NCBI GenBank assembly: GCA_029953675.1
Contig: JAMWBK010000001.1
Location: forward strand, 3,472,001-3,536,000
Source of the DNA: Rhodosorus marinus CCMP1338
Taxonomy: Eukaryota; Plantae; Rhodophyta
Length of the DNA: 64,000 bases
Reading direction: 5' to 3'
The translations under genes and the position numbers were made by a program. Positions 1 through 64,000 of this stretch are shown here, one piece after another (position 1 is the first letter of the stretch; every line of letters begins with the position of its first letter). The notes below the pieces were generated by a model, which did not search any database, was not told the origin of the DNA, and saw only the letters and a program-made list of their open reading frames with translations.

Positions 1-1533
1 GGCTAATTATATTCTCCCGAACACCCCCCCCTTTCCCTTTCCATTTTCCCCTGGAATGTGCATCATCATGAATTGTCACCCGTTCTTCCTTAGGAAGCGG
101 GGTTCTGTCAGTCAAAATTTTGACATCGTTGATCCCTTTGCAACAATCTACGTCAAAATCATTCTTATTTTTGGTGAAAATAATAACACCCATTTTGTCA
201 AAGATTGCGAGATATGTACCCCCTCTCTGATAATCTACTCGATAGTTCCTTCTTAAGTTTTTGCTAATTAAGTAGGGCTTTGGTTCCGAGCTGTATTTCC
301 GGAAGCTGTATTCTGGATAAGGCGTACTCTCTATTTTCCAAAAAACTTGAGCACCAAAACAAAGGAAAACTTGTGGTTGGCTCAATGTTGGCCTAGGAAA
401 GTAGAGGGAAGGGGGGGGGAAGCTCCGCTTTCATTTAGCTTTCACTTAAAAATAGTGGAAACGGAACAACCAATGATATCTTCACAAAACAAAGGGGGGG
501 TTGGGTTGGACCCAATAGACCATTTTATCATTCATTTTGTAAGGAACGTCGAATTTTTCAAGAAAAATGTATGCATGATTCTGCCTAATTACTGAAAAAT
601 GAAAAACCAACCGTGGGAAAAAGCTTACGGGTTGGGAAGCAGGAAAATAATCCCTCCCCCCCCTCCCTCCAACCCCATTCAAGGAGGGGGAGGGGGTGGA
701 AGACTACCTCTTCACCTCAATTCCTTTCTTTTTGGCAATAAAAAAACACCTTATCGTCAATAAAATAAAACATAGTCGTAATTACTTCTACTTTTCAAGC
801 ATGGGCAAACCCCGACTGAGTCAAGGGGTGGCGGGGTTCAATTTACCTAAGGGGTCGGACGTGTTCGACAAAAAAAAAATCTATTTTCCCTTGAACAGAA
901 GATGAAAGTGTAAAAAAGATCGGATGCATTTACAAACAGCGAAAGGGGTGGGGTGTGTGTGTGTGTTTGGGGGGGAGCGGGGCTGCGGGGTTGGGAAGAG
1001 ACGGAGAGACTGGTGTCCTTTTTTTTCTTTTTTTTGCGGGGAGGAAGGGGGTGGGATAAACCTTTTTTTAGGCAATGTTTTTTGTGTTGTTTTTTGGAAT
1101 TTTTACAGCGGGCAAGGTTTTCAGGTCCAATGTTCCTTCTAGTTTTGTTTGTTTGTTTTTTTCTCGCTTGGGGTGGGAAGTTCAACCATTTGTCAGGTCG
1201 GTGTGCCCCTCTCTTTCCTCGGAGGGTTTTTTTGTTTGGACATGTGTCCTTTGAAAATAGTAAGAGTTTTGATGGTTTTGAGAGGGAAGGTGTTTGAAGG
1301 GTTAAAACTAGTTTTGGAAAACTAGTTTTTTTGGTGCGTGAGGGTGAAGTGGATGTAGGTGGTTTGTGGTGGTGGGGGGGTTGAGATGTTCGGGGGATGT
1401 ACTGGCAGAGGATGGGATGTAGAGGGAGCTTGTGTGTGTGGGAGGGAGGGAGGGAGGTCTGCGAAGGTATGTATGGAGTTGAGAGGTGGGAGATGGATCA
1501 GGTGGGACGCGGGGGGGTCTGTTTGAGGACCTA

Positions 1534-4001
1534 ATGGGTGGACTGGAGGGTGGAGCAGCAGCTTCAAGTGGGCCTCGGGAGAAGATGGAGAGTTTAGAGA
1601 CCTTTTTGGTGGCGGAGTCGCTGGATTGGCGGCCTCAAGTTAACTCGAAGGTGGCTCTGGTGAATTCTGAGAGTTTTCTGATGAGCTGGTTTGCTAACCG
1701 TATGGGATCGTCAAAGTCCAGTGTAGAGTTGGAGAGGGGACTTCACGTGTGTGCAGTGGTGGCCGGTACAAATAAGGATTTTGGGAGGGTTTTTGTTGAT
1801 GTTGTAACTGTTCCAAAGACTGTAGAGCTTGTGCACAAGCACAAGAATGATGGCGCTATTCAGAAGAAGCTCATGTTTTTAATTTCCTTGTTGGCTTCGG
1901 ATGAGACGCTTCGGGAGAAACTCTGCGAGGGCGGTATGGGGGAGGCAGTGCTGGCTGTGATGAACAGGCACTTCACCTCAAACGTCACCGTGTTGGAGAG
2001 ATCGACTTTAGCTTTGTCAAAGTTGACCGCTGCCAGCTTGGACATAAAGCTGCGCATTGGTGAGTGTCCTAGTCCATCCGAGTTTATCATGCTTTTACTT
2101 TCTTGGGACTTGACGGGGTTTTGGGAGATGCCGTGGGTGGGACGCGGTTGCGGGGTTCCGCTCACTTTCTGGCAAAGAGTTCTGGGGGATTCGTTCCGCT
2201 TGGTTATGAGTTTTTTGGCGCATGCTGAACACGTGGATGTTTGTTGTTTTGTTTTCTCGCTTGTCACTCCAGCTTCTGCGGGAGGCTTGAGAATACTTGC
2301 GGAGGTGCTCAAGGTTCATGCGGAAAGCCAGGCACTAGTGCGGACCAGTGCACACGCGATTCGTAATCTAACTCTAAACTGTCCGGAAAATGTCCTGCTG
2401 TCAAAGCAGTTGGGAATTCCGAAGTTGCTGCTGATGAAAACAAGCGGAGCAAGCGAGGCGACACAAATTCAACTTCTACTAACCCTGGTGAATATCACGA
2501 GAAACGACGAGGAACTTCAGAAACAGTTTGGCAATGACACTGACTACTGCTTGGTAAGTGAGAGCGAGTCCCTGCTTTGGGGAACGCAAGCTAATGCAAA
2601 CGAAATTAACCCTACCGTGCGCCCGTGTTCCCTCCGTTGTTGTTGTTTCCAAAAATTGCAGCCAATCGCTAAAATTGTACAAGACGCTCCGGAATCGGAA
2701 AAGCTGTTGGAGCTCGGTGTGGAGATGCTTTCCGCTGTGGCGAACGGGCGAAACGAGGAGATTTTGAATCTGCTCGGGGAGTCCTCTTTCATCTCCGTTC
2801 TTCTGAAGAGACAAGACCGTAAGTTTCTCTGGATGTCCACGAGATCAACCTTGTAGAATCGTTGTCGTTTGACCGTATAGGGAATCGCTAAATTCCCTTT
2901 CGCGTCATTTATGTGCTATTCCTTTGCAGAGTTCGGCGATAATGTCAACCTCAACTATCAAATATGTAAAGTTCTGCGAGGTATGGCCTTTACGCGAGTG
3001 AATCGGGAGCTGTTAAGACGGCAAGGTGGTATTGGGAAAACGATTGAGGTCATGCACAATTTCTCACATGAAGCCGATGTCGTCGAACAATGCCTTTGCG
3101 TACTGTCGAACGCCTGCTATAGATCCGTAGAAAACCAGGTAAGGATAAGATGGAGGCAGATGGGAGACGTGGAGAAAAGGAATTTTTGTTCGCTTCTATG
3201 TTTGAGCCCGTATTTCTTGTTCTTACCGGGACCCTTCGTTTGGTGGCCAGGAATGCCTCGGAAAATCGAGTGGGATACAGGAAACCTTGAGGGCGATGGA
3301 AATCCACCGAGATAAGGCGCAAATTCAGGATCGCGGGTGCCGTGCACTTCGTAACTTTGCCGATAGCTGTGAATACAATATTAGATTAGAGGGGACCGCC
3401 GGTGCTGTTGAGGGGCTTGTTCTCGCGATGTTAAGCTTTCCGGAATCACAGGAAGTTAATGAGCAAGCCGTTGCTGCGCTGCTCAATATCACGAAGCACG
3501 AAAAGAACTTTCTGGTTATGGTAGAGAAGGATGTTGTTGATATTGTGAGGAAGGCCAGACAGGTAAGATTCCAGGCCCGACGAGAGAGCAGAGGCTCGAG
3601 CTTACGATTGGTGGAACTGAACTGGTTTGCTGTCTTTTCACGAACAGAATATTGAATCGGAAGAGTTGTACAAGAATGCCACGAGGCTCATTGACATCCT
3701 CGAGGTACCCATAAGTGGGAACGGTGATGGTGCGATCACCAGATCGCTGACAAGGGGTGTGACGAGAAACGCGAGCGCAGGGGCGTCCGTTACGATAACC
3801 AGGGCTAAAACTGAGCAGTACAGAGAGCGCGGAATGACCCGAAGAATCTCCAAAATACGCTCACAGTCTGCGCAACGTGGCAAGAGGGATGAAACAATGG
3901 AACCAGATTCTTCCCTCAAGTCTGCCATAACTCACCTCAAGCGGGCGGTGAAGGGAGAACAAGGACCACCACCTGTAACAGGGACTAACGTATCTCGATG
4001 A
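1534..4001 (+). CDS. Armadillo/ARM-repeat protein, 6 exons (about 1534-2059, 2273-2553, 2662-2818, 2930-3138, 3251-3562, 3648-4001); start codon uncertain (1534 or 1585)
   Basis: Five GT-AG introns join ORFs 1486, 2911, 3287 and 3627 in phase. Repeated ARM-like helices: SAHAIRNLT, CLCVLSNAC, GCRALRNFA, AVAALLNIT. Confidence 0.85.
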
Positions 4002-6635
4002 CTACTGACATAGAGGCGACCCATATCTACAGAACGGGTGAAAGCAGTGAGCGGTACTGATTCCTGTGTTGTGAGGCTCATCGCTTGGGCGATATATTGA
4101 TCGCGCAAGACAGGCGATAGAGTGCGAGTCATTAGATTCGCTTTAGCGAGGATGAGGAAGCAGCATTCAGCCGCTGCCAAGGATTACCGTGTATGAAATG
4201 TGTCATAGATTGTGCTATATACCCCTACATTTTTCTTAAGGCGCATTATGCAGATGGACTTCCAGCAGGAGTAGCGAATGTCGCCAGTTCACTATCCGAT
4301 AGGCTTTGAACGGGTGGGCGCGCCCGCCTGCATGTGGAACTCCGCGACCACGTTCAAATTTTTGTAATCTTTTAAGGAAAGCTAGATAAAAGGAAGAAAG
4401 ACGATTGTAACAAGCCAGAGAAACCCAGTACATCCGCAATTTTCAGTGAGAAGGTCGAAAGACGACGTCCCCTCGGTCGACCGGGACTCGAAGAAAATGG
4501 ATCCCGGATTGCGGTAATAACACGTCTGTAGCAACGTTTTTGGCTGACGGACACGCTGACTCACCGACTACTTGATCACAACCATTCCCACGACATGGAG
4601 ACCAACGTTCCTCACGAAGACTACTTACAATGAGATTGGCAAAAGTGATTCGAGGAAGCCCATCCCCCATGTGGAACAGCGGGTGAACGACACGTATGTG
4701 AATCTTTTGGCTTGGAAACCTCGCCGCGAGGGCGGTGCACAGACGTGGCTTTCACCTTTCTCTTTGCGGCGTTAGTCCAACCAAAGCGGAGTTTTTCACC
4801 CAGAAATTGATCAGGCACGGAAAAAGACCAGAACCTGACAGATAAATCCAACAAAGGGGCTACGAAAACAACTCCACTGGCTTCCGATTAGCTGAGTACT
4901 TTTTCCAGCCAAGTTCTCTGGGCTTGGAACCATTGACTATGGTCTTCCTCTTTGCTGAGACAAATCTTTCCAGCTCCCTACTCTAAGGAATCGAGAAGGG
5001 CAATTTCCTGATGGGCTGGGCTCACCGCAGGAGAGGGAAACCCTTGAGGCTGGAGGGGAAACCCGGGATGTAGGTCATTAAAACAATAGGTTTTTTGGGG
5101 GGGGCGGGAAAGTGACTCTCATCTTCTCCCATCTAGGACGTTTACCCGTCATTGGCTCACAGAGTTATCCACTCCAAGAATCGGACTGTTGTTGAGGACC
5201 ATTTGTTAAGCATGGAAGCCTCTGTCCAGAAGCAATTCGGCAGTCCACTATCCACAAGCAACTTCCTCAGCCTTGTGGTGACGGTCCCCACCGTCCTCTG
5301 GTGCTGGGGTTCGCGGGCACCGTGCGGTCCCAGGCGATTCCACTATCGTCCATGCACCGCTGTAGTGCCGTGTATTAACAAACGGAGTTGAACTGGAGTT
5401 GATAACACAAGGCACTACAATCGAGTGTATCCTCTTTACCGATACCTCAAATTGCGCCCTGCGCCGCTGGGAAACGGGGTTCACGTTGCCACACCCGACT
5501 TTTTTGATCCCGAGTACAGACGTGAATGAATGAGGTAGGATGACTGCATTCATGGGTAGCGAGACCGCTGGCAGGCTGATGATCACGAGACGTGGAGGAA
5601 ATACATGACATGGTAACAATTGCACCTAGGGAAGGTGATTTGAGCGAACGCTCGAGGTAATTTACACCGAAGTATCCGCATCCCTCTCTAAAGACGCCTT
5701 TGGGCACGTCCCAGCATTTCTACCTTCACAAGATTGGGCAGACCAAACAACAGCTAGAAAACCATTGTTCAAGAGGGAAGCAACCTCCATACCCCAGCTG
5801 CTGCTTGGTCCTTCAAGCCACGTCACACGTTCACTGCACTGTATCGGCAAGCCTATCGTCACCATTGCATGCAGCGAACAATTCTGTGATCGCCGATACT
5901 GATCATTGAACTTTTCAATCCAAGCCGACTCACCAACAAAGCCGTTGTCCCACTACAACCCTCCGTCCCAAGACTGTCCCAAGGCCGGGACAGTCGTGGG
6001 ACAGTCGTGGGACAGGCGAGGGCGGACGGTGTTGATGAGCTCAATCCGTTGAGATTGGATTGGGATTTTTTCGGGGGGAGGAAGGTTGGCAAAGGAAGAA
6101 ACGGGCGGGGAGGGAGTGTGAAAGTCCAAAAGGCTCAGAAACAAAAAAAAACAAAGGAAACCTACGGTAGATTTTACTACACGTAATAATAACGATAGGT
6201 CTGCCCATGTAGAAGGAGATCCTACCCCACCAGAGGAGATCAGGGATCACGGGGGTAAACTGGTCTCAGAGAAATCTTCACTAGGGAATAGGAATAGGAG
6301 AAAAGGATAGACAGACATGCTGGAGGACAGGAGGAATCCAACAACTTCAGTTTGAGACCTTGATAGCAAGTTTGTTTTTTTTTCTGAGCCTGATTTTCAA
6401 CTACCTTTTGCCATGGACTCTGTGGGTTTCCGTCGGTCCCCGCGATCTCAACCTTTGAGAGCCGGAGGTGTGGAGCGGTTTCATCTTGTACTAGGTCGTG
6501 GAGAGATTAACATTCACAGGGTGGGGGTGGAGGGGGAGGAGGGGATCTGAGATGGATACTGGAGATGTATAGTGTTGGATGGGAAGGTTTGAAGACGAGA
6601 ATTTTGGGATTGGTAGCAGAGAGAGTGTAGTTACG

Positions 6636-8458
6636 ATGACTGGGTTTGTGTGTGGTTGGAGTGGGATTGGGTTGAGGGAGAGCGGGCGGAGAGTGTGCGG
6701 GGTTGGTGGGAGGTATCAGCTGCGGGTGAGGGCGGCTTCTAGATCAGAGGAGGATGTGAGTGAGAAGAAGGCTGCTGCGACTGGGGAGGAGGTTTCTGTG
6801 GATGAGCAGGGTGGAGGTGCAGCGCAGCAGCTGTTGGGTATCAGAGGGGCGAAGGAGGAGACAAATATTTGGAAAATTCGGCTTCAGTTGACGAAACCGG
6901 TAAGGTGTTTTGATGGAATATCTTCAAAGCGACGATGAGCTCAACGTATGTTTTCTTTTGTCCTTTTATGGATCGATTGAATATCAGGTCACATGGGTCC
7001 CCTTAGTATGGGGAGTGCTCTGTGGAGCAGCCGCGTCTGGAAACTTCACCTGGACCCCGGTAGATGTCGCCAAAAGCTTGACATGTATGATCATGGCTGG
7101 GCCGTTCCTGACAGGATTTACTCAGACCATCAACGACTGGTACGATCGTGAAATCGACGCTATCAACGAACCGTATCGTCCCATTCCATCAGGCAAAATA
7201 TCGGAAGGAGAAGTACGAACATTCGGCCTCCTCAAAATCCTGTAAACCGGCCGAAAATATATTCATCAATTGTTCTTTCCTCAGGTCAAAGCTCAAATCT
7301 GGTTCCTACTCTTTGCGGGAATGGGCACAAGCTACGGTCTAGACCGTTGGGCAGAACACGAATTCCCGGTCATGCTGACGCTCACCGCCTTCGGATGCTT
7401 CATCTCTTATATCTACTCAGCTCCTCCTCTCAAGCTCAAACAAAATGGCTGGCTCGGAAACTACGCTCTGGGCGCATCGTACATTGCCCTACCATGGTGG
7501 GCGGGACAAGCTCTCTTCGGTACATTAGACTGGAAGGTAAGAGATCTCAACCCCAAACCAATTCCATTGCTCTAATGCCCGAATCCAAGATGCTTTGAAG
7601 AGCGCAGTCGGTCTGAGGATGTGGAAGCGGATTGGGACGGTTACAAGCGCCCCCTTCGGATCCTGACTACGACGGCGACGTTACCCTTGGGATTGTTTGA
7701 CAGGTCTATCCAGGAGCGGGGAGGGTCTAAACCCCTTCCCGACTGCACAGACCTCTCTTGGACCCCCGTTTGCGAGTTCTTTGTCGCTTCTGGCAGTCGT
7801 TCCAGCTCGAATTCTAAGGAACTCCCATTCTTTTGCGTTTCGTGGGATACTAGGTTATGGTGCTGACGATGTTCTACTCCTTCGCTGGCTTGGGAATTGC
7901 TATTGTGAACGATTTCAAGAGTGTTGAAGGTGAGACGCCATCTTGCATTAGGCCGGGGGGCAAGTCCCGTGTCGCTGGTAGGCCGCGGTTTTTAAACGCG
8001 GAGAGGCTGAAGAAACTGCCCCGGGTTTTTCGTTTTGCCTTTTTTCTCGTGTATTTTGGAAAACAGGTGATAAGGCGCTTGGTCTCGACTCTCTGCCTGT
8101 GGCGTTCGGAGTCGATACCGCAAAATGGATCTGCGTGGGCATGATTGATGTCTTCCAGCTCCTAGTAGCGGGAATCCTTGCCTATGTCGGAGAACTCCCC
8201 TACGCAGCGGCGATATGTGGTCTCGTCGCGCCGCAGGTATGTCTTCTTTCGGTCCGACTGGCACCTTTCCATGCTTCACCGCACCTCAATCTCCCTCCGT
8301 TCCTCTGGTTTCTCTCTGGGCAGATGTACTTCCAGCAAAAGCTCTTCCTCAAAGACCCCATTAAGTACGACGTCAAGTACCAAGCATCGGCGCAGCCTTT
8401 CCTTGTTCTCGGCATTCTCGTCACCGGTCTGGCTGTCGGTCACCATGGACCTCTCTAA
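6636..8458 (+). CDS. chlG: Chlorophyll synthase, plastid-targeted, 6 exons (6636-6899, 6988-7212, 7285-7536, 7854-7929, 8067-8236, 8324-8458)
   Basis: IRLQLTKPVTW, TQTINDWYDREIDAINEPYRPIPSG, NDFKSVEGD, KYQASAQPFLVLG. All introns are GT-AG and phase-consistent. Confidence 0.97.
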
Positions 8459-9689
8459 ACTGAAGCTCGGCGATGAACGTACCTAGTACATCGCACTATA
8501 CTTAGTAGGTATTCCCATCACAGCAAAGGATCGGCAAGGAAGGCCTGTGCACTCCAAACGGTGTCTTAGTAGCAACATACGACATTGGACATGTGGCTCC
8601 GGCTCTACACGGCTTCTTCAAGAAAGCGGTGTTGCGAGTCTCCACAGTCCTACTACAGCTTTCCCTCGCGCGATGTAGGTCAGGGCTTTCGTAGGGCGCT
8701 GAGCGCGCTTTCGTCGCGGGAAAGTCGCTTCTAATAAAAGCAAAAAAAAGCTTTCTCAAGGCCATGCTGTGCTCCTTGCTGCCTGGCTGAGGCCGTCCCT
8801 CAGTTGGGAAAAGCGCCTGTACACCAACCTCGTCGCTCCCGTCGTGAAGTATCCACAAATAATGTCGGAAAGGCTTTGGAGGCCAACTGGTTTTCCGATC
8901 GGAAGGCCTGAGAAAAAAAAGGATGGATCGTATTCTCTAACGATTCCAATCATCAGCGGTCCAGAAACGAGCAAGTGCACAGGATCCACAAATATTCTAA
9001 TAGACCACCACGCTTCCTGAGCCCGACCACCAATCCCAGAAGGATGTTCACGGTCCTTCGGTTCCACATTCAGCCGAGCAAAATCTCACCACAGGTTTAC
9101 CGCCTGAGTGGACGAGCTATGGATAGCGTAAAGCGGATCATGAACTCATGTGGGATGTTTACAGGATGGTTTATTAGGATATAGCTAGGACGAGTATCTC
9201 TTAGCCTTGCCTGTTAACAATCTCTGAGCGGACCCCAAAACCCACCTGCACGCACATACAACATCGCGAACATCGCAACATCCAACATCGCCAACATCGA
9301 ACATCGCCTGCCATCGGGATGATCGGTGCCATCATCTAATTTTATTATCTATTCAACTACAGGGTTTTTCTTTACAATATGTATTAAAAACATATTATGA
9401 CTACAGTATTTGTCTTTAAAATATACAAGGGCTGCAAGTAAGTCAGTAAATTTTAAATTTCACTTACTTTCGAGGTCAAATTTCTCTTGATTTAAAATAG
9501 AATTTACATTATACGTCACCCAAATTTAGAGTGCTGTGTTCCTCCCATCGTCTTCTCCGAAAAAAACTCTAGGGAAATAGACCATGCAGTTCCTGAGCGG
9601 CCGTTTTGCGTATGGAAGCGGAGGGGATATGGAAGAAAGCCACGCGCTGTGACTATGCAGATGGAAAGAGAGGTCGTGAGGGTCCGTCC

Positions 9690-10745
9690 GCAAAACTGGA
9701 GAGGCTTTTCTGACTAGATTCGTGGACGGGGACCTCCGACGGGCCCTGACTCCTGGTGGTTGAAAAGTGTGCCACGCCGCCAATAATGTGGAGCTATCTT
9801 TTCAGAGGCTGTTAGCGTTCCAAATGGAGCGAAGAAGCTTTCATCACAATCTCATACGAAAAATACTGGTGGATCCAGTATTTTTCGTATGAGATTGTCG
9901 AAAGAATTCAGTTCTATTTCGGTACTCCAATGTTGCTCCTCGTTCCTCTCTACCCGCTGTGTACTAGGGTTTTATGGCTAGATTTCTTTCTTTCGCGAAC
10001 GGGGACCTCGGGCCTAAGGTGAAGCAGGGTGGTTGAAAAGTGTGACCACCAATAATGTAAAGATATATTCCTGGCGGTGGTGAGGGTTCGGTTCCATCTG
10101 GAGCGAAGAATAAGTTTTTTATCACAATCTCATACGATCAATACTGGATCCACCAGTGTCAAAGCCACGCAGTTCTGTTTCGGTTGCTCCACCGTTGCAA
10201 CTCGTAGGAACGCCTCCCTACGCGCTGTGCACCGGCGGGTTCATGAGTAGATTCGTCGACGGGGACCTCCGGCCGGCGAAGAAGCCCGGTGGTGGAAAAG
10301 TGTGCCACGCCAACCGTACAAAACTATCTTTCTTGGGGCGGCTGAGCGTTCCAACTGAAGCGAAGCATAAGTTTTTTTAACACAATCTCATACGATCAAT
10401 ACTGGATCCACCAGTGTCAAAGCGAAGCAGTTCTATTTCGGTCCTCCCAACGTTGTTACTCGTAGGAACGCCTCCCTACCCGCTGTCCACCACGGGTTCA
10501 CTAGATACCCGTCGACGGGGACCCCTACAGCTGGCGGAGAAGTCAAGCAGTTAAAAAGGGTTCCACAGCAATAATACAAATCCATCTTCCTCAAGGCGGT
10601 GAGTGTTCCAAATAGACCGAAGATATTTCATCGCAGTCTAGTAAATTCAAGGCTTAATCCACCAGCGTTGAAAACGGAGCACGTCATCTTGTTACACCAC
10701 CGTTGTTCCTGATTCCTCCCTACCCGCTGTGCATCGTGGATCATA
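9690..10745. repeat. Decayed tandem array, about 4 units of 256-273 bp
   Basis: Anchor GGGGACC at 9728, 10001, 10261 and 10517. Shared blocks GAAAAGTGTG, CACAATCTCATACGA, ATACTGG and CTACCCGCTGT. Confidence 0.9.
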
Positions 10746-13700
10746 GCTTCAAAGTAGGCTTTGTCATAATGCGTCCGATCAGAACGTCTGATATCGTCTG
10801 ATATAAGTTGTCGGACCCGAATTTAATAATAAATGAACCAATTTTTCGTGTCGCTCACGTCCGATAAAAAGTTTTAGACCTGAATTCAAAATAAATAATA
10901 GGTTTTGTATCAAAATGCTCCGATAACGGCCGAATACTGCTTAATATTCAATCAAAATCAATTAGTACTGACTGGATTTCAATCTTCTTTTATGTCCATA
11001 GCGACCCTGCTCGTCTTGGAGAATTGTTTGATCAAATTTCCCACCTTGCGCCTATCATTCCGCGGAGTTTTGGGCTTGTGAGTATTGTGAAACGCCATTT
11101 GCGAGGCTGCTTACCGCCGGACTGTATCCGATCATCGCCTTTACCATGCCTTCTCTTTTCCTTTTCGGCACCCGGAGGTGAATCTTGGCTTGTAAGAGCC
11201 CGAGCTTACCTTCTAGGCGCGCCCAACTGTCTTCACCTCTCTTACATTCTTGCAAGCCTCTGTGGCTCGTGGACCCGAAGACTTTTGTGAGGACCACAAC
11301 TTGCAGGTTTCAGTAAATGGATCTCCGTAAAGGACAAGCTCGGGAGTCAGCAACAACATTTACATGACAGCCTGTCCAACTGATGTCAAAATTCAATGAG
11401 AAGTGACATCTTGGCGTGAACTCAAAAAGTAATCGTGAGTCAATACCAGGGCGGTAGATGATTGATTCCCAAGTAACATTGATTGACTACCGGACGTTTT
11501 ATTGGGCAATGTATTTTGGACAAGATTATTTCAACATGATATCTGATAAATTTCTACATTTATTCAATAATATGTCCAAAACAAATTTATCGGACGATTT
11601 ATGACCCCCCCTGCCCCTTGCCCCTTTCCAAAAAAAAGAAAACCTTCCGAAAAAGCAAAAGGCACAGAGCTCTCTGCTCAACCGTCGAGGGCCATGGCGA
11701 AAACCACCACCAAACCCACCTTACAACTCCTTAATCGGGGAAAAAAACCACGCCACAAGTTTCCAATAAAACAAAAATCAGCCAAATGGCTTTGGATTTA
11801 GAGTATATCGGAAATACCATGAAGCAGAAAAAACTCCATATCGCCGAGTTTTCGTCGATTCGCGTGCTTTCGGCTGGGTAATAGTATTCTGTTGACTATA
11901 CCTCTCCCCCCCCCTTCCGTTCCAATACAGTTTACATAATCAGTTGAAAATTTTACGCAAAGAGTACAAAATTGGGGATTTCCGGTGTTTTCATATGACC
12001 CCTGATGAGAATCGAAAACCCTATTAGGAATATTTATGGAAACCGATGTGGACGGGGAAAAACGTTGAGTGGAGGTGGTGGGTCCGCTTTCCCTGGAAGA
12101 GCTCTCCTATTGCTGTTGAGAGAGTACGGGCAGCTGAGTGTGGCCGGCGCGGGAAATACTAACGATCCCCGAAAAAGGCTGGGTTTCCGACGACCAGGTG
12201 GAATGCAAGAGTTGCTGTAAGAGAAAAATTCTCTCTTTCCCCAGATATCTCAGCAGACAACTGTCTTCAGGATGGCATGAATATACGCCGGGAGAAAGGA
12301 AACATTGATACTCTTCTTTTGGAGCTCTTCCGATGATTTGGTTTCTGGCAATTCTTTTTTGTGCCCTCCAAGAGTGCGCAGAGTCCTCCTGTGGGTCTGA
12401 TTCAGTATCTTTCCCCACCCCCCCCCCCAATTCCCCTGGAGGGGCACCTAAGCGGGACTCTCATACGATAACCGCCCGGCCGTCCCGATAGGGAAGTCCA
12501 TACCAGAATTTCCACACAAGATCGAGGGGCCCGGTTGTTTTTCCTCTTCGTTCCAATCCATGTTTCCGCCGCTCGTGCCGCGGGAACCAATTTTTTTCTT
12601 TTTCACGAGCCCCTCTCCCCATCAGCTCCCCTTAAAAAATATATAAAGGCTCCCACCTTCTACAAATTTTTTTCCCAATTTCTTGCTCTCACTGACGTAT
12701 CTACAAAACATACATAGACGAAACGCTAGGGGTCAGCCTTTCGTTCTTCCCAGCTGGTTTGGTTACCCGTACTAGCAAATTGCTATGCAGTTGTTAGCAA
12801 ACGTCAGGCACGCACGCACCATCCTCGCTCCTTTTTTATCGTCACAAATGACGAAAGCGAAAGGGAACCTCAAATTTTCGTCCTCTGCACATGCGAAAAA
12901 TAGCTTTAACGCTATCATTTTAGCGCATCTTTCCCGATCCTGTAATATTATTTCTTAAAAACCCACAAGAAACAGTTTCCATAATTAGACCGCGTCAGAC
13001 TCTTTTGACAACTGCACGTCAAAATCCGGAACAAATAGAATTTTCCCCAGGGGGGAAAGGTCCATCCCCATAAGTAAAATTAGACAGTATTTTAATACAA
13101 TTAATCCATACTATTGGACACACCTCAGAGGGGTGAGAGAAATCATTTAGAATGGACTCGGATAATAAACGGAATTACTAAAATATTGTTAATATTTTTC
13201 GAATATGTATTTTAAATATTTTATCAAAGTAGGTAAAATTGGGGTTTTGGAAGCGATCTATTTTTAAGTGAAAAAGAGAAACTTTGGTGCGGTTCAGATG
13301 ACGAGGATCGAGCTCTCCGTTCGTTTTTTTCCCTTATTGATCCTGTGTGCTAGGAGCAGAGTAACATCGTAGGCGCGGCGCTCTGCCATTTACACAAAGA
13401 GGAGCAGGAGTCTTCCCTTCCCCTTTCCTTCTTCCCACCCCCTCCCCCTTTCTCTTTTTTCCTGGATGTTTGGCGGTGAGGAGGGCATCTGACAGAGCGT
13501 TTTGGAAACCAAAAACACCGCAGCTGAGATCGATCCTCTTCCTAGGTTTGTTAGGCTGTTTGCTTAACGGACATTTGTAAGACTCGTGTGTATTAGAAGA
13601 AGGCAAATGTCGACAAATTCAAGACACAGCGGCGGTGCACGAGAGATGATGTGGATAGCAAGAACTGGTAGACGTTGTATGTTGTTGAGGTGCTTGGGCT

Positions 13701-13830
13701 TATAAATATACGAACGAGGCGGGTTGGCTGCTTAGTATTTTATTTAATTGGCATCGAGCTGAAGGTGTTCGAAGAACTGCAATAGAAAGGACTAGACAAG
13801 CGTTTATCAACGCAAAAATAAAGAGTGCAA

Positions 13831-14289
13831 ATGGATCTACTAGCACTACTTACCGAAGGAACAGAAGTTTCTGCCATTAGTGGGGATTCTATGTACGCGG
13901 CGAATGCTCACCTGAGTGGAATGTCGGACGATGGTGACAGTCCGAAGGAGAAACCGCGGGGGTTCACTGACGCGACGAAACTGGGGATCAAGAAGAGGAA
14001 GACAGTGGCTTGTGAGTCCGAGAAGCCGCACTTCTGTCCCAAGTGCTTTTCGACTTTCCAGTCCAAGTTTAACCTGCGTATGCACACCCGGGCTGTTCAC
14101 GAACATGATAAGGCGTATAGATGCGATCAGTGCTCATATGCGTGTACGACAAAGGGGACCTTGCGTAGGCACATGCGGATGGTCCACCTCCACGAGCGAC
14201 CGCACAGTTGTTCCGAGTGTGGAAAATGCTTTGCTACAAAGTCTTGTATTCTCCGCCACATGAAGGCACGACACAAGGAAACTGAATGA
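13831..14289 (+). CDS. C2H2 zinc-finger protein (3 fingers), single exon
   Basis: CPKC..H..VH, CDQC..H..VH and CSEC..H..RH with EKP/ERP-type linkers. Confidence 0.93.
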   Translation: MDLLALLTEGTEVSAISGDSMYAANAHLSGMSDDGDSPKEKPRGFTDATKLGIKKRKTVACESEKPHFCPKCFSTFQSKFNLRMHTRAVHEHDKAYRCDQCSYACTTKGTLRRHMRMVHLHERPHSCSECGKCFATKSCILRHMKARHKETE

Positions 14290-14986
14290 ACTGCTTCTTA
14301 TTATAACATCTGCTCGCAGTGGCCCTACCGTGCAAGCGGGCTAACTTGTATTTACACAACTTATATCGCAATAAATGCAAAGATCAATACTGGAAACAGT
14401 CGACAGCCATGGGCTGCGTTAGAGCAACACTAACTCAACAGATCACCAAGAGCGTTAACACGCCGTCGTCGCTGCCTCAGACGCTCGCCACCATCTAAAC
14501 CCACCAGACACTTAGTACTAGCTCGCACCGTCGAGTCTCTTTCAACTCTGCGCGACGGAGCCAACGCTGTAAGCCGCAGTGGCCCAAGGTACCACAGAGG
14601 AAGCAAGTTCGAATAAGTTCACCGGGCCAAGTACGTTAGTAGATTGCGATGCTCATTGTCGCTTTGCGCGTCTAATTGGATCATGATAGCGCAGAGCATC
14701 GAAGTTTGAATGTTTTCACTGGACCAACAGCGTAGAACACTGGATGAAGAGCGGGCCTTCTCCTGTAGTCGTCTGAAGGCGCGATCGTCGTCGTCCTTGG
14801 AGCTGCGAGGCTTCCAATACATCCGCTGTCGACCAGCAGCCATTAGACCAAGAACCTGGCTAAAGTTCCTTGCTCCCGTTCTGCCATCGGCTACCTAGGT
14901 AGCCCGTGCGATTGAGAGCGAAGGCTGCTCTGACGCGCGAATCTCCCCACAAACGGATTGTGCAATGAAACTGCGTCTCATATGAA

Positions 14987-17482
14987 TCAATCGCACTTAA
15001 TAGACTTGTATAAACGTCTGAGAAAGGTTACCGCAGCGTGGTATCCAACAGATCCGAGCATAAGAAAGCACGCGTAGGATACCGAGAACATGTACCCAAG
15101 GAAGTAGCTCACTTGAAGAAACCCGGAGAGGTTCGATCTCAACATCAGGTAATAGATGGAATAGAGGAACAAGTAAATACCTTAAGGAAGAAGCCAGCGC
15201 GATTCATTTCAGCGAGGTTAGTATGAAACGGTACGTGCGGATTCTTCCCACTAACCGGTCGATCCGCCGTTGAATATTGAATTCCACCACCACTCGTGGT
15301 CCTCAGCACAAAGCTGGTAGTAGCTAAACGCTGCGCAGACAAGGGCAGTCACCGCGAGTACAATAATGATCACGATCACGCCAATTCCGTTAAAGGAAAA
15401 GGTTTTATGACCCCACACTGACGCAAAAACGTACGCCAGCTCAACTAGCACCGCTCCGAACGGTAGCAGCCCAGCTAGCACCATCTAGAAGGATTGTCGA
15501 TACAAAGTGCTCAGCGCTGAGACGGAGAGTGACCAAAAACTCCATATCAAATGAAAAGCATCCGGTTCTCACCTGAACTTCCCAACGAAGATATACTGGT
15601 GGCTTGGGGATCTCCCTCCGCGCTTTTGCCGTTCGTATGGGAGCGTTAAAACCAGACTTGCCACTGCGTCTCCCGAGAACAGCGCCAAGGAAAGTCGCCG
15701 GAATAGCTATCAACCCAGTTATACATATCACAGAAGCCATCACCCAAAACGATAACGCCATCGTCGATCCATAGATCTTCGCTATCACGTCGAGAACCGT
15801 CCATACCCCGTAGATTGGACCTACGAAGCAAGGCCAGAACAAGAATGTTCAGCTTCTTCATCTTGTTCTCAAAGGAATCAATGCTACCAATGTCAATTCT
15901 AGGTGACGATGGATAGTCTACTAAGCTAACTTCTGAAGCGGAAGCTTTCGGCTTCTTCTGATCAACAGGTTGTACGACTCTCAGCTTCGCTCGCAAGCCT
16001 CCGGCTTTCGGGTCCGACCCTAGTTGTTTGATGCTAGCTCACCGGTGATGATCGAGCGATACAGAGTCCAGAGTAGGATGGAAGTAGGAGTGATGACAGG
16101 AGGCTTACCCAACGAAATCGTGAGACAAGAGATAGTGCTCAATGCGAGATTTCTCCCATCCATCTGTGTATAGAGTTTCGCACTTGTGTACCCCGCGACG
16201 AGGTTGGTCAAAGCGAAGGTAACAAGAAGAGCAGAATTGAAGGAGCCTCGACGTCCGTGGTAGAGGGTACTCGTCGTTGCCAACAGCACCAAGACGATCA
16301 GAAGGACAAGGACCTTCCCAGAGAGAGAGAGGGCGTTTAGTTTTCGGTTAAAAGAAAGGAGGAGCCCCGGGGTTGGGGGTGGGGGTGGGAGCGGCTGCTG
16401 TACCTGGGTACCCGTCCCAACAACAGCGCAGAAGAGTTCCTTGTACTGAGGAAAACGGAAAACGTCGGATTTGATGATCTTCCATCCGCGTTCATCTTCT
16501 GCCACCATGAGCTCGTCGTGTTCGAGGTCTTCCAGATCGACGCTGGCAGAATACCTCGCAAAGTCGCTGTTCACTGTTCTTAGGAAGATGCTGAGGAGCA
16601 GCATGAACAGCAGAACCGCCGCTGCTGCTGCGTTGATAACCGAGAGCCAGTGCGTTCGTAACTCGTTTGCCTGCAGTCGATCTCTTTCAATGTAACGGTT
16701 CACTCGATGCTGAAACAAGCAACGAATGGGTTCGAATGAGGGACAAGATAGCTCTGCTGATGTCGGAAAGTTTGAACTTACCTCGGTTGGCTTATCGCTC
16801 TCATACCAAGTTACTGAGTAGCTCAAGCTGAATTCCTTCTCACGGCCATGATCAAACTCCACCTCATCTTCAGCAATCACATCTACCTCGACTAGGTAGT
16901 TCTCGTTGTACTTCAGAGCGAAATGAAGCGTCGAATAGACGAAAACTTGGTTCATTAACTCCGGTGCGGCTTCGACTAGGTCACGACCTAAAGGAACCAG
17001 GTTGATAGCTAGCTCATCGATCATCAAGTCGTACTGCGCAAAAGAGAGAAAGACAAACTCCTTCAGAATCCGCGAGAGCTCGCTGAAGAGCCGAATCGCT
17101 GGTAGTTTACATGGTAGTTATTCGTAACCGCCAAACGAAAAGCATTGACATCTTCAGGGGTTAAGACTCCACCACAAATCTTCGTCTTCTCCTGATCCTT
17201 CCTGAACTTCACTGAAACCCCCGTGTTCACCAATCTATCGCCCTGAAGAAGCTCACCGAGCTGCATGTTATGGTACTCCATCCTCTCCGGGATGCATTCT
17301 CGTGGCCAAGGTACTGCGTCGAAGAACTGATACGATTCGCTGGGGTTTGAATACGGCACCATTTTATTCGCCCAGATGACCATTTCATCACCTGAGTTGT
17401 ACTTCGATATTCTCATCCCCCTTGCGATCGATACGCAGAGCACCATCAGGGATGGTATAAATATCCATCTATGCCACGTCAT
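14987..17482 (-). CDS. Transmembrane 9 superfamily (TM9SF/EMP70) protein, 7 exons
   Basis: Signal peptide, ANKMVPYSNPSESY, HWLSVIN, GWKIIKSDVFRFP, REIP, GLLPFGAV, EDHEWWW and a C-terminal IKCD. Introns at 17034-17110, 16710-16781, 16314-16403, 15821-16108, 15485-15572 and 15181-15255. Confidence 0.95.
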
Positions 17483-19660
17483 GTTCTCACTTGATAGCTA
17501 GAAAGCCTCTCCGAACGCCACTGACTAGAGCAGCAGTCCCCCTCCAGCTAAAAGCTTCTATCACTAAGCCTCAATAAAGTGGTTGGAAATGGTCGGAGAG
17601 TCAGCCAACTTCACTAGCCGCCTGAGAGGTGCCCATCAAGAACCTCACGCCTCCGGAAACCGGGGGTGTTAGCTTCAACATCTGTATGCGATGACGATAG
17701 TGGATCAGAGAGAGTCTGTTTTCTGTTCATCGCGTGAAGGAGCTGGTCGCAACTGCAGGGGAGTCAAGCAAATCCTCTTGCAGGTTCAGCTGAGCTTGGC
17801 AACGTCGATGGAGAAGAGCTAGTTGAGCTGTCTAGTCTTGTCATGTGACTCTCTGCCCCGGTCGTCGTCCAATAAATCTAGAGCAGTATACCATTGTCAA
17901 AGCTACCGATTAGGTGTCGATCGTCTCAAAAAAGTCGAGCAACACAAAGCCCATGCGCTATGCGCAGCTCGACTTTTTTTTTTTTGGTTTCTGTATTTAA
18001 GGGCAAGTAGAGCCTTCCTAAAGCAGCTCCGAGCATCACCAGAAACTTAAAACTGCTCAGATGACATGGTATTCGTGTGCGAGTTGAGTTGACTGAGTGC
18101 TTCGATGCAGCGCTGCATTCAAATGCCACCTCTCCCGTAGCTCAAGTTGCCGTAATATGTGCTAAAGTGTCAGCAGAGTTCCAGTCTTTATAAACGATTG
18201 ATATGTTCTCATGTTTGTAAAGACTCATTCATATGAGTCAACTTTCTTTTTTAGACTGACTACAAGGTGACATTTAACATGAAGATAAGGCGGAGCGGAG
18301 CGTGAGCGTGGTTGCGGTGGTTTTCATCGAAGCTGAATGTTTGTTTCTCACTTTCTGCTCGCGAAGGGCGTGGGTAATGGTGGAGGTGTCTCCAGGATTT
18401 TTCACTATGGTTGAGACAAAGAGAGAATTGATTGAACAGCCCTGTTCGAACGTGAGAGGGAGTGATAGTCACAGATCATCTTGAGCTCAGCCCCGATTCT
18501 TCTGCTGCATATTCTCTCGATGAGCATGCGGTCGCCTCTTGGGTACAGGGACTTCTGTTTCTGCCTCGAGACGATTCCTCATCTGGACACGGATCCCTCT
18601 CAGATTGAATTGGCGAAGAAGATCTCGGAAAACCGGAAACCTCTACTAGCCCGCCCAGAGATCTTGTCGGTATCAGCTTGACGCCTAAGCCGAGGAAAGC
18701 AGAAGTTAAGCACGCATTGTACCTCGACGATACTCATCGAGAGAGAAACCGGGTCAACATTCAGCATCCGAAGTCGCACAGCCGATGGATCCGGAACGAG
18801 ACCGCTAGAAGGAAGCTAAGGCTGCGCATAAAGTTCAAACGTCTGTACAACTGCGTTGAACCGCATGTCAACATACTAGTCCCACCCACAGGCCGTTTTC
18901 GATGTACCCTCATCGTCCGCAACGACATGCAGGCTTCAGTGTCGGGAACTCGGTCCCCTATGCCCAAAAAAGAAACACCATCTCCTAAAAATCTTCCATA
19001 ATCAAGACAAGACATCAAAATAAACCGTAAAACATTATCCAAGTATCAAATCTAGTAGCCAAAAACTTAAGTTTTGGTACTTTAATAATCATTTCTGCAT
19101 TATTAAAGAACAACATCCAAGATAAACACAAAAAAGGCGAACGAAATATGAACCAAAAAACATAATTTAGAAAGCAAATCTTTAATATTTCACTAATATT
19201 AAGTAAATATTGTTCTTAATTAAAACATCGGTCCCTATTTCCAGGCTCCGACGACGGCGCCCTATGATTTATCTTTTTTGCACATTGATCAGCAGCAAAA
19301 GCGAGGGGTGGAAAAAGGACGTAAATTGTATCAATGAGGACTTAAGCGAACCCCTTTCAAAACTAAGTGGGCCATAAATTTATATTTTTGGAGTAAAAAT
19401 GGAATTTCCTTGACACCATAGGGGTAAAGTAAAAAAAACCTGGGCGGATTTGGAATTTTCTAGAAGGGGGGTAGGGATTGGTTCAATAGTTTTCTTGTTC
19501 GGTGGCAGTGAAAAGTTCAAAGAGGGACGATGGAGACCGACATGAGAAGGGGGTTAGATGGATGGTTACCTAGTTACTAGGGATCTCTGGAGGTTGAAAA
19601 CTGGGTAGGATAGGGGAATTTCGGGGTAGGAAGGTTGCTTTTTAGAAGAACTGTGAGAAA

Positions 19661-20469
19661 ATGGTTCAGCTCTTTCTGAAGAGAACTGATGGGGCGGTTG
19701 AGTGTATCAACGCACCAGCGACGGTGAGGACGGACGGAATCAATCCTTCTTGAGTCGTCTGCTGGATGTTTTGTTTCTGCGTCCGGCTTGTTCTGTTTTT
19801 TTTTTTTGTACTTTGGGGTTCGCTTTGGTCGCCTGATTTGATTTTCCCTGCGTCTTGGATGGGCGCGTGTCAATCTGTCGCTCGTAGATGTAGTGAGAAG
19901 CGCGAGTCTGGGGGGAGCTTGGAGGGACTCTGGTACCTCCTCGTAGGAACCAGGTTGGGTAGAATGCTGCTCAGATTAGATTTTTTTTGTCTGCGGCGCG
20001 ATTGATTTTGGTTTCCGACGTTCCAGTGACATCCTCAGCTTTCTGATCATGGGTTTTCATGCTTTGTTTCTACTGTTGCTTTTTGTAGATCACCGAGCTG
20101 CGATCTTATGTCGCTGAGCTTGAGGGCGTAGAAGCCTGCGACCTGAGACTGAGCACTGCTGCATATGATCTGAATGACGATGAATCGTTTGACTTGCTAG
20201 AGAACTCAACTCTCTTCGCTCACTTGAGATTGCTCGGTGGAGGAAAGAAGAGGAAGAAGAAGACCTACACCAAGCCGAAGAAGATAAAGCATAAGAAGAA
20301 GAAGGTCCCCAAGGCCGTTTTCAAGTTCTACGAGGTTAAGGCCGATGGAACCATCGAGCGATTAAGGAAGGACTGCCCATCGGAAACCTGTGGGGTGGGT
20401 ACGTTCATGGCCCAGCACAAGGATAGGAGGACTTGTGGCAAGTGCGGAACCACCTTCAAGAATCCTTGA
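19661..20469 (+). CDS. RPS27A: 40S ribosomal protein eS31 (S27a) fused to a divergent ubiquitin-like domain; exons 19661-19723 and 20089-20469
   Basis: GG|[43 protein letters not shown] phase-0 intron joins [21 protein letters not shown] to [13 protein letters not shown]. Confidence 0.93.
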
Positions 20470-22139
20470 AAGCCTTAAGCTCGGGTGCTTCCGAGCGGCG
20501 AGCAGAATCGCTTTTGCTGCTCTTCGCTCTGGAGCGCGAACGCGTTTAGGTTTTTTTTGGTTTCTTCTTCTATTACTGTTTCTAGGAGGCAGAACTTGGG
20601 CCCTCCGATAACTTTGAATCATGTTGACTTTCGTCACATGCAAAAAAAAATGCACAAGTATTACGAATTGGATAAAAAAAGAAAGAGCTGGACAATGATC
20701 GTGAAATCGACTCCTTCCAGACAGATTGGGCCGACCCCGCCCTCCCGCCCCAGAGTCGGGAAGTTCCGTTCCCCGCTCGATCCACCGGCCATGCGTGGCA
20801 CGATCTTCTGGCTGCGTGGACCAAGAAACTAGCTAGTGCCAAGCGCGACCACCCTGTCGAGATGCTCCAGGATATCACAGTGAGTTCATCTTCGAGCCCC
20901 TCATTGGTAGAGGCGTCTGGCCGGCTCTGGAAAGCAACCGCGGACTTCCTTACCCAGGTCACACCGACCACATCTGAATTGTAGAGGGCTCACAGTCTTT
21001 AGACGTTTAGGCGCATTAGTGGCCAGTTGCCCTTGAACGCAGTGCGACTCGACGATTCGATATAGAACATTTTGTCCTTGCGAGTCTATTCTCGCTAGCC
21101 CGTTGAGGAGTTCGCTACCTTTCCCCTAAAACGCCCCAGCTGCTCCTAACCCCACGCTTTCTGACTAATAGTGCAGTGGAGCTTTGAAAGTCGAATGGAA
21201 ATCTAACGGACTGGTTCCTGCCGTTTATCCTCGTTTGTCCAACGCTGTTTTTTGAAGCAGTTGGTCCTGATTCCCGTTGGTTTATCGCCTGCCCCATCTG
21301 CCCTTTTTGTGAACAAGATCGTCGTCGATGTAGACCCGCATTGATTCCACCCTGCGCAAGCCTTCCTTCGCGCATGCATCGTTCCGCGGGGCTTCCCCTT
21401 GCCAAGGTTGCTTCTGGTGATCAGACAGGAACCTTCCCAATCGCCGCGTGCTTTTCCAGTTTTTCTGGTGTGCACGAGCACATGCTCGTCTGCCCGCAAC
21501 TAACGTTTCATCGTTTTTTGGGGGAGGGCTCGAGACTGCCCTGCAAGTTTCTCTACCGTACACCCCCCATCACGATTTCGCCTGTGGTTGCTTGCTTCCA
21601 AGAAGCAACCCGAAGGAACCGTGATATCTACGCACCAACCTGAAAGGCCTGTATCACAGGGAGGATGCTTCTGCGGATTCCATGAATAACCGTCGCCATC
21701 GCACCTCGCGAACGTTTTGCCCTCAGCACTTGGAAAGCTCGCTATGGAGAACTGTATACAAGCGTTGTCGCTCCGTGATTGATATAGGATATGGCCATTG
21801 CCGAGGAAGCGTGGTCCTCTGCATACGCATGGTTATATCAGATCCTTCCAAACTCAACTCTCTCTCCATCAATCTGACTGTTTTTGGGCACGCTAACCCT
21901 GCGCGTTATCAGAGATCTAGCTAGCGCACCCGGTGGACAATGGAGAAAGCTGGAAGAAGAGCTTGTGAACATATCCTATCAACATCAAGTGGATCTTGAA
22001 CGGCAGCTTATACCCTCACATACGACGAGCGACAGACAATTGAGGACGCACTGTATGGTCTGTCGAAAATTTATGATCGTTTGGAAAGGATCGATGGATG
22101 CTCTACATCCCTTGCAACAACCAAGCGAAAGGTGGCTGT

Positions 22140-22450
22140 CCTGTACTTTCAACGGCTGACTGTGTTGCACGGTGAACTCGCGGGAGGATAACAATTTCTA
22201 TGCAATCTCCTTCTCCCGTTCACCTGCTTCCCGTGGTTGTTCGGTTTATGACATAACAATCTTTGTTTCCAATATTTCTTGGGCATATCCCAACACCCCC
22301 TGTACAATGATAACCCCATCCTCCGTCGATGCACTAACCTCACCTCTACGACCCTCAGATCCCACACTCCTAGACATCCATCGGCGCTGCTAGTGAGAAC
22401 ACTTTTTAAGCCGTGTCCTAGTTCTGAGATATCGCTCACGTAGTCCAACA
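22140..22450 (-). pseudogene. WDR55/Jip5-like WD40 relic with frameshifts and deletions (or an error-rich consensus of a real gene)
   Basis: Collinear fragments DYVSDI..VLTSSADGCLGVWDLR, ASTEDGVI and HSQPLKVQD resemble recalled WDR55 motifs (EYIADM..LLTASGDGCLGIF, TGSTDGVI, HDQRLKFWD) but sit in different frames with about 60 aa missing. Confidence 0.5.
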
Positions 22451-23078
22451 CGAGAACAAAACTTGACAAGTCAAAACGGTAAGGTGCAACTCCGAATTTT
22501 TTAATTTTCATTATCGCGCTAAACAGAGTCCAGCTAAAGACTGAACACTGTATATACAGACAAAGCCGCTGCTCCAGAAGTCTCAAAGAACTTCACGCAT
22601 ATCGCTCACAACCCTTTCCTAATCTCGTCAAAAAACACATTAGGCTCAACCGCATCGTACCAGGCCCTTTTCTCCTCTCTTCCGCCTCAAGCTCAACGCC
22701 TCGATACCCCCACCCAAACGCAAACTCTCCCTCACTTCTCCATCACTTTCATCTTTGTAACGGTCAATAAACATCTTCGATATCTCTCGACCATAAATTT
22801 TCTGTCAACCATATTTCTCCTCCATTCGAGCTCAGACTGCCTAACAAAATAATATAGCACGCTGACTCTTCAAATCTCAAGTTCCCATTTTTGGGTTTTT
22901 CCAGAATTAACCGCTTCTTCAAGCAACTGAAATTACATAGAATACTAATACACCTTTTATCGGTCACATGGCATCTGTCCTAAAAAATACTCGGACTTTG
23001 GTGGTGCACATGCTCAAATCGTTTCGACGCGTTCACGTCTAAATCATTATTCGAATCATGTAGAGCCCGTCCAGGCTC

Positions 23079-23393
23079 CTAGATCCTCAGCAGCTTGGGC
23101 AACGGCAACTCGCTCGGCTCGGGAACCCGCGTTTCGAACGTTAACCCCGCGAACTTGCTAGGGCTCACACGCCTCGGATACCTCGAGCTGCTCCTCGACT
23201 TCCGTTCGCTCTTCGGAGTTCTAGTCTCCACAAAGAACCCTTCCTCCTTATCCCAAACCCGAATGGAGCTCTCGTCCAGAGAATCTCTCTCAAAGTCTTC
23301 CGACCCAGAACTATACACCTTCATTCCTTCGTTTACTTCATTCGCGTCCGGAACAAAGAACGGTACCAACTCCCTATAGCCTCTCGCTGACAT
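23079..23393 (-). CDS. Small disordered protein with a C-terminal PNRC/Edc1-type motif (putative decapping co-activator)
   Basis: 104-aa ORF ending KFAGLTFETRVPEPSELPLPKLL, matching the (Y/F)AGxxF..LPxP motif. G-rich 5' flank on the minus strand. Confidence 0.7.
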   Translation of the reverse strand: MSARGYRELVPFFVPDANEVNEGMKVYSSGSEDFERDSLDESSIRVWDKEEGFFVETRTPKSERKSRSSSRYPRRVSPSKFAGLTFETRVPEPSELPLPKLLRI

Positions 23394-26300
23394 TCTTCTC
23401 TTTATATAAAACTCTTCTAGATATAAAACTTTCCGTCTTCTTCAGCTCCAAAATACATAAAAACAAACACCACCAACGGCCCTTAGCCTCTCTTCCTTAG
23501 CTGCCTCAAAGCGCTCTCTCACCTTATTCATCAAAACTGTCTCTTCCGAAGTCGCTTCTATCTCTTCCCTCCCTCCCTCCCTCCCTCCTCACCATCCTGC
23601 TCCAGCGTCTTCATTCCGGCGTTTATAAACCTCCTCAAAAAGCCTCCAGAAGGCACTTTTTTCAAAGATAGACTATTTTACCAGCACCCTGACAACACCC
23701 CCCCCCCCCGTTACAATCATCTTCCACACCTTTCATAACCTTATTAATAATTTCAAAACTTACCGTTTTCGATTCTTCTAGTGTGTTCCTACCCCTTCCC
23801 TATCTGTCAGTCATTTATAGACCACATAGAGGGGGTCATATTCTCCGACATGACGTTTTCAATTAACAAAAACTAATCGTTCAACATAAATAAATTTTAT
23901 CCTTTTTGCGGTGCCAGCTGTGCTTAGAGATAATTCCAGCCTGCCGTTTTCCGTCATTTCACCACAACGAGAGGGGGGCAGGGAGGGGAGGAAAAGGATA
24001 AGAGCTGGTTGGCACACCCCTTACAGTATGTCAAGCAATTTCAATCATGACTAAGATTTTATACCCCTCAGTATTCTTATCTTGCTTACGTTTATTCAAT
24101 AAATACTACAATTTATTATTGTTTTAGGATATGACGGTGCAAGAAATGACCCTGTGGTAAATTGATTTGGCCTTGAGATCAGCGCAGATTGGGAGTGGTT
24201 ACGTCTTTAAGGGGTGTACTTGTTACGTACCCTATCATGACGGTGAATTATGGAGGTCTAGTACGAGAGGGTACAAGGGGGAACGTTCTCGAGAGGACGT
24301 TTTCGTAATTTATAAATTGCGTTAAATATGGAAAAGTTTTCATTGTAGATGTTTCCCCCGAGAGGGGTGAGGGGGAGTGCAAACCTGCTTCTTACCGACT
24401 TTGTTGATTGCAATGTGGCAAAAAAAAGAGGTGTGGATAGTACAGGGGGGTTTACGAATTTTGCAGTAGTCGCTTCAAGAAGATACGTAAAAAGTATCGC
24501 ATGGTAGAATTAATTTCAATGATTTGAATGAACATCTGTTCGTTGGTACACACCTTGTGGCTCGCCTTTTTGTTTGGCTTCCTATCCAATGAATACAGAA
24601 TTCAATAGTACTCTGAAGTGATTGGCTAAATCACCAATGCAAAATCCAATGATATAGAGAGAATCTGATCTCGCAACCCAATCACCGGGAGGGATGAAAG
24701 AGTAGAGGTAAGGGGCAGACTGATGAAAAGTCTTGGAATGAATTGTAGTTTGAAATTCTTCATGGATTCAAATATATTCTTATTTGTAAGGGAGTTACCA
24801 CCGCCCTCAGCACGAGAAGAAGAAGAACAATCAGGAAAAGGATGCTCTTCCCTTGGAAGAAAAAGAAAGAAACTGTTCAGAAAATCTGGCCACAGTGAGG
24901 ATTTCTCCAGTGCTTACACGCCCTGACCAGCATGTAGCAAGAGTAAACTTCCAATACATTTTGCGAAACCCCTCCCCCCCTTTTCTTCAAATCAAACTTG
25001 TCTTCAATAGGTTTCGAAATTTGATATTTGGTGGATATGCAAGTTTTTTCCAGGGGGGAGGGGGTGTCTTTTTTTTGCCCTGTTGGCCTCCATACCTAAA
25101 ATAGAACCCCGTCCAGCACCCAGCACCCCCCTTCCCCTTTCGTCACAATCAATTTTTTTTGTGTATATTTGGTTGATGGGAAAATCGGGAACCAAAGCAT
25201 TTCTCTAGGCGATGAGGAGAAGCGCTGGAGATTCTTTGCCGGAAAGAAAACTTTTTAAAATCAAGAGTACCTATCAGCAGCCAAAGCCCAAACTAATCTG
25301 GGCTGCACTTGCACAGTATCCAAATAGACTGTCTAGATTATGACACACACAAAACAAGAACGTAAGGTATATAACTTAAAGAATAAAAATATGTATCTTT
25401 TTGTGCCTGTTATAAAGTACAAACTATATAGAATTCAGGGAACTCGTACATGTTTTAAGAATTTTGGAATTGAGATGCCCTAACTCTCCATTCTGGCACT
25501 CAATTTTGAATCAAAAGACTACGAAAGTACACATATTCTTGGGCTCCCAACCCGCGTCAGATTCAATGCGGCTCCATATTTCTCACCAATCATACTGCGA
25601 TTTATAATCATATGGACAGACTGTCGTCAAATAGACCAATGAATATGGAATACTTGCCTCAGACAGCCTGTCCGAATTAGACTTCGACGTTGTGATTGGC
25701 AACCCTTCCAGACCCCTCGGAGTGCAGGCTGCGGGAGGAGCGCAGGTGCAGCAGGTTTTTTTTCTTGCCCACTGCTTCAGGCTTTGTTGGGCAGATCGTG
25801 CTAATCCTTCTGTGAGCAAGTAGTACAGGATGCTAACTAAAGATTCTCGTTAGTTTGATGTGTCTCCATCTTCATCAAATCATCAGTTTCTCGTACTGAT
25901 GACGCTCGCCCCGTGCCATCAGATTTTTGATGCGCAATAAGATCCCCCTCTTGCGTTCGGGCGGAATGCGACCGCGACTGTAATTTGGCTCTCTTTGTGT
26001 AAACAGCCCAACATTCTTGATGCAAGAACCAGTGCTCCGCCCACCCGAGAGATTGATGGCGCATGACAATGGCACATGAATGCTACTGCTCCGAACGCAT
26101 ATTTTTGTGGGCTTGTGTGCTTGGGCTGACGGACAAGGTGTATAACTTGAAGCTCGACAAAAATTAGTCGCTCTGCGCTCCAGGGAGCAGGCGCACTCAC
26201 TGCAAAAGCAACCTTTCACAGTTGACTTCCACCTCAGAGAGCTTCCCGTTTGCGGATGAAACCATGCTAGTAGATGCAACCACTTTCTGTGGCAAGGGTG

Positions 26301-27220
26301 GGGATCATCCGCAGTTCACCTAAGAGGAATGCTCATAAACTTCTACGTCTGCTAGTGGCAACCAGATCTGCTAGCTCCTTCCTCTCATTCTAGAATAGCA
26401 CCTCTGCAAGAGCTTCAGACTGTTCACCTCAACACAACCCTCACAACAGCTAATCCCCATCTAAAATTCCCGCCATTTTTCATTTAGAAAAGCAACACCA
26501 TGCATCCGAAACCACAGAATGCCCGAACATTTCGCGGGAAAACTATATCCGGAACACAATTTCAAAAATAAAAAACCAATATTCTGTTTTCCTGACTAAA
26601 TTTATCTATAATTCAATTTACGATAAGTTAGCGAAATATTTCCATAAAAACCAATCGTCACTCGAGAATCATACATTCACCCCCCAGCTCAATACATCAT
26701 TGTGACAGATATCCTTCCTAAAGTTTTCAAATAAAGTTCTTCAGCATAATGAAATGGACATATAACCCCTCCAGTTACTTGCTCCGTCTTCGTGTTGCAC
26801 AACTGCTTTCAGCGTTCACCTGTCATTGATATTGACGTGTGACTTTGTATTGATGTGATTATATAACAAGACAAATCTCGGCGAGGATTTGGGGGGGGAG
26901 GGAGGGGGAGAGGAGGGGTTGGGAATTTAGAGCGGCTTGAACAAGTGCATAAGGAAAGGGTTCTTGTACGTTTGCCTGGACATTCCTTCCCTTTTTTGTT
27001 GGTTTATTGGGGATGGGGTGGAATTTTTGTTGACTGATTTGTGGTTGGGGACAAGGGACCATCTTGGAATGGGAGTTTGAACGGGTGCGCTGCTCGGGGG
27101 CTGTTCGAGGGTTCAGCTATGGGAGTAGGCTTTAGAGGGATTTGATTGGGATAGTTTTGTTAGTGGGGAATTTGTGTTGTTATTTTTTCTATGTCCCTGT
27201 TTGTGAGGGTTTGAAGTAGA

Positions 27221-29525
27221 ATGCTGATATCAGATTATCTGGAGAAGAAGCAAGATCCGGTAGAGAACAATGACGGGAAGGGGGAGGCGGAGGTGGTGAA
27301 GAAGAGGAATATTGCAAAGAGGTAGGTGCTTGTCCCGGAGTTGGGTGGGCATGGTTTTTTTCTGTTTATTCCGTGTTACAGCTGTGCTGTCTCTTTATGG
27401 TTTGCAGCTGGCTGCACGCTCTTGGTGTTGTAGCTAAAAGTGGATGATCAACACCTCGTAGGCCTGAGAGGAAACCTCTTCATCCTGTGTTGAATGAACT
27501 GCGAAGCCTTGTGGAGACTTCAGAGGTGGAGCACTTCTTGATGACATTCCCAAAGGCGCTCGGCCTCGGCGCGGGTGGAATAGACCTGGTTGCCTTGGAG
27601 AATTTCCTAGCTCAGCCAGAGGAGTTCTCTCAAAACAGATCGCTTCTCGATGACGTCATAATAGCTCTGCTGGCCCCCGAAGGTCGCCGCTCAGCGAAGG
27701 AGTGGCGAAAGTCTGTTCTGAGGAGAGCTGCTGAGAAACGGGAGTACTTTGACAGCGCGGTTTTTGATGGTTCTGAAGGCCGCCCGGTTTGTGTTCTTGA
27801 GGATACCCCATTCAACGAGGTGAGGAGCACCTTCCTTTATTGTGGGCTTATTTGAACCACTCCTAAGTACTCAAGTAATACCCCTCCATGCATCACTACC
27901 ACAGTTACCTGTCAGGCAAAAGATCTTGATCCTGAAGGGTCTGTGCGATCTGGCCACCGATGACAATGAGGCCATTAGGGAGGCGATCAAGGTCCATGTA
28001 AAGGTGAGCGAAGAATGCAGCGGATTCGGCGCTGCCTTACCCCTGGAACCTGCGAAGCTGACGAAGTCTTTCTCCGTCCCAACTATTCTGGACCTTAGGA
28101 ATCTACCCTTGAAGAAGGACTGGTTCGGCTGAAGCCTTGTTGGCGAACTTCTCACAACAGGCCCTACTATTTCCTCGACAATGGCAGTCCCAGCTGCACT
28201 TCCTGCCGCATATTCTCGGTCGGCAAGGCCGGCAACACAATTCGAGTGGAAAGTTCAGACATGGAAGAGTTCACAGAACTCCTGGAACGAACTGTGGGTG
28301 GAGCAGACAAGCGGTGAGTCAGTCGACACATGTGGTGTTCATGGTGTGAACACTTTCACGCGTGGATGCGCTTGTCCGCAGCAAGCCCTTCTCGGCGTAC
28401 TTGGGTCTCTAACTAACGGGGAAATTCACGCTGATACAGGGCAGCCACACACGCTCGCAAGCTGAGAGAACGAAAGCTAGAACCCCTGCTTGTGAAGGTT
28501 CAGCAAGCAGAAAGGCGGAAACAGCGGGAGGAGAAGCGGGAAGTAATGAGGTTGGAAGCAATTGCAAGATGGACAAACTCTGAAAGACCCCGCCGGTCTG
28601 CTGCAAAGGTAGTCCACCAAGTCCCCAGCAATTCGTCTTTCCGGGACTGTCGTGATTAGAGATCTTAAAAGGTTGGCATATGCCCTTGATTTTTTGCTTC
28701 AGGTTGCATCATACGCGGAGTTCGACTTGCGGGAGAAGAACTCCCGATTTGAAACCAGCCCTGATCGTAAGCGCCTCCGACGGGGACTCCGGGGCGATAC
28801 GGACTCCCAAGGCTCTGATCCAGATGAAGCAGCGGATGAGGAGTCGAGTGGGGAGAGTCCAGAGGGCGATTCGGAGGATGTCGGTGCAGAGAATGGGAGG
28901 AGCGCAAGCTCGTCTGGCTCTTTTGAAAACGAAAGCAGTGGCTCTGTAGAAACCAAACAACCAGAGGTTCGTTCTTGCGAATATTTTGAGCTCCGTGTTC
29001 GAGCTTATGACTGATAAGTTAATGTTGCTGACTGCGGAATGTTTTCAGTCAGGTTCGGTCGGAACAACCGCTATGGAGACGTCGACCAGGAAGGGCCAAG
29101 ACATAGCAGGGGAAAAGGTTGAAAACAACTCAAATTTTTCGTCCCTGTCTGAGTCGGACGAGCCTGAAGTGGACTCTTCTGATGATGAGGAGGACGGATC
29201 TGAATATAACGGAAGCAGCGGCGTAGAATCCGAGGACGACCACCTGTCCGTTGGTCTCGTGCCCGAAGAAGACAGCTGCCACGAAACAGCGGGAGACGAG
29301 TCCGCTGACGAAAACATCAGCCAGCCGTCTACTACAAGGAAATGCAGGACCAAGTCGCGCGGGACTCGGACGGTGCTCCGGGCACCCAGGGTTGTTCAGA
29401 ATCCTGTCTCTCCCAACAAGACACCCTCCCCGTCTCTGGCGCGTAAGCCAGGCACTGATGCGGATAGGTTATCAGCTGAGTGCCTGGACAGCTTCAAATG
29501 TGGAAGAGCCCCTTCGAATATGTAG
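27221..29525 (+). CDS. DDT + WHIM1 domain protein (ISWI accessory subunit-like) with an acidic low-complexity tail; apparent 1-nt insertion at about 28170
   Basis: DDT-like VEHFLMTFPKALGL..LVALENFL. WHIM1-like PFNELPVRQKILILKGLCD..IREAI after splicing out 27819-27904. GT-AG introns at 27322-27460, about 28004-28098, about 28314-28439, 28609-28702 and about 28968-29048. Confidence 0.8.
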
Positions 29526-30278
29526 ATAATACTGAATGAAGGACTGTTAATAAATACGTTTTTATACAGAACCCAGGCCGACTTGGTTCTCTAACGATGC
29601 AACTCACGAACCCGGAATTCACGTACCCCTCGAACGGAATGGTTTGTGTTTGGACGTGTAACCAACCCGTTGCATACCGTTAGCAGCCCCCCCCGTTGGC
29701 CATAGTACAACTATGCTTCCTTTTGGATGGACTCGTAGAGCTCGACAGGTCCTCTCTTGAGGGATTCTTGGATCTGCACGGGGGTTCTATGCAACTCACG
29801 AACGCACGTCGCCCATCTCAGCGCTACAGCCCAAGGCGCGGTCAGGAGGACTATATGTTGCCGAAGGTGCTTTGCCCCGATGTGATCGCGGGAACGAACT
29901 ACCACTGCAGAAAGCTAACAATTCGGGATTCTCAGTTGCTCAGATTTGCCGATCTGTCTTGCAGTCGACCGTCCGCTCGAACGTGAAGTCGTCGGGGCTT
30001 GTCTGAAAAGCCAGGTATGATTTTTTTTTCAGTTTTACGTCTCGGCGGTCGTCTGTGGCGGCCGTCACCATCCTTGCTCCAGGAGGAACATCCGTGCCGC
30101 CTCGCTCAAGCCAGTGCGGTCCCAAAACAACCTCCGGAGAACCTCACGTTCTCATTCGAGGCAAAAGGACGGAGATTCCTGCCATCTATTCCTGATTCTT
30201 CCACCTGGACAATGCTCTGCGTGAACCTAAGTAGCAGCTGCGGACTTGGACTCCTTTAAAGTTCAATGATGAACACTC

Positions 30279-30353
30279 GGGCGCTCCAGCGCTGCTTTGT
30301 TGTTGGACACGAACGTCATCAGTGTGTCTCCCTATAAGCTTGTCTGAATAATG
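30279..30353 (-). repeat. Short, deleted copy of the dispersed KAAFER family
   Basis: Minus strand CACTGATGACG..CCAACA..AAAGCAGCG..GAGCG aligns with 54905-54950 (+) and 37617-37662 (-). Confidence 0.6.
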
Positions 30354-32317
30354 CATGATCATGACGATATGTTGCGCGAGTGTTTCCGCGACCGCCCTGA
30401 CCCTCTTTCTCAACCGCACACTTCCTCGAGTGGGACTCTGACACACACAGACAGAAGCGGTTCATCTGGCACTGCAACGCTGTCTTTGGGTTCTGCATGG
30501 CACGATCTTTTCGGATCTTCCTAGCGTCCCTCACTCGGGAACCTTAGCCTCCGATGAAAGCCATGATGGTGATGATGACGATATCGCGAAGAGACTAATA
30601 TCAACAGTCTCCCTCCTCCCAATCATCATCCGAGAACGGGGCCTACGAAAGTTGGTAGGCCTTCATGAAAGGCAGTCTTCGGGGATCAAGCTTGCGAGGA
30701 AAAAAGGGCTCAAACTTCGTCGCTTGTCAAACTAAACCAAACCAGCAGAAGCTATACTGATTGCAGAACATACTACAGATGCTAAAGAGCTGGAGAACAA
30801 ACTGGAGAGAGGAGCGAGACACTACAGACGATAGAAACGCTCCGGTACAGCACAGAAACGAACGGAATCTCGGAACGAACGAATCGGAGTATTCTGATGC
30901 TCATCCGTGTAGTCCTGTAGGGCCTAAACTCACAATGGAACCCAAAGACCTCTGCTACAAACAGAACTGCTTAACCTGAGGCTAAGGTCCCCGGACGAGG
31001 TACGCTGGGAGTACGCAGAGTACTCCAGACAAAGGCAGCGTTGGCGCTGCATAGAAGCATACGGTCGAGGACAGAGCTTCAGGGCGGTCACGGTAGTACT
31101 CACGCAACCCAAGCCCCCCCATCACTGTTCTAAGAGTCCGAAGACCTCTACAACCAATCGATGGACCAACCGATGAGCCAGGGCAGACTGAAAAGCCTCA
31201 GCGTCAGTAAAAGCGAGCGCCTCTGTATACAAGGCCAGTTCGTTTATCCCCACAGGACTACTACTCTGAGAGCACTACATTACCGAAGACGGCATGCTTA
31301 CGCGATTCACAAACAAAAAAAGGAACCAATGCGCCCGCCGTGTATGGACGAGGAAACCCGCACTCACGGAAGTCAGTAGCTTTTCTTGAGCCAAGCAGCT
31401 CCCTCTACCATCAAGAAAACGCAAAAAGTACAAAACTTAATCAAAAAACAAGCAGGACTGCAGGACTGCAGGACTAGACGCCCTGCGTCAGGTCATAGTT
31501 TCCTGAAGAGAGACAGCTCTCTCCCTCACCCCATCTCTTCATCTCGCACCAATAGCAAAAGGCACCAAAAAAAAAAGCATCCATACTGTCCCAGTCCCAT
31601 TTTAAGACCTGCGGACTTCATTGCCCTCAAAAACCGCACGCACAACGACAGAAATGCATACCAATAAAAAACAACCACTATAAAATAAAATATGACCAAT
31701 CAATACACGAAAAAGACCTACCAGATCAAAACCGAGCGAGACTAACCAATAAAAATCAATGAAATGGAAAAATATGCATAAAAATATTGGAAATAATAAA
31801 CGATGGTTCAGTCAAAATTGAGTAATCTGACGGTATCTGAGTCTCCAGGGAGGAAAGGGGGTGGGGGTTGGGGGGGTGAGATAGATCATGAATTAAGATA
31901 AAGGGGGGGGGGAAGGAGATATACTGAGTGCATCTAACTTTGGGGATTTTTGAGTATTTTTAGAATATTTGTGAGTTAAGATGGATATACTAATAGGGGT
32001 TAGAAAGATTTTGGTTTTGGGATTTTTAAGGGGGGTTATGAGATGCATTGAGAATAAAGAGGGTTTTTTGGAGATATCTCACGGAGGCAATGGGAGTTCA
32101 GTTGAGAGCGATACATAGAGAGAGGAGTTGGATGGATTGGTAGGGGTAAGTTGGAGAGGAGGGTGGGTGTGTGGAAGGAGTAGTGGAAAGGATTTGATAT
32201 ACAGGACTTTGTCTTTATTGTCTTCTTCTTCTTCTTGTTCTTCTTTTTTTTTGGTTGGGGGTGGGGGGGTAAGGGGGAGGGGAGGGGGAGGAGAGGTTAG
32301 AGGGGTGACAGGGAGCG

Positions 32318-32725
32318 ATGGCTTTTGTAGGTGGAAGTGGGAGTTTGGTGACTGGTCGTAATGTACGTCCGAGGGTGGCACCTCGGATGTCAGCTGCGTC
32401 AAGGAGGGATTTTTTGATCGCGATTGCTGGGGGATGTTTGACGGGGGCAGCCCTTCCGGCGATGGCGAAGGAGAAGATTGATTTGAGCTTGCAGGAGTTG
32501 GATAAGGAAGTCAGAAAGTTGAAGTACGAGGACGAAGTTTTGCGGAACCCTGATCCGGCAGAAGGGGAGAAATCGATATACGCCACTAAGCGCGTGGATA
32601 AGGTCGGAAACTACGAAGGAGAACAGTCGTCTCGGAAGGAAACCAACAAGCAGAAGTATGCCGACGTAGTCGCCAAGGAAAAGGATGAGCTCGCCAGGCT
32701 GAAGTCGGCCTTCTCCAAAAATTAA
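32318..32725 (+). CDS. Hypothetical thylakoid-lumen protein with bipartite transit peptide (Tat type)
   Basis: MAFV start, SRRDFL twin-arginine motif, hydrophobic core and AMA cleavage site, then about 85 charged residues. Intronless, with a G-rich 5' flank. Confidence 0.8.
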   Translation: MAFVGGSGSLVTGRNVRPRVAPRMSAASRRDFLIAIAGGCLTGAALPAMAKEKIDLSLQELDKEVRKLKYEDEVLRNPDPAEGEKSIYATKRVDKVGNYEGEQSSRKETNKQKYADVVAKEKDELARLKSAFSKN

Positions 32726-32975
32726 AGTCTTGAAACCCTCATCTGCTTGTGTTGGTCCCACTGCCATCATGGTGATCGCGCTGCTCGAAAAGTTTTTCAG
32801 AAAAAATTGTGCATAGATATACGTGCATGCGAAAAAAAAAAGTACAGAAAAAGTATACAACTGTCCAAAAACCTCGCCGTCCACACCCAAGGCATTCTAC
32901 TCGCTCACGATGACCATCATCAGCTCTTCAAACTCCCTAGTACAAATCACCTTTCAGCCTCATCCAGGCTATCAA

Positions 32976-35195
32976 CTACGACTGCTCGATGTGTCTCAAG
33001 TGTACGAGTAGGCCGGCAATATCGGCTGGGTTGACGCCTCCAACTCTCTGGGCCTGTCCAATGGTTTCTGGTCTGATCTTTCCGAGCTTCTCCCTCGCCT
33101 CCATTCGCAGCTGCTCGATTTTTGAGTAGTCAATATTGCCAGGGATCTTCTTCCCCTCCGATGCTCGGACTTGTTGAACTTCCTCCAGCTGGCGCTCGAG
33201 GTAGCCCTTGTACTTGATCGCCGTCTCGATGGTCTCCCTCTCAAACGCGTTCATCAGACCGTCCGCCTCGGCCAAGCCAGCTTCGACGAAGTGGTGATAC
33301 CGCACCCCCGGTCGGCAGAGCAAGGACTCCAACGTCGTGACATGGCGTATTGTCCCACCGGTCAGTTCAACAACCTTCTTCGCGGCATCAGAGCCTTGCG
33401 GTACCAAGGTCTTCCCCAGGCGCAGTTCCTCTGTCTCCAACCTCTCCTGCTTCTCCTGGAATATCTTCCATCGACTATCGTCTACTAGTCCGTACTTCCG
33501 CCCGATCGCCGTCAGTCTCTTATCAGCATTGTCAGCTCGCAGCAGCAGGCGATACTCCGACCTCGATGTCAGCACTCGATACGGCTCCTTCAGCTCCTTG
33601 GTACAGAGATCATCAACCATCGTCCCTATATACGAGCTCTCCCTAGGCAGCGATAACCCCTCCTCAGTACCCTCCGCATACATGGCCGCATTCAGGCCCG
33701 ACAAGAGTCCCTGAGCAGCAGCCTCCTCGTATCCAGTCGTCCCACAGACCTGTCCCGCTAGGAAGAGACCCCCAACCTCACGCGTCATTAACGTCGTGTT
33801 CAGCTGAGTCGCCGGCAGGTAGTCGTAATCCACAGAGTACGCCGGACGCATCATTCGGCACTCTTCGAGACCAGGAATCGATCGAAGCATCGAGAGCTGG
33901 ATGTTTTCCGGCATCCCAGTCGAGAATCCCTGAATGTAAAGCTCGTTGGTCTCACGGCCTTCGGGTTCGATGAACACCTGGTGGTGGGATTTGTCGGCAA
34001 ACCTTACAATCTTATCCTCAACAGAAGGACAGTAGCGCGGTCCAGAGGACGTCATAAAACCGCCGTACTTGGGTGTCAAATGCAGGTTTTCTCGGATGAT
34101 CCTGGTTCCAATTTGAACGCAGATAGGCTGTGAGTTCAACGGTCGGCGAGAGGGTGCATGCGGGATGGAACGAGCCCTACTTGTGCGTCTCCTCCGTCGT
34201 CCTGGTTAAATAGCATGGAATCACTGGTCGTGGATTCCACTCCAATGGATCGTAACTAAACCAGTGATCATCGGGATCACTGTGCTGGGGCTCCATCTTG
34301 GAGAAATCCACCGTCCTTCGATCCACCCTCGCGGGAGTTCCCGTCTTCAGCCTATCCGTCTCGAACCCTAAAGTTTTCAGGGTTTCCGTCAATCCGAACG
34401 ATGCCATTTCTCCAGCACGTCCTGCCGGCATCGACTTGGAGCCCACCCAGATCCTTCCCTCCAGGAAAGTCCCCGTCGTGAGCACCACCGATTTACACCC
34501 AAAAACACTCCCAAAATATGTCACCACACCTAAAATAAGACCGAAATTTAAAAAATAACTAAATTGCAAATACATATACAATAATCTTGTCGTCCAATGG
34601 ATTAAATTAAGATTTCCTCACCACTGACGGCACCGTTGGTGTCGAGGGTGATGTCGTAGACCATTCCTTCTCTGTACGAGAGAAGTCCATTCGTACTCTG
34701 TGAGACCTGATCTAGGACGTTTCTCATTTCTCTGGAGTATTCTGCCTTGTCAGTCTGGGCTCGCAAGGCCCAGACAGCGGGGCCCTTGGACTTGTTCAGG
34801 ACTCGCCTCTGGAGGTAGGTTCTGTCTGCGAGCTTTCCGATCCAGCCGCCGAGCGCGTCGACTTCGTGGACGAGGGTTGACTTTGCTGGGCCACCCACTG
34901 CGGGGTTGCATGGCTGCCAGGCGATTTTGTCGAGGCTGAGAGTGAGGAGGAGAGTCTTCACCCCGCGTCTGACCGATGCCAACGCCGCCTCACACCCGGC
35001 GTGACCCGCCCCAACCACCACCACGTCAAATTGCTCCTCGACCTCTCCAACATCCTCACCACGAACCGTCCGCAGCCCGCAGCGGGGCGCTACCCTCCTC
35101 AACCCATCGCTGCTCCGTCCACGACCACAAGACGACCTCAGTCCAGACCCCTTCTCCTTCAGTAGAACACCTCCAACACCTCCAAGAAACGCCAT
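32976..35195 (-). CDS. mnmG: tRNA uridine-34 5-carboxymethylaminomethyl modification enzyme MnmG/GidA, plastid-targeted; exons 35195-34622, 34529-34181, 34101-32976
   Basis: [80 protein letters not shown]. Confidence 0.97.
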
Positions 35196-35443
35196 TTCCC
35201 CAATTTCAATCCAATACCTACCACCTACCCCACACCCACCCAAACAAAAAAAAGGCACGCACCTCACCGTCTTCACACCGTCGTGGACTTCGTGCTTGAC
35301 GACCTTCTCTCTCCTCAAAAGAGAAAGCGCGAAGAAGAAACCCAAACCAAATTCTTCATCCCCCCTCTTCAACCCCTATCTCACCCAAATTCCTATCTAG
35401 AAATATTTAATATTTAATTTCTCCACAATCTCGTGCTTCATGA

Positions 35444-37280
35444 GGACATCGGTTTCCAATGTGCTGGCCGCCGTTGGTGGACAAAGTGTAGGTATCGCTC
35501 TGATCTGTAGTAGGGCGGCCTCCTTTTGTGTTTTTCTTATTGCGGCGCGTTGCACAGACCCGCAGACCTGATTGTCATCCTGGTTGAGGAGTTGGGAACC
35601 ATTTCTGAAGAGGGCAGAGGAGTTCATGTCCTCCCACCGTCCCCACACCGTCATGGACATGATGCGCGACGACTAGCTCCCCTCCAAAGCCCAAGCGTGA
35701 AGAAGAAACTCAAACGAAATTCTTCATTCCTCGTCTTCGAACTTCACCTACGGCGGACATCGATTTCTCATGTGATGGCCGCCGTTGGTGAAGAAGACGG
35801 GGTGAGGATCGCTTTGATCTGTAATAGGCATCTTTTAGCTTTCTACAGGCCCGCAAGACCCAGATCGTCACCTTGGTTGAGGAGTTCTGGACCTTTTTGT
35901 GAAGAGGACACAGAGTGGGTCATATTTTCGTACCTCGGCGCTCGGGTGGAAATGCCACGGTTTTGCTTATCATCTACGACGGGGATAATAGGTCGACCTG
36001 TTTGGCTGCGGTATGGAAGATATCCCGGCTGATATTGTGCCCCTTGTTCACCCTGCGGTTCCATGTAGCTTGAGTTGTAGCCAGACCGGAGCATCATTTC
36101 AATTTTGATTAAAGTTGTTCCCGTTATCTTGGACCGCCGGGTTCTCTTGGCCGGCAAGCGTCGGCGCAACCTCGTTTCCACTAGGACTGATAGTGGTATC
36201 CACGGCCGCAGCGGCACGGAAGAAGTCCTCCGCGCTGACTGCCTGGCCTTGAGCCACCAAGTTTCCCATGGAAGGGGCGTTGTAAACTGCTTGTGCTTGT
36301 AGCTGCTGTGCAATAATCTGTTCCTCATAGACGACTTCTCCATGGACGCGAGGGACACCGCAAACAACTCCCCGCTGGTTCTCGTTCGCGAACTTCTGGC
36401 ATGGGTGGACCGTAACCTGGGCGCCGTGTTATTGAGTCCATCATCGCCTGCTCTCTCAGTGTTGAAGAACGATACGACGCTCAGGGAAAGCTCTTCGAGG
36501 AAGACAACTGTAGATGTTCACTTTCGAAACTGAGAGAATGCAGTAACGATTGGTTCTGTTCTGTAGTAGACTTTCTTTTCGTTATCCTGGCGCGCTGTTA
36601 AGGATGCCGGCCTTGGTGGTCTTCCTGGTGGGTGGTGAAGAAGACAGATGCCCACTATTTGGATTTCCAAGGACGCGAGAATGTGGTATGGATCGGTTCT
36701 GATCTGTGTTTTGGTTCATGCGGGGTGCAGGTGCAGAGGCAGGACTGGGTCGTCATTGACCGTGGTAGGTTTTACCTACCGGGATGGGCGGTACAGAAAC
36801 CAGACTTGGTCGTGATCCCCGATAGGTGTGACGGTGTTTGGAGGGGGCCGGAGTGAAGAAGACGGACGTAGATGTTGACTTCCAATGTGGAGACAATCTA
36901 CAATCGGATGGAGCTGATCTGTAGGAGGTTGATCTCTTATCACGGCGCTCATCACAGACTTCGTCGTGGTTAGAGATAGGTAGACCCTTCCCGGTCACGG
37001 TTGAGGTTTTTTTGGGGGCCATTGATAACAAGACGTGGATGTTGACTCTCAAGAACATCATCATAGATAGCTATGTTCTGCCCTAGTATTTCTTAACTCC
37101 GCGGTGCAGACACCAGACTTGGTCGAGGTCGTGAGGTGGATGCTGAATGCCAGATGGTCATGGAGACATCTCAACCTGTTATGCTCGCCCAGGCGTTCTC
37201 GACCATGCCCTAGGCCCCTAGGCCAGCCCGCCATGATGAGCACCATACTTGGTCATCGTCATCCAGTCGCTTACAACGTC
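35444..37280. repeat. Decayed tandem array with units of about 150-310 bp
   Basis: 35444-35640 duplicates 35755-35930. Recurrent motifs GTGAAGAAGAC (35789, 36634, 36853), TGATCTGT (about 35503, 35815, 36700, 36915) and CAGACTTGGTCG-like (about 36802, 36955, 37115). Confidence 0.7.
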
Positions 37281-37751
37281 CCCATCTCTTTCCAACCAGC
37301 GAGTTCATCCTCCTGCTAAAGCCCCTGAGTACACTTACGCACTGGAACTCAATTTGATCTACAGCTGCTTGCCACCTGCAGCCACAGCCTGAACAGACCC
37401 TGGCAACCGGGCTCAGAGAAACAGCCGGCTTTGCGCAGGGAGAAAGGTTGTCAAACGCTATCTTTCGCGATTCGGCGGTGACATACCGGTTCGTCCCCCT
37501 CATTATTGAGTGCTTGGCTTCATAGATAGTGTAGGTTCTCGCTGGATGCGAGGTCTCTTTCGCAAAGACCCAGGGCGTCTAGATAGTCTTCTCACGGAGA
37601 TTTCTTTGGCCCTGTGACGCTCAAATGCTGCTTTGTTTGTTTGTAGACGCGTGCCATCAGCGTCTTGCCTCTCGTTTCTCAGGTTAGTTAGCCTCTGAAT
37701 AAACGGGTCCTCGAGAAAGGTTCGAAAATGAATATCCATATAAATTTCCAC
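37210..37751 (-). mobile_element. Decayed coding element (KAAFER family), tentatively TnpB/Fanzor2-like
   Basis: About 75 percent identity by eye to 54861-55023. One extra G in the run at about 37572 would join ORFs 37503-37751 and 37210-37503. Motifs DPFIQRLTNL, DGT, RRLSRR, IAFDNL, CSGCG, FQC and RRMN occur in TnpB order. Family membership is solid; the TnpB assignment is weak. Confidence 0.4.
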
Positions 37752-38203
37752 CTCAAGTTTTCTTCAAATATAATATCCATATTATACTATTTTCTAAATA
37801 ATAACGACGTCCCTAGATGGGACAAGTTTGTGGAAAAAAAGGCACTTTTGAAAAATGTCCCACGCGGGACAAAAAGAAGTTTTCATGTCGGTGTTTAGCA
37901 CATAGTAAATAATCGTACGTTGTACTAAGACGAAATTGGTGCACGGCCGTCTCGCTCGGTGGTGGACAGTTTGCAAAGAGGCTTACGACTTGGGATGAGG
38001 CCGGTTTGGCTGGCGATTCTACTTGAGAATGGTTACTGTTTGATGGTTTCTGATTGGAGACGATCTTAGCCCGAGGGAGTTCCCGTCATACGATACTGGT
38101 GTCTGGTCCAGTACAGACGAGGAGCCCACGGACCAGGTCAAATTTCCAGCGAAGGCGCCGATGCTGCGCATTTTACGGCAGCAAAATGCGCAGCTAGTCG
38201 AAC

Positions 38204-38325
38204 ATGCGATCGAGAAGGACCGGGCGGACCGGGAGATATTTCCGTTAGCTAGTTTTAGATGAGACCCCTGGACAGGGGGTCTGGGTATGTTCAGAGCGTA
38301 CATGCCCGGTCCTTCTCGATCGCAT
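38204..38325. mobile_element. 122-bp MITE-like foldback element
   Basis: Perfect 22-bp terminal inverted repeat ATGCGATCGAGAAGGACCGGGC, flanked on both sides by GAAC (possible 4-bp TSD). Internal hairpin AGACCCC/GGGGTCT. Confidence 0.6.
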
Positions 38326-38599
38326 GAACCTTTCTTTGGGGAATAGGGGGTATGGAGAGAACGGTTCTGGAGTTTTGGTAGGCATTGGCAGTGTACGTTC
38401 GACGGCCGCAGACCCAACTCCCTCCCATACTCACCATCTCCAAAAAGCCAGCCAGATTTGGAATTGACCCTTGATGAAAACTCCTTTACAAATATTACGA
38501 AATGCTCATCGTAGTCGTCTGGGGAGAAGAGCTACACAGAATCCTGGCAAAAACTAGCACAAACACCCAGAGAATGGGTTTCGTCCGCTAGGACGAACT

Positions 38600-39685
38600 T
38601 CAGAACAGCAACTGCAAACAAGGACAAACGACAAAGCTCACGATCAGTTTCCGATGTGATTTGCTTCTTCCTCGTTGGGTTACAAACAAGGTTTACCTTC
38701 ACGACGAATAGGTTGATTAACATCATAAGTCCGATGTGGACGAGAGGGTTTCCTGAGCTGAGGTGGTTGTCTATCGTCGATCCTGTTGGTTACGATCAAG
38801 GTTAGGCCAATGGAGCTCTCCTTGGAGGAGGGGTTTGATTTGCGGAGACTTTGGCTCACTGAACGACTTGACTTGTTCAACCATGGACAGCGGTTTCTTC
38901 GTCTCGAGAATCTGTTCCCACTCCTCGTTGAGACTTGAGAGTTCGTTCTCCTTCTCCGTCAACGTTGCTCGGAGCTCGTTGAGATCCGGGAGCGGCTCGA
39001 ACGTTACTTTGTTCGCGGGGGTCACCTTGGGATCTTCGATCATCACGCCTTTGTCTTGAGAAGACGGGGCGCTGGCGCTTGCTGATCTTGCGCCAAGGGA
39101 GGACGGGGCGTCACCAAGGCTCGGAACGGTTGGTTGAACCAGATCCAGCTTCGTCGCTTTCTTAAGCGCGCTCATAGGCTCAGCTGCGGAACGCGGTAAA
39201 CTGCTGCTCGCCGGGTCTGCTGTGCCGGTTGGAGCCGCGGGAACTGTTCTAGCCTCTGATGCGGGTACCCCACCTTCCTCATCGGGAGCTGCGTCTTCAG
39301 CGACTTCACGAGTATAATTCACTGAAAAATATACGTTAGAGATTCGATTTGAGGTCTCTGGCGGCAGACTTTTCCACAAGATTGCGATATCCCCTTGAGG
39401 CGCCAAATCTTCGTGAAACACCGTCACCAGGCAGTGGTCTTCAATCTCCTCCAAAGGTTCCGGGAGCTTCTCCCGAACCGATAAGTTGATGTCTACATGC
39501 TCTCCTGGGTTAACCACTCCTACGCTCGGCTTGACCCGATACCTCGCCGGCTGGTTTACCCTCACCTTGTACACCGCAAACTGATCCAAGGACAAATTCT
39601 CAGCACGAACAGCGTGCGATATTCGACTCTCACCAGCTTCGGGTAAGCTGATCGTTACTATCCTATCTATCTTAAGACCTGCCAT
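38600..39685 (-). CDS. VAP/SCS2-family MSP-domain protein with coiled coil and C-terminal TM anchor, 3 exons
   Basis: FAVYKVRVNQPARYRVKPSVGVVNPGE. Two GT-AG introns near 38860-38786 and 38696-38612 restore the tail GNPLVHIGLMMLINLFVVKLLF. Confidence 0.88.
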
Positions 39686-41134
39686 CCTCGCTTTTTCCAC
39701 TCATATAACCCCTCCTCTATTCCATCAAGACTCCCATCCCCAACGTACCAGCAAGAAAGTGCACCACCTCGGACAAATCCAACTTCTTCCCAACGCGAAA
39801 ATAGCAATCCATTTACACCTCAAATCTCCAATATATAGACCTACTTGAACCCATTTCCAATATAAAACAAAAAATATGAGGTATATATTCATAAACTAAA
39901 ACCTAAATGTATCTTAATATAGAAATAATAGACGCATCTTTCAGGAACGATTTCAGTGCCAACCGAACATCTAATCTCTTCAACCAGAAATATCAATACA
40001 TTAAAAGCACATACCTTCAATATATAGAATATCCCCACTATTTTACGTTGTAAAACAAACAAATAGGGGTATATGACCTAAATTAAAACTTTCTATATTG
40101 TTAATATAGAAATAATAGACTCCTCTTATCATATATATAGTATCTACATCACAAAAAACGAAAATTCAAAATCGTGTCCAATCAGGTCACCTGATTGAAA
40201 CAGAAGTCCTCCCCATTGGATCATAAATATTTATTTTTAGTGCTTTTCATAAACGGCAATATAGTAAACAGGCTGTCCTTATATTTTATATTTGCATGGG
40301 ATTCCTGAGTAGGAAACAATAAATCAAATTGGCCCAGGGGGGGACGCACTTCTGTTCTTAGATGGCTAATGATACAATAAACAAATGTATTTATGAAATA
40401 TCTTGTTGGTCAAGGATTCGATTCGGTCTCCACTGTGGAATCCTTAGGGGGGGGGGGTTGTTGTTGTCGCTAGAGGTAATTCGTCTGGTGATGGGTGTTT
40501 TTTGAATATTTTGTGCACGGTCTTCTTTTTCAAGGGAGCTAGGGAGTTTCACGTCTTGATTGGTGAAGCACATCCGAGTTTTAGGTGACAGCAGAATTTA
40601 CATAGCGGGGATGGAGAGATGGATCTGGGAGGTTGGGAGGAGGGGAGATGGGGGGGGGGGGAAAAGGTTGGAGGAGAGTTTGTTGCTGGCTGTACTGGGT
40701 TTTTTGGGGGCTTTTGGATGATATGTTTGACTGTGAATTTTAGATTGTTCTTTGGAAGGTTTTTAGTAAATTGCAGGGCATCGGTGCTTTTCTATTTATG
40801 AGGAGGGTTTGGTTGGTTGGTGAGGTTTGTGAGTGCTTCGGCTGACTCCGTTGGATTTGGAAAAAAGCGTTAGATCTTATCTAGTCTAGGCTATCATCCG
40901 CTTTTAGCCCTTTTTTTTTTTTACTGCAGAAGCGCCGGATTATTTATACCGCTTTGGCAAAGCGGTTACTGTATTTGGAGACGTTCGGTGGCTGGTGCTG
41001 AAAGCTCTCCTGGGTGGTTTGTGGAGGAGCTGAGTCTGTGAAGTTGAGGTTTTGAATGGTGTGAACAGGCTGCAAAGGACGTAGAGGTGAGGTGGCCTGG
41101 GGTGGGGGAAGGAAGCAGATTTGTTGGGCTAGTT

Positions 41135-42043
41135 ATGGAAGGAAGTGCTTCCGCGACTGGTGCGGTGACTCCGCCCACCACCGTCAATGCTTCAATACTT
41201 CGTGTACTTCGAAGGAACAGACTGGGGATAGCGTGGATTTTTGTTCTGATAATGGTGATCCTGATGGTGCTCTTGACGCTCAGAGGCGTGTTTGGGAAAA
41301 TTACGAAATTTGGGTTGAGAGTGTGCCTCTCTATTTCGTTTTTATTTTTGGTGTTCATCCTTTCCATATCAGTGAAGCTGTGCTTTAATGACGATGCGAG
41401 TAGTCAGGAGGAAGAGGGTGAACGTTCACAGGAGCTCGAGACTGTGCCACCTAGGGGGGCAGCTGCGCGAGTTGGACGTGGTATTCACAATCGTAAACTC
41501 GTTTTCAAACTGTTGATTTGAGCCTAAGTTTTGGTGTACTTGATGAATGGCTTAGTCTAGATCTCGAGAACGATCTGCCAGTGTATCCGTTGGTGCAGGA
41601 TCTTGCTTCATCTAACGCATTCTGTTTTCGTTGTGTCTCTACGCCGAAATAGGATCTCGGAGAAGTCAGAGAAGAATTTTGAACGAATTTTTGAGTTCTG
41701 CGACCCAGGCGACGATCGATCGACTGCCCATGTACATATTTCAAGGAACTAAACAGAAAGAGAAAAGCGAGCCAGACGAGGAAGCTGGTGAGGCCGGAGC
41801 CTCGTTTGAGTGCTCCATTTGTATCACGGAGGTTGACCCAGGAGATAAAATGAGAATCTTGCCGTGCTTGCATCAGTTTCATTCTGAATGCGTTGGTGAG
41901 TTGCAAGAAAGAGTTTCCTGGAGATCCTGGAGGTTTCCTGCAATTTATGTCACTGACCTCCCATGTTCCGCCTTTGGATGGAATCAGATCAATGGCTGCT
42001 GGCGAACGCCAAATGTCCAACATGCAAATATTCCATTTTGTAG
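41135..42043 (+). CDS. Membrane-anchored RING-H2 E3 ubiquitin ligase (ATL/RNF-like), 3 exons
   Basis: Two N-terminal hydrophobic segments. CSIC..LPCLHQFHSECVDQWL..CPTC after splicing out about 41896-41987. Confidence 0.92.
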
Positions 42044-42650
42044 TAGTATATGCAGGTGGACGGTTTGCGCTGAATTCACGGTTGTGTCCGTTGGCCGGGT
42101 CCAATTCGAGCAAGGCCGGAAACGGAGCTCGAAACAAAGTACAGGATTGATGCGCAGCGCGAGAGGTTGGATGAACAGAGCACGCTCACATGTCGCGCAC
42201 AGCCTTACGCAACCAAAATCATATCATTCCTAGAGTAGCGTAGGTGGTGAAGAAATCTGGACTCTGTGCTCAAGAGTTCAGTGGACATATTTGTAGCTCA
42301 AATGATTGCTATAGGAGAACGCTTCAACCCCTCGTTCCCTTAGCCACTTGGGGGAGAGGGAGAAACCGGGATTCCGAGCCTTGTGGAGCGGACACGATGA
42401 GGCTTCCTGGCAGTTCAGCTTAGCTATTCCTATTGATTGGATGTCGTCTACAGATGTATATAAAACACAAAACGAGCTTGGACTCCATCGGAAAGAGCAA
42501 TCCGGGACATTTCACTGCTGGTCTGCTCCGGAGTGTTCAGCCAAGTCCACCTCGAAGATGAGAACCTGAACGTCCATAGTGAACGGTCACAAATCCACCG
42601 TGTCAAGCCGTGCATCTCATGGGTCCACACTATACGCCAACTGCCGTAGC

Positions 42651-42910
42651 TATTGTCCAGAGACATCCGGCATCCTACTGGACAGTCCCAGGAGTGACCT
42701 CGACCGAACCTGGCTCATCGTTCATCAATCAATAAAGATTAGTATCAGATTGATCCGCTCTAGTTAGTACACAATAAATACCATATTGTAGGCAGACATT
42801 CGGCGTCCCATGGGACAGTCCCAAGAGTGAGACCGAACCGGGCTCGGAGTTGATCAATCAATAAACATGAGTATCAGATTGATCTCTCAGAGTTAGTACA
42901 CAATAAATAG
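42651..42910. repeat. Two-unit tandem duplication, about 130 bp
   Basis: GGACAGTCCCA at 42680 and 42813. GACCGAACC, AGTATCAGATTGATC and GTTAGTACACAATAAATA occur in both units. Confidence 0.9.
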
Positions 42911-44188
42911 TATATATTCTTTTACTAAAAGTACTCAGTACTCGTCAAGGCACCGACGGCGATCCATCAATCTCGACCCCAATACTGGACATTTTGACTG
43001 AGATTAAATGCCGAAAAGGGGGAGGGGTGGGGGGAAGAGGTTTCTAGATTCCTACCAACCTCAATTGTACCTCACCCTTAATCAAACGATAAATCATCTA
43101 ATAATTAATAAATAAAAGAGTTTTTGATGTTAAATATACCCCCCTGAAGATCTCAACGTGGAAACCACGCTACAAAAAAAAAATTTCCACGCCCTGTTTT
43201 CGGCAATTGAAACGTCAAAAAAGGACGAAGAGCCCTGGTTGTTTTGGTGCAAAGCATTCTACGAATGAATACCTACCACGCGTCTGCCAAATCAATAAGC
43301 TAATTATTTTAACCCACGTGTCTTCTAGGACCTGTTGTTTTTGGCCGTTTCAGCTCACTCTATCTCCCCATCGCATGGCGGGTCTACATAAAAATAAGTT
43401 ATTATCAAGTCCTATTTCGCCAATCATGTCGTCTCGATAATTTAGTGGATAAAATAATCAACGTCACATTCCACCTTTAACAGAATAAAAATATAGAGAG
43501 TTTAAAAAGTAACAAAAACATGTGATAGTCTGGATAAAAAAGAAATATTACGTTATTTATATTAAATATGCGAAAACGTTCTGTTTAGTATTGTAATTAC
43601 AGAAATAGTTTATGATTAGCAGAAAATAAAAAATATATTTCCCCACGTGCGAGGATCGGGATCTAACCTCCCCCGGTTCAGATCCTCAAAACTTTTCGGA
43701 TATGAACGAAAAAAGTCAAATTCCGAGCGCTTTAAGAAGCCTGTGTGAGGTATCGCATCAGGGGTAGATGGAATGACAAGATTAATGTCTTGCTATAGTT
43801 TATTTGACATTGCTGAATTATGGACGTGATTCAGTGTTTTATATTTTATATTTTTAGTATATTTGTGAACACTTGTATTATTGTTTGGAAAGCTTTTATT
43901 AGCTTTTTTGGACGGGGGCTTTTGAGAAAACGGAGTCTTCTTTCTTGGAGTTGGACGTGGGACTCTCGATGGGTTAGTATATAAGCGACGAAGTTTCGGA
44001 AGGAAGCGACTTCAAGAAGGGAGGGGAAGATTTTGAGAGGGGGTTTTGGGTGGGGGAACGAGTGGACGGGTGTGAGTTTATCGGTACTTTTGAGACCGGG
44101 TTCTTCTTTTTTTTTGGTTCGCTGGAGCACGGGGATTTTTAGGGTTTTGTAGAACTTTTTTTTCCTTTCTTGCTTTTGTAGAGGGAGA

Positions 44189-45116
44189 ATGGAGGGAGTA
44201 GGATTTGTAGGTGGGAGCTTGGGACTTGGAAGCAGGTCTGGTGAAGTTGCTGCGAGATGCGGAAGGACGACTGTGAATATGGCTGCGAAGGCCGATGAGA
44301 ACAGGAAGAGACGTGTTGAGATCGTGGATAAGGTGGGTGTTTCTCGGGGACTCGGAAGGGGAACAGGCGTTGTTCAAGCGCGAAATGCCGCTCAGTGAGT
44401 CATTGCTAGAGGTTTATTGTTATCCTGACAATCGCTGTTTTCATCGTTTATTGTTTCAGGTTAAGGAACAACTGGACAAGTCCACCTTGGCGTTTGCTCT
44501 TCCGCTGCAGGGATACACAGTGAAGGAAGTATCGAATCTCAGGGACGTGATTCCGGAGAACTCGTCCGCTCTGGCTGTGAAGAATACCTTGCTCAAGCGC
44601 GCTATTGCCGATTCGACTTGGGAAGTTGCAGGGGATCTCGCCAAGGGCTCCAATCTGTGGATATTCACCGATGAGACTGACATGAAAGGAGCGGTAAGCA
44701 CCCTTGGCCCCAAAATTTCCTGTAACACAACGGCGATCTACCCGTGCTAGTTTAGTTGTTACAGCAGCAGAGGACAACTTGCTGTTTCCTGAGGGGTTAT
44801 TGGTTCGTTTCCCTCTCCCTGGTAAGCTTTCCCTGACCGTGTGAACGATGTGTACGTGCAGGTCGAGGCTGTCAAGAAGTTCAACAAGGACAATAAGAAA
44901 GAAGAAACAAATGGAATCAGCGGAGGAGTCATGGAGAATACCTTGTACGACTCTGCAGGCGTAGAAGCCCTCAGCAAACTGCCGAGCAAGCAAGACCTGT
45001 ACCAGAAGATTGCGATCGCTATCAACTCGGTACCCACAAAGCTCGGAAGAAGCATCAACTCGGTACCCACAAAGGTCGGAAGAGCTATCAAGCTTGCCAC
45101 CGAAGAAGAGTCTTAA
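44189..45116 (+). CDS. rpl10: Plastid 50S ribosomal protein uL10c (nuclear-encoded), 3 exons
   Basis: Transit peptide, VKNTLLKRAI, GSNLWIF, LSKLPSKQDLYQKIA, INSVPTKLGR. Confidence 0.93.
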
Positions 45117-45816
45117 ATGTGGGCGTGTCACCCACCCCTCTTGTTTGTTAAACTATGTCCCTGTTGAGAGCGAAATGCCAAAGCTTAAGATAAAATCGTC
45201 GAAGGCCAAGAATATCCTAGGTACCACATGTACTTTTTTTTTGATTGCGGAAACTATGCAGAGGATGAGACAACATTCCCACGCCAGCAAGTCGCGCAGA
45301 GCCTTCGCGACGTCAGAACTCTTTACTTTGCGCAGGATGGAAGTGTTCAAGGTCCACCAATCTCATCCTGTAAGCGGTCAGCCTTACCCCGTTGCACGGA
45401 GAGCAGCCACTGAGGGGCTAGGCGCAGGTCAGGACAATGTCGTGGGCGAGCGACATGCTCTTCCCGAAAGCCACATGCAAGTGATATTTCGAAGCTCTGG
45501 TGGAGAGCCGCTGGACTGAGTTCCTGATGCACGTTTTTCATGACTGTCCTCACACAGAGTGAATCTTGGAACTGGACTGGGTCTAGTGTATTTGAACAAG
45601 CTTCGTGGTCGCCGCGATGTGTTTTCTGGCATTGGTAGTCGATTTGTTGCGGAAGCGCACCAGTCAGACAGTTGAATATGCTAGTTCGAGTCTTTCCGAA
45701 TCCGTCAGGCCTACGTCGTTTTCCTATGTGTTTATCTGTTGGTGTTGCTAAAACAAAATTGCCGGAAATGTCCGTGGAGTGCTGGTGTTCTTCGCTGTCC
45801 TCTTCGGATGCGTTTC

Positions 45817-46577
45817 TTAGGAGAGCAGCTCCGACGCGATCTTGCGAACGACGTTGCCATCGACTTCGCTTTTATGGTCCTGCACAGACGATAGAAATAC
45901 GAGTTGCAGCAGGTCATTAGAAAGCACCCTGGGAAACCTTGAGCAGCGTCGCATACCTTCATAACGGCACCCATAACCTTGCCCATGTCCTTCGGGGAAG
46001 ACGCTTTCGTCGAATCGATTGCCTCTTGTACGTATCTACAGAAGAATAATCGCTCGATTTTCAGTTCTTGATGCTGCTTGCCTGTCATCTAATCATGCGA
46101 CCTTCTTGTGCTCACTTTCTGGTAGTTTCTTCGTCAGCAAGCTTAGGTAGATAACCTTCTATCAACGCCAGCTCCGACTTCTCAGAGTCTGCCAGGTCCT
46201 GTCTACCTCCCTTCTCGTACAGTTCAATACTTTCCACCCTCTGCTTCGCCAACTTCCTAAGCACCACCAAAGCCTCCTCATCGGAAATGGAATCTGACCC
46301 AGCCTCCTTCTCTTTATTCAAAAACGCTGCTCGAATGTTCCGAAGTCCCTTGAGTCGATCTGCGTCCCTTGCCTTCATCGCCTCCTTTATCGAGCCTGAG
46401 ATGCAAGCAGCAGAACAGGGTATAAGAACACACGATCCTCAGCAACTCTATATCTAGGAGCTCACGGAAATCAAGGCCTTCCTTACCGGTGATCTCAGAC
46501 GAAATGCTCATATGAAGACAGACCTCACGCCTGCCGTTCACCCTGGACGGGTATCCAAGCGATCCAACAAACCCCAT
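45817..46577 (-). CDS. GatB/YqeY-domain protein with MGFV transit peptide, 4 exons
   Basis: IKEAMKARD..LRNIRAA, KLAKQRVESIELYEKGGRQDLA, PKDMGKVMGAVMK, DGNVVRKIA. Introns are phase-consistent. Confidence 0.92.
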
Positions 46578-47706
46578 CCTTGAGCGAACTCAAAACAAGA
46601 TGATACCTAATTCACTCCTCTCACCAATCTCACCCAACCTCAGTCCTGAAGACTTCTCAGTCAGCTGCTTGGCATCCCCACAGCTTCTCCACAAGATCTC
46701 CTCTGAGATTTCACTATTTATTCTCATCAGCTCCGGAGTTTCCTCACAACAACCTGTCGTTTGCGCGCGTAACATTGGTCTTCTTTATCGACCCTTGTTC
46801 CTTTTTTTGGTATTATTGTTGATGGGATTACTAATGGCTGATTCTTGGCAAGTGTGATGGGCCCATCAGAGCCTGTAACATTGGCCTACCCTGTCCAGCT
46901 TCTTTCGAACAGAACGGCAGATGTCGGTAATAGTCGCACGTTTTTGGCTCTGGAGTTTCTTGCCCACCCCGAAAACCCTTTGCAAAATATAATTTGATTG
47001 GCCTTGTCTTGGCCAGGCTAACTATGCAGAACAGCGGATCTCGGTAACGGTGGGAAGAGAACAGTAACATTGGCTCATGCTTGGCCAAACATAATGGTTA
47101 ATGAGAGCTTGTAATATCGGCCGTTATCAGTTGGCCAATATTTCCGTAGAGTCCTGTGGGACAAAGGAACAGTATTTTATATGGCCAAAAAAAAAAAGTT
47201 CCTGTCTTATAGGCTACGACTTGAGACCGGACTTCTATAGAGTTTCAGACGTACAGAAGCTCTCTCCCATTGACGTTGACGGATCGCTATTGAACCATCC
47301 AAAGAAAGTAGACAGGTCAGCTCCCGTCATCTACATAGGCATCTGAAAGAATTCGTTTTCAAACCTTATGGCAGCCTCCCAATCAACCCGCGACCATATG
47401 CACGCAATCTATCAGCGGGTTTTGATCGACAAGGCTAGCGCTGAAGCGAAAGCTCCTACTCGCCATGTCCACTGGTAGAAATAAGCTGTTACAACGCCAG
47501 CTTAAAGTAACCCCAAGATGCCGTTCGTACATGAACCTCTCCCCAACCGAGCTTCGTGCTGTGGGGATTGTGAATGCTCCTCTTTAGATATCGATGTTGC
47601 GATCATTGCCTGAGCATTTGGCGGTGGGGCGGATGGTTGGACGCTTCTGTGTTGAAAATTTCGCGTTGGGTGGAAGATTCAGTTTCGCGTTTGCGATCAG
47701 TGAAGG

Positions 47707-50700
47707 ATGGGGATTGATCTGGGTGATGAAGGGTTTGATGTGTTGACTTGGGTGAACGGAAAGTTGCCTAGTCACGATTCTGAGAGTTTGCTGTTGGAGG
47801 TGAGGGAAGAATGGGAGGCGGCGCAAGGGGAGCTGTCTGCTGCGTTGAGTACGGCTCTGACTGCTGTTCCTCAGAGTGTGAAGGAGGCGGATCGCGTTAG
47901 GCAGATGGGGACGGGTTTGATGGATGGTGTCGATCGAGTGTCAACAAGGGTCGAGGGGGTGGAGACCGGTGCAGAGGAGGCTGTTGCAGCAATAGCAAAC
48001 GCAGATGCAGTCCTCCGAAGAGTTGAGAGGGCGCGGGATATGCTGGCGCGCGCTGCTGAGGTGGAAACTCTCACAGAAAGAATCGAAGTATGCAGACATA
48101 TTGAGTACACCCCTGCCAAAAAAAACTGCTTTGGTGAACTCAAAACACCTTAAAATTTTTTCACACTTGCAGGCGATCTTCGTCGGAGGTGACCTCCTCG
48201 CTGCTGCTGATTCAATCGCGAAAATGAGGGAGAATCTGGTGGCCCTCCAAGACGTCCCGGAAATCAATAGTAAGAAGGAAGCGCTCTACAATGCAGATAA
48301 GGTAAGTCTCAGATTCAATACTCTCCGTCCCTCCCCGTCTGCTATAGACCAGCCGTCCAGCATTGAGGCCATAGACAAGTACCCAATGTTACAGGGTCGC
48401 ACCTGCCATAAAAAGGCCACTGATACTATCCTGGCCAGGATGTCATCGATCATGCCAATGCCCCCGGGTGGATCTGGGCCACGAAAAGGAGCCACTGTTA
48501 CTATCCTAGGCAGGAAGTCATCGAACATGGCAATGTTCCGGGGTTGATACGGGCCACGAAAGGAGCCACTGTTACTATCCTGGCCATGATGTCATCGAGC
48601 ACGCCAATGTTCCGCTGTGGGACGGGCCACGACAGGAGCCAATGTTGCGACGCTGGCCAGGACGTCATCGAACATGCCAATGTTCCTTGATGTTGGGTGG
48701 TGGCGAATGTTTCTTTGTCGAGAACACGGGCCATACGTTACCCAATGTTCCGGGGTGGTATGGACCACGACAGGAGTCAATGTTACGACGCTGGCCAGGA
48801 CGTTATCGAACAGGCCAATGTTCCTTGATGTTGAGTTGTGTCGAATGTCGAGAAACACAGGCCATACGTTGCCCAATGTTCCATTTTGGTATGGACCACG
48901 AGAGGAGCCAATGTTACGACGCGGGCCAGGACGTCGTCGAACATGCCAATGTTCCTTGATGTTGGGTGGTGGCGAATGTTGCTTTGTCGAGAACACGGGT
49001 CATACGTTGCGCAATGTTCCGGGGTGGTATGGACCACGACAGGAGCCAATGTTACGACGCTGGCCAGGACGTCATCGAACAGGCCAATGTTCCTTGATGT
49101 TGAGTTGTGTCGAATGTCGAGAAACACAGCCCATACGACAGGAGCCAATGTTACGACGCGGGCCAGGACGCCATCAAACTCGCCAATGTTCCTTGATGTT
49201 GAGTGGTGGCGAATGTTTCTTTGTCGAGAGCACGGGCCATACGTTGCCCAATGTTCCAGGGTGGGACGGGCCACGCAGGAGCCACTGTTACTCCCCTGGC
49301 CAGGACGTCGTTGAACTGGCCCATGTTCCTCGATGAAGAGCGAGGGGTCGTTTGTTTGCTCCTTGGACGGGACAAGAACTGGCTGTAAACCAGTGAATGT
49401 TCGGATCTGTTGTTAGATGGCAAAACAGCAAAATTTGTGTTTCCTGAATTCGTGTTGTCTTCTTAACTCCGATGCAGAAACTGAACGCACTGGCGGAACC
49501 TCGACTGACGAACGCGCTTGAGTCTGAGAGCGTTACTGGAGCACAGTCTGCTCTTGAAATCTTCGAGAAATCGGGAAGAGAAGATGCGTTCATTAGTCTG
49601 TATGTGTCCACCAGGGGAGCCAAGGTGAGTTCCTACTTTGGAGTAGCTTGTGCTGGATTCAATTTCCACGACGAGTTGACGTTTTCTGCGAAATTTTTGT
49701 ACCGAGCACAGTTGAGAAAACGATGGAAAGAAATCATCGACGCTGGAGAAAAACGCCCAACAACAGCCTTCTACGAGGCGCTCTCGGTCGCTCTCGATCG
49801 TGAAGCAAGCTGGCTGCAAGAGGCACTTCCAAAGCTTCGGCAGTTGCTCATACCCGCACTCATTATTGAAGTAAGGAAATTATGCTATCAAACTCTACCT
49901 TGCGGTCCTCAATTTAGCTGAAGCTTCTGGTGCTTGGGCTAACCCTTCGACCTTGTCCTTCCGCGTAGGTCTTCACGCTCCTCGATCCGCCGATGAACCT
50001 CGAGCTACCCAAGTCACTCGATGTAAGTGGGTACCTCGCTCTGGAGACCGACGAAATGCTGCACAAGACCGGACTGCTTTCGGCTCACCTCGCGTTGTGG
50101 GTGACCGAGGCGTGCCTGTCTGGAGACGAATCCGGAAGACAAGTGGATCCGGAGCTGTTGGTCCAGGCTTGCGAGTGCCTCACCGCTCCGTTGAGAGCGT
50201 ATTTTGAAGCTTTTCCAGTCTTGGAGAGGACGTTTGCTACCCACCTTATGAATGAGTTTCCATGGAACGCCATTCAGAATCCGACCGTGAGTTAAAAGAC
50301 TGGTCAAGGCCGCATGATCGCGGCTTGTTGAGGCTCACCATATCTCGTATGGTTTTGTTTGTTGATTTGTTTCGCGGTGGGATAGTTGGAAGAGGCATCG
50401 AGACATATCAACGAGGCGAGCGCGCATCTCCTGAAAGCTGGAACCCAGGTCACGACGCGTTGCGTTGAGAGAACCAAAGGTGCTTTGCTGGGAGCGTCAT
50501 TTCATGCCCAGAACTCGGTCGCGATAAACTTCGCCTCGAGGGCTGTCAAGCTTATCAAAACCGCTCCGGCGTTCAAAGTCTCGTGAGTGATTCTCGTTCA
50601 AAACCCTTAGCGTCATTGCGCTCAGATCGTTCCTATTGAAAACAGAGTGATTACCACAAACCAGGGATTGGATCTCCGTACAGTCTTCGCTTTCACTGTT

Positions 50701-51898
50701 AACAAACGTCGCGTCGTTGGCGAGGTCCTGGGCGGAGATGAAGGATTCCTTCGCGACGGAGGCCATCATTTCTGCCATGCCGTTCATAGAAGCTGCTGCT
50801 GGAGTTAGCTCGGATGTAAGTTGCTAGAGGATAGAACGAAAACACTCCCAACCCTCCGCCGGCGCTGCTGACATCGTGAAATCGTTGCACCGCTCCGCAA
50901 CCCAGGAGGCGATGATACTAGCGGAGTTGATTCAGCTCCAATCCGATGCCGAGGTTGCGATTTTCTGGTCACTGGCAAGGGATGATGCTCTCAGAAAACG
51001 TGCAGTGGCCGCCCTCCAAACCTATGAAACGGCGGTTTCGGACAAGTCGGGAGGGGACCTCCGTACCCTGTTGCAGTTCTGCAAGGTAAGGGAAAAACCG
51101 CGTTTTCACCTGGCCCAAACCACGAGGGCTCTGACGCCCGTTCCTTGGATGCAAATTCGCAGGACCTTGTGTACGAATGCCTGTTCCTGAACATCCAAAA
51201 GGCGCTGAATACTTTGCCCAAAGTGCGTGATTGGGGTTCGGAGACCAAATCTGAGCACGAAGGCGGAGCTGAAGTCCCCGAGTTTTCGATTACGCCGATG
51301 GCGTACGCGACTGAAGTGGGAGAACATCTTCTGAAGATACCGCAACAACTGGAACCGTATATACCTGATGATGAGGACGCCATCCTCGCATTTCCGTCTT
51401 CAACGTCAGGTACTTGTGATCCCCTTGGCCGTTTGTAATACAGAAGTGGAATGCGGAGTTTTTTCTGAACCCCTAATGTCGTCGTCTTCGATTCTCCCAG
51501 AAGCCGATCTTGAGATGAACTTTGCCAGAAGGTGGATTGGAGCGATCGCAAATGGAGCAATGGAACTCTATCTGGAGAGGATCTTGAGGCTCCCAAAACT
51601 ATCCTCTAGTGGGGCCAGCCAACTTGCGGTGGATTTAGGTAATAATCGAAAGGGACAACAGTGAGCACAACACGATGTAACTGACGAATGCCCTCTGTCC
51701 GGATCTTTTGCTGTGAAAGACTACGTGTGCAGCGTGCTCAATGCATTGGGAGTGAGCATCTTAACGACTGTCTTGGGTGTTCGAACTGTTCTTGAGGCCG
51801 AAGATATTGAAAGTGCTGTCCACAGCATCGAGGATCCTAACTCGAAGAGCAGGGCCGCTAGAGTCGCAGGGATTCGGGGAGTTCCAGTTAGGATCTGA
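47707..51898 (+). CDS. COG7: Conserved oligomeric Golgi complex subunit 7, about 11 exons
   Basis: FDVLTWVN, PEFSITPMAYATEVGEHLLKIPQQLEP, WIGAIANGAMELY, GASQLAVDLDYVCSVLNALG. All introns resolve as GT-AG. Confidence 0.88.
48380..49330. repeat. Higher-order minisatellite inside COG7 intron 2 (48302-49477)
   Basis: About 73-bp A units and about 65-bp B units share a CCAATGTTCC head. Order is roughly A A A B1 A B2 A B1 A B2 a B1 A. Confidence 0.95.
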
Positions 51899-52229
51899 TG
51901 CTGAAACCTCTTGGAGACGGGGCCTAGGGCAGCCGTGTGTATAGTGAATGGGTTGGTCGAGCTGGATTGCGGCCTAGTCGCGTGCTGGCTTAGAAGCCGG
52001 GGCTTGGGCTTGCCTGAGCTTTCTTGAGCTTTCTTTGATGTTTTTCTTGACAATGCTTCAAACGGCAAGCTTTCTGGTTTTCTAAAGCGAAATGAATGAT
52101 TTAATTTAGATGTGAGCTACTGGGGATTTTTTTTTTCCCTCGGGTAGCACCTGTTACTTTGCAGAGTTAGAAAACTGTGGTATACATCACAACGTTGCAA
52201 GCCAGAGCTACAACCTTGCAGCAAAAAAT

Positions 52230-52838
52230 TCATACTTCGACAGATTTCAGAATGGTGTCCTCGTCCTCTGGAAATTTGGGGATTGTCGATATGTAGATCC
52301 CAGGTATCAAGACGACGAACGCGAGAACCAACACTCTGAACGATGGTGACATTGACTCCAGAGCAGGGGCAAAAAGGGTGATCCCAAACAATGCCCCCAC
52401 AAGGTACGTTACCAACGAAATTGTCATAGAGGCCCAGGAGTGCTCAATCATCCATAGCAAAAGCATCGTCATGAATATCACATACAGTGCCCCAGACGCC
52501 ATGTTCAAAAGAGTCACCCCCACAACCTCCATCTTACATCCATCATCAGTGAGGGTTAAAATCAACGTGCCCGCAGTCAACGCCACGAAACACAAAATCG
52601 AAATCGCCCGAAGCCTCTTGTGCAAGAACGAGGTCGCCATCCACCCCGTCAACACGCCGACGGCCGTCGATCCCCCTTTCAAATGCATCGGGAGCACACA
52701 GCTCGCCGATACAGCCACCGGTACCGAGCAAAGGAACATGGCAATCACAGCACACACCCCAACCTCCACCTCGACATTCCCATCGCCCCTCTTACCCTTC
52801 ACCCCATCCTCCATCATCTCAATACTCACCTTCCCCAT
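52230..52838 (-). CDS. Hypothetical multi-pass membrane protein (about 5-6 TM), single exon
   Basis: 202-aa ORF from ATG 52838 with successive hydrophobic segments. Typical G-rich 5' flank on the minus strand. Confidence 0.75.
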   Translation of the reverse strand: MGKVSIEMMEDGVKGKRGDGNVEVEVGVCAVIAMFLCSVPVAVSASCVLPMHLKGGSTAVGVLTGWMATSFLHKRLRAISILCFVALTAGTLILTLTDDGCKMEVVGVTLLNMASGALYVIFMTMLLLWMIEHSWASMTISLVTYLVGALFGITLFAPALESMSPSFRVLVLAFVVLIPGIYISTIPKFPEDEDTILKSVEV

Positions 52839-54860
52839 CTCTCCTCCCCCCCTCCCCTTCCCCACAAAACAACAACACCCAACCAAAAACAAACCAACTC
52901 TACATCAACATTAGCCCCCTCATACTACTCATCTCTTTCCAATCCCTCCTCTTCCCTCCCCCCCTCAACACTCCCTCCCTCCATCCAGCACCTACTCATC
53001 ATCCCCAAACTTTTCACTTAATATGCTCTCCAAACCCCTTTCGAGTCTGCACCCGTCATGACAGAAAACGCCAACCTACATCCCATCATGACAGAAAACG
53101 GCCAAACACAACAAAATTTCACCGTAGCCAACGAAAAACTTACAAAAGTCGACCCCCAAATCGAAAAGTTTCTTTTAAAAAAAGACAGATCCGAAAAACT
53201 GCGATACAAACTATTTTCCCCGCATTAAAAACTACTTAAAAACAAGTTCCATCCCATTCCGCCCTATTGTCGGAAACGTCAAACCATATACTATGAAATC
53301 ATTAAAAAAGGACATGCCTAAAAAAATCCACCACAAAAAATGAAAAAGTAGTTTTCATTTGTTTTTAATTAAAAACGAAATTTTGCAAGGGGCGGGAAAG
53401 GAGAGGATAATTTATAGTATAAAACAGTATTGTAAAAAAGAGGACACCGTTGGGGTTGTTGTTTTTGTGAAATTATTTTGTGTTCTGAAGGGTTTGGGTG
53501 TTTTATAAAAATATTTTTGGAGTAGGGTAAATTTTTAGCGAATAGGAGTACTCCGCGTAATCTAAACCGATGACAGGAGACGTCAAGATAATTTTTTTTC
53601 TCGGAAAATTGGTTGGGTCTGGTGGTTGTTGTTTTTTCTTCTCTTTTTTAAAGTTGTTGGGAATCCGTGCAAAAAAAAGTATTCTGTTTTCTTTTCCTTT
53701 TTTTTTTTTTTCTTGTTTAGCTTAGCAACAACCGGTTTTTCGTTGTGGTAGATACCAAACAAGAAACATTCAATGTTTGCACCCCCCCGGTTTGCCATGT
53801 TCGTACACCCTTAAAATATGCTCTGAAATATTCATATTTATACTTTTGATTTATTTAGGGCCGTCGGAAGAAGGGGGGGTTAAGAGAAGAGCGAATTTCT
53901 ATGGCGCTATGGGGGGTTCCGGTGCAAATGAGCAAATATTTGGAACGGAAGGAGGAGGGAGGGGGGGGGGAAGGATAAGTATTACAGGGCAGAAACTAGC
54001 TCTATATTTACTAAAAACAATTCTTATAGAAATAAAAAGCCCGTCATAGAGACGGGGTAGAGTTTTACGTAATGGCAGGATATCGATTTTTGATGTTGTT
54101 TTTGGAGAGTGTCATGTTTCGTCACATTTAAATACGTTGCAACAAGGGTTTGAGCTGTAATCTAGGTAGATATTTCTAATTTGGAGAAATCTATTTGTAA
54201 ATTTAGCTCATACCCAATTTCATAGAAGGTTTTACTTAGCTTCGCGTTCGATAGCGAGGTGTAGAAAATCATTTTTATGGTTCCCCTCCATTTACCGTTC
54301 AAAACAGGTCAGGACACGCGAGGACTCAGTAGGAACTGCTAGATGCTCGCGGTACCTGGCGGTCGATAGGAAGGATCTTCATCCTCGCATGGGAGATATT
54401 AGAGGATGAGGAGGAATCGGGATGTTGAGGTTGATATTGAGGGGAACTCTACAGCAGGAGCTGAAAGAAAAAAAATCGCGAGGGGGAATAAAAAGACTGT
54501 GCACGGCGAAGATCGGGAACCACCAACATCAAAGCAGTGTTCATACGCCACAGCAAGAAGCTTAGAAACGGGTAAACAACGAGGACCGGTCAGACGGTCA
54601 GGGCGTTCGCGGAACAATTTCCGAAGCCAACGAGAACCAACGGAATCCATAAACCCAAAGCACTCAATGACCGGCCGATGAGCTAGAGCGTAAACACGAT
54701 GCCTGGGGAAGACAAACCCCTCCCATATTTCAACTCCTTGCAACGTCTCATGCTGGCAAGCTGCAAATCCACAGCGCTCTCCCGAAAAGGTGTTACGTTA
54801 GGGGTTACGTACCGCAGAAGCTAAGGTCCGGGAGAGTGAGTTCAAGGAACTCATCCTCAT

Positions 54861-56163
54861 CCGTTGATTCAGAGCCTAACTACCCTGACAAGCGAGAAAC
54901 AGGACACTGATGACGGGCGCGCCCAACAGTAAAGCAGCGTTTGAACGCAAGAGAGTCAATGGCAGCTCCGTGAGGAGCCTATCAAGACGCCCTGGGGTCG
55001 CTACGAAAGAAAGCACGAAGCCAACTCGCGCTCCGTATCAGCGGCGGACTGTCCACCAGATCTCTGGCAATGGCCGACTCCTGATCCGAGGAACATGAGT
55101 TGCTATATTTACCCTGGTGGCATCTCCCCCATATCATGTCAACATCAACATCCGGATTGCTTCCGAAGCGGTCCTCCTATGCTGCTGTGTTGTATCGGCG
55201 TGAGGCAGATTAGCATGTCCTGCTCGTTGGGCAGAGCTACTCAGGAACTGGTGGAGTACGCCAAACAGAATACCGATGATGCTCCTGTGGGAGGTGAGAA
55301 GTGATCCTCCCTATGACCCGCTCAGCTGCGAGTGCCCTGGAACTCGGCAGATCCAAAGGACGCATAGGTTCTACCTGCTACCTCCTTCCAGGCTTGTTCA
55401 GTACCTCCACCGTCACAACCTTGTTAGAGGTCGTCTGCTTCTCACACTGAAGCCCTGTCTCTTCTCCAGCGCCCTCCTCACGAGCTACTGGATTGATAGT
55501 CTGTCATTGGTCGAGAGAGGATTGCACGTAGCCCCCCTAGGCGGAGTCCGAAGTAGAAGATACCTTACCAGGTTGCGGCAGGCATTAAGACCATGGATAA
55601 CAATTGCTTTGCCCTTATTTCTCCGAGAACCGATGCCCTCTCGCCTACTGATCACTGCCATTGATGAGCTTCGAAAATTTTCAACGTACATTCGATTTTC
55701 GATCTTCGGAGGCTTTCTAGTCCTACGAGTCTGGTATGACCACGCAAAGAACACCCGAGGGGCCTGCGTTCAAACCCGAGTAATAGGGAGACCAGCGATT
55801 GAGCTGTTGAGGGCCCACCAAATCCTACAAGTCGAATCCGTTAACCCGAATATCTCCAGGGACAATTCCTATCTCTTCAAAAAAACTCTGACGGACTATA
55901 ACTATACAATCTTGGGACGCGGCCCCACAGACAGGTGCAGTATTAGGAGCCAGGCCCTTGGTGGACAAAAAAGCCGAGAAATAACGATAGGACGGTCTCG
56001 AAAGCACTCAGCATCGACGCAACTGCCATCGCTGTCCAAAGACCAAGTGATACAGAGCGATGGTTCAGGTGGTGATAGTATACTGTTGAGGTACCGACGA
56101 CTCTCGCAGGGCCAAGCCAGCCGTGACGGTAGGCTAAAAGAAGAAGAAAAAAGCCCTAGATAG
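54861..56163 (+). mobile_element. Decayed coding element (KAAFER family), tentatively TnpB/Fanzor2-like, continuous with the 295-codon ORF 55276-56163
   Basis: One frame from 54910 to 56163 has only two internal TGA (55096, 55201). Motifs LSRRPG, HQIS, VAIFTL, ARWAELLR/LVEYAK and DPPY..CECPG. Homologous to 37541-37706. Confidence 0.4.
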
Positions 56164-56755
56164 TCTAGGTCATCTGGGGCTTTGATCAGTCACAAATCCA
56201 CCTTCTCGCTCGTTCAAGTCTGGCATCTTTCAGACTACCATCACGGCTACCAGGATTCTGGTAAGGTGAGTCTTCTTCACCATTGAGCTTCAAGCTCATG
56301 GACACATCCCAGCGCACAAGTTGGGATGGATTGGCTAGGGAAGACTGGCTTGGTTGGCAGGGCAGGCGAGCTGAATGAGCAGAAGATTGGAGTTATTGAC
56401 CAACGCAGAAGGAAAATCTTCCTTGTAGCCGTGACGGTAGTCTGAAAAGCCCTAGATAAGCTAGATTATCTGGGGCTTTCTTCAGACACAAATCTACATT
56501 CTGGCTCGTTCAAGTCTGGCTATCTTTCAGACTACCGTCACGACTACCAGGATTCTGGCAAGGTGAGTCTTCTTCACCATTGAGCTTCAAGCCGGTACAA
56601 ACACCTGCTATGCAGCCCCGCTGTTAATTCTCCATCACCTTTTGTCCGTGATAGACACCAAGCAGGCTACATGTTGAGGGGTCAGATAGGGAAGACTGGC
56701 TAGGTGGGCGGGAGAGTTGAATGACCAGAAGGATTGGAGCTATTGACCGATGAAG
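56119..56755. repeat. Two about 307-bp tandem units, each starting with an about 120-130 bp foldback
   Basis: Units start at 56119 and 56426. In unit 2, arm GTAGCCGTGACGGTAGTCTGAAA (56425-56447) pairs with 56525-56547 with 1 mismatch. Nested hairpin AAAGCCCTAGATA/TATCTGGGGCTTT. Confidence 0.9.
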
Positions 56756-56954
56756 CAAGAAACTCGAGATCTTGTATTGTAGGAATACTGCCGCTGGGTT
56801 TTGGTACCTTTTTGTGACTGTTGAGCACCGCTTCCACGCTCTTGGGAGCATTGTGTTTAGATCCCCTAGAAGTTGAGGAGAGAGGCTGAAGTAGAGGTAG
56901 GAGATCGGTTGGCGCTGTTTTTCCCTGGACTAGTGGGAGTTTTTGTAAGACGGA

Positions 56955-57295
56955 ATGGGAAAGGATTGTTCTTTAGTACTTCAGGACGTGGTGCAATGTT
57001 TATCTGACTCGGACTGTGTTAAGAACCATCCGAATAGAAAGACTGCGTTGAAAGATTGTGCCGGGTCCAGAAAGGGCGATGTGCCAAGCAGATGCTTTGA
57101 GATGATGGATCTCTACAATCAGTGCTGGACCACGAATGTATGACAATGCTGTTGTTCCGAACCCTTTAAAATTAGCTGTTTCTGACCTGATTGTACGCTT
57201 TTCTTCCCCTGAAGGTTGACCCTCGGAGAAGGATCAGAGGGCCGCCAAACTTTGACGCCTCACTGTCGTCGGGTGTGAGGACTGAGGACGATTGA
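56955..57295 (+). CDS. COA5: Cytochrome c oxidase assembly factor 5 (PET191 family); exons 56955-57137 and 57215-57295
   Basis: Cys pattern C..C LSDSDC..C..C..C, then VDPRRRIRG after a phase-0 GTATGA..AG intron. Confidence 0.88.
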
Positions 57296-57459
57296 AGTTT
57301 TCCTCCTGGTCTTGATTATGTCACAGTCCCATGTACAGCTCAAAATTGATGAAAGCGGGACGTGCGATGGTTTGCTAACCGCACGCTAAGTGTTGATTAT
57401 AGTATACGTTTGTTCGATAAAAAAACAATGCAAAGTAAGGGCCGGGGGCTGGTAAAAGG

Positions 57460-58007
57460 CTACTTGGGTTGAATGACGTTCCGCTGTTTGGCCTGGGCTG
57501 CTGCCTCATTCTCGGCAATGTCGTCCAAGCCCTTCTGCAAGTCCTTTATGGTGTTATCCACGACCTTGCTCATCGGCTCCGGGATATCTTGCTGGCCTCC
57601 GAAGTTAACGATCTCGTAAGCTGGGATTTTGTGGTCGGCGATCGACTCGGCTTTCCTGTTGACGGTCAGGATTTTACGGGTGTTATCAGTTACTCAGTCC
57701 ACATTGAACTCATGAACAACGTGAGACAAAACAATTACGGTTCCACCTACTTGTCGATGCCAACATTGATTTCGTGAATCTGCTGATCGATCCACCTTCC
57801 GAACTCCTTAGCATGGCTCTCACTTGCATGGGTCGAGACCGCCTGGTCGCTCGACTCCTTGTGATGCGTGGACATTTGCTCCTGAGTCTGCTTCAGCTTG
57901 TTAACCAGGCCCACCCTCGCATCATTCAGATAGTTCGCGACGGGGAAAGGATAGCTGATCTTCTCATCCTTACTCGTAGTAGTAACCTTGTTAGTAGTAG
58001 CCGCCAT
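57460..58007 (-). CDS. Hypothetical hydrophilic, helical protein (about 150 aa), 2 exons
   Basis: ATG at 58007, phase-2 intron from about 57750 to about 57660, stop at 57460. G/T-rich 5' flank on the minus strand. Confidence 0.75.
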
Positions 58008-61000
58008 TACGCAAAGAAAGCGCAAAAACCAAAAAATTACACACTTCAGAAGACCAAAAAAACCACCAGCACAGAATCCCACAGCAAAACACCACACCAG
58101 CCCTCCTCCTCCTCCCCCAACCCAAACCTCGCCCCCAGTTCCCTCTTCAGATTTCCCTAACAAACAAATCACATTTTACCAGTGGCACCGTGAGAAAACT
58201 CTTCCAATCTCCCCAACCGGTAGGGTCGGGAGAGCAGCGAGGAAGAGGGTGTGGGGGACGGCGGGGAGGGTGCGAACAATCATTCACGCGACAAAATTTC
58301 GCAAGGTTATAGAAACCTTGTGAATATGTTCAGAAGAAACTTGTTCTCCCGCGATTAAGAATCCTCCCCCCCCCCCTCCCGCTAGTAGTCCACAGACGCT
58401 TGCTCCAACTGACATCGATCGTGCATTCCCCCCGAAAATTGTCACATTTTTTTCTCCTGACATACCCACCGTACAGCAATTTAGTAGTACCAATCGTATA
58501 TTAGTACAAGGACCGAAGATCTTTTCTTAGGCATAGGATGTTTGTACACGGTACGAATAAACGTAGATTTGTTTTTTTTTTTGGGGGGGGGGTAGGAAGG
58601 TGACAATCATCAGGAGTCTATGGTATGATCAAATATTTGCAGAAAAATATGATTGTGCGGTCTACTTGTAATGGTTTGAAATTTGGTTGATGTGCTTATT
58701 GAAGGAATCATGGTGGGCAACGACCCCCCCGTATTCCGCGGAGCCATGTAGTGAATATTTTATTATTTAATGTAAATGGAGATGAGATTGTGTTTCCTTA
58801 CCCCCCTTCAAAGTAAATGTGTTCCACTGTAAAATATTATTGTCTTATAGATATTTTTAGATTGATGGATTTCAACTTGGTCTAAAAATAATATCTATTT
58901 GATAAATCGACGACAAGTTTCTCGGGCTGAGAAATCGGCGGTCGGATGCTGAATTTGTTTTCATCCAGAAAAGGGGGGTAGAGAAATAGACCAATAATTC
59001 CCGCGTATTACTGCAAAAAAATAACTTTATACGAAATTACGGACTTCAATCTTGTCTGCAATACCCCCCTAGTTTCCAGCACCATCTCCTTCCAGGCACG
59101 TATCGGCAGTACTGTAAACATATCTTCTTGTTATATATTTTAAGCTGATATACACTTTGACGAATTGTCATTGGATAAACCATGGACGGAGGTAAACTCT
59201 TCTTTTTTCCTTCATATTTTGAAAGAGAATCTTTTGAACCCCCAATAAAACTTTTCATATTCATTAACTGCGGAGATTCCGGATGACAACTCGGATCCTT
59301 GTAATGATTGACTTGATTGATTGACTTTTCACTGCTCAAAATGCCAATAGGCTTGAGGACGTGGGAGGTCGGGATGTTTGCTTGCGGGGGTCTGGGACTT
59401 CGTTGGTAGAACCAAAACCACTGAGGTGTACTGGAATGTGTTTTCCCCAGTATAATAGCAACCGTAGTTGTGTCGGATCGGGTTTCAGTGAAATCCTCTG
59501 GCTCTGCTCCGTGTAGAGCTGGGTTTGCTCGTGGCGCGGGGATTGATCCTCCCCATTGGTTTCTCCCCGCATCGGTATCTTTTTTTTTGTTTTTTTTTCT
59601 CAGGGAGCCGCTGCTAGAGCGACAGGCCGATCAGTATCGGATCCTTTGTGGTAGAAGCTCTAGACGGGAAATCTTCGCTAACGTCCAGAAGAGCTGCGCC
59701 ATTTGCGCCTGCAAATACTGTCCCCATTATTGCACCGTTTGCAGTTGAAACCATTGCAGGGTGATTATTGAGGATTCCTAAGGATTCCTGCGGGGCATAT
59801 AGCGTGAATGTTTAGAGCGCATTAGATACCGCTTGTTGAGCTTCTGTCAGATCGGCGATATAATAACCATTCTGCTTTGGCGGACGGGTATAATTCTAGT
59901 CTCAGTTGCCCCGTCTCTTATAGAAGACCTTTCGTGCACACTGTCGCTGGCTAGAATATTGACGTCGTTCATAGGCACAGGCTGAAGTGAACCTGCCCCC
60001 ACTGACAGTCTTGCCCGAGGTTGGTATGATCAGACCCGCCTCTTCAGCAGTTCAAACTTTCGTTACGGTGCTTGGGGTCCAGACGTGAGTAAAATGCGAA
60101 AATCTACGGAGCTCTGACGTAATTCATCAATACGGGAATGCTTTTTAACACGGCGAACTTAGCGTGTTAGAGGTGCATCCGTGCTTGTGACTCTTAGGTA
60201 TGGCCCCCACCTTGCACCATTCAATACAATCCCGGCGGAATTAGACTGGACGAAAGCTCAAGATCAAAGTGTCCTTCAATCCCTGAAAGGTCATCAGAAG
60301 CGTCCGGTAGAAGTACAGTCAAGGGGCACTGTACGTCAATCGATCTACAGACGGTTTTTTTCTCTGCTCACCGCGGAAAACTGAGATGAGCTCCAGGCCA
60401 ACAGAACCAATGAAATTCCATTCAGTAGAAGGGACCCTCCCGCTACAGAAACTCTGAGGACAGTCTAGTCCGAAGGATCCTACGGCGTTCCCAATATGAG
60501 TCTAATCGTATGCTCAACTATAACACTTCAAGCGACCCTCCCGTCGAGCTTGTACGCTGACTTTGCCTCCAAACTAACACGAAAGGTTGAAACATAGTAG
60601 TATTTGCTTGGCCAAGGTAGTGCCAGCATGGCCAAGTAATTGTAATGATAATTCTATTGATTGATGCTCGCGAAGAAGAGGGACGCAAGGGCCCTTTAGA
60701 CCACTGGTGTTCGTCCTGGACTACATTGTTCCCGACAAAACTCTTTATGGCGAAATAGAGGCACTAGTTGCTGGTAAAAGTGAAAGTTCGTCGGGCGATA
60801 CCGGAACAGTTGGACACTCAGCCATGTCGGACGTTGTCTGCCAGGTGCGTTATCAAGGAGTGATTGCCGCCGGTTGAAACTGTCTCGGACCAAGCTCCAC
60901 AACGGCGGCTCCTTTTCTCGTCCTGCTCCCCTACCCCCCCGGCGGCGAGCGACAAATGCGATACACGGGGAAGCTTGCCTCGCTTTGAGATGCTCATGAG

Positions 61001-62248
61001 CGCAGTAGTAATAGAGCGCTTCACGACGCACTGAGCAGATCAGGGACTTAACCCAAATAAGTTTTCCATGTAGTCCACGCTGGGGCATCATCTTCAACAC
61101 ATTATGGGACATATTGTAGCTTTTCAATTATCACTGTCAGCTGCTTACTTCCTTAACTCGCCTGCCGGTCCCTACTCAACCACCTGCACGCCTCAGGCCC
61201 CACAGTCCCTGCTCCATAAGCATTATCAACTTTTTTGCTAGTTTACAAGAAACGAGCCATATATTTTCAAGAAAGGATACAAAAACATTCATCTTTTAGT
61301 TACAAAAATACAGCGGCAAATATTTATACTAAACAACAAAACACCAAACTAAAACAAATATTTTTGTAATTACATTTACAATACAAACAAGTAAAAGAAG
61401 GGGAGGGAGGGAGGGAGGGAGGGGGGGCGGTAAAAAACCGTAAACATGGTCTGATTCAGCTTTAAATTTCAAAAAACACAAGAATGTTGCTCCGCATTAT
61501 TCAAAACTGCCCTCCTCCCTACGTTACAAAAACGAGAAATTGAATGTCTTCTCAATCAATAAAATTTAATGACTGAATATTCAGTCATTAACCTTCCTTG
61601 CTTAGACACGTTGGTCATCGATTTCCCTGTTTTTCCAATCTGGATATGAGATTTTTTTCAATTTTGTTTGGTTTATATATTTCGAGGAATCCAGCACAAT
61701 CCATCGGTGACCTTGGTCATAAATTGTCTGATAAAGATATCGGACGCAACCGAAAAAAGGGGCAAATGATATAAAATAAGACGAATCAAATAATAGTCCA
61801 TTCCCATAGAAACATTTTAAAAGCTGTCGTATTAGACAACACCTTAACAAAGCCTTTTCAATCACATATACGGCAAAATTTATTTGTTTATTTTATAGTA
61901 CAACTACGAACAAACGCACTAATGATTTTTATCGGACTAAATATGACAAACCGAAATTCGCAGTCCGTTTTGGCTGGGTGTTTTGTGCAGATTTTCTCTC
62001 TCTCCGCGAGAAATGAGAGAAATGAATTTTGAAAGATTTTTTGATGGGTCGTCGGTGGATGAATGGAGGAGCGAAAAACTTAATTTCTCGCCTTTCGAAA
62101 TGGTTTTTGGGACTTCAGGCGGGCAAGAAGGGGATAGATCGGAGAAGGGAATAGATCGGGAATTTTGGACTGGTTACTTCAGGCTGGAAGGAGATCCTCC
62201 GCTGCCAACTTTCTCCTTCCCCCCCCTCAGCCAATGTTTGGGATGTTT

Positions 62249-62252
<4 letters not shown>

Positions 62253-62300
<48 letters not shown>
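62253..62300. repeat. (TC)24 microsatellite upstream of the DOMON-Hint gene
   Basis: Perfect dinucleotide run read directly from the sequence. Confidence 0.97.
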
Positions 62301-62303
<3 letters not shown>

Positions 62304-62712
62304 TTGTATCTCTTTTTTCATAACCGAAGATATATATTGTCCCAGCCTGTCCCAGTTGATGTTGAGAAGCTCGGGACAATGCGTAAGTGATCGAGAGAGA
62401 AGAGATGATCTCTCCGTCTTGTTTCTGTTCCTTTCTGTGTTAGCTTTACAGGTTGTTCACATGTAGAGATGGCTTTGGTCCCATCCTCAGGGACACAGAG
62501 GATGACTAGTGTTCAAAAAGCAGTCTTTGCGGCAGATTTCAACTACCGCCTGGGGAATAATAATTTGAATATATAGACGCAGAGCAGGTCGTCGTGCCAT
62601 TGCGGGCGGGTAGGGGGGGATTTGAAGGGGAGGAGGAAGTCCAGAGGGGGTTGAGGTTCAGAATTTTGTTTTTTGGTATTTGTTGGCTGAGCTGTTGTGT
62701 GAGTTAGCAGTC

Positions 62713-64000
62713 ATGAAGGTCTTAGCGGTGTTTTCGTTGTTTCTGGTGCTGGTTGGTGTGTGTTTTGGGGACCTCGATGACTGCGTAACGGTTGTGAAGG
62801 ATGGGGAGAAGCAGTACGCGTCATGTATGGAGCTCTCGGAAGGGTTTGAGCTGTACTACGAGTTCGTTGGGGACTCTATCGATGTTACGTTCTCCAATGA
62901 TGCTAATGAGTACTCCGGATTTGGGTTTTCGGAGGACTTGAATATGATTGGAACGACGGTGGTGATTGCGTATGGAACGGACAACGACAATAGTTTTATT
63001 GAAGACTATTTCCTAGTGGCGAAGACGCCCGGTGGCGCTGCACCTGGGTTGGGCAGGCAGATGCTCTCGCTGATGGAGGTTACTATCGAAGACGGCAGGC
63101 TGTACGCGAGGTTTATCAGGCCTTTGAGCCCCGACGGAGAGGTCACGGTTCAGGGTGGTGACAACAATGTGATTTGGGCAATGGGGAACTTGCCCCAATC
63201 GCCTACGTCACTGACGCGCCACACATCCAGGTTCGCTCAAACCATTCAGTTGGAGCAGCAGACGGTGGCGCCCACTGCAAGTCCGACTGCAAGCCCGACT
63301 GCAAGCCCGACTGCAAGCCCGACTGCAACAACCGCCCCGACAAGCCCGCCGCCTTCTCCAACCGTGTCGGCATCCGCAAGCGAAACTGACTCTCCATCCT
63401 CGTCAGCTTCGCCAACTCAAACGGTGTCGCCATCCGTGTCGGTGTCTGAGAGCGAATCCGAATCGGAGACTGAGACAGTGTCTACCTCTCCATCTGCGAC
63501 AGCATCTGCGACCGCATCACCGACCGCAACACCGACCGCAACACCGACCGCAACACCGACCGCAACACCGACCCCAACGGCTACTCCTGTGTGCTTCCCA
63601 GGCTCGTCTACCGTGACCCTCGAGGGCGGGTCTACCATCTCGATGGAAGCGCTGCGAGCTGGAGATCGTGTACTGGTATCTGGATCACAGTACAGTGACG
63701 TCTTTGCCTTCACGCACCGGATGAAGGACGTCCAGTCTACGTTCGTGAAGATCTCGACGGCAGATACATCGATCGAGCTCAGCGAAAACCACTACCTCTC
63801 CATCAAGGGTCAGCTTCGAGCAGCCGGAGCTGTCCATGTAGGAGACGTGATCGAGCTCGCGGACGGAGAATTGGCCAAGGTTTTGTCAGCGAAACTCGTG
63901 GAGAGGAAGGGCCTGTACAACCCTCAAACGCTCGAGGGTACCATCGTGGTCGACGGCGTTGTGGCCTCCACTTTCACCCAAGTGGTCCACCCAGTTCTCG
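62713..64000 (+). CDS. Secreted protein: signal peptide + DOMON domain + S/T/P linker + Hedgehog-type Hint domain; 3' end lies beyond the window
   Basis: Uninterrupted frame from ATG 62713 to the edge (missing from the ORF track because it has no stop). DOMON: YSGFGFS, MIG, EDYF, RFIRPL, VIWAMG. Hint starts CFPG at 63592, with LRAGDRV, LSENHYL and GLYNPQTLEGTIVVDGVVAS. Confidence 0.92.
   Translation, partial: MKVLAVFSLFLVLVGVCFGDLDDCVTVVKDGEKQYASCMELSEGFELYYEFVGDSIDVTFSNDANEYSGFGFSEDLNMIGTTVVIAYGTDNDNSFIEDYFLVAKTPGGAAPGLGRQMLSLMEVTIEDGRLYARFIRPLSPDGEVTVQGGDNNVIWAMGNLPQSPTSLTRHTSRFAQTIQLEQQTVAPTASPTASPTASPTASPTATTAPTSPPPSPTVSASASETDSPSSSASPTQTVSPSVSVSESESESETETVSTSPSATASATASPTATPTATPTATPTATPTPTATPVCFPGSSTVTLEGGSTISMEALRAGDRVLVSGSQYSDVFAFTHRMKDVQSTFVKISTADTSIELSENHYLSIKGQLRAAGAVHVGDVIELADGELAKVLSAKLVERKGLYNPQTLEGTIVVDGVVASTFTQVVHPVL

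Follow-up and report, generated by a model that had tools for sequence, protein, structure and literature searches.

The downstream end of the window (by which we mean the whole stretch of 64,000 nucleotides of Rhodosorus marinus DNA that was analysed) is taken up by one open frame of 429 codons, 62713-64000 on the forward strand, which continues past the window end. Its ATG, at 62713, is the first ATG downstream of an in-frame stop. From N- to C-terminus, the product consists of a signal-peptide-like start, a DOMON domain, a stalk of Thr, Ser, Pro, and Ala (T/S/P/A), and a Hedgehog-type Hint domain that begins at Cys294. The features are:

62713..62769, + strand: signal-peptide-like N-terminus, residues 1-19 (MKVLAVFSLFLVLVGVCFG), with predicted cleavage after Gly19
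62770..63264, + strand: DOMON domain, residues 20-184 (Pfam match at residues 43-158; predicted all-beta sandwich; Cys24/Cys38 pair)
62944..62946, + strand: codon of Met78, candidate axial haem ligand, in the motif M-x-G-S/T
63220..63222, + strand: codon of His170, candidate second axial haem ligand, in the motif SL-x-x-H
63265..63588, + strand: low-complexity T/S/P/A stalk, residues 185-292, with (TASP)n and (TATP)n repeats
63589..63594, + strand: predicted self-cleavage site Val293/Cys294 (Cys-Phe invariant in the clade; aligned with Hedgehog Cys258)
63592..63978, + strand: complete Hedgehog-type Hint fold, residues 294-422 (His335 at the general-base position; block B S357-x-x-H360; STFT replacing SCYA)
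63979..64000, + strand: start of a linker, QVVHPVL, towards an adduct- or sterol-recognition tail, where the gene is cut by the window end

The residues and motifs singled out in an earlier note on this DNA lie where it placed them: Met78 (NMIG), His170 (LTRHTS), Val293/Cys294 (TPVCFPG), FTHR at 333-336, and SENH at 357-360. A check of the sequence puts STFT at residues 419-422. The architecture that the earlier note had described, a secreted protein with a Met/His-type DOMON, a stalk, and a Hint domain starting at Cys294, is likewise backed by profiles, models, and conserved residues. Together, these observations go far beyond chance and confirm that the gene is real and intact and encodes a secreted protein. 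Elsewhere, the window is nuclear DNA of a eukaryote, with introns, and carries GidA/MTO1, EMP70, MSP, and RING genes.

The signal peptide was assigned by eye from the hydrophobic core of the N-terminus, whose mean Kyte-Doolittle value is 2.98. The window protein and a relative, P0130, have the mature start DLDDCV (A/DLDDCV) in common. The stalk is 108 residues long (26% T, 24% S, 19% P, and 18% A) and includes two tandem arrays of a 12-bp unit, at 63270-63328 and 63509-63578, both of which are in frame. It is probably O-glycosylated. An S/T/P/A-rich stretch just N-terminal of the Cys is present in about half of 146 relatives.

The gene belongs to the clade of Hog proteins known from red algae, mosses, and protists (Bürglin 2008, PMC2362128). 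Its Hint domain is detected by Pfam (PF01079, residues 291-425, E=2.9e-23, 83 bits versus a cut-off of 29.7), and in a phmmer search of the PDB residues 294-421 align with the 145-residue Drosophila Hedgehog-C (1AT0) and with its D46H mutant (6TYY). Because the alignment spans residues 1-144 of Hedgehog-C, the Hint fold is complete inside the window. An AF2 model of the domain, made with an alignment of 29 clade members, has a pLDDT of 92.9. Its best Foldseek matches are again 6TYY (E of 6e-11), the D46H mutant, which ranks first, and 1AT0 (4e-10), both with a TM of 0.86, an rmsd of 1.8-1.9 Å, and about 30% identity. Inteins and BIL domains come lower, with E>=6e-8 and identities of 9-19%. An intein identity was considered and rejected: there is no HN[CST] at the end of the Hint domain (VVASTFTQVVHPVL), the relatives have no C-extein, and inteins fall below Hedgehog-C in the fold search.

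The positions on which Hog chemistry depends are occupied. The counterpart of Cys294 in fly Hedgehog is Cys258, and the Cys-Phe start is invariant in all 151 Hint domains of the clade; the residue before the Cys is most commonly Val, as here (59 of 151). His335 aligns exactly with the Hedgehog general base, Asp303 (D46), a position occupied by His in 150 of the 151 domains. In Hedgehog the residue at this position activates the incoming hydroxyl of the sterol, and the D303H (D46H) form of Hedgehog-C retains its structure and its cholesterolysis activity while accepting additional sterols (PMC9163320). Block B reads S357-E-N-H360; its His is invariant (151/151), and its first position is Thr in 104 domains and Ser in 47, the Ser retaining the hydroxyl. 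The Cys of the Hedgehog motif J (SCYA) is replaced by Thr, as it is in 139 of 151 relatives. In Hedgehog, according to one account of the reaction, this Cys forms a branched intermediate (PMC12054796).

These counts bear on a doubt raised in the earlier note, which had read FTHR and SENH as signs that the acceptor might not be a sterol. Neither sign holds. Given the tallies over 151 domains, the features deemed unusual are normal for the clade: Ser-x-x-His is found in 47 members, and His at the general-base position is the rule. Moreover, since Hedgehog-C with the D46H substitution still performs cholesterolysis, His335 is no argument against a sterol acceptor. No biochemical test of any Hog domain from this algal clade was found in the literature searched.

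The window ends 7 residues past the Hint fold, and what follows must be judged from the relatives, which run a median of 40 residues past the window's last codon. Their tail, of about 50 residues, has a conserved AHALLAPxRxxY helix across the clade. When one relative, P0016, is aligned with Hedgehog, the helix falls on LAHWGLAPMRLL in the fly protein and on WAHRAFAPFRLA in human SHH, where the sterol-recognition region (SRR) begins. The tail is much shorter than the Hedgehog SRR, only the first helix can be aligned, and the sequences diverge afterwards. A transmembrane anchor following the Hint domain was rejected, since the tail is hydrophobic enough for a TM segment in only 7 of 149 relatives. 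Two scans of metagenome contigs for the missing 3' end, using single-protein queries with the DOMON and the Hint domain, yielded no confirmed locus.

From these features we infer the following route. The precursor, with its signal peptide, its DOMON of the b-haem type, its S/T/P/A stalk, and its Hog domain, would enter the secretory pathway. There, Cys294 would attack the carbonyl of Val293, and the resulting N-to-S acyl shift would give a thioester. The thioester would then be resolved by a hydroxyl nucleophile, with His335 activating it and the C-terminal tail beyond the window keeping it in place. In favor of this mechanism, the catalytic positions Cys294, His335, and S357-x-x-H360 are all occupied and are near-invariant in the 151 clade members.

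The reaction could, however, stop at cleavage. Water would then hydrolyse the thioester and release a soluble DOMON-stalk glycoprotein to the wall or the medium, and the Hog domain would be a device for maturation or quality control rather than for lipidation. Wall glycoproteins typically carry S/T/P-rich stalks, which fits such a product. The replacement of the motif-J Cys by Thr and the short tail of the relatives (a median of about 40 residues past the window end, with the first helix alone alignable to the SRR) speak for hydrolysis and against the mechanism with a held nucleophile. On the other hand, His335 is not needed for simple thioester formation, but it is nonetheless present in 150 of 151 domains, at the very position whose Hedgehog occupant activates the sterol hydroxyl (PMC9163320); the tail helix, too, is conserved clade-wide. 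We thus regard release by hydrolysis, and with it a role of the Hog domain in maturation or quality control, as fairly unlikely, and prefer transfer to a hydroxyl nucleophile.

Whether the cargo is a redox protein depends on the N-terminal domain. Its identity as a DOMON, proposed from the letters alone, is upheld by the Pfam profile (PF03351, residues 43-158, E=2.3e-16, 60.6 bits versus a cut-off of 32.7) and by the modelled fold. The AF2 model (pLDDT 87.9, pTM 0.85) has eight Foldseek matches at E<=0.001, with TMq values of 0.53-0.67, to dopamine beta-hydroxylase (DBH), cellobiose dehydrogenase (CDH), pyranose dehydrogenase (PDH), and the gamma subunit of ethylbenzene dehydrogenase (EBDH); judging from their entries, all eight are presumably DOMON-type domains. 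Six of the eight are chains of haem b domains or subunits, namely the cytochrome domains of CDH and PDH and the EBDH subunit, and these haem b cytochrome DOMONs match the model at TM 0.61-0.67. Cytochromes were reached by fold search only: searches of PDB sequences with the DOMON, as a single sequence or as a profile, found none. In a word-index protein search the DOMON alone gave no match, and the whole product gave matches to the Hint domain only, the low complexity of the stalk swamping the rest.

An exhaustive HMMER search identified as the closest DOMON relative a secreted DOMON protein lacking a Hint domain, P0028, with 44% identity. More distant relatives (24-30% identity, with per-unit E down to 4e-17) are the DOMON repeats of P0018, which consists of DM13, three DOMONs, and cytochrome b561, and of P0084, which has four DOMONs and b561. 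In an alignment of 11 DOMON units that includes these cytochrome b561-linked repeats and leaves out the degenerate repeat 1 of P0084, no unit departs from Cys24, Cys38, Met78, or Gly80, and conservation of His170 is 90% or higher. The sole DOMON unit without the Met, repeat 1 of P0084, is also without the His. In HYP1, a CYBDOM protein (DOMON plus cytochrome b561), the proposed site for b haem is a Met/His pair, M90/H174 (PMC10784544), and Met78 corresponds to Met90 in both motif and position. Met78 and His170 are thus candidate axial ligands, an assignment made by similarity of motif and spacing to HYP1 rather than by direct alignment. Overall, the domain is probably a DOMON of the haem b type, a classification that is well supported but falls short of proof.

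An alternative is a DOMON with no haem, which would bind a sugar or another ligand in the manner of DBH-type or CBM9-like domains and would make the product an adhesion or ligand-binding cargo. The DOMON superfamily does include sugar binders, and the top Foldseek match of the model is the DOMON of DBH, for which we know of no haem. In addition, the window's own DOMON is detected by the general DOMON profile alone and by neither DUF568 (PF04526, the AIR12 family; at E<=1 and E<=0.1) nor CDH-cyt, although six of the 11 related units match the former and five the latter, which speaks for the mechanism as a whole. These two observations, the DBH match and the missing family matches, weigh against the mechanism as a whole, and the PDB profile search that reached no cytochrome by sequence also suits a DOMON without haem. 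Against this reading, however, stand the six haem b chains among the eight matches at E<=0.001. CBM9 appears only at a Foldseek E of about 0.01, with a TM of 0.41. Furthermore, the Met and His columns are common to the cytochrome b561-linked repeats and are lost together in the one unit that lacks them. A DOMON without haem is thus unlikely, and we retain the haem b reading.

The likeliest nucleophile for the thioester would be the 3-beta-OH of a membrane sterol. The main sterol of red algae is said to be cholesterol (PMC10692144). The product, residues 20-293 (DOMON and stalk), would then be ester-linked to the lipid on the outside of the plasma membrane: an extracellular b-type cytochrome with a glycosylated stalk as its spacer, similar to AIR12 but with a different anchor chemistry. 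Through its haem b, electrons could reach acceptors outside the cell, as has been proposed for AIR12 and the CYBDOM proteins. We give the whole chain, from self-cleavage through anchoring by a sterol or other lipid to an extracellular b-type cytochrome working like AIR12, somewhat more credence than doubt. What the sequence and the models show is the order of the domains, the two folds, and the intact catalytic and ligand residues; self-cleavage, the adduct, the binding of haem, and the redox function are deduced. The release or anchoring of an extracellular redox module, the role put forward in the earlier note, is the best reading of the gene.

The acceptor might instead be something other than a sterol, such as another hydroxyl or amine on a different lipid or on a cell-wall glycan, and the product would then be tethered elsewhere than at the membrane. 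The divergence of the tail from the Hedgehog SRR past the first helix is consistent with this idea, as is the name ARR given to the corresponding region of non-Hedgehog proteins by Bürglin because the adduct was unknown (PMC2362128). Likewise, the relaxed substrate tolerance of D46H Hedgehog (PMC9163320) implies that an active site of the His type could accept other nucleophiles. However, FTHR and SENH, as clade norms, are compatible with sterol transfer, and no feature of the sequence indicates an alternative acceptor. A non-sterol acceptor is therefore rather improbable in our judgement, and a sterol is still the preferred partner. The question of haem is independent of both hydrolysis and a non-sterol acceptor. 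Finally, although the window end truncates the gene and the protein collections searched contain no exact match, the best Hint identity in them being 54%, a functionless decaying copy or assembly artefact is very improbable, given 429 codons that stay open across two repeat arrays, conserved catalytic and ligand positions that are all intact, and two domains that are both modelled with high confidence.

The architecture recurs. A search for DOMON-Hint fusions, which the earlier note had proposed, found at least three besides that of the window among the 150 best representatives: P0016, P0066, and P0130. The representatives are 50% clusters of about 15 billion proteins; this count is a lower bound. 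P0016 (473 residues) has the same layout and matches residues 5-428 of the window protein in one stretch; P0066 (469 residues) lies on 12-kb genomic contigs from two samples; and P0130 (514 residues, an MMETSP transcript) has an additional Cys-rich insert. The named relatives, Pyropia yezoensis, Porphyra purpurea, and Hildenbrandia rubra, are all red algae. A single orthologous DOMON-Hog lineage was rejected: the four DOMON-fused Hint domains are not mutual nearest relatives (ranks 45-150 of 150), and P0028, which has no Hint domain, is closer to the window's DOMON than the other fusions are. Because the Hint domains are unclustered and the nearest DOMON belongs to a Hint-less protein, the fusion would seem to be either old and much diverged or made repeatedly.

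The DOMON is one of several front ends. Among 146 clade members, most front ends have no Pfam match, and each recognisable family accounts for at most 10: Temptin_C (10), trypsin (6), the C-domain of copper type II monooxygenase (5), DOMON (3), and spondin-N (2), with fasciclin, Kelch, pentapeptide, and pectin acetylesterase as single cases. This variety agrees with the 2008 survey by Bürglin (PMC2362128) and with the statement in the earlier note that red algae have Hint proteins with varied N-termini. No mention of a DOMON paired with a Hog or Hint domain was found in the literature searched; the architecture, which the earlier note had allowed might already be well described, is not described there.

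We regard the DOMON as a cargo that is new, and that recurs, on an autoprocessing module already known, the red-algal Hog family with its interchangeable front ends having been described before. Further, it may be the first Hog cargo with recognisable cofactor chemistry, an extracellular b-type cytochrome fixed to the membrane through esterification with a sterol, as in Hedgehog, a suggestion that we make tentatively and hold with more doubt than confidence. To our knowledge, the animal Hedgehog proteins are the only ones for which a Hog domain has been shown to attach a sterol covalently. If the suggestion is true, the use of protein cholesteroylation extends beyond animals, to redox enzymes of the cell surface, and the product is a convergent counterpart of the GPI-anchored AIR12. 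The same direction is indicated by sister Hog proteins, whose front ends include copper monooxygenase and trypsin. The role and the adduct of the algal and protist Hog proteins have been a question since the 2008 catalogue (PMC2362128), and a cargo whose cofactor is predictable and visible by spectroscopy offers an easy read-out of Hog cleavage, of the adduct, and of the destination of the product.

Among known systems, the Hog domain of Hedgehog (Drosophila Hh-C) is the closest to the Hint domain described here. The two have the same fold, the Cys-Phe start, a block B of the form (S/T)xxH, and an occupied general-base position, and the first helix of the Hedgehog SRR is common to the relatives of the window protein. 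They differ in that His naturally replaces the Asp general base, Thr the motif-J Cys, and Val the Gly before the Cys; in the tail, which is about 50 residues long in the relatives and, by our own estimate, about 65-70 in Hedgehog; and in the cargo, which is a DOMON rather than the Hedge signalling domain. In the red algal Hog proteins catalogued by Bürglin, the motif-J Cys is also replaced and the N-termini are variable, but no domain was recognisable in them and DOMON was not mentioned (PMC2362128), whereas the N-terminus here is a defined domain of a cofactor-binding type.

For the DOMON, the cytochrome domain of CDH (4QI3, 1D7B) has the same beta-sandwich fold (TM 0.63-0.67), although it is only 12-13% identical and was not detected by sequence profile. 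Its haem b is ligated by Met and His, as the entry name '1PL3, M65H mutant' also suggests. The His ligand, His176 in 4QI3, is at a similar location (PMC10784544). CDH is fused to a flavin dehydrogenase and not to a Hint domain. The CYBDOM proteins (HYP1, CRR) are of the type to which the nearest DOMON repeats, those of P0018 and P0084, belong, and they have the Met and His columns and the Cys pair in common with the window DOMON. They are, however, integral membrane proteins in which the b561 core brings electrons from cytosolic ascorbate (PMC10784544), whereas the window protein has no b561 and, within the window, no TM segment.

In outline, the product resembles AIR12 of Arabidopsis (At3g07390), which has a single DOMON and a GPI anchor and whose haem has been seen by EPR (PMC10784544). 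Both have a signal peptide, one DOMON of the Met/His type, and a C-terminal device that would serve for lipid attachment. Because the DUF568 profile is unmatched, the window protein lies outside the AIR12 family, and attachment would proceed by Hog-mediated esterification here and by GPI transamidation in AIR12. The comparison suggests that the anchoring of a DOMON cytochrome at the cell surface arose by two unrelated routes of lipidation.

The DOMON/Hint gene shares its 64 kb with fragments of several other genes and with two tandem repeats:

16020-17027, minus strand, EMP70/TM9SF gene fragment
32976-35372, minus strand, GidA/MnmG (MTO1-like) tRNA-modification gene
38771-39700, minus strand, MSP-domain (VAP-like) gene fragment
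41631-42233, plus strand, RING-finger gene fragment
42661-42909, 129-bp unit duplicated in tandem (1.9 copies, 82% matches)
48416-49216, tandem-repeat block scoring as high as 949 (periods of 73-75, 99, 138, and 269 bp)

The GidA/MnmG gene is broken up into two or more ORFs, with matches to profile positions 1-123 and 245-390. The break implies at least one intron, confirming that this is eukaryotic nuclear DNA. A 239-aa 'ORF' at 48617-49336 is probably nothing more than an in-frame reading of the satellite at 48416-49216. Across the whole window, neither tRNA genes nor Rfam families were found. Local GC skew, calculated in 2-kb bins, is strong in places: +0.27 at 1-2000, -0.32 at 22001-24000, and +0.26 at 40001-42000.

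Among DOMON relatives, the one nearest to the window protein is P0028 (344 aa; 44% identity), which carries a (KPTKTPP)n stalk followed by a Cys- and Lys-rich C-terminal region in place of the Hint domain. Since this C-terminus lacks Hint, one kind of DOMON is mounted on differing C-terminal devices. The Hint-clade representative P0033 (798 aa) bears a tandem pair of Hint modules. Hydrophobic segments come after each of them, whereas the tails in the rest of the clade are short.

Related contigs bear on how such genes are built and arranged. On L001, a 42-kb Logan contig, the region 4502-6606 contains a 434-aa Cys-rich ORF with an S/T/P stalk and, about 195 nt past its end, a second ORF, which begins a little way before the Cys-Phe of a Hint domain. 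The pair looks like a single gene with an intron directly before the Hog exon; if so, front ends would be easily swapped by exon shuffling. At L003 (1858-2355 and 4024-5820) and L002 (5338-6498), two Hint-encoding genes fit within 4 kb of one metagenome contig; one of them gives a faint pentapeptide-repeat match, and a Temptin_C ORF lies directly upstream of the first. Hog genes may therefore occur in clusters.

Enzyme-like and other front ends that differ from DOMON are present on sister Hog proteins, as revealed by a Pfam scan of 146 representatives (from the best 150; alignments A3 and A4):

Temptin_C, 10 proteins
trypsin, 6 proteins
copper type II ascorbate-dependent monooxygenase C-domain, 5 proteins
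spondin-N, 2 proteins
fasciclin, Kelch, pentapeptide, and pectin acetylesterase, 1 protein each

In the dopamine beta-hydroxylase of animals, a DOMON domain is paired with a copper monooxygenase domain.
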